Assembly: GCF_000315625.1 (NCBI RefSeq)
Contig: NW_005434587.1
Span: 297,027 to 342,088, forward strand
DNA from: Guillardia theta CCMP2712
Taxonomy: Eukaryota; Protista; Cryptophyta
Direction of reading: 5' to 3'
Length of the DNA: 45,062 bases
Both the position numbers and the translations under genes were made by a program. A model generated the notes under the pieces. The model did not search any database. It was not told the DNA's origin and saw only the letters and a list, made by a program, of their open reading frames with translations. Shown piece after piece: positions 1 to 45,062 of the stretch (positions are counted from its first letter, which is position 1; each line of letters starts with the position of its first letter).

Positions 1-365
1 TCGGGCTTTTGTGATTTGGAATCAGCAGCTGGGCGGCATGACTAGAAGCTGAAGGTGTTCTTCATGCTGCTGCTTTGCCCATTTCCTCATCAAAAGCTTA
101 CGTTTCTTTCTGGTTCACCTCTCTTCTTGCTTGTCCTTTCGCTTCTTTGTCTTTCTATAGTCTCACATTAATGATTTGTTGTATTATGGTGGTAATAATT
201 AGGAGAGCCAACGTGAAGGGGAAACCAGAGAGAGAAGAGCGAGAGAGGAGAGAGAAGAGAGGAGAAGAGAGGAGGAGAGAGGGGAGAGGAGCGAGGAGAG
301 AGGAGGAGAGAGAAGAGAGGAGGAGAGAGGAGAGAGGAGAAGAGAGAGAAGAGCCTTCAAGACCT

Positions 366-1649
366 CATCAATAGCTCGTCCTATCCGCTCAAGCACAAAG
401 AGAGAGAAGAATCCGCACATGGAGACTGCTGTTCCTGTCTTCCACTGGCTGATACGGGAATTCAATGTCCTCCTCCTCCTCCTCCTCCTCCTCCTCCTCC
501 TCCTGTCTCTCACTGTCCTCCTCCTGTCTCTCACTGTCCTCCTCCTACCTTGAAATGTTGACTGGAGCTCGAGGCGAAGACCCGAAGCTTGTGGTCGTCC
601 ACCCCTTGGCCATGAGCAGCAGCAGCGCTGACGACAATCATGAGACACCAACAAGGTGGGAGGAGCTGGGGATGTGGAGGAGAAGACGGAGGAGGGCAGG
701 AGATGGAGGTGAAGATCGAGGAGAGAAGGGGGAGGAGGAGGAGGAGGAGGAATGGGGCAGGGGAGGAGGGGGAAGCGGAGATAGAGATGAAGGAGGAGAT
801 GAAAGGGGGGAGGGGGAGGGGGAGGGGAGGAATGAGGGAGGAGGAGGGGGAGGAGGAGGGGGAAGAATGAGGGAGCGGAAGTGGCAGGAGAACAAAGTTT
901 CTTACTCATGATGATGATATTTGACAATGATCCCGCCACTTCACCCAATCCCTGCAGGGCTTTGCGTCCTTCCCCGTCGTCTGCGTACTGACAGACCAGC
1001 GATGAGATGAAGCAGCAGAGGAGGGGGCGAAGGGAACGCGAGAGAGGAGTGCAAGAAGAGGAAGGGGAAGGGGAAGAGGAAGAGGAAGAGGAAGAGGAAG
1101 AGGAAGAGGAAGAGGAAGAGGAAGAGGAAGAGGAAAACGAGGGAGAGGGAGGCAGAGGGAGGGAGAGGAGCAGTAAAAGGAAAAGTGACCGAATAGACAG
1201 AAGGAGAGTGTGTTGCTTCCCTAAGAAAGGGAAAAGAAATGGCCATGACAATGAAGGTGAAAATGGTGGAGGTGATAATGATGGAGGAGGAGAGAGGAGA
1301 GAGGAGAGAGGGAGGAGGAGAGAGGAGAGAGGCGAGAGGAAGAAGTGTTGTGTTGGTCACCTGCAAGCCATGGAGGGTCTCGAAGAAGACGCTGATGTAC
1401 TGGAAGAGAAGAGCAGCAGCGAGAAGCATCTCAACAGGATGGAGCGGCTGCGATGGAGAAGTGAGGGATGAAGACAAGGAGAAGAAAAGAACCTGAGGCT
1501 CCCTGACTCTCACATACGCAAAGAATGAGAAGAAGATGATGATGGTGTACATGATAGTCCACCCCACAAACATCTCGAGAAGTCCCTTGGGGATGGTTAG
1601 GAAGGAAGGGCAAGTGACAACTTGGAATCATCATCATCAGCATCAGCAT

Positions 1650-1739
<90 letters not shown>

Positions 1740-1740
1740 T

Positions 1741-1773
<33 letters not shown>

Positions 1774-2901
1774 CCTGTTCATCCACTGAGAATTGCTGAT
1801 ACCACCATCTAATACAGCGGCAGCAGTCAACATCACACGTGTCGAAGAGGAAGCGGAGACAAGCAAAGAGGAGGAAACGAAGTTGGGAAAGGAACATGAA
1901 GGGGGAAGGAGAAGGAGAGGAAAAAGGAGAAGAAGATTGAGAAGGAACGAGGAGCAGGTGTCGGGGAGAGGGGCAGGCATGAAGGAGGGGAGAATGTCGT
2001 CATGATCATGAGGAAAGGAGCAAGTCAATCATGAAGAAACTTTTACCCTCCCGAGTTGAGAAACGTGAGAGAAAATTGAAGGTCGACAACGTCATCGCAA
2101 TTGCTCAGCATAGTATACCACTGACAGAGCAGCGTCAGGCCTTCGAGCTGCAAGGCAGCAAAACAACCTGAGCCGGTTGATCGGTCGGTGACAAGTTGAG
2201 ATCAGCTTGATAGCTTCCAAGCGGAACATTCAGACCTGCTCGACGAAGAGGTTAAGCAATCAACAAACAGCAAACAATCACAAGTCTGAGGTTCACAAAC
2301 AGGACACAACAATTGTCTGAGAGCTACACAAACAGAAGACAAGACAGATATGAAGACAGAAAACCTTCACTAAGGGAATCGTCTTGCTCGTCCTCTGTAA
2401 CCTACAAGCAAATCAGCTTCTCTCTTGATACTTTCCCCTCCCACCATTAGCGAAACATTTCGCAGCCCCATGCATGAAAGCTCCTGGTAGTGTGCGAGAA
2501 TGTGCGGCCAAGACTCTATGCTGTCACGAAGATTTGAGTTCCGAGAAGGTGCAAGGAAGTAGGTAGAGGAGGAGGAGGATGAGGAGGAGGAGGAGGAGGA
2601 GGAGGAGGAGGAGGAGGAGGAGGAGGAGGAGGAGGAGGAGGCACCTGCCATCGAAGAAGAGGAATCGTTGACCGCGTACTCTTGTTTTTGTCTTCACGAG
2701 AATTCTTCCTCCTGTCTTGTCGAACGTGAACTGACCCAAGTAAATTTCGCTAAATCTGCAAATCCAGTCAGCCTCAACTACCCTCCCTCCTTCCCCCCTT
2801 CCCTCCTCTGCTCACAATTGTGCTGATGAACGCAGTTTGCCCCGGATAACTTTTCCCTGCGATCCCCCAAGACGCCACAGCAGGAGGCAGAAGATCAACC
2901 G
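366..2901 (-). CDS. TMEM145/GPR180 (GpcrRhopsn4 / intimal-thickness-receptor family) membrane protein, multi-exon; start not located, probably continues past the left edge
   Basis: Hand-spliced exons: GKVIRGKLRSSAQ / EIYLGQFTFDKTGGRILVK..QRFLFFD / ESWPHILAHYQELSC / WYTMLSNCDDVVDLQFSLTFLNSG / WWYQQFSVDEQ / GLLEMFVGWTIMYTIIIFFSFF / LHPVEMLLAAALLFQYISVFFETLH / YADDGEGRKALQGLGEVAGSLSNIIIM / ALLLLMAKGWTTT. These follow the TMEM145 pattern WWY..LS.C...LTNG..HFSADE.G, YA.DG.G and LL.LL.KG(W/F)T. Confidence 0.75.
1075..1135. repeat. (GAGGAA)n hexamer microsatellite in an intron of the TMEM145-like gene
   Basis: Directly visible tandem array. Confidence 0.95.
1628..1770. repeat. (CAT)n/(CAG)n trinucleotide microsatellite, intronic
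   Basis: Directly visible. It lies between the minus-strand exons ...FSVDEQ and GLLEMF... and produces the spurious poly-His, poly-Met and poly-Asp ORFs. Confidence 0.95.
2566..2641. repeat. (GAG)n microsatellite, intronic
   Basis: Directly visible. Confidence 0.95.
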
Positions 2902-3690
2902 CTGAAAAATTGACAACTTGTCAACAAATACATTCAATCGACTTTCATTGGTATCGTACACTTCCAGCCACATCATGCCTCAACATCACCCTCGTCCTCT
3001 TCACCCCCTCAGTTCTTGCAGTTCTCTCATCACCATCATCATTCTCTCAGTGTTCTTTGTATTCTCTCAGTGTTCTTTGTCTTCAGCATATCGACTTGAG
3101 AGACGTCAATTTCTCCATTGCCATCGCAATGCCCATCTTGTCTACTTTCTTATCTCCGTCTCTCAGATTCTAACCTTCCCTGTTGAGTGTGTGGTCTCTC
3201 TTTCTCTCTCCACAGATAGTTCCTATCAGGGAGAAGATTGGTATCATGAAATGACATGTTCTTCATTGGGGTTGCCATGAATGACATCGAAATCATCACA
3301 TGCTACCACAAATCTTCGATCTTGATATCTCATTCGCTTCCTCCTTGTACTTGTCTTCCTCCTGATCCTCATCATTTTGGTTGCTCTCCTCCTCCTCCTT
3401 CTCCTCCTCCTCCTCCTGATGCTCCTCCCCCCTCCCTTCCCCTCCCCTTGCATACCTGGATCCTCATTTCTCAATCGGGTGACACCGTAACACCGTACCC
3501 TACCTCCTCATTTCACCCCCACCCCTCCAACTCTTTCCACCACCCCTTCTTTTTACAAATAATGTAATCATTAAGTACCCCAGTACGTGGAAATTTTGAT
3601 ACCCACCCCTGTATGCACTTGCTACCCCACCCTGGTTTTCCCCTACAGGCTCCCGCCAAAGACAATTTCTGCTCCGACAGGTTTGACCTG

Positions 3691-5730
3691 ATGGCGTCGC
3701 CGCTTGAGCGCTACCTGGCGGATAGCCTGAGGATTCCGCAGCTTCCCCAGCAGAGGCCCAGCTCTACTTACCTCGCCCACTCCAGCAGAGATCCACAGGA
3801 GATCCTGGACAGAATCTCGTACAGCATGTCCGCGGTCAGTCCAGGTGAGAGAAACGGGAGTGGGAGCAACAAGGCTGAAAGAATGGCAGGACGGGCATCG
3901 TACTCGGAGGTCAACCACTTGAACGAGGATGAGCAAGAGATCCTCAACAGAATAGCGACGAGAGTCTCAGCCAGATTTGTGTCCCATGAGACACCCAGGG
4001 CTGATGTGAGGAACTCAAAGCCGGTTGCTCCTCCTGCGCAGGCTGGGCAGAACCATGCCAACGCTCCGTTGAAGATGGACAAGTCGACCTCCTCGGACGA
4101 TATGGAGGTCGGGGCTGACAAGCTAGTGGAAGACAACAGTTCGATCATGGAAGAGAACAAACTTCTAAGAAGAGAGTATGCGGAGTTGTATGAAATCAGC
4201 GAGTATACTGAAACCCAGAGTGATAGTTTGCACGTTTGAAATATGTTGACAGGAGGTTAAAGTCTGAGCGACTATCGCAAGATGAGAATTTACGCAAAAC
4301 TGTCAACGCCATGGTCGAACCTTATATGGATGCACCCTGATGTTGATGTTTCTGCAGAATCTCAAGTACTCAAGTCTGCAGTCACAATATTCTTATTCCC
4401 TAGCCGAGATAGAAAGCTTGGTTTGTTTCGTCATGAGCTCATAGATGTGGATATTGATTCACGCATATCAGAAAGAACACTCCATCAAGATGGAGATGAT
4501 CGCGCAGCAAAAGGTTTCTTGCGATCGGCGATAGTGTTCCGTCAGTAAGAGTCTATCAGATTCAAGACGTCGACTCTCAACGAAAAGTAGCCGTCAGATA
4601 CTGTGAGGTGATGGAAATAATTATCTACTTACAACCTTGACCTACCAGACTGCAGAGCCTCGAGAGCTCACTACTCGATGAGAAGAAGTGACCAACAGAT
4701 CATTCAGCTTCAGTTGTTGAACTCTTTGATGCAGGAAACTGCAAGTCGCCATCCTTACGAACGAGAAGTTGAGGAGGCAACTGCTTGAGGTTTCTAAGAA
4801 GGTGAGCGTTGGATTTAAGTGTGTGAATGAAGAATCATTTCATCAGGACATCATTCCTCCGGTCGATGCTGACTACGACGACGACACGTCAAACCTTGTC
4901 AAGAGGTACGAACACTCGACGACACGTCAAACCTTGTCAAAAGGTACATGTTCTCTTCCCTTACATCTGTGACAGGTTGTCAAATTCCAAGAAGACTCTC
5001 CTGGACGGGGCTGAGGTATGACAAGCATTCTAGCCCCCTGCTTGACTGCCGCTTCAGCCCGGAAACCCGACAGAAGGGGAGGGGACTAGGCGATCCTCGG
5101 CAAACCTTTCTGCTGCTCGAGAAAACGACGCTGACGATGCGACTGCAAGCGACAAGAGGATGATGAGTGTGATTCATGAGCAAGCCATGGTGTGCTCAGT
5201 CTGTTCAGCAGCACATCATAGTCTGACCTTGTTGCAGATCATCCAGCAGCTCCGGAATGAACTTGCCCTCTCCACAAGGTGAGTTGCCGTCAAAGCCGCA
5301 AAATCTATGACTCCCAGGAGTAGAGTTGAGAATCCCCTGCTGGACTTGGACCCTCTCGAAGTTCTCCGCGTTTCCCTCAACATCTCCCTGGCGCCAGACT
5401 CAGGTAGATGTTCGGCTCGCATGAGCGGTGCTGATCCTCTGTCAGGATTGGAGCGGCAGGAGCGGGCGTTGGCTCTGGTTCAGCGACTTTGCGGTCAGGC
5501 ATCTCCTGACGATGCAGCAGGTCAAGCAGGCGGTGGAGTCGCAGACAGGGTGGATCCTCGCGCCTGCGTTAGCTGAGATGGCCTCGGAGGCTTTCGGTCA
5601 CAGTGCAGCTGAGGTTGCGCCCGAGCTACCAAGTTCTCCCTGACAGGCGGAGGCCAGGTGGACTGAGGCTCTATCAGGCACGGTAACCCTAGCCCAGCCT
5701 GTCATTGTCCTCGTACTGAGTCAGTGACGT
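3691..5730 (+). CDS. Multi-exon hypothetical coiled-coil protein (3' end approximate)
   Basis: Long first exon MASPLERYLADSLRIPQ...EENKLLRREYAELYEISE. Many short GT-AG-bounded exons with heptad-like content follow (e.g. LRRQLLEVSKK, IIQQLRNELALST, LERQERALALVQRLCGQ, QVKQAVESQTGWILAPALAEMASEAF). No family recognised. Confidence 0.6.
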
Positions 5731-6281
5731 TGGCAGTCAGTGCCGCCCGGCTCCGAGTCGGCGGCCCCGGCGGCCCCCGGGGTTGAATCACTGAGTGCCT
5801 GATGCGTTTTAAAACTTCAGGAACTCTTCTTTACTCAAAGTCAAGTCCGGTACCAAAACTCCAATTTTATTCTATCAAAGTGCCTGTTGGTGCTTGGACA
5901 GTCACGAGACCGCAGCACAAGGGCCCTACCCCCTCATATCACCTTGGAGGACCCACCTACTCGTAATGAGTCACTTAACCGTGCCCACCTGGGAACCCGG
6001 GTACTATACGCAGTTTCTAGGACCAGAGTTCGTATCGAGGCCTTACAGAGGGCCTAGCATCCCCTATGCAATGAAGTTTCCCGAATGTTGACAAGAGGGG
6101 TGGTGACATACTGGGAATACGGAGGGGTCGTGGACACAACCGGGGGGTCGAGGGGGTGGGGGTTGCATCGGGGTCGGACTTATCGCCGTGAGAGCGGGAT
6201 TTCCACGCCCCGAGGAGCTCGACTCGAGGGACGGCACAGCAGAGCGCGAGGAGGAGAGCAGTAGAAAGGTTACGAGCAGCG

Positions 6282-6821
6282 ATGAGCAGTATGGAGAAGA
6301 GACTGTCTGAATTAAAGACCGAGCTCGCGAAATGTGATAAGGTCTTGACGTTCTTCAGGAACAGCGCAAGGACTGAAGTTACGAGTGAGTAGATGTGCCA
6401 GAGCGCCATGGACGTCAAAGGCATCAACTCACCTGCTGTCAGGGTTAGTGGACGAGATACAAGACCGCAAGACCAGGATATTGGAAGAGATGTCGGTGGT
6501 ATGCCATCTCACACACTTGAAACTTGGAGCCTCACGTATCCGTTTTCAGGTCAAGTCTGTGATAGCACGCCCAAAAGGATTCCCAAAGAAAAAAATCGAG
6601 AAATATGTTAGCGTTGCTTCAGGAGTGATGATTTTTTGAGGACAGAACTCCATGCATGTCCATGTATTGATTGCTATTCATGAATGTACTAGAGTAAGAA
6701 TGATCCATCCGATCCCATAATGTGTTCATGATTAATTCTGCATTTGATGCATCGATGAATCATGTATCGGTAGAGGAAGTATCTCGAAGGCATAGAGGAA
6801 TCGTTTTTACAACCAGCCTGA
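6282..6821 (+). CDS. Small multi-exon hypothetical protein
   Basis: MSSMEKRLSELKTELAKCDKVLTFFRNSARTEVT|RLVDEIQDRKTRILEEMSV|VKSVIARPKGFPKKKIEKY splices in phase over two ~55-nt GT-AG introns. The final exon RKYLEGIEESFLQPA* is tentative. Confidence 0.4.
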
Positions 6822-7054
6822 TCATGTTGCTAGCCGTGATAATCTTCGCCTCGTTGAGGTCTGCAACAACTTTAGTATTGTCATTTTATGCCAATGTTTA
6901 CCCTCCGAGGCTCAGGGCCTTTCACTTCAAGTAAAGTCTGTCGTATGGAATTGATCAACGGATTGCGGCAAAGTTTGGGCGGCCGATGACCTCGGATCGA
7001 GCCTCCACATCACTGATCAGTGCCATGATCGGATGCTCTTAACCAGCCTGAGCA

Positions 7055-7500
7055 GTGAAACTGCGGGCCCGGGGTGCGAGCCTGACGAGGCGAGTCGGTG
7101 ACCGTACAAGTCGCCGCAAGCATTCACTCAGCGTGGCCTGCCACTGGCAGCATCATGTGCCGCTGCCCGGCGGCGGGCACGGTCTCGCGGAGCCCGGTGT
7201 CCAGCCCGGGCCGCGGGCTCGGCGGGGCCCGGGCCGGCAGTGACTGCAGCCTGCCGCAGTGCCCTGAGCCTCAGCGGCCATCACGGTCAGCGGCGGCCCG
7301 GTGCCCGGAGCCAGGCTGAGTCGCGCCCGCCGCCACGGCTCATCATCATCAGCATTCGGTTGAAGTTTGACCGGGACTCAGGGCCGGGGACTCCGGCGGC
7401 GGTCGGCGCCGCCCGGCCCGCCGCCGGGCTGACTGCGGCACCGTCCGCGCTGCGGCCCACTCAGGCCGGCCGGGCCGCCGGGCCCGGCCCCGGACTCAGT
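7055..7500. other. GC-rich intergenic island (CCCGGG/GGCCGG/TGACT-rich)
   Basis: Very high GC and CpG, no credible coding frame. Similar islands at ~5740-5790, 18090-18480, 32690-33065, 36070-36255 and 38095-38580. Confidence 0.6.
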
Positions 7501-7589
7501 CGGGAAAGGGGTGGGGGTGGGGGTGGGGGTGAGAAGATAACGTGTTGGGACGTACAAGGGGTGGGTAGTCGGCGGCTATTCTGGGCAAC

Positions 7590-8251
7590 ATGCTGATCAA
7601 CCTGGTAAGAGCAGCAGAAGCAGCAGCAGCAGCAGCAGCAGCGTTGTGGGAGCAAGAGTAGATGCAGAAGGAAGGGCATAAGATGTAGAGTACTAGATTT
7701 GGAAACCTACATGACAAATAGCAAGATCGTGATGAGTAGCCGGAGTGAGTCGTATGTGGCTGGTAAAATAACATCCTGCGCTGCCCGTGGTGATGGGATA
7801 AATAATGAGATGAGAACTTATTCACCAGCAGCGCTGAGTGAAACAGATTCCAGTATCGTATTATGTGCTCTCTGATTTGGTTGGTTAGAACATGGCAGCA
7901 TTCACCATCGGGTATCAGAATGGTTATTCCGATGCCAAGAAGGCAAACTCGCCAGGAGGACAAGGATACGCGGCTGCTTACAAGTCAGGACTGCAGGCTG
8001 GTCTCAAGGTATTTGGCGTTTGCTGAAGCTGCGAAACTCCAAAAGGCGCTGACATAGCGTTCCAGCACGAGGAAAACCATCTCCAGTTCCTTCAGAGCAT
8101 GAAGAGAGCACGCGAGGCATACTATGCTGCTACCTCAGGAGGACAAGGAACAGCGGTAGGGAGAGATGGATGGGGAAGCGTCCGTTGACAACATGTGCAG
8201 GCTATGGGGGTTGTTCTGCCAAGCCAACCGATCGACACAGGAAGTCTCTGA
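7590..8251 (+). CDS. Possible small micro-exon gene of unknown function
   Basis: Phase-compatible short exons IPVSYYVLSDL|NGYSDAKKANSPGGQGYAAAYKSGLQAGLK|RSSTRKTISSSF separated by ~45-50-nt GT-AG introns. Start and stop are uncertain. Confidence 0.3.
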
Positions 8252-8348
8252 GAGGTTCACGTGTGTGTTTAGCTCGTCTTTGTGAATATGTTGTTTTTTC
8301 ATGTAATAACTTCTTGCTTCTCGGCTTGTTTTCTGAATGTTTCTTACT

Positions 8349-10431
<2,083 letters not shown>

Positions 10432-11169
10432 GATGTGAGAGGAGCTTCAGATGTTCAACAGCTTGCACTCAAATGGTTCCCAAGATCTGATCTGAACTGT
10501 TGCCCCACTGAAAACTGAATGAGTTAGTCAATGATTCCACAAAGCGATGCAAGGATCAACAAAGGTGGCATCGTAGCTGGACAGAAGGAGATGAACGCGT
10601 CAACGGATTGTATGTTCATGAAATCAGGAGGGAAGTACAGGAACAAACAAGACAGGGGCTGTCAGCCGTAGCCATTTCGTTGGATCAGGCTTTACATGAC
10701 ATTCCCTTTGACCTCCTGTCTTCCCTCAAAACTTTAACCCTACTACCTTCTAGCCACTCGAGCATTTCTCCCTCTACCTGCTACAATCATATTCTCGTTA
10801 CCTCGCTCCTCTACCCCCCTCCCTCCCTTCCCTCTTCCTCTCTCTTCCTCTCCTCCGCTTTCTGCATGCCATGCAAGGCCTCCGAGTCCTAAGTGAATCC
10901 TTAACTAAAACTCTGATTGAGCTAAACCCAACTGTGCATGGCCGTTACATTTTCATGAAGGCCGTTTGAATCCGTTACTACACAAATATCGTTACTCGGC
11001 TCGTGTATGGTCACAATTTTGAATGCGGGGTGACTATTTTCTAAATTAATTACAATGCTTCACAAATATACTAGTTATTTTGGAAATTTCTGTAATAAAG
11101 TTCGAAATCTAACCAAGTGATCTAATGTTTTGTGGCCACCGGGAGGGATCAGCCTGCAATTAGCAGAGG

Positions 11170-13791
11170 ATGGCAGCGGTAGCTGAGCACGCAGAGCGGC
11201 AGGAGGGAGAGGAGGAGCAACAAGAGCAGGGAGAGCAGGGAGGAATGGATCCAGGAGATCAGGGAGAACAAGGACATGGGGAGCAGGGAGGAAAGGAAAA
11301 TGGGGAGCAGGACGAAGGAGGCAAAGAGGAAGGTGAAGCAGAGGAAGGTGAAGTAGCTGGTCAAGCGAACGATGAGCAAAGTAAGACCGCGCAGAGCAGT
11401 GATAAAGATGCACCGAGCACCGCTGGCTCTGCAAAAGCGGGTCAGGGGCGGAAGATAAGGAGGAGGGCGAAGAGGGTGAAGAGGAAGGTGAAGTGGTTGA
11501 CGAAGGAGGTGAAGAGGGAGAAGGATATGGAGAGGGTCGTCCACAAGGAGAAGGTTATGCTGAATCGCACGGGAGCTACTCTGGGGACATGAAGGAGGCT
11601 TCCGACGAAAGAGATCATACAGACTGGGTGATGGTTACAGGCATTCCAGCTGCTGATCTCGACCTCAGTAAGCTTTCGGAACTGTTCGCAAAGTATGGAA
11701 AAGTGCTCGAGATCTTCGCGGAAGAGAATGTGGAGACGCCACCTGTGTTTGTTCGCTTGTCTGGAGAATCAGGAGCCTCCACAGAGAGTGGACAACAGGA
11801 GGATGCGATGCTCTGCGTGGAGACGGCGGTTAAGGAACTCAACAATACTGAGTTCGGTGGTGCCACCATGGCAGTGGCAAAAGCACCTCCCCTTCATCAA
11901 GTATTCGTCGGCAACATTCATCCAGACACCAAGGAGGAGGAGGTCATTGAACTCTTCAAGAAGTTCGGAAAGCCTGACAGGTCCATCGTGATGCGAAGCG
12001 CTGAAGGAATCAGTTTGGGCTATGGCTTCTTGGAATTTTCGGATGCCTCGCAAGCAAGGAAAGCTGTTGAGGGAATGAACCTCATAGTATACAAGGAGCG
12101 ACAGCTGCGAGTAGATTTTGCGGATTGTCGTTCGAAAAGTTCTCAGTTCTCGCCAATTGTTTTCATCGACCAGTTGCCTCGCACGTTTGTTGACTTGGAG
12201 AAATTGAGGTCTATCTTTTCGCCCAAAGGTGCCATGGTGGATTGTCACTTGGCCAAAGGTCCCGGAAACGTGACAAGAGGCTTTGCGTTTGTGGAGTATG
12301 AAACTCACGATTCTGCGTACTCTGCCTTTCGTGAGCTGAATGGCTACAAACTCGAAGGTCAACCCATCCGTGTGAGTTTTGGCAACCCAGCTTCCTGGAA
12401 TTACTGGAAAGTTCGATCGTCCAAGTTCAACAAGAACAGATTCTTCGGGCGTGACTTTCGAGGAGGAATGGGACGAGGGGCTGGAGGTCGAGGCTCCGGA
12501 ACCCTCAAGGGCTTCCGTGAAGGGATGATGCCGAACATGATGGGTCGGGGTGGTGCCATGGCTTCCGGCATGAACATGATGGGCCGAGGAATGATGGCGG
12601 GACGTGGGGGAGCAGGGGGAAGGATGCCTCCGCCTGCTGCTGTGATGATGAACATGATGGCAGCGATGGGAAGAGCTGCCAAGATGGCCCGTGGAAACAT
12701 GGGTGGGATGATGCCAGGTAGGAACATGCCTATGGACATGCAGCGACAAGGCATGCCCGGGATGCCAGCCGGGGGAATGATGCCCAACATGGACAATTCT
12801 GCTGGAGGAGGCAGGGATTCCCATGACAGACGTTTGAACGCTGCTGTCTCACCAGGTCAACCGGTGATGAACTCACAATTCGTGAAGGAGCAAGAGAGGA
12901 GGAAACTTGACTATCAGCGCCAGCTGCAACAACAGCAGTCGCAGCAGGCTGCCTACATGGGAAATCCAAACCCCAAATCGAACAGAGAGATGATGATGGG
13001 AAATCAGATGCCGGATTACATGCAGCAACCTCAACAACAGCAAATGTCGCCCTCCTACAACCAGGGAGGTTTCATGCAAGGTCAACCGATGCAGATGAAC
13101 CAACAAGGGTTTCCGATGATGAACGATCAGTCACAAATGATGGGGTATGGACAGCAGATGGGACAGCCGATGGGACAGCAAATGGCCAATCCTTATGGAA
13201 ACTCAATGCAGAACATGGGATACAACTATGGGGGTCAGCAGGGGCAGTTCGGTTACGACCAGGGCATGAATCCACAGATGAATCCACAAATGAACCCGCA
13301 GATGGGCTACCAAGGAGCACAGACTTTCCCCAACCAGATGCCGCAGGTATAGTTTGATGAGATTGTCGCGATGATCCTGTGTCATGATGATTGTTCAGTG
13401 AAGTGAAACGCGTCAATATCATGTGCATGTTAGCTGATTTGGCTGATAGCAGGGGCAGATGATGCAGCAGAACATGCCAGGTCAGCAAGGAATGTACGGA
13501 GGATACGGAGACGCGTCCTACGGGCAGAGCCAGCAAGGTGGATACGATCAGTCGGCCTACAACCAACAGCTCATGCAAGGCGGCGGCTACGGGATGCAGC
13601 AAGGAGGCCAGAACTACAATCCTTCGGCGTACATGCAGAACAATCAGCAGTCCATCTACCAACAAGCCTACCAGGGCGGCAATGCCGGCTATGGTGGTTT
13701 CGATGGAGGCAGTTACGGAATGCAGCAAGGACAGATGCAGCAGGCAGGCTCGAAGCGCTCTGCTGCCTCAATGTACGAGGGGCAATACTAG
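11170..13791 (+). CDS. RNA-binding protein with acidic N-terminus, three RRM domains (Raver1/2-like) and a long M/G/Q/Y-rich low-complexity C-terminus
   Basis: RNP motifs VFVGNI..LGYGFLEF and VFIDQLP..TRGFAFVEYET..IRVSFGNP. An intron at ~11381-11445 joins the acidic 11170 ORF to the 619-aa ORF, and an intron at ~13347-13451 joins the last exon, which ends at TAG 13789-13791. Confidence 0.9.
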
Positions 13792-14569
13792 CAGTCTCTC
13801 CTGTTGAGCGCAAAGTTGCAGACTGACCACATGCAAGATGAGATACTTGAGATGAGTTAGGCCTTTGCTCGCAGGAAGGATTGTAGAGTATGAGATGACG
13901 TGACATAGTTGGGAGAGGAAGGGGATGCAATGAGATTTGTGGGATAGGGGAGGAAGGTATCAAAGTGAGGGAGCAAGGACTTTCTTTTTCGCTTCTTTCC
14001 ATGTGCGCGTGGGCTCAACTCGATTTTCTTGACTGCATTAGCGTTTCACGGTCAGTAGGAAGGTGATGGGGTGGAAAAGGTTTTGAACATTTTCAAATCG
14101 TCTGCTGATGTTTGAAATCCACAAGAGAATATTTGGTTCCAACGATTGAGGATTGTGAGGTGCGAGATGGTTTGGTGGATCAATCAATGATGGTACTTGC
14201 GATATCAACCAGCCTTAGCCAGCATAGAACGATGTTGGTAGATAGCTTGCAAGAAAACCGATGACATCTTTATAGAATTGAGTCGGAATGGTACATTAGA
14301 GGTGTTTGCTGTCAGTTGTCATGTCTCACTCGGCCGAAGTGCAGCCAGGATGTTTGCTAAGGAGGCAGCGCGTGACCGGGGTCAAGCACGACGGGCAGCT
14401 GAGGATCGTCTGGGCTGTAAAGGCATGAATGAAGCATCTCAAAAGTCTCCTCCTCGTTCCACCGTCGCTCCTCGTTCCTCAATTTCGCCTACTCATCCTT
14501 CCTGCGTCACTACGAGCCTGAACGGATCGCGTCTTGCTCCCTGTGTGTTCCCGCAGCCATTATTGGTGG

Positions 14570-17065
14570 TTACAGCAGCGTCAACCTGGGCGACCTCTTC
14601 GCCTCCCCGTCAGGGCTGTCGCTGACTCTTCCTACCGCTGTCGTAGCAGGTCAGAAGCTTCTTGAAACTGCATGGCACTAGGGACCTTGCAGCTGCGGGT
14701 TCTCTACGGGGCCGTCGCTTGCGCCTGCGGCAATACGAGCAGCGTTGGGCGCCTCGACCACCCGCTTGGCAGCTGATGAAGACATGATTACATCCTTTCT
14801 GCCTCCCCCTCCTCCCTCCTGCTCTCCCCCCCCTCCAACCTCCCGCTCCCCTCAAAGCTACCTCCGTCAGAATCCTTCTTCTGCACTTTCTTCACACCTA
14901 TCGACACAGTAAGAGGAGGAGAGAGAAGAGCGACTTCAAATCACCATCCACGAGTTTGCCAAAAGCGATCGCAGGGACTGAGAAAAGTTTCAACGCCACC
15001 TGCGAGGCATCAGCTACGTCGCCCTCCCACGTCGACTTGTCTCTCACTCTACCGACGTTGGCAGGCCGATTAATATAAGCTGGGATCTTCTTTCCTGTCA
15101 AGCATACGCAGAGCTCCTGCAGGAGGGTCAAGGTGAAAGCTTGGAGGTCGTTTGAAGCATTCGACGCTCACATTGCTGAAATGGTTGCAATTTCTTCGAA
15201 CCAGATCGTACGTGTCTCCTCGATACTTCTCTGCCAGTCTGGTACCAGCAAGTCATTTCACATGACAAAGAGAAATGCGGGCAAGCAATAAGGAACGCTA
15301 GACCGACCTCGACAGGAGATGATCGACTTCATGACGCGAGCGGTTGATATGCCCCATCGTGATCGCCTGTTCCCTCACTGTCAACTCACCAGCAGAGGGG
15401 CTGGACGGCAGGAGCAGTCTCAACCTCCTTGAAGGTGATTCGTGGCATGACGCCTCCCGCACATCGAGATGGCACTTCAAAAACGCCCTGTAAGAGAAGG
15501 TCACTTTCGATCACCATCCCTCTTTCTACTCACAGTACAGCCATCGTCAGAGTAACCAAAAGAAATTTCCCGTCCATAGACTTCAATGCCCGAATGATAG
15601 ATACCGAACCCCATCCCTGGTAGACCAGAGTTCACTTTCTTTTTCTTCCCGTCCTTATCATCCTGGAGCCGCTTCAGACAAGAACAGCCAATGGACGAGA
15701 TTACTTGTCCCCATGCTAGATCATACACGTTGCAGTAAACAGGAACAGCTTCTTCCGGCCTTAGGTAGTACTGCTCGGCCGTTACCACCTTCTCGAACTT
15801 CTCAACTTCCTTTAAAATCTGAGATCTGCCCTCAGTCCCACGGCACACATAGTCATACGCTCACCGCTGGGTTGGTTCGAGCCTCGCTATACTTCTCGAG
15901 CGCTTTCTCTACCTCCCCCTGCCAACCAACTCAGCTTCTCTTGTTATCTGAGGGGACGAGTATGCTGTGAGACCTGCGTCTCAACCATGAGCAGCGCGAG
16001 GATGTGAGGATTGACGCCAGATCCTATCAGAGCCGCAAGGGATTCGTACGGTTTTCTCGGCGTGTTGTCACTGCATGGTAACAATTGAATAGCTGCACAC
16101 AAGGTGTGAGGAAAGGCGTACTTGTCCTCCAGCGTCTGATGATGTGTGGTGCTCCTCCCAATCCCAAGATCCTCGCTTGGTAATGGAATTCCTGCTCCGT
16201 CGTACGAATTGATCATCACAAAATCCTTGCTCTCGCTCTCAAAGAAAGTCTCCAAGGCCATTTGCACGTTGCCGCCTACGAGGAAGTGAGGAGGGCAGGT
16301 CGAAGCATGAGATTCTTGTACCCGCATTTCGTAGAAGCTGCTCCAGAACCTCGTCAGGCACATCCAATCCCACGACAGATCGCATCGCATCGAACTTCTT
16401 GTCTAGGTCCAGCTGAAGGGGGGGGATCAGGCGTCAAGAAGGAAGATGAGGGGCAGAATCACTTGAGCTTGTCCGGCGGAGCGATTCGGTGGAGCAGTTC
16501 CCGGCCGTCTGCGTCTAGATCTAGAGGATGACGATAAGAGATGGAAACATCGAATAAAGGAATTCGAAACAACGAAATCCAACGTGTCACTGTCTCATAC
16601 CTCTCCATCGCGTGGGCATCCATGTTCAAGTGTTCCAACGAGTTTTGCACATCTTTTCAAGAATGTAAGGACTCAACGTGTGCGCACATACTCAATACCA
16701 GTGAAATCGATGGGCCCCTGGTCTCCATTCTCATACGCCATATCTCCTGACACGGGTTCTTGAGGTTGTGATGACTCTGAATTCGGCTCGAGACGTTGGC
16801 AATTTGCCTGCATGAGCAGAATCTGCAACAACCAGCCACTCAATCTATGAGAAAGGAACAATGCTGGTTCACCTCCGGTCCTCGGTCAAAGAAGAGAGAC
16901 ACCGCCGCATCTAAGTCTCGCGCGGTGTATCTGCCGGACGCCAATGGTGAGATTTCCAGCGAGTTGCACATTTGTTAGGTCTTACTTGAGAAGATTTTCA
17001 GCCTGTTCTGCTGTGACATTGTCTTCCCCCAAGACGGATCGAAGTGCGGCTATTTCACCTTCCAT
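14570..17065 (-). CDS. PPPDE/DeSI family (peptidase C97) deubiquitinase/desumoylase with three N-terminal UBA/CUE-like repeats
   Basis: VYCNVYDL..GFGIYHSGIEVYGREISFG..GVFEVP..LAEKYRGDTYDLVRRNCNHFSN/ELCVCLTGKKIPAYINRPANVG has the catalytic His and Cys. Upstream exons give three helical repeats ending DAAVSLFF, QMALETFF and EKALEKY. The start at ATG 17065 is tentative. Confidence 0.85.
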
Positions 17066-18089
17066 CCCTTCACCTGGGGATGCTATTTACCAACGTGCAT
17101 ATCAAGTGGTCGATGTGGATTGTTACGAAGCCTCTTGAACTCTATCAAAGAAAAATTTCTCTCATAGATGAGAAAATTGCAGCATGTTCATATGGCATAC
17201 AACAAACAACGGATTCTTTGAGACCGTCTCAGATCATTCTATGTGAGCATAAACTTTTCTTACATTCATTCAACGACTATTTCAAATTCAGGTCTTAAGC
17301 CGATGAGGAAAGTTTTGGTCATGCAAAAAGTGCGTGCAGTGTAATCATGGCAAAGCAAACAGTCATTCTCATATTGCTTATCTGTTGCATCGTTACTGGG
17401 CAAGAAACATGCGGCCCCATTCAGAAGATGATGTGAAAGACATTGAAACTATGCGTGGCGAATTGGATGGGGGAAGAATAGACATTGTATGAAGAATCAT
17501 GAATAGCGAATAAGGATGTGAGACGACAACATATCAATCAGACAATGGAAGTTAATTCCAGTCACATCACATGATCATCAGACGCCCTATACCACATCTA
17601 CCATTCGACTGTTCCAAATTTCACCACACAACTCCAAGTTTCTCTGCTTCTCCCCCTTTCCCACTTCTCTTCTGTGCAACATAGCTTCTTTCTCTTATTT
17701 CATGGAGTTGATATCCTTCTCCTTCCCCCCCGCCTCTCCTCCCCTCTCCTCCCCCCCTCCATTCTGATGTCCCCTCCTGACCGCTCCATGGAGGACATGT
17801 TTGCGGAAAAGACGATTGGAGTGAGAGAGGCGGTCATGGGGGTGGGGTGTGTGGAGAATTCGGGTAGGGTACTTCGTGAAAGGTTTAGGGTGGGGTGGGG
17901 TGATAGGAGTTTGATGGGGTCCTTTGTGGGTAGGGTTGTATGGTGTTGTATGGTGGGGTAGTCGTAGCTGCAATGCCCCTACCCCTACCCCCACTTGAAC
18001 ACTGACTACTACCCCCCATTTAACCCAAATCCGGTTGCGGGTCCCTCACCAAATCTTATCACCGACCCGCCTCAGCACTTTTAACTTCA

Positions 18090-18480
18090 AGGCTAGTGAC
18101 TTTCAGAGTAAAGACCGACAGCCTGGCTGACTCCGGGACTCGGGACGGTCGAGCCTGCCGGCGCAGTGCCGGCGGCTCCGACGCCGCCCGGCCGCCTCAG
18201 CCTCCGGGCAAGTCACGGGCCCAAGTTCGGAAGCACGGTCAAAACTTGCCGAGGCGGCGGCGGAGCCGAAACGGGCTCTCAGGCTCGGAAGGACTGAGGC
18301 CCTCGGAGGGACTTCAGTAAGCTGACGAAAGATCCTGGACCGGAGTATGCGTCACCCGGCGTTTGCAAGCCCGGGCCTTGAGTCAGGCTCAGTCACTCAG
18401 TGCTCGAGCCCGGAGCCCGCGGGCCGGGCCCGCCTGAGCGGCCGCCCGGGCCGAGGGCCGGCCGCCCGGCCTGAAGCCTG
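18090..18480. promoter_or_regulatory. GC-rich island between two divergently transcribed genes, flanked by GGGGT/TACCCC tracts
   Basis: Composition, plus position between the 5' ends of the PPPDE gene (-) and the LamG/IPT gene (+). The regulatory role is inferred. Confidence 0.4.
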
Positions 18481-19039
18481 ATAGTGTAGTAGTACAACAA
18501 ACTTTAATCAACTAGCAGCAACAATACTTGGGGGTGAGGAATGATAACAGAAACTAAAACTTAAATGGTACAAGATTATTATATTAATACAATTTCTGTA
18601 TGAATATTTTACATGCCGTAGCATTTTATAAATGCTTTTCGGCAGTTTATCTTCCAACTGCCGACAGTACCCCCGTTCTTTCCGTCCATTTTGAAAGGAT
18701 AGTCACCGGTAGTAGCGTCAACAAATGAAGAAGGATATAGGGCAATGCTAGATGATTATTTAATTGGAACACTAAGTAAAAACAGACATCTCCACTACAT
18801 TCGCTTTTCTCCCATCACCCCCACCCTTTCACGACAACCCACCTCCCCCAGTGGGGTCACTGTTTTGGAATAGATCGCATGGCGGCAAGCTGTTGAGCAA
18901 GAGTTGACATCAAGCGCGGATTCAAAAGCTGATTGTTGTCCTTCTCCTACCTCTTCCTCGTCCTTCCCTCCTGCTCCTCCTCCAATCCTTCAAAGTTTGT
19001 GCCGCATTTCCCTGCTGTTGAACGTTACAAGGAAGACAA

Positions 19040-22000
19040 ATGATCAACCGCACCTGGTTTATCGCCTGTGTTCTTCTCTGCATCTCAATGATCAGCTACA
19101 CGGACGCTCAATGGTCTAACCCTATCAAGTCTGTGATTTCGGGTGTTGGGACCTATTTTGCACGTCAGGTTTGTTAGATCTTCTCTCTCACCCACAGCAT
19201 CATTTCACTCATACTCGTTTGATATAGCTTCCCAAGACACTCACTGGCCCGTTTGGACCTGATCCGACCCATCCTAACCTGAGGTTCTGGTTCACTCCGG
19301 ATACCTTCGAGCAGGTTCAGATTGGATGACCATCAGCCTTCATGCTGATACAGAACAGGACAACGTCGCAGACAACACGCCCGTTGAAACGTGGAGAAAC
19401 GTAGCCCAGCTTGGAGTGATCAATGGAGTACAGACTCTCTATGGTGATCCTGAACAACCTGAGAGATTGATGCAAACTACATCTTCTCAGAAGGTCTGAC
19501 ATGATAGCTTGACACCTTCCTTGATACTTGTATTGACTTCTCTGTCAGCCACTGTACAAGCGCGGAGTCCTGAATGGCCATGGAGTTGTACGATTTGCCC
19601 GATCAAACACAGATGGGAGCACAGGACAACGACTCGTAATGTACCAGAATAGCTCTGCAACAGACAAGGGCTTCATGATGAATCCTTTCGCTAATTCCTT
19701 CACCATGATGATGGTGGTCAAAACCAATCAGGTAAACAAATATACAACGTAGGAGTTTTTGCAAATTTGATATGCTCTTCTTCAGAACGTAGGAGATACC
19801 GGAGAGATGGGAATTTTCAGCGCAGGAGAGACAGAAAATGGGGCGACGGGTGAGAAGGGATTGCATGTCTTCAAGACATGCTCTACCTGTACTCAGAACG
19901 GAGGTAGCCCCCCGAAATGCTTTCAGGTAATCTTTGATATAGTTAGTATTGCAGTTTTTGATATTTGAATAGGGAAAGTATGCTAGTCTTAGCACCCTGA
20001 ATGCACTCTATGGTCAGAGCACAGAGATTTTGACCGGAAGTGAAGCAGCAATGAAGAACTGTGAATCGGAATGCGCTTCTGGATGTGACTTGAATCGGAT
20101 TCCAGACGCCTGCGCTTCACAGTATGTGTTTTGAATTCAAAACAACTTTTGAGCGAGGTAAATCATGTGAATAGGTGGGGTCCAACCGGGCATAGGAACC
20201 TCCAAGACCCTGACCAAATGTTCAGAATTTTGACCGTTCGTGTCACAAATTCGAACTCGCAGGCAACTCTTGAAGTCTTCATCGATGGGTTGCATGCCAG
20301 CACGCAGGTAGATTCAAGCATCAAAATTTGACCGTCTGAATGTTCAATGTTGCTTAGCCTCCGATCCAAATTTCTCAAGTCACCCCTCCGACTATCGTTC
20401 AATTCATGTTGGGCGTGAAGGCATTCAACAATGACACCAATCTGCAGTACATGTCTGGAGACATTGCAGAGGTCAGTCTGAATGGAATTGTGATGTGATC
20501 CTGTGACTAGAATGCAAACTAGGTTCTTGTGTACAATACTTCTCTGACAAATCTTGAAGCGGACAGGGTAAGTTTTAAAATGCTGCCTGGTATGGTCTGA
20601 ACCATACATTCAAGATTGGTCATTATCTGTCGAAGAAGTATGGTATACCCTATTTCCGCTTGGATGCAGAAATCGAATCGAGCACACGATCAGTTCCTTT
20701 CTCCTGCTCCGATTGTGCCGGGAATGGTCCGATCGGAGAGGGTGGTATCATAAAAGATGGTGGAATAACAGAAGACTATTGTTATGAAGCGCAAGGAAAC
20801 GTAGATCACGTGCAGTCAACAAAGTAAGTTGTCAAGCATTTTTATCTTCTTATCAACTGTGTTCGAATATTCTGCCTTTCTCATGTAACAACAGAGTTTT
20901 CAACATAACTACGACGAATACTGTTCAAGACAATTGCTTCAAAGACATGTACATTCGAGTTTGTGAAGGAAGCTGCCTGGAAGATTCCAACAAAGGTCTC
21001 ATATTAAATCTTAAGGGTACGAGCAAGGTATCAGAAAGCAAATATTTTCACATTTCTGACTTCTTTGAAGATCGTTTCTAACTCCATGACGGAACTTACT
21101 ATGGAGACTGCAATCACTGGTGTGGCTTCTGGCGATGCTGTCATTATCGCAAATGCTCACAAGGTCAAACTCGCTGGGGCAACAAATATTTATGGAATCA
21201 AAGCGGCAGATGAGGATGACTACTATAGCTACAAACGCGGGATGAACATATTCTTCCCAACAGGGTATTATAATTCATTGCATGCACTAGTGTCTAAAGA
21301 CATTCTTCAGGCGATGCGAGGGAAAAGCTGCACGTATTTTGAGCTACAATGCAACCTCGAGATGCGCAACCATCGGAGGAGACTTGGAAGTGGGCGACTA
21401 CGACCTTCAAAGTGTTGCCACCCTGAAAGACCAATGGGGATTCTGCTCTGGTACTAACTGCCAGGGTCCTAGCGTGGGTGGAATCGGAGGAGCAGGAGAT
21501 GGTCACATATCTAGTGTTAAGATTCTGAGCAAAACCACAAGTGGCTGCACAACAGGAATGCAGATCACTGCCTCATCATCAACGGGAACCGGTTTCTATG
21601 CTGTCATCACTGCAACCAGCGGACAGATTGACAGTATCCAAGTGATTTCCCATGGATATGGATACACTACAGCGCCTTACTTGATAATTTCTGATCCAGC
21701 CTGTACCTGCGACTCTCTTACATGGGAAAATGCCTCGACTGCTGTCAATAGTGGAGCATGTCTTCAAGCCATCGTTGGGAGATTTGCTGACAGTACTGCC
21801 TGTGTCCCAGAGCCAGGACAGAGATATTTGATCGCACGAGACTACAAGTATCAGGTAGCATTCTTCATATTGTTGTGCTTCGCAATGACTCTTGACTACA
21901 GAACGTCCGGACTAGTGGATACTATTACGGAGCAAATTACATCAGTGGCGGAGCATTTCAAGAAGGGCCAGCGTCTGGGGGATCTTTTGTTCGCATACGT

Positions 22001-23120
22001 GGAGCTTATCTCTTTCCCAATGACATGCACATTGATGGAGTGGCAAGTGTTACAAACGTTCAGCTGATGAATGGTAAAGACGCGATCACCAACTTGAAGT
22101 ATCTCCAGGTATCTCCAAGTCCAGCTCTCGAGCTGTATTTCCCTGATCCTCCCTCAGGTCAAGATTGGAGGGAACGTTGCGGATGCTTGTACCCTCTACA
22201 ATTTTCCACGGGGAAATGATCCAGCTGGCACGAGGTCCCTGACTGTGTACGACTACAGCGCAGTGGACGAGCTGCCTGAGATTCGATGCAAAGTGCCGTC
22301 TGGCGTCGGAAATGGAAATGACTTGGAAGTTTCGTGGCACGGGGTAGCAGTCACCATCTCCAATTGGTTCAAGTACTCCAAGCCGATTGTTCGAAGGGTC
22401 TCTCCTGTTTCCGTCTCGTACAGTGGAGGAGATAAAATCACCATCTACGGCAACAACTTCGGTCCTCAGGCTGCTTGGGCGACGGGGTCCAGTCATCCGG
22501 TAGATCCTTCAAGTTGAAATGCTCAAGACTCACATTGGTCTCAGGGAAGGATAGAGCTCTACAATCGCGGATATCAGTCGTGTAGCAAGGTGGAATACAT
22601 CTCGGACAGCGAACTCCGATGCATTGTTCCTGCTCTTCGTCCGGTGAACTTGAACTTTGACAAGAGCACGAGGACTCTCAATGTCAAAGTCGTTGTGAAC
22701 GTGGGCAATCAAGCAAGTGCGTTGGACACAGCCCCCGCCTTGACGTACCAGAAGGTTTCTTGCCGCGTCTCTCGTTCATCCTCCTCTTGACACTCCCGTA
22801 CAGGTTCCAACCTACTACTCTTGTGCTATCGCTGCCAACGACGTCTGCATGAGCTGCTGCAGAGGAGCATGCATGCTTGACGCCATCGCAGACAGCCCGA
22901 CCTCGTCGATCTCCTCCAGGTACTCTCCGAGGGTCGAGAGCTCTGCAGCTGATCCTCTTCCAGTTGCGATACAACTTGCTATCGGTTTTGCGGGATCTTG
23001 TCCTCAAGTCGACGACTGCTTGAGGTGGGAGCCGAGCAGCTGCTTCCTTCGCCGCCTCTGACGCGATTCATTCAGGTGCTTCGTCAGATCATGGAGACAC
23101 GGAATAGCACCAGGCGCTAG
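19040..23120 (+). CDS. Large secreted protein: signal peptide, LamG/concanavalin-A-like domain, Cys-rich segments, IPT/TIG domains, Cys-rich tail; many exons
   Basis: Signal peptide MINRTWFIACVLLCISMISYTDA. ConA/LamG-like LRFWFTPD..TWRN..PLYKRGVLNGHGVVRF..FTMMMVVK..MSGDIAE/VLVYNTSLTNLEADR/IGHYLSKKYGI. IPT/TIG motifs IRCKVPSGVG..FKYSKPIVRRVSPVSVSYSGGDKITIYGNNFG..YISDSELRCIVP. Ends ...SSSRRLLE/VLRQIMETRNSTRR* (TAG 23118-23120). Confidence 0.75.
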
Positions 23121-23652
23121 ATATTCTCGTCGAGCTTTGAGACTTGTGCTTTATGAAATGAAAGATTATTTTCTGCACTCCACTTGTGTGTACAGCCTTT
23201 GACCATCCAATTGTTCTGTCTATCTTCTTTCTCGACTTGTGTCTTTGCAGTTGCGCATCGGACTTGTGAAGTCAAGTCGGAGCCTCTACCCTCCTCTAAT
23301 TGCTCGATATCTTGTTCCGGCTATTCGCCTTCTCTATGCTCCCTCTGCTCCTGCTCCCTCTGCTCCTGCTCTCTTTCGCTCAACCTCATCCTACCATCTC
23401 CGCCTCCTCTCGCTTATTTTCTCGCCTGTTTTCATTGCCTCCTCTTCTCAACAAAGTTTCCTTCTCCGAGGAACAGTCCTGTACCCCACCCTCGTTCATT
23501 GCAACCATCTCCTCTCCCTACCCCACATTTCCTCATGGAGTACCCCTGATAGAATAATGCACTTCAAAACACCCACCCCATCCAGCTTTCCGCCTTTCCA
23601 GCCGTAAGATGCAAGCAAGCTGATCAAGGCCAACAGCTAACGGCAAGACAAC

Positions 23653-23653
<1 letters not shown>

Positions 23654-23717
<64 letters not shown>

Positions 23718-23800
23718 CGCTCCTGCTTCTGCTCCTGCTTCTGCTCCCTCTCCGGCTGCCGCTCCCGCTCCCGCCCTTGCCCCTGTTCCTGCTCCCTCTC
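23654..23800. repeat. (CTCCTG)n hexamer microsatellite upstream of the PDRP-PAS gene
   Basis: Directly visible and degenerates towards 23800. Confidence 0.9.
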
Positions 23801-23951
23801 CTAGCTTGACTTGGTACTGCAGAGAACTTCCAGATTTCCTGACCTCATCTCGCCACAACGACCTGGATGTTCAGCAAGAGGATTTCATCCTTCCGTTGCC
23901 ACAGAAATGTTGGTCGTGTCCACCACTCGACCAGGTGTCAAGTTAAAGTTG

Positions 23952-26789
23952 ATGCGTGAGGACAACATCAAAGTCCCAGTCCTCTGGTTGGCATGCCTCA
24001 CAGCTGCTGTGACGGCGGGGAGTGATGGGATGCATCGAGCGACGCAGAATGTGAAGATCAAATCAGCCCACATCGTTATCAAAGAGTTGAGGGATGTTGG
24101 CCACGAACCTCGGCTATTGAGGTTGCGAGGAGGGAGTCAGGGAGGAAGCACGCACCCGACTGTTAGGCAGGGGTTACAGTTTGCAAAGAGGGTTCCATCC
24201 GCTCTTCAGGATGACATCGACTACACTGAGGGGAAGAAGTACATCTTCATCATGTCAGATTTCACGGGTTTTACAGCATCTCATATCTTGACAGCGGTCC
24301 TGTATCAGGTGAGAAGCCTTTCTCTATTCCTTTCTCTCTCTCCTCCCTCTTCTTCCATCTCTACCCCACCTCCCTTTCTTCTTCCTCCTCCTCTCCTCTC
24401 CCTCTCCTCCTCTTCCCCTTCTTATTGACCCATTTCTCTCTCTCTTCCTCCTTTCCCTCTCCTCCTTTCCTACTCTTTCCTTTCAGTGATACATTCCATC
24501 CAGTTCCCTTCCTGCAGTCACAGCAACAAGGTGACGACTCAAGTCTTCTCCAACGTGAAGTCAGTCTTGAAGATGCGACGTATCATCGCCTTTGCCAAGT
24601 ACGTCGGAGCTCTCGTGTGCTTCACTATCAGAGACACGGAGCTGCGCAAGGAGCTGGCAGAGGAGTGCAAGGAAGCCAACATAGCAGCTGTAGACCTCCT
24701 GGGGGACCTTTCGGATGGACTATCGCACTTTCTCGAGCTGACGCCCATCAAGGATTCGGAAGATCAGGTCGATGCTCTTCCCCAGCGCAAACCTCTGTCA
24801 TCGGGTTACTTCAAGAGGATTGAAGCTGTGGATTTCGCCATCAAGATGGATGAGGGATCGTTCCCTGAGAATTATCACAAGGCTGACCTTGTACTTGTTG
24901 GCGTCAGCCGAGTACAGAAAACTCCCTTAGCCATGTACCTTTCACAGCAGTTCGGTCTCAAGGTGGCCAATACCAAGATTGTGCTGGACTGCCCAGTGGA
25001 GCCCGAGCTGCTCAAGATCGATCCGAGGAAGGTGTTTGCGCTGACTTGTCAAGCGGATTATCTGCTGAAGATGAGGAGGAGGAGAGTCATGATGGTCCGG
25101 AGTGACTTCGATGACGACTCGTTACGGAAGGGGTCGATCAAGTTCGAGGTGGGTCCAGGACACTCAGACACTGAGTACGCGAGCATGGAATACATCCGGA
25201 CGGAGCTCGAGTACGCTGATTCAATCTACCGGCAGAACCCGGAGTGGAATCGAATTGACATCACCGGGCTCTCGGTGGAGGAGGTGGCGGATCTCCACAT
25301 CGTACCAGCTCTGCCTCGTCGTCCGACTGTGATCGAGGTCCTTGCAGAGCATCTGATGAGTCGGGCGCTGACGTCGCTACCCAGGGAGCGCTAGAGGCGC
25401 TTTCTTGCAACTTCTGCATCGTGCGGGTTGACACCAACGAGATCGACAGGTTCGAGGCTGACGGAGCTCATGAGACTCGGGGGGCCTGGTCGGAAAGCGA
25501 CGAACAAGGAGTTCACTTTGGAGCAGCAGCTGCTGCGATCAGCAGTCAGAGCATGATGCCAGGTACGAGGAGGCACCCAGCTGTTGATCAGCTCAGCTGC
25601 GCCATGGCAGGTGGAGCTGGAGACGGGACCGATCCAGACCCCTTCTCGAGCATCGCATATCAGGTGACAGCTTGCTGGGCTTTGGCTTCTCGGGTGACGA
25701 GGGTCTACAGGTCGGAAAAGGGAGCTGGGAAGCCTGGGGCAGTAGTTTACAGCTGATGTTCATGAGCGAGGGGCTGTCGTCCCTGACCCACATCTCGAGG
25801 TCTCGTGCAGGAGCGTGCGAGTGTGGTGGTGACGTCAGACGGCAGGGAGACGATGGTGGGCAAGAGCATCCTGTCCCTCCTCAAGAGCATCAGCGGACGG
25901 CAGTCGGACCCTGCGCTGCTCAAGGAGCTACTGGTACGAGGCGCCTCCTTCTGACCTGTGTCTCATCTCGTGACAGAACGCGCTCTACGTGGGTATCGAG
26001 AAGACGGTGGTGGTCGCGTGCAATCGAGCCGACGACAGCTCGAGCTCCTTCCTCAACGAGGTCCATGTCGCTCCCGTCAAGAACCGGGTGGGAATGAACG
26101 CGTTGTACGTCGTTTCCATGCGCGAGATCTTTCCGTCCAAGGAGGAGAAGGAGGAGAGGGAGGAGGTCGCGAGACGAGACGTGGAGGAGACGGAGTTGGA
26201 GATGGAGAAAGAGGACGTGAGCAACATCTGCGACAAGACCCGCAGGCAGACGTTCTACACCGTCCTAGACGCGACGATTGACGGGCTGCCGCTGTGCTAC
26301 GCGAGCAAGGGGTTCTTCAAGATGACGGGGTTCAGCGAGAAGGAGGTGATGTCAGCAGCCGGCGGTCACGTCTACACCTTGTGGGGAGCGGCGGAGGAGG
26401 GAGGGATGAAGAACGACATTCCCTCGCACGAGCTTGAGATCATCAAGAGTAAGGTGGACAAGGGCGTCGCCTTCAACGCTTGCTTCAAGAGCTTCCGCAA
26501 AGACGGCGTGAGCTCTCCTCCTCTCCTCCTTTCTTCTCCTCCTCTCCTCCTTTCTTCTCCTCCTCTCCTCCTCTCCCCTCCTTTCTCCTCTCCTCTCCCT
26601 TTCTCTCTCTCCTTCCGCATTCATTTTCCTCGCTTTTTCCCCTTCCTCTCGACCTCTCTCTTTCACTTCCCGTCTCTCACACTCGTCCTCCAGGCCTCCT
26701 TTTGGAACCTTGCTCACCTCGAGCCTGTTTGCGACGACTGGGGGACTTTGAAATATTACGTGGGAATCCATCATGCTGTCCTGAGCTAG
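23952..26789 (+). CDS. PPDK/PEPS regulatory protein (kinase-pyrophosphorylase, DUF299) with signal peptide + LRLRGG leader, fused to two C-terminal LOV-like PAS domains
   Basis: DUF299 motifs IFIMSDFTGFTA, YFKRIEAVDFAIKMDEG, ADLVLVGVSRVQKTPLAMYLSQQFGLKVAN, YASMEYIRTELEYA and IDITGLSVEEVA. In-phase GT-AG introns (25338-25384, four further ~45-50-nt introns, and 26508-26693) lead into PAS-A (..LMFMSEGLSSLT..VGKSILSLL..FLNEVHVAPVKNRVG..YVVSMREI) and PAS-B (FYTVLDATIDGLPLCYASKGFFKMTGFSEKEV..SFRKDG/ASFWNLAHLEPVCDDWGTLKYYVGIH). An alternative start is ATG 23907. Confidence 0.85.
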
Positions 26790-26803
26790 CGGAGGGTGAA
26801 AAT

Positions 26804-26838
<35 letters not shown>

Positions 26839-26910
26839 GGCAGGAGCAGGAGCAGAAGCAGGAGTAGGAGCGGGAGCGGGAGCAGGAGTAGGAGTAGGAG
26901 TAGGAGCAGG
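26804..26910. repeat. (CAGGAG)n/(TAGGAG)n hexamer microsatellite just after the PDRP-PAS stop codon
   Basis: Directly visible. It is the reverse complement of the (CTCCTG)n array at 23654. Confidence 0.9.
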
Positions 26911-27067
26911 GAAGAGCACTGGGGCAGCGGCAGGAGGAACAATTATTCATTGAAATGAATCATTTTTTTTCTTATGTGGAGTTGAGGAGGGAGGGGAGAG
27001 AAGAAGATTGAGGGACATTTACTTATTCAACATTCAACTCTTATTATCTTAACTATATCACATCCTC

Positions 27068-30000
27068 TCACGTTATGTTCTCCATCAGCAGCAGCTCGCT
27101 TGGTCGACATGGACCAGCAAGGAACCTCTCGTCCTCCCCACGTTCTGCTCGATCCGCACCTGCTTGCTGATCAATCCTCCCGTCCTTCTCACTTGCATCC
27201 GATGCTCCCCTCAACTCCATCCTCCACCTCCTCCTCCTCCTCCCTCCCTCCCCTCCTCCTCCTCCTATGATACCTTGGAGGCTTCGCATCCTTGGAGGAA
27301 CATGATGGAGCTCATCCTGCAGGAGGCCGTCAGTCCAACCCGCCTCCTTCTCTGGCGTGCCCGCACTGATTGAAGGAGAAGCGACACTTGGCGATGCTCA
27401 CGATGCTCTTTCCTCCGATGCAGATGCCATGCGCGTTGTCCCGAACGACTGAGGAGATCACTTCCCTACAGGAGCTGTCAGCGACTGAGGAGGGAGGAAG
27501 GGAGGGGAAGGAGAGAGGGGGGAGGGAAGGAAGGGGGAGGGGAGGGAAGACCCGAAGCTGTTGTCTCGGAAGCAGATTCCTCGTCCTCTGACTGGCGCTG
27601 TCTTGTCTATCACGCAGTGTCGGATCAAACACTTTCCGTTCTCCTGCACGGAGACAGCAAACGACGCCATTTCCTCTCCTGCCCCTAGTCCTCCCACCCC
27701 GCAGAGCTCGAGCTTCACGTCGCTAGAGCTGAAGCAGCGCACGGCGACCTGAGAGGAGGAGGGTAAGGGAGGGGAGGGAGAGACGTCGATCGGCCGTACC
27801 CCTCCTGATGTCCTGACCTCACATCCCGACACCTCCCACGGTCCTCCCCAGAACAGCAAGCAAGGGCTCATCTGCTAGCACCGTCAACACCTCCTCTCCC
27901 CTCGCCCTCTCCCCCTCCCTCCCCTTCACCCCAACCCCACCCCCAGCGCACTAAGCACCAGTGTCCTCAGGGAGTGAGGGGTGTAGCCTCCTAGCGGGTC
28001 GACAGACGCGTCTCTGAGCTGCGAGCTCGCGATGTTGACCAGCTTCAGCGCTCGCATCCTTCCTGACGCCTCCGAGTGCATCGTCCACCTCCCCAGCAGC
28101 AGCGCCTGCGGCTCCCCCACCAGCTCGACCTGCAAGCTCCCGTCAGCAAGTAAGGCGGAGGGGACGGGACGACTTCGAGGTGGAAGGAGGGAAGGAGGAG
28201 GAGGAGGAGGAGGAGGAGGAGGAGAATCTGTGCCTGGTTGTAGATTGGGATGCAACTTCTAGGAGTATGCTGTCCTTGCATGAAAAAGACTCGCCGCTTA
28301 TCCGCCTGCTTGATCACCTCCAACACTGCCTTGCTGCTGTCCTCCCGCCCCACCATCGGCTCCTCTCCACTGCGCGGCTCCACCTCTACGAGGAGGGTGT
28401 GATCTTCAGGGGGTTGGAGGGGTTGTGCGTCCTCTGGTGCCGGCTGAGCCCACGTGGTCTCGGAGAGAGGGACCGCCGACATCTGCAAGAAGTGAGCGAA
28501 GGATGAGAACAGAAGAATCGTAAGTGAGCAAAGGAGAGAGAGGAAAGGAGGAGGAAAGGAGGAGGAAGGGGGAGCTACCAGGGGCCCCTCGTCCTTGTCG
28601 GGCGTAGCAGGAGAGTTCTGCTTCTCCGTCCGAGCTTCTTCTTCGTCCTTCGCGTCCTTCGAGTACAGCAGTTGCTCGACCTCTCCCCACTGCTGCGCCT
28701 TCACCCGCTCCTGCTGTTCTGAACGGGCGAGGAATGGAAGCTCGGGGGAAGGAGGAGCATGCAGGTCTGGTAAGGGAGGACGAATGGTCCTCGATAGCTC
28801 CGGGGAGGAGGAGGAGGAGGATTCTGCAGCGTTCATTGCTAGAGGCCATTTTTGTGCGACCCATCTGATGGTATGAGGGGTGAGAAGAGTAGGAGAAGAT
28901 GGTGGGGGTGAGGAAAGGAGAGGAGATGGGAATGGACTGAAGGCTGGACGCAACCAAGGGACAAGAAGCAACGAGACGATAGGCTGGGGAAGGAGAAGGG
29001 GAAGAGGGAGGAGAGGAGGAGAGGAGATCTCACTCGCGCAGAGCGTCGAGCTTCTGGTGTGTTTTTGTGGCATTGTCTTTTGCTTCGAGGAGAGCAGAAG
29101 TCGTCTGCTGCAGCCTCTCCTGCAGACTCGCCGCGTCCTCTCTTGGCTTATCCTCCCTCATGCGGCGCAGATCCCGTACCTGCAGCGAATCAGCTGAGGA
29201 GGAGCAGAGGGAAAGCCTGGGGACAAAAGAGAGGGAGGGAGAAGAGCAGGTAGAGGAAAAGGATAGAACCTCTGCCTCCAGTCTTCCTATCTGATTTTCT
29301 GCCTCCTGTAGGCGAAACTTTGCAAGTTGAAGCTCATGCTGTAGTTCAGCACTGCTCCCGGCACGGCTGAGGAAGCGTTGAGTCAAGGCTTCTCCTCCTC
29401 CTCTCCCCTCCTCCTACCTAATTTCCTCCCTTCGTGGCAGCGATGCTGCTGCTGTTTCTCCCCTCCTCCATGTTTCCCTGCTAACATCGTCAGATGATCA
29501 ATCAGAGATGAGGGTGGATGGACCACGTGGAGCTTTGAGGTCGAGGATGTACACTCGGCTGTCCTGCGATCGAGGAGGAGGAGGAGGAGGAGGAGTTGGT
29601 CGTGTGCGACAAATTAGCGATGGACTTATCTTGCTGTTCCATTGAATATCTGAAGAGCGTCGCTGCAAAGGGATTAGGGAGAGAACAAAGGAGGAGGACA
29701 AGGGAGGAAGGAGAGCGGGAGCTGCTGTGTGGAACACGAGACAGGAAGGGGCATATGTAGCGGCTCGTTGATCAACCTGTCAGGTTTCGCACCGACGCTT
29801 CCAGATGGCCAACAGACGTCGCTATGCTGCTCTCAAGATCGACAACCCAACCAGGCTTGCGCTTCTGATCGACAACCCAACCAGGCACGCTCCCTGTCTC
29901 CTCCTCCTTCATCCTCCCCACCTTCTCCGCTCCTATGACGCCGCTCGCTTCCCCCTCCGTCTCTTTCTTTGCCTTCGGCGGCAATCGAGAGGACGGGGGA

Positions 30001-32207
30001 GGCGCCTGCCCCCCCCCGTGAGGGATCATGAGTAGCAGCTGATCCGTCGCCTCCTTCACCTCTGCCCTGAAAGCCGCGCTCCTGCTCAGAATCGCCTCCT
30101 AACTCCATGTCAGCAAAGGACGAGGGAGGGAGGGAGACGTCCGACCTCTTCCTCCTCGCAGGCCTGTAACCTCGCGCTCAGCTCCTCCATCCTCTCCAGC
30201 AGCTCTGAGTGACGCGCCTCCTCCTTGCGCTTCTTTTCCTCGTGACTTTCCTTCTTCTGCTCGAGCAGGAGAAGCTGCTGCTTCAGCTTCGCGCACTTGC
30301 GGGAGGAGATATCCAGCTCTTCGTTCGCCTCCTTCACGTTCGCCTCCTTCCCCTTCTCCACAGCAGCAAACTTGACCCTGTCCCGCAGACTCTCGAAGAT
30401 TAGATCCATCCTGCTCGCCTCCTCCTCCAGCTCCAGCTGCAAGGACTGCAGGCGGTCTTGACCTCCCGCCATCTCTTCATCCATGTCCATGACACGCTCT
30501 CGTGCCTCCTTCTCCAATCTTGACAGCTGCAGACTCGTGTCACGACCTCTCCTAACTCCAGCTACCTCCAACCTTGGCTTCCTCCTCCTGCACTCGTGAG
30601 CGCTCTTGCGCTGCCTTCACCGCGTCGATCCTCAGCTTCGCAAGCTCTTCTTGCAGCCGCCCGCACGTTTCTTTCATTGCGTTCAACTTGTCTCCTCCCT
30701 CCTCTGACACTTCGGCTTGTCGTGCGCTGTCTCTGTCGTCAGCCGTCCAAGCCATCTCCTCCTCAGGTACCTCAAACCCGTTGGTCGCACGTTGGCCCTC
30801 TTGCTCGCCTGAAGCTTGAGACGAGACCGCAGGCTCTCGATGGCGTTCTTCACGAGAGTCAACTGGCAGGGGGTGAGAGACGCAAGAGGCGCACAAGGTA
30901 TCAGACCGCTGTGCTCAACGGCTCCAGTGCTGACAGCACAAAAGTCTTTCCTTTCAGCAGAGCTTCAGCAACTACCTCCTCCTCCTGTTCCAGCAGAAGT
31001 TTCGCCTTCTTCAGCGAGCTCTCCTGCCACTTGCTCCACCCCGAGAAAGCAGTATGTCCCGCCGCTGTGCCTGCCCGCACGCCCTCAAGCTCCTCCGCTC
31101 GCCTCTTGGCAGCGACGTGCTCCCTTGGGAGGGAGGGGGCAGCACGGTCCTCGACGGGCACGCGCATGGTGCTGGTCTCCAACTCATCCTCGGAGAAGGT
31201 GGAGAACCACGAGGAGTACTCATAACGCATCCATTCCTTCCTCAGAGATCACTGGGGCGAAAAGAGCAGCGCAGTGCCGAGCAGAAGCAAAGGGAACAGT
31301 GGAGTAGAGGACTTGAAAGGGAGTAGAATAAAGAAGAGAGGAGAGGAGAGAGGAGAGAGTAGAAAAGAAGAGAGGAGGGGAAAAGAGAGGATTATATCAA
31401 CCTGCCCATAGAAAGCAGCTGCGAGTAGAACACGCTCTATTTTGAGGAACATTTCCTTGTCTAGTTTGTCGACCTGGTACAATACCTGGACCAAGAGATC
31501 AGGTCAGAGGGCCAAGGGATAAGGATTCAGGAAGAAGAGTCAAACTTTCAGGAAGAGTCTTAATTTTTCACCTCTCCACTGTGACGATCGACCTTCTTGC
31601 TGTATCCGCACGCGATGAGGAGCCGAAAGCCTTCCTCTCCCATTCTCTGCTGCAGCGCGAGGTTTCCTTGGCGTACCTTCACAGGAATCAGCTCAAGAGG
31701 AGCCAGGAGCACAATTCCTACCTTGCTCCACGCTTGCTCTCGAGGTTCTCTACCTGCACTTCCAACAAGGTACGCTGCTGTCTTGACTGCAGCAGAGAAG
31801 AATTCGTGGGAAGGAAGCAGCAATTCTGCCAGTGTCTGTACGACCCGTCGCACCTCCTCATGTTTCGTCATGAGAGCATGAAGCCAGAGCGATCCATCTT
31901 GCTTTTGATTATGCTTGTCCAACAATCTCCTCCTCTCCCATGAGATCTCCTCTTCGATCCCTCCGTACATTGAAGGCATTGCCTGCCACGCCGGATCCCG
32001 ACGCATCTCCCAACTTCCTCCTCCTTTGAGTCGTTGAAGGAGAGAAGAGCACTCAGCCAACTTGAAGGCTGAGGATGCACACTGTAAAGAGACAGTGATA
32101 TCATCTCGAGCTCCTTGCGGGAACGTGGGAGTGTCTGGAGAGACATGGAATGATGACGAAAGCACGCAGACCGTCAAGACTTTCGAAAGGAACGAGAAAA
32201 CGCTCAT
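27068..32207 (-). CDS. Large multi-exon protein: signal-peptide-like N-terminus with RLKGG, long coiled coil, C-terminal right-handed beta-helix (pectin-lyase-like) region
   Basis: N-terminus MSVFSFLSKVLTVCVLSSSF..LLQRLKGGG. Coiled-coil exons at 29030-30830. The in-phase splice ..KLDALRE/WVAQKWP links the coil to VFFMQGQH..VELVGEPQALLLGRW..GGPWEVSGCEV..VKLELCGV..CLIRHCVID..VVRDNAHGICIGGKSIVSIAKCRFSFN. Not every junction was verified, so this could be two genes. Confidence 0.6.
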
Positions 32208-32415
32208 CCCTCTCTTCAAGATGTTATAATATTCTTCTGAAGAAACAATGGATAATAAGTCATTGTTCAGCCACTCTCGTCATCGAATATCCTTTCCTAC
32301 CGAGGTCTCACCGCCATGGCACTCGAAGATCCGCTTGCCTTTCACTTGGAAGGCTCAATGTAAGGGCTAGATCAATGTAAAGAGGAATCGAGCGAGGGCA
32401 GGATCGTAGGAGCGA

Positions 32416-32882
32416 TGGTATCTTAGGATCGTAGGAGCGATGGTATCTTGCCTCCCATGTCAAGGTTTCCGTTTGTGAGTTCGCATTCCTTCGCTCCCCT
32501 TCGCTCGCCTCCTTCCCCGCAGATTCGAAAGCGTAACGACTGTGTGTGAATCTCTGTTACAAGACCCCCACCCATTCCTTTCCTCTCAACTACCCACCTT
32601 GTTCCCTGTGGACCAACTAGCCCCAGGACTACCTTGTCCTCGTACTGATTTTTAACTTAACTTTGACTACCCCGTCAACCCCACGGAATACCAGCGTCGT
32701 GACCGTCACCGGCCCGGGCCCGGTCAGCGGGGCGGCCTCGGAGTCAATCCGATGACCGATCCTGGCACTGCCGGCCGGCCCGGGCGGCTTCCGAACTGGC
32801 AGGCTGCCCGGCCCGGCCCATACCGGCGTGGCTATGCCGCGGCGGCAACTCGTGCTTTGAGAGTCCCGGCCGCCGTTCAAGT
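32416..32882 (+). repeat. 467-bp direct repeat, copy 1
   Basis: Appears identical by eye to 35793-36259 (offset 3377). The ORF track shows the same 83-aa ORF at 32629 and 36006. Confidence 0.95.
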
Positions 32883-33347
32883 TGGCACGGGGCCGCTTGC
32901 CGGCCAGCGGAAGCCTTCCCGGTGGCAGCCTGGGACTTCAGATCGTAATCAGCCCCCGAGTACCGTAGTACGCTGTCACTCGCCGGGGCCATTCGGCGTT
33001 ATCACCCAGGCCCGGGCCGGGGCCTCGGATCCGATTCAGTCAATGGCCACATCTCAGTCGGGCCGGCAGGTTGTGACTGAAACTGTACGGACGGTACACA
33101 TAAAAATGACTTGTAGTAGAAACTGCTCATTTTGTATCTGTATTTATCTCAGAAGTCTACAGCATACAGTCCATCTCCAGTGGGGACCGGCAGGGTAAGA
33201 AGTGAAATGAGCAGGTAAGCGAAGGGAGAGGTTTGTCTAAGTGAGGCAATAAGCTGAAATGGGCAAGAACAGAACCACCCGACGGGCGACATCGTCTCTT
33301 TCGTAAGAGCCTATTCCTGCCGCAGAAACCAAGGACAGGCGAAGCAT

Positions 33348-35560
33348 ATGCCGGGCTTTTACTACGACCTTCTCCTCCTCCCCCTCCACCTCCTCCCCCT
33401 CCTCTCCTCTCCATCTTCTGTGATCTCCTCCTCCCTCTCAGCTCCGTCAGTCGATGTCGTCAGGGCGCTGGAGTGGGAGATCCGCAGCATCAAGCAGAGC
33501 CTCTCTGCTACCCTCGAGGAGCTCCGAAGCCTCAACGCCTCTGTCACCTCCTTGCCGCAGCTTCCCTGGGGTAACCTCACCTCCAGCGTAGTTCGCTGCT
33601 CCCTCCCCTACAACTAGTCTCAGATCATAGAGAAGGAGGACCAAGGGAGAGTTCAACATGCAGATCGACAGGTGTGTCGTATCTTTTCTTCTGGCATACA
33701 CATTGACCTTTCATGTTCCATACAAGATTCGAGGTCTGGGTCTGCGACTATGACAACCGATGTGTCCAGCAGACAGGCAACGCCATGTGCTTTGTGTTCG
33801 ATGAAGTCCAGGAGGTCTTTCTTCCATGGGGACTTGACTCGCAGCTGCTCGTGACTCAGGTCAGTTGCTCGACTTCTCCTCCTGTGACAATACTGATGCT
33901 CCTCCAGCAAGAACCCTTCCAGAGTAACCTTGCCGTCTCCCACATCCTTGCTAAACTCAAGGCCCTCGAGCAGGAAATTCGCTCGGGGGGATGCGGGGGG
34001 TCGTGCGTGAGCCGGCAGCAAGTGCAGCAGCTGCTGGACCAGTACTACCTGGAGCCCGGCTACCTGTGGAGCGCCGGCAGCAGCAGCCTGTGCGGCAGGG
34101 GAGTGGCGAGGAGAAGCATCACATGCATCTCGAAGCTCCTCGAGCAGGTCGAGGACGTTCGCTGCTCCAACCGCTCGAAGCCTCTGGCGGAGGTTCCCTG
34201 CCTCAACCTCTCCCAGTGCTGCTACGAGTGTCATGCGCTCAGACGTGCGCGGCAGAAGGGAAGACGTGCGTGAGCTCAGCGATCAACCAGATCGACAACG
34301 AGGAGGCGATGCGATCGGCCGTGCGGGCGGCGAGTATCGCGTCCGATCGACCGGGGGGCCTCCACTTGCGGGTGAGCGCGGGAGCTCACGAGCAAGGAGG
34401 AGACGGACTGCAGGACCTGACGGCGAGCAGCGGGCACGTGAAGCGTCGACGATACGTAGAGCACGGGGCTACCAACTTCCCTCTTGTACCTCAGTCAGGT
34501 CCTAACGCAGGGCGAACTTGTTGTTCCATCACTCAGAACTTCTATGTGGATGTGCCGGTCGAGCTGCAGGGCTCGAGGACGATAACGATCAGCATAACCA
34601 TCGAAGGGGCTGACAATGGAAATATAGTTGAACATATTTCAGATATGGAAGCATAGTATCTCCTGACACGTATCCGACTTTTATGAATCAGTTCAACAGC
34701 AGGATTGATCTCCCTCCCCAAAAAGCTGTCGGAAGTCAAGTCGGCCCCATCAGCATGACCTACTGGCGGGTTGGTTACAACGGGCGATCGACGTGGAGGA
34801 TCTCGGTCGGGGAGATGAGGGACGAGAGCGAGGAGCCTCTGAAGGTCATGTCGGATGGCAAGCTCAAGTACGTCAACGGCTCCTTCTATGATGTCGTCTC
34901 CTTCCCCCTCATGAGCATTCCGGGCCCTGTCTTCACCCTCTGCTCCATCTCTCGCTACAACGGCGAAAAGAGACACAGAATCCTGCAAGCTAAAGACCAA
35001 AATTTCGTGCATGGTCACTGGTACGCAGGACGAGGACAGGCCTACTACGATGGCTCTTGGAGCCTCCAGCAGGACCTGAGGGCTAAGGGGATTGCAGACG
35101 CGTAGGTGGTGCTGTGTGGGCAGAACTACCAGGAGGGCAAGTTGTTCCTCAACGGCGTGGAGTATGATCGATCAGCTGGAAGCCTGCCGGACAGCCTTCA
35201 GCTCACCATCAACGACATCGGCTTGGACCATGTGATCAGAGTGAGTTGGGATGCGACTAATTTGCTTTGGTGACAAGTTCAACTCTTTGTAAACTTTTTC
35301 CAGGTGTACATGATGTTCGGCAAGTTGATAACTATACAAACCATGCCATGACATCTATTACAATCGTCTGCGACCGCATCATAGGATATGTCTTTGCAGA
35401 AATGGAGTCAGAGTGTAAAATTGTAATCACATGTAGAATCCTGCGCATCAGTCCCAGTTCACATTCCCTCAAAGGCAAAGTGGACGAATGTACTTTGCCT
35501 GCACTCACCATGTTCCAAGATTATACTTCGCCTACACATGAGTTTGCTGATGCAGAGACA
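33348..35560 (+). pseudogene. Probable pseudogene of a secreted mosaic protein with a TSP1 (ADAMTS-type) repeat and a lectin/ConA-like domain
   Basis: TSP1-like YLWSAGSSSLCGRGVARRSITCIS..VEDVRCSNRSKPLAEVPC. A frame change with no intron occurs at ~34228 (CCYE -> SCAQTCAAEGKTC). The lectin-like FTLCSISRYNG..RILQ..NFVHGHW..AYYDG is interrupted by TAG at 35103-35105, and coding-like VVLCGQN..LTIN continues after it. Confidence 0.55.
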
Positions 35561-35737
35561 GTACAATTATGAAGCACCATTGCACTGAGGAAGCTCAAGG
35601 CACTGATAAGCGACTCTACTGTCTCTTTATATTACACTTATTTACTTCCTTCATGACTAAGTGCGCTATCATGAAACCGGGGTATGTGAATCTTTTATTG
35701 ACTGAAAAAGATACGAGTACAAGCAGCCTGATTCGAG

Positions 35738-35793
35738 AGCATGCAGCGCTCGACCTTCATGCAGCGCTCGACTCGGGTCGAGCGCTGCATGCT
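35738..35793. repeat. Perfect hairpin/palindrome with a duplicated arm, abutting direct-repeat copy 2
   Basis: AGCATGCAGCGCTCGACC (35738-35755) pairs with GGTCGAGCGCTGCATGCT (35776-35793). The inner copy CATGCAGCGCTCGAC (35758-35772) gives a 15-bp stem with a TCGG loop. Confidence 0.9.
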
Positions 35794-36259
35794 GGTATCT
35801 TAGGATCGTAGGAGCGATGGTATCTTGCCTCCCATGTCAAGGTTTCCGTTTGTGAGTTCGCATTCCTTCGCTCCCCTTCGCTCGCCTCCTTCCCCGCAGA
35901 TTCGAAAGCGTAACGACTGTGTGTGAATCTCTGTTACAAGACCCCCACCCATTCCTTTCCTCTCAACTACCCACCTTGTTCCCTGTGGACCAACTAGCCC
36001 CAGGACTACCTTGTCCTCGTACTGATTTTTAACTTAACTTTGACTACCCCGTCAACCCCACGGAATACCAGCGTCGTGACCGTCACCGGCCCGGGCCCGG
36101 TCAGCGGGGCGGCCTCGGAGTCAATCCGATGACCGATCCTGGCACTGCCGGCCGGCCCGGGCGGCTTCCGAACTGGCAGGCTGCCCGGCCCGGCCCATAC
36201 CGGCGTGGCTATGCCGCGGCGGCAACTCGTGCTTTGAGAGTCCCGGCCGCCGTTCAAGT
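35793..36259 (+). repeat. 467-bp direct repeat, copy 2
   Basis: Matches 32416-32882 from TGGTATCTTAGGATCG to GCCGTTCAAGT. Confidence 0.95.
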
Positions 36260-37719
36260 CGTTAATTTGGCACTTAAATTTTTCGAAAGGGTCTTTTTTT
36301 TTAGTAGGCGTGCTTTTTTGATAAACGAGTTAGAGACCCCACTTCATAGTACCCAAGAGTTTTAGTTTATTTCAACAATCCTCTTTACAAGTTGTTTTAA
36401 CGGTAGTTACAGTACGGTACCGACACATACCCTATGGTACTACTTTCAGTACCAGTTGCAATCCTCCTTGCCTTGACGGACCGTTGAATAGCGGCGCAAT
36501 CGGGGCGGCCACCGTCGTCAAGGGCTGCCTCATCGCTCGGCATTGCCAAAAGGAGGAGCCTCGGAGATTGGAGCAAGAGAACAAGGTGATCCTCTTCATT
36601 CGCATGAGATACATCAAAGAGGCACCGTTGTTCCTTCAACGGCAGCAAATGCCTTCGATCATTCTGTGCACTTTGAATTACTACACCACGTTGAAGGTTT
36701 AGACATGTCATTCAATCTGGTACCATGTCATGGTGAAATTTCGAAGTGGAATCATCCGAAATTGGAAAGGAAGAATGTCAACTTCTTTAACACTAGAAAA
36801 CAAACTAATTTCTTCCGTCTCAACATCGATCTGCACAAGATTAGGACTACGGTAGTATGGTTAACTGCCACGGTTTCGCAAACGTGGGAAGCCCTTCTTG
36901 AAACCCCGGATGAAAAGGTCAGTGCAGTTGGACCATCAGTACATCACTCTTACAGAACAGAGAATCAAGTTCGTGTGCCTTTCAAGGATGAACCCTACAT
37001 GTTAGAACCAACAGGCTGGATCAGGTTCGTTATATTTCGAGGGCGCACTGACAGTCACCTTCAAACGAAATTAGAGGACGCAATACACATGCATCTCTTT
37101 CAAGTTCGAAAGAATGGTACGATTGTGCACGTTTCACACAGAGATTTGGAGGCATCCAGATTGAACGCAACTTTACTCAGACATTAATTTACTTTGAAGG
37201 AGCTGCCACAACAACTGAGTGAAGTGTGCTCGAACCGAATTGTTGAATTTCTTCTTGTCATCTGCCGCGGATGATTGCGTGAAGGTCCATGACTACCGCA
37301 TGGACAGTGCATATCCCACACATGGTCAAGTTGCCCGTTAGATGCAGTAGCAGTTTTCTACTTCTCCGAGTCCAATGTAGCTGTTCCCGATCATGGCAGC
37401 AGCTCGATATGCATCTCAGAGTCTCTTCCCTGAAGTTGATGTCGGTGCTCGATGCACGACATGTTCAATAGTCAGGCTAGTTGAATGCCATATTTCTCGT
37501 AGAAATGTACCCACATGCCCTGACAACATCATGCTGTGCAAATAGAAAGACTGCAGCAGTCTCTTTTCGAGGCAGGGCGTCTTTCGCCGCCTGCTGCGGG
37601 AGCAGCCGTCCCGTCTCCTGCAGACCCTCCCGGTATCTGCAGGCATCGATGACAACAAGGAAACAGACTGAGAGTCACAGTGTAGTCCTCTACCTCCTCC
37701 TCTGTCTCCATCGTCCCTA

Positions 37720-37820
37720 CCTCACAGGGGATCAGGTCGTCTTCTTTGGCCCTTCCTGCCTTCATCCCATGGCCAGCGTAGAAGAGGACGACTAGCCTCC
37801 TCAGCTCTTGGTGCCAGCCT
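37720..37820 (-). pseudogene. Caspase/metacaspase-like (peptidase C14) exon fragment
   Basis: RRLVVLFYAGHGMKAGRAKEDDLIPCE resembles the C14 catalytic-His motif (hhhhY/FSGHG..YLhP.D). No DxC motif or intact gene could be assembled. Confidence 0.3.
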
Positions 37821-38094
37821 AGTCGCATCCCTGATAGCGTTTTCCAGCTTGCACGTACTTGTCCGCTCTAGTATGCAGAGGCCGAACACCCGGGGCGGCT
37901 CCAGGAACAGAATCTCCTGATGGAGAGGAGACTGCAGGAAGCCCGTTCCTCTAGCGCACAGTGACGGGATGCTGTTGAGGAAGAAACGTCATGCGACATA
38001 AATGACTAGAGGATGCGCATAACAGTGAGTATTCATAACAGTGAGCATTGAGGGATTTCTCTGTGGATTCACTGCCATATGATGACTGATCCGA

Positions 38095-39360
38095 GTATCC
38101 GATCCGACTCCCGCGGGGGCCGCATACGGCCGCGCCACTGACCCGGGCTTGAAGTCACGATGATACCGTACCCGGTACTGCGGGGGCCGGGGCCCGGCAG
38201 GGCCCGGGCTCACACGGTCACTCCGACGGCCCCGGCGGCGGTCAGTCACCGTTGAGTTGGCGCGGCCAGGCCACTGCAGTCAGTGCCGGGGCTGACCTTC
38301 GGACCGTCGGACTCGGAGAGTCTGAGTCTGGCCCGCCCGGCGGGCAGCCTGGCAGCGGCCACCCGGAATGCGGCCCGGTCATGGGCGTGACGGGGGCCAG
38401 TCAGTGATTGAACCGTGAACGGTTCCCGGGCCGGCGGCGCGGCCGATGACGATTATCGGATCGGATGTCAGTGACCCGCCGGGTGCCAGGCCCCCGGCAC
38501 GTGGCCGGGGGCCTTGAATGGCCGGGCCCGAGTGACTCGGACCGTCGGAGCGGCTCCGGGCCGCGGCGGGCCCGGGTTGAAACTTGGCACTGAAGGATTT
38601 TGAGCTATTTCAGAATCAAATTGAGTACCCACCCGTTGATTATTGCGGATCCGAGGTCAAAGACAGGGGTAGGGTGATAGGGCTCCCCTTTGAGGCAGAC
38701 AAGGGTCATAGCTGGATTTCGTGATTTTCATCGGGGGGTAGGGGGTAGTCTTTGATGGGTGTAGGGTTTTCTTCGAGTCCAAAGGTGGGGTACTAATCAG
38801 GTAATGGTAGGGGTATTTTGAAATTTTTGATGGACCTGAAAAGGGGATGGTGGTTGTAGATTGGTAGGGTGGTGTCAGGAAAGTGCCACGTACTACCCGT
38901 CCTTTATCCTGTCACAGGACGGGTCAGCAGACCCCTGCAATCACCACCCCTGCAACAATCACCCCTTTTGTTGATTCCTCGTTACCCACCGGTCGTGAAA
39001 AGTGACCCATATTTAGTCCAGTACCCCTGATATTCCCTCATAACCCGTTTGTTTTCATTCAAAATGACCGGTACTTTGTAACAATTTTTTGATGGGGTAG
39101 GTCATCACTACCCACCCCCTTGGTTGAGTACCCACCAGCTTGTTAAGGTGCCCCTTTCCCTTTGATTACTCAATACCTAAACACCCCTACCCCATTTCAG
39201 ATACTGATACCGGTGAAACAATAACCCCTACCCCCTATTCCAAAATTATACCCCTAGTACTTAGCAGAAATATCAGTGTTTGTCTCCTCTGCCGAGGCTG
39301 CTGTACCGGTGGTAGAGTACCCCCACCCGTAAATTGCTCTACCAACCCACGTTCCCCCTC
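38095..39360. promoter_or_regulatory. GC-rich island followed by GGGGTA-rich then TACCCC-rich tracts upstream of the desaturase
   Basis: Composition and motif density directly 5' of ATG 39379. Function is inferred. Confidence 0.4.
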
Positions 39361-39378
39361 ATCCCCATACGCACGGGG

Positions 39379-41935
39379 ATGGCGCCATGCGCGGAGGCGT
39401 TGACGGGGAAGCCGGAGGGCGATGGCGTGCTGGCGCAAGGAGGAGAGAGAGTCTTCGCCAGTGAGCACGATCTCCCAGAAGACGCTGTCGCCATCGATGG
39501 CGTCGTCTACTCCCTGCGGGGGTGGAACCATCCTGGCGGGGATCAGATCCTGCTCTTTGGGGGCAACGACGTGTCAGTGCAGTATCGGATGATCCACCCC
39601 TTCCACGCCCCCGGAGTTGTCGGCAAGATGCCCAAGATCGGAGTCCTTGAGAGCTACAGGTCAGTTGAGATGAACCTCCTCTTGTCGAGCCATCGACCCC
39701 TGCCACCCTCCCTCCAACCCGCTTCTGAACTATGATGCCGCAGGAAGGACTACTCGTTCGGCTCCAAGTTTGAGAAGGACCTCATTGAGGCTGTGGGCAA
39801 GGTCGTGAAGCCAAACCAGGTGATGCGATAGGAGGAAGAAAGAAACCTTGCTTGACGCTGCTCGGTGGCAGAGGTTCGCTACCCCTGGGTTCTGCATGCG
39901 CCTCGTTTTCTACATCTCGCTCTACAGCGTCCTCATGTACAGCTACGTGGTCTATGGCTCCTCATGGCTGCTCTGCGCGGCGCTCGGCGTCTCACAGGCG
40001 CTGATTGGTCTGAACGTGCAACACGACGCTAACCACGGGGCGATCTCGAGATTTCCTGTAGTGAACGGTGCGTGAAGATGGCGCAGGAGGTGGTGGTAGA
40101 GCTCACGCTCTCATGGCAGAGATCCTTGGGTTTGGGGCTGATCTGATCGGAGGCTCCAAGTATCTCTGGCTGCAGCAGGTCAGAGGAGGGAGCTCGAGCT
40201 CCCCTGTCTCTGCTTGTGCTCACCGTTGGGCAGCACTGGACCCATCACGCATACACCAATGACATCGAGCGGGACCCTGATGCCAAGGTAGAGCAAGACA
40301 TGGACGTGACGGCAGCAGCAGATCTCTGACGCGAGCATGCAGAGCTGTGATCCGTTCTTTCTCTTCCACAACTACCCGCACGACAGCCCCATGAGGAAAG
40401 CATTCCATGCCTTCCAGCACTTCTGGTATGACCCCTTCACCCTGCTCTCTGCACCGGCATCCAATAAGAGCTGCTGGAGGATCCTGCTCTTGTCTGTGTT
40501 GCATTCTCCCTCACATGAGTTGCTTCATCCTCTTGTTCCTTGAGGAGACATGCTGCCTCCTACCTGACCGCATGCTGTAGGATGCTTCCGATCCTGTCGT
40601 TCTACTGGCTTTCCTCCATCGTCAGCTCAGAGGCGATCTCCGTGACGCACATCGTGAGGCTGCCCCGCCCCTCCCCCCCGCCACCCTTGTCCTTGTCCTT
40701 GTCCTTGTCCTTGTCCTTGTCCTTGTCCTTGTCCTCGTCCTTGTCTTGTCCTCGTCCTCGTCCTTGTCTTGTCCTCGTCCTTGTCTTGTCCTCGTCCTCG
40801 TCCTCGTCCTCGTCCACGTCCTTGTCCTCCAGCAGTCCCGCAGCTGACATATGAGCTGCAGTCATCGAAGCAGGGAGGGATGAGGTTCGAGAACTCCTAC
40901 CTCAAGAACCACCGCATCCAGACCTGGCTGCTCCGTGCCTTCTACCTCGCCTGCACCTCCCTGAGCCCCTTCTATCATCACCAGTGGCACACTGCTCTCC
41001 TCCACGTCTGGTACGTGCGCATGCTCGGAGGGCTTACTCTGATTGCCTCCTCTCGTCAGGTTCATGTCGGTCGTGGAGTCTCTGTCTCTTGCGATCCCCT
41101 TCGCCCTCTCGCACAATTTTGAAGACGCGGAGAGACATCCTCTGGACGCGGGCAACGGGGAGCCGGTCGACTGGTACAAGTCGCAGGTGAGGCGTCTGCT
41201 CGCTAGCGATCACGAGAAGGAGTGATAGATCTGCAGGTCGAAACCTCGAGCACGTACGGCGGCAAGGTCGCCGGCTGGATCACTGGCGGATTGAATTTTC
41301 AGGTAAGATGAGAGTGGGGCAATGAGAAGGATGAAGAGAAGAAGGGGAGGGAAGATGAAATGTGATGAGAAGAGCAGATCGGAACAGAGTGGAGGATGGG
41401 GATGGAGAGGGAGAGCAGGGGAGGGGAGGGGAGGGGAGGAGAGGCAGGAATGAGCATGAGGAGGGGAAGGACATCTCTGCTCCTGAGACTCTGAGTAGGT
41501 TGAGCATCATCTCTTTCCTCGCATGTCGTCTGCATGGTATCCCTATATCCAGCCTGTGGTACGCGAGCTCGCGGAAGGCAGTCGAAGACACTGACGGTTT
41601 GAGACCCCCAGGTTAGCGAGGTGTGCAAGAAGCACGGGGTCCGTTACGCGTACTATCCTTCCTTCTTCCACAACCTCTTCTCTACCGTCAAGGTTGTTCC
41701 TCTTCTCTTGCCTCTTTCGTCCTCTTGTCCCTCACTGTTCCTCCCCTCTTCCGCTTCACCCTCATCTCTTCTACAACTCTTCCATCTTCCTTTCCCTTAG
41801 CTGCTATCACTGATCACGGATCCTTTTCTGTCTCCCTTCTTGTTCCCTCCTTGCTCGTCTGCTGTCCACTGACTAGCCTTGCAGTACATCAGGGATGTGG
41901 GGACAGGCGCGATCGCCATGAAGAAGAAGAACTGA
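39379..41935 (+). CDS. Front-end fatty-acid desaturase with N-terminal cytochrome b5 domain, most like algal delta-5 desaturases
   Basis: Cyt b5 motif HPGG. His boxes QHDANH, HWTHH and QVEHHLFP. IDGVVY..HPGG..FGGNDVSVQYRMIHPFH, GADLIGGSKYLW and VETSSTYGG..GGLNFQ are as recalled for the diatom delta-5 desaturase (PtD5). C-terminal KKKN is an ER-retrieval dilysine. About 13 exons splice in phase. Confidence 0.92.
40686..40830. repeat. (GTCCTT/GTCCTC)n microsatellite in a desaturase intron
   Basis: Directly visible. Confidence 0.9.
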
Positions 41936-42058
41936 AGCGTCGCAGCTTTTTGCTTCTCCCGTGAGGTTGAGGGAAGGGAGAAGTTGATGGTTGAGATGAA
42001 GCATGACCCCAAGACTTGTCTCGCCTTCTTGTTCCATCGTGTCTTCTCTCACTTCCTT

Positions 42059-44651
42059 TCACATCGCTCTCGTCCGCTGCTTCTTGTGCCCCTGGTTCAT
42101 CTCCTCCTGGTTGGATTTGGTTTGCCGAAGCTGCCGACCTGAGAGAAGATGAGAAGAGCAGATAGAAGAAGAAGAGCAGAGAGAAAAGAGGAGGAAGAAG
42201 AGCACATAAAGGAGGGTAGAAGTTATGAAGCCAACCATGAAGACACGTACGATGAGATAGAGAGAGATGAAGGTGGGCAAGGAGGGAAGGAGGAAACGAA
42301 GAAAGGAGGGAGGGAAGGAGGGAGGGAAGTAGGAACGAGGAGAGGGAATGAGGAACGAGGAGAGGGAATGAGGATGGAGTGCAACCGGCTTGGGCTTGTT
42401 GATGATGTCCTTGCACTTGGGGATGTGTCTGCGTGCTGTCTCCTCTGATAGCGAAATCAACGAGGGAAGCGCAAGAGCAGAAAAGGCAAGGAAATGCAGA
42501 GACGGAGAAGAGAAGGGGGAGGGGACAAGGGGAGGAGTGAGGAGGAGGAAGGAGTGTGAGAAAGGAGGGACAAGGAGGGACGAAAGAGGGATGTGAGAAG
42601 GGAGGAGAGGGAAGTGAAGTGAGAAAGGGAGCGACAGGGGAGGAGGACTCCACCTGCAAATTTTCGTCCGCAATGCGGGCAGGGGACGCGATCGTCTACT
42701 GAATGTGTCTCCTCGAACTGAGCAGAGCGTCATGAAAGCTAGTTGAAGAGAAAGAGAAGGAGAAGGGAAGAGGTCAAGGTACAAGAGAGAAGAGGGAAAG
42801 GAAGGGGAGGGGGAGGGGAGGGAGACGAGAAAGTGGTGGCGGAGGACAGAAGGAGAGTTGGAGTTGAAGCGAGAGGGGAGGAAGAGAGGGAAGAAGAGGA
42901 GGAAGTGGAAGGGAGGGAGCGATTGGATGGAAGGAGCCTCGACCTTGAGGGTACGGATATCGACACCCTACAAAAATCAAGTCAGGTAAGAAGAAGTTGC
43001 TGACTTGGAGACAGAAATAGAGGAGGGGAGAGGGGGAAGGGGGATGGGGAGGGAGGATTGGAGAGGAAAAGGGAGGGAGGGAGTGGAGAGGATAGGTCAG
43101 GGAAGGGGCGGGGATGGAGGAGAGGAGAAGAGAGGAAGAGAAGAGAGAACGAAAGGGGGGCAGGAGGGTAAACCTCTTTCTCTGCTTGTGTGATGATTTT
43201 TGCGTTTCTTATCGCAGCTCTGCNNNNNNNNNNNNNNNNNNNNNNNNNNNNNNNNNNNNNNNNNNNNNNNNNNNNNNNNNNNNNNNNNNNNNNNNNNNNN
43301 NNNNNNNNNNNNNNNNNNNNNNNNNNNNNNNNNNNNNNNNNNNNNNNNNNNNNNNNNNNNNNNNNNNNNNNNNNNNNNNNNNNNNNNNNNNNNNNNNNNN
43401 NNNNNNNNNNNNNNNNNNNNNNNNNNNNNNNNNNNNNNNNNNNNNNNNNNNNNNNNNNNNNNNNNNNNNNNNNNNNNNNNNNNNNNNNNNNNNNNNNNNN
43501 NNNNNNNNNNNNNNNNNNNNNNNNNNNNNNNNNNNNNNNNNNNNNNNNNNNNNNNNNNNNNNNNNNNNNNNNNNNNNNNNNNNNNNNNNNNNNNNNNNNN
43601 NNNNNNNNNNNNNNNNNNNNNNNNNNNNNNNNNNNNGAGGAGGAGGAGGAGGAGGAGGAGGTGGTGGTGGTGGTGGAAAAGACGACTGGGGGAAGAGAAG
43701 AGGAGAAAGAGAAGAGGAATGGGAGGGGAGGTGATGGTAGTATTGGAGGAGAAGGTGACGGAGGAAAGGAGGAGACTGCATACATCAGGCTGTGCGACTC
43801 GGCGAGTATTCTGAATCTCTCTCTTCATCGGTAGCTGAGCCTCCTCCTCCCTCTCCACCTCATCATAAGTTCCCCTCCAGGCTGCCCGCTCCTCTCTCCC
43901 TCCTCCACTTGCTCCTCCACTTGGTCCTCCTCCTCTCCCCCCCCTCCTCCTCCTCGCGGGGCACTTCGCTCGGATTGCCGCTGTCTCCCTACCTTGCTGT
44001 TAGTTCGCATCCCCACTCTCCCTCTCCCTCTCCCTCTCCCTCTCCCTCTCCCTCTCCCTCCCTCCTCTCTCTCCCTCCTTTTCTCTCCCCATCTCTTCTT
44101 GTCAAGTCACCTGATCCTCCCGAAAATCGGCGTATCCCCTGTCGTTCCTCTCTTCCTCCTTGTACTTGATCCCCGAGCTCCTCTCTCCTGGCCGAGGAGC
44201 GACGATAGCAGAGGAAGAGGAGGAGGAGGAGGAGGAGGCCTGTAACGGTCCGGAGCAGCAGCCATGCTGTTTGATCCTCCGCACTATCACCTGCGTCCTC
44301 TTTACTTGTCAAGTCCTTACTCTCAGACTCCTTTCTGCCCCTCTCCTCCATTTCCTCCTAGTCAGCCTTTTGCTTCTCTTCCCTTTCCCTCTCCTCTCTT
44401 CTCCCCTCCTCCACCCTCCTCCTCTCTCTTCCGTAACCTCTCACTCACCCGCCCCCTTCCTCCTCCTCCTCCTCCTCCTCCTCCTCCTCTCGCACCTTCT
44501 CGAAGATGTCTGCAGCAAAGCTCTTCCCGCAAGCCGGGCATTCTCGTGTCTCCTCCTCTCCCAGCATCGTATCTGCAGCAGCAATGTCAGAAAACTCATA
44601 CCGCACTAACCCACCACAAAGTCTCCTGTGCTGCTGCTGCTGCTGCTGCTC

Positions 44652-44691
<40 letters not shown>

Positions 44692-45062
44692 CCCTCTGCC
44701 TCCAATCTTCCTTTCCTCCATTCCCTCCTTCTCTCCCTCGCTTCTTGCCTGCAGCTTCCTTTCCCCCTTCCCTCCACTAGCTGTTCTCGCTTCTCTCCTG
44801 CCTTCCTCTCATCTCTCTCCTTCCTCTCACCTGAGACTGCTCTCTTCAACATCGCAGGCATCTCCTCCCCGCTGCCCCCAGTGGATGCTGCTGACAAGGT
44901 CCCACTGAGAGGTCTGCTAGGAGAGTGAGCTCGAGCGGCGGCAAGAGAGGAGGAGAGGAGAGGAGGAGAGGAGGAGAGGAGGAGAGGAGAGGAGAAGGAG
45001 GAGGAAGAAAGGTAGGGACGAAAGAGACAAGCAGAACGGTACAACGGAAGGCAGGCATGCAA
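42059..45062 (-). CDS. C2HC-type zinc-finger protein (ZC2HC1/FAM164-like), 3' portion; 5' end probably beyond the window, interrupted by an assembly gap
   Basis: Exons EETRECPACGKSFAADIFEK, RAAIRNAKIITQAEKE and DDRVPCPHCGRKFA/EETARRHIPKCKDIINKPKP/LRQTK..RTRAM* match the C-x2-C-GRxF-x6-H-x3-C pattern. Confidence 0.8.
43224..43636. other. Assembly gap (run of N)
   Basis: 413 N bases, next to a GAG microsatellite. Confidence 1.
44628..44690. repeat. (CTG)n microsatellite, intronic
   Basis: Directly visible. Confidence 0.9.

Follow-up and report, generated by a model that had tools for sequence, protein, structure and literature searches.

A nuclear gene of the cryptophyte Guillardia theta joins a PPDK-regulator (DUF299) domain to two PAS domains of apparent LOV descent

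The window (the whole 45,062-nt stretch of Guillardia theta DNA analyzed here) contains a nuclear gene of nine exons, eight of them coding, that alignment of a transcript contig to the genome places on a single mRNA. This transcript, a 2442-nt JGI contig (L001), matches the exons in the window with zero mismatches inside the gene. The spliced coding sequence (23952–26789) comprises 2226 nt, i.e., 741 codons plus stop, and its 741-aa translation agrees residue for residue with the database protein P0153, the product called on that same contig. The features are as follows.

23625–23642, + strand: first 5′ UTR exon; nt 1–18 of L001 map here, with the true 5′ end possibly further upstream
23643–23822, + strand: 5′ UTR intron, GC-AG; L001 joins 23642 to 23823 (donor GCAAGA, acceptor CTGCAG)
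23823–24308, + strand: exon 1; L001 18–504 at 100% identity, P0153 residues 1–119
24309–24503, + strand: intron 1, 195 nt, GT-AG, CT-rich, within DUF299; missing from L001
24504–25337, + strand: exon 2; remainder of DUF299 with the P-loop GVSRVQKTP (ends near 25292), followed by the linker start PRRPTVIE
25338–25384, + strand: intron 2, 47 nt, GT-AG, GCTGAC branch-like motif; missing from L001
25385–25562, + strand: exon 3; linker helix (GALEAL), PAS1 strand 1 (NFCIVRV), start of a clade-specific disordered insert
25563–25610, + strand: intron 3, 48 nt, GT-AG; L001 alignment
25611–25663, + strand: exon 4; portion of the PAS1 disordered insert
25664–25710, + strand: intron 4, 47 nt, GT-AG; L001 alignment
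25711–25799, + strand: exon 5; PAS1 strand 2 and helix 1 (LQLMFMSEGLSSLTHIS)
25800–25845, + strand: intron 5, 46 nt, GT-AG; L001 alignment
25846–25933, + strand: exon 6; PAS1 helical part
25934–25976, + strand: intron 6, 43 nt, GT-AG; L001 alignment
25977–26507, + strand: exon 7; PAS1 beta sheet (to about 26129), acidic linker, most of PAS2 (from about 26208)
26508–26693, + strand: intron 7, 186 nt, GT-AG, CT-rich; missing from L001
26694–26789, + strand: exon 8, coding part; last two PAS2 strands (SFWNLAHLEPV ... YYVGIHHAVLS), stop TAG 26787–26789

Exon 1 holds the start codon (ATG 23952), the predicted signal peptide, an LRLRGG motif (24117–24134) and the first 22 residues of DUF299 (from 24243). 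At the other end, L001 2278–2442 maps to 26694–26858, which extends the 3′ UTR to at least 26858, and the P0153 C-terminus agrees. An alternative in-frame ATG lies upstream of the coding start at 23907, a uORF was also found, and the 5′ UTR intron contains a (GCTCCT)n microsatellite. An Rfam search of the window gave no matches.

Read without splicing, the DUF299 open reading frame (24486–25394) closes at TAG 25392–25394. The first-pass annotation, made from the sequence alone, held that the 47-nt intron 2 bypasses this stop and that five further GT-AG introns keep the frame to the TAG at 26787–26789. Both proposals are borne out: intron 2 starts with GT, ends with AG and is missing from the transcript, its predicted branch point corresponds to a GCTGAC motif 12 nt upstream of the acceptor, and the other five are exactly those spliced out in L001. 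That transcript spans all exons, which contradicts, at least as the main form, a separate mRNA for the PAS exons, the outcome that would have told against the fusion. Two introns come in addition to these six, namely the 195-nt intron in the DUF299 part and the GC-AG intron in the 5′ UTR. For intron 1, acceptors at 24486 and 24517 were rejected as out of frame; a single in-phase 147-nt intron (25664–25810) skipping exon 5 was also rejected, exon 5 being present in L001 and aligned to the FASDG strand of the orthologues. The same exon also lines up with FASDGF in LOV domains and in the paralogues.

Evidence from outside the contig is concordant. In five presumed RNA runs from as many studies, the share of exon-only 31-mers was 0.71 (expected 0.714). 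The peptide joined across intron 1 (AVLYQ/FPSC) agrees with the Hanusia sequence P0001, and that across intron 2 is kept in P0003, P0004 and paralogues. An environmental genomic contig (L002) carries DUF299, PAS1 and most of PAS2 within one uninterrupted open reading frame and has an intron at the same position as intron 7, after RKDG. As the junction peptides are also conserved in orthologues of four other cryptophyte genera, the fusion gene is far beyond chance. Public annotation represents the gene poorly: the G. theta model GUITHDRAFT_43962 is a truncated 209-aa fragment with a false intron (the 54 nt at 25095–25148, which are unspliced in L001), and all three G. theta genes of the family are truncated or split. 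These gene models failed because the introns are tiny (43–48 nt), and the spliced 741-aa model presented here corrects the public annotation.

By sequence comparison, the DUF299 part is a complete PDRP/PpsR-type domain of the plant/algal PDRP lineage. In the spliced protein, Pfam Kinase-PPPase (PF03618) spans aa 98–382 (E 6.8e-64; 216.4 bits against a cut-off of 23.5) and covers positions 1–253 of the 256 in the profile; the open reading frame 24486–25394 alone already gives E 2e-57, and the domain matches the maize PDRP structure 5d0n at E 1.6e-43. Thirty-four of the 39 positions that are ≥85% conserved in stand-alone DUF299 proteins are kept (including D235, G252, S254, R255, K258, T259, and P260), and the P-loop G-x-S-R-x-x-K-T-P is present as GVSRVQKTP. 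The five departures are D236E, T256V, S262A, P277K, and P285E, the second of which puts Val at a P-loop position occupied by Thr in 94% of stand-alone proteins. The protein misses the NCBIfam cut-offs for the bacterial PRK05339 subfamily (202.5 versus 225) and the PpsR equivalog (118 versus 350), and is not assigned to PpsR. In the DUF299 tree, the fusion proteins adjoin eukaryotic algal and plant PDRPs and do not fall among bacterial PpsR.

Downstream of this domain, Pfam reports PAS_9 (PF13426) in two stretches (36.8 bits against a cut-off of 27), covering aa 638–737 in the PAS2 region, and AlphaFold predicts two PAS folds with core pLDDT 85–91. Specifically, the PAS model places a helix at residues 4–11 and a strand at 16–20 (exon 3 region), followed by pLDDT <50 for residues 24–72, and its strands at 151–193 and 232–315 (exon 7 region) have pLDDT 85–90; PAS1 of the window's clade is thus modeled with a disordered insert of roughly 50 residues. 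The domains that had been expected on the spliced protein are therefore those found, and the earlier proposal, that a single gene and a single mRNA specify DUF299 together with two LOV-like PAS folds, is upheld by transcript, Pfam domains and AlphaFold model together.

Both PAS domains point toward LOV ancestry. All 60 of the best PDB sequence matches listed are LOV proteins or LOV-derived constructs, and the PAS2 piece (aa 600–741, exons 7–8) matches phototropin-2 LOV1 at E 1.2e-13. Structural matches from Foldseek include a Brucella LOV-PAS construct (E 3e-12), Chlamydomonas phototropin LOV1 (TM 0.78–0.83), HIF/ARNT and CLOCK/BMAL1, while an ESM Atlas search returned generic PAS clusters only. 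The adduct cysteine of G-x-N-C-R-F-L-Q is replaced by Ile in PAS1 and by Val in PAS2. Beyond the cysteine, the flavin-contact set known from LOV structures comprises the Asn, Arg, and Gln of NCRFLQ, the second Arg, the NY Asn, the FWN Asn, and the GVQ Gln; counting the cysteine, each PAS domain keeps one of eight, the FWN Asn, and all the others are replaced in both. The Cys, Arg, and Gln of NCRFLQ are each missing from all 16 PAS domains examined in eight family members. Judged by these residues, both domains are descendants of LOV domains that have lost the photoactive cysteine and seven of eight flavin-contact residues.

The same architecture is not confined to G. theta. In line with the first-pass annotation, which has them as normally stand-alone, DUF299 proteins are otherwise stand-alone or tandem; of the 150 best representatives from a set of 1.84 billion proteins, only a cryptophyte group has PAS domains. 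The fusion recurs in Hanusia, Rhodomonas, Hemiselmis, and Teleaulax. Environmental contigs and two further G. theta paralogues share the architecture. Spliced full-length orthologues come from Hanusia (737 aa), Hemiselmis (MMETSP) and a Rhodomonas-like Logan assembly, and full-length members of the paralogue clade from Rhodomonas lens and Teleaulax. On the DUF299 tree the 13 fusion proteins group together (SH-aLRT 92), and the window's clade has a long branch (0.9); a single origin of the fusion is not contradicted by this topology. Ten other long DUF299 proteins have only tandem DUF299 or unannotated extensions and no other sensor fusion; the DUF299-PAS design is so far known from cryptophytes only. 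A literature search combining PDRP, DUF299, or dikinase regulatory protein with PAS or LOV returned no relevant paper and none on the fusion, and the regulator design of the window protein is so far uncharacterised. The earlier remark that this architecture is unfamiliar from characterised proteins stands to that extent, though UniProt does hold orthologues and a paralogue under the name "PAS domain-containing protein."

The two G. theta paralogues (GUITHDRAFT_85988, A0A7S4KYR7; and GUITHDRAFT_43527/39483) resemble the window protein in architecture, linker and cysteine loss, yet belong to a different, older clade. Their PAS domains are nearer to LOV (E about 1e-20), lack the PAS1 insert and retain the GVQ Gln and one Asn, whereas the window's clade retains one Asn only; PAS1 of GUITHDRAFT_85988 additionally retains the second Arg. 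In the linker helix, E397, A399, and L400 are invariant across seven family members (E-x-A-L). The leader combines a hydrophobic stretch (aa 8–23), a non-aromatic residue after the putative signal peptide, and LRLRGG at aa 56–61. An LRGG box occurs in five of five full-length sequences with a complete N-terminus, plus Hanusia, after a spacer of variable length; the full LRLRGG is found only in the window protein, Hanusia, and Hemiselmis, the leaders of the paralogues having the shorter box. A putative signal peptide followed by no aromatic residue and ending in LRLRGG suggests a site of action within the complex plastid, probably the periplastidial compartment. A literature search on LRGG and the periplastid found nothing relevant.

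Relative to plant PDRP/RP1 (maize 5D0N/5D1F), the DUF299 match is full-length, with the P-loop and most conserved residues in common, but the plant enzyme has no sensor domain. The window protein is extended at its C-terminus by about 345 residues that contain two PAS folds; it also has 18 additional residues inserted in the C-terminal half of DUF299, and it begins with a signal-peptide leader where the plant enzyme has a simple transit peptide. Plant PDRP follows stromal ADP/Pi. Bacterial PpsR (YdiA), which regulates PEP synthase, is a member of this Pfam family too, presumably with the same bifunctional chemistry, but is stand-alone and about 270 aa long. The closest solved relatives of both PAS domains are the LOV domains of aureochromes (bZIP-LOV) and phototropins. 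The order of parts follows that of aureochromes, with the effector N-terminal to the LOV-type domains and a conserved flanking helix between; in contrast to aureochromes and phototropins, the adduct cysteine is absent and the effector is a DUF299 enzyme and not a bZIP or Ser/Thr kinase. The best Foldseek match of the two-domain model, Brucella LOV-HK (6PPS/6PH3), likewise pairs a LOV-type domain with a second PAS fold, at about 14–15% identity, but binds FMN and drives a C-terminal histidine kinase.

With moderate confidence, we favor reading the fusion as a DUF299 PPDK regulator with a built-in, non-flavin PAS input module in the complex plastid. Under this model, the DUF299 part would still phosphorylate and dephosphorylate the regulatory threonine of pyruvate phosphate dikinase, and the C-terminal PAS tandem would sense a small ligand, redox state or partner protein. 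The signal would pass through the conserved N-terminal flanking helix, by analogy with aureochromes, and shift the balance between kinase and pyrophosphorylase activities, adding a dedicated input over the ADP/Pi control known for plant PDRP. This coupling path is conjecture, since the full-length AlphaFold model (pTM 0.47) gives no confident domain arrangement. The family name and the preserved active site make it reasonable to infer that a signal is coupled to pyruvate/PEP flux; should PPDK reside in a different compartment, the protein must have some other target.

Several other readings of the locus have to be weighed against this model. The idea that the fusion is an assembly or prediction artefact, with DUF299 made on its own up to TAG 25394 and the PAS domains made as a separate protein, draws on Hanusia, where a spliced and an intron-retaining form diverge exactly at intron 2 and the H. 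phi form P0001 retains this and the following small introns. On this basis a PAS-less isoform may exist as a minor form, but as the main form the two products are already contradicted by the mismatch-free transcript across every exon, the spliced orthologues in other genera, the single-frame genomic fusion in L002 and the invariant junction peptide at intron 2, and we regard the artefact as scarcely credible. A true blue-light photoreceptor, in which light acts directly on the PPDK regulator through flavin bound to one or both LOV-like domains, would fit the phototropin and aureochrome affinities and the FWN asparagine retained in both domains; cysteine-less LOV domains can, moreover, signal by flavin reduction. 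The cysteine and six other contact residues are nevertheless replaced in both domains, and because no family PAS domain among 16 keeps the LOV cysteine or the NCRFLQ Arg or Gln, a flavin-based light response is unlikely. Light as the direct signal, one of the inputs first suggested for this protein, is accordingly disfavored: the window protein is probably not a light sensor, and we consider the photoreceptor reading very improbable.

A more serious contender, albeit an unlikely one, is that the PAS tandem senses nothing and is a constitutive dimerization or scaffolding module or a PPDK anchor, with regulation by ADP/Pi only, as in plants. PAS domains can be mere dimerization modules, tandem PAS domains commonly mediate dimerization (the Foldseek matches to HIF/ARNT and CLOCK/BMAL1 are of this kind), and maize PDRP reportedly functions as a dimer; the degenerate flavin pockets and the disordered PAS1 insert of the window's clade fit equally. 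While the PAS cores and linker helix are kept in both old paralogue clades and in five genera or more, such conservation fits a selected function, be it sensing or scaffolding. Rather improbable, finally, is recruitment of DUF299 to a periplastidial substrate other than PPDK or PEP synthase, with the PAS tandem providing specificity or input. The long branch of the window's clade and a leader type that suggests a periplastidial location, and not the stroma in which plant PDRP acts, would accord with it, as would the count of at least three fusion paralogues in G. theta against one reported PPDK gene (PMC4196954, Table 1). Against it, catalytic and family-conserved DUF299 residues are nearly all kept. 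We know of no DUF299 substrate class beyond PPDK and PEP synthase.

To our knowledge, every described PDRP/PpsR enzyme is stand-alone and reads ADP and Pi only. A PDRP with its own sensor domains would represent a new control mode for the pyruvate/PEP node, and also a natural case of a LOV domain changing its input after flavin loss. The family is open to testing, with three paralogues in one culturable alga, full-length cDNA sequences and an existing PPDK phosphorylation assay. Cryptophyte starch is made in the relict endosymbiont cytoplasm. As a speculation that goes beyond our preferred reading and that we consider unlikely, cryptophytes may have turned a LOV module into a sensor of another signal (metabolite or redox) and wired it to the PPDK switch in this relict cytoplasm, where retention of intron 2 might yield a sensor-less isoform. 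If such an isoform is made, splicing would choose between regulated and unregulated forms; if the whole proposal is true, the fusion would be a metabolic switch contained in a single protein, and neither plants nor bacteria would have its counterpart.

Within the eukaryotic, intron-rich DNA of the window, an open reading frame at 24486-25394, which stops at TAG 25392-25394, matches Kinase-PPPase (DUF299, PF03618; E 2e-57); the same strand continues 3' of it with short open stretches whose frame changes, one with a weak PAS_9 match. Drawing on all GT/AG sites, a three-frame reading and homologues retrieved by searching 1.84 billion representative proteins, we built the following gene model:

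23952-24308, + strand: exon 1 (coding part)
24309-24503, + strand: intron 1, 195 nt
24504-25337, + strand: exon 2
25338-25384, + strand: intron 2, 47 nt
25385-25562, + strand: exon 3
25563-25610, + strand: intron 3, 48 nt
25611-25663, + strand: exon 4
25664-25710, + strand: intron 4, 47 nt
25711-25799, + strand: exon 5
25800-25845, + strand: intron 5, 46 nt
25846-25933, + strand: exon 6
25934-25976, + strand: intron 6, 43 nt
25977-26507, + strand: exon 7
26508-26693, + strand: intron 7, 186 nt
26694-26789, + strand: exon 8, with TAG at its end

GT-AG ends are present in all seven coding introns, and a (C/G)TGAC motif lies 5-19 nt upstream of the acceptor in four of the five tiny introns (12 nt or less in three). 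These five introns of 43-48 nt crowd into 640 nt (25338-25976); the gene's other two coding introns are CT-rich and 186-195 nt long.

A 2442-nt JGI transcript contig (L001) aligns to the window at 23822-24308, at 24501-26508 with exactly five gaps and zero mismatch, and at 26694-26858. It encodes P0153 (741 aa), which shares a 90% cluster with GUITHDRAFT_43962 (209 aa, G. theta CCMP2712), itself 100% identical to part of the DUF299 ORF; translation of the spliced window CDS (2226 nt) reproduces P0153 exactly. Because of this agreement with both the exons and the protein, L001 is an mRNA with all introns removed that begins in the 5' UTR, spans DUF299 and the two PAS domains and ends in the 3' UTR. 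Of sampled 31-mers from 23900-26800, a share of 0.71 was present in five runs (five studies) guessed to be RNA, in agreement with the 0.714 expected if exon-internal words alone were present, which supports the transcript. The first-pass annotation had proposed the 47-nt intron and five further introns, and all six stand as proposed in the final model; intron 1 had not been listed, though the proposed start coordinate implied it.

Since the first 18 nt of L001 map to 23625-23642, a further 5' UTR intron (GC-AG ends) lies at 23643-23822; it contains a long (GCTCCT)n microsatellite, and L001 joins 23642 to 23823. The mRNA also carries an upstream ORF of 30 codons (23867-23959, start 23867) and an in-frame ATG at 23907 that would yield a 756-aa protein. 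Alignment tends to favour ATG 23952 over 23907 as the start, because the called ORF of the Hanusia orthologue begins at the residue aligned with 23952. Upstream, an open stretch at 22245-22514 (+) with an IPT/TIG domain match (E 1.9e-7) belongs to a separate gene. The 54-nt in-frame GT-AG stretch at 25095-25148, an intron in the partial GUITHDRAFT_43962 model, is kept in L001, where it encodes an 18-residue insert, so that the intron of the public model is a prediction artefact. In public annotation, the G. theta genes of this fusion family are truncated or split in three of three cases.

The first-pass annotation had suggested a search of algal transcriptomes for the same architecture; it recurs in Hanusia, Hemiselmis, a Rhodomonas-like protein and two G. 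theta paralogues. Specifically, the complete Hanusia phi MMETSP protein P0169 (737 aa) is 88% identical to the window protein over its full length, and the junction peptide and whole architecture are common to Hemiselmis andersenii A0A6U2FPY2 (UniRef, 742 aa) and the Rhodomonas-like P0003/P0156. Both paralogues are fragmented in public annotation; their full-length forms have 756 aa (GUITHDRAFT_85988; MMETSP, A0A7S4KYR7) and 750 aa (GUITHDRAFT_43527/39483). A genomic ENA metagenome contig (L002, 9.3 kb) has an unbroken 631-codon ORF for DUF299, PAS1 and most of PAS2, and its intron after RKDG occupies the position of window intron 7. A second Hanusia phi protein, P0001, is identical to P0169 over 396 residues, splits from it exactly at the intron-2 junction and reads on through small introns, with introns 2-4 (equivalent to window 25338-25710) retained. 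P0001 therefore represents a form of the transcript, from the gene that encodes P0169, in which introns are retained; in G. theta, retention of intron 2 would stop the protein at TAG 25394 and leave a PAS-less form of 415 aa.

On a tree of 295 shared DUF299 columns (midpoint-rooted only; partial sequences and most bacterial matches left out), the 13 fusion proteins form a single group (SH-aLRT 92), within which the window gene and those of Hanusia, Rhodomonas and Hemiselmis make up a clade of four (support 100). The group adjoins plant PPDK regulatory proteins (PDRPs) and sits within a well-supported set that also has stand-alone members; one of these comes from MMETSP, and several come from transcriptome or metagenome assemblies whose origin is unrecorded. 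Among the best 150 representatives, DUF299 and PAS are joined in the cryptophyte group only; other long DUF299 members have tandem DUF299 or unannotated extensions. The architecture had been flagged as unfamiliar, and a literature search for a DUF299-PAS fusion found no paper, but the sequences are already public, unnamed ("PAS domain-containing protein"), with the G. theta gene models as fragments.

Pfam places Kinase-PPPase at aa 98-382 of the spliced protein (E 6.8e-64; profile 1-253 of 256), and the domain matches the maize PDRP structure 5d0n (E 1.6e-43). In a comparison with 64 stand-alone proteins (255-300 aa), it retains 34 of the 39 positions with conservation of 85% or more, including invariant D235, G252 and K258 and P-loop S254, R255, T259 and P260; the five departures are D236E, T256V, S262A, P277K and P285E. 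We predict that the domain is catalytically competent. Its place is with the plant and algal PDRPs, and it scores below the NCBIfam cut-offs for both the bacterial subfamily and the PpsR equivalog; we therefore do not call it PpsR.

PAS_9 also scored above its cut-off in two stretches (36.8 vs. 27 bits), so that both domain types anticipated by the first-pass annotation were recovered. A structure model of the C-terminal 350 residues (8-sequence alignment) gives two PAS folds (core pLDDT 85-91), a helix ahead of PAS1, a disordered insert between PAS1 strands one and two (model residues 24-72) and a disordered acidic linker between PAS1 and PAS2. Foldseek matched the model to a Brucella LOV-PAS tandem (E 3e-12) and to single LOV domains (TM 0.78-0.83). 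For PAS2 (aa 600-741), the best 60 matches listed among solved structures are all LOV proteins or LOV-derived constructs (phototropin-2 LOV1, 1.2e-13; aureochrome, 5e-12), and a G. theta paralogue reaches about 1e-20 against solved LOV structures. Both domains are LOV-derived.

An alignment of the PAS1 and PAS2 domains from eight family members with both LOV domains from a fern phototropin was scored at eight positions taken as canonical: four in NCRFLQ (N, C, R and Q), then the second Arg, the Asn of NY, the Asn of FWN and the Gln of GVQ. The NCRFLQ Cys, Arg and Gln were each kept in none of the 16 PAS domains. In the window protein, PAS1 reads S-I-L-S-L-C-N-M and PAS2 H-V-Y-W-K-S-N-H, the FWN Asn being the sole canonical position retained in either. 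With the adduct Cys absent, a flavin-cysteinyl photocycle is ruled out on these alignments, and flavin binding appears unlikely. The "LOV-like" label holds for descent; the light option of the first-pass annotation is disfavoured, with seven of eight positions lost in each PAS domain of the window protein.

The outcome is a single polypeptide in which a DUF299 enzyme that looks intact is joined to two LOV-derived PAS folds; E397, A399 and L400 of the linker stay the same throughout the two fusion clades. One PPDK gene is listed for G. theta (PMC4196954, Table 1), and the enzyme would act on PPDK. The PAS tandem may relay a non-flavin signal or contact with a partner, by way of the flanking helix, to the C-terminal domain of DUF299; in aureochromes, too, the effector lies on the N-terminal side of the LOV-type domain. 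The full-length model has a pTM of 0.47, and we therefore make no statement on domain contacts.

The N-terminus combines a hydrophobic stretch resembling a signal peptide (aa 8-23) with a leader whose last residues are LRLRGG (aa 56-61; 24117-24134), which is also the ubiquitin C-terminus. The LRGG box is kept, with varying spacer, in the window protein, Hanusia, Hemiselmis, the Rhodomonas-like protein, Rhodomonas lens and a G. theta paralogue; among the sequences compared, the full LRLRGG occurs in the window protein, Hanusia and Hemiselmis only. The PAS repertoire of G. theta is unusually large (PMC10468136). The components of this protein are well known; new and uncharacterised are the way they are combined, the LOV module put to another use and the compartment in which the protein probably acts. 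If LRGG-type leaders mark periplastid-compartment proteins, this protein would act in the relict endosymbiont cytoplasm, not in the stroma.
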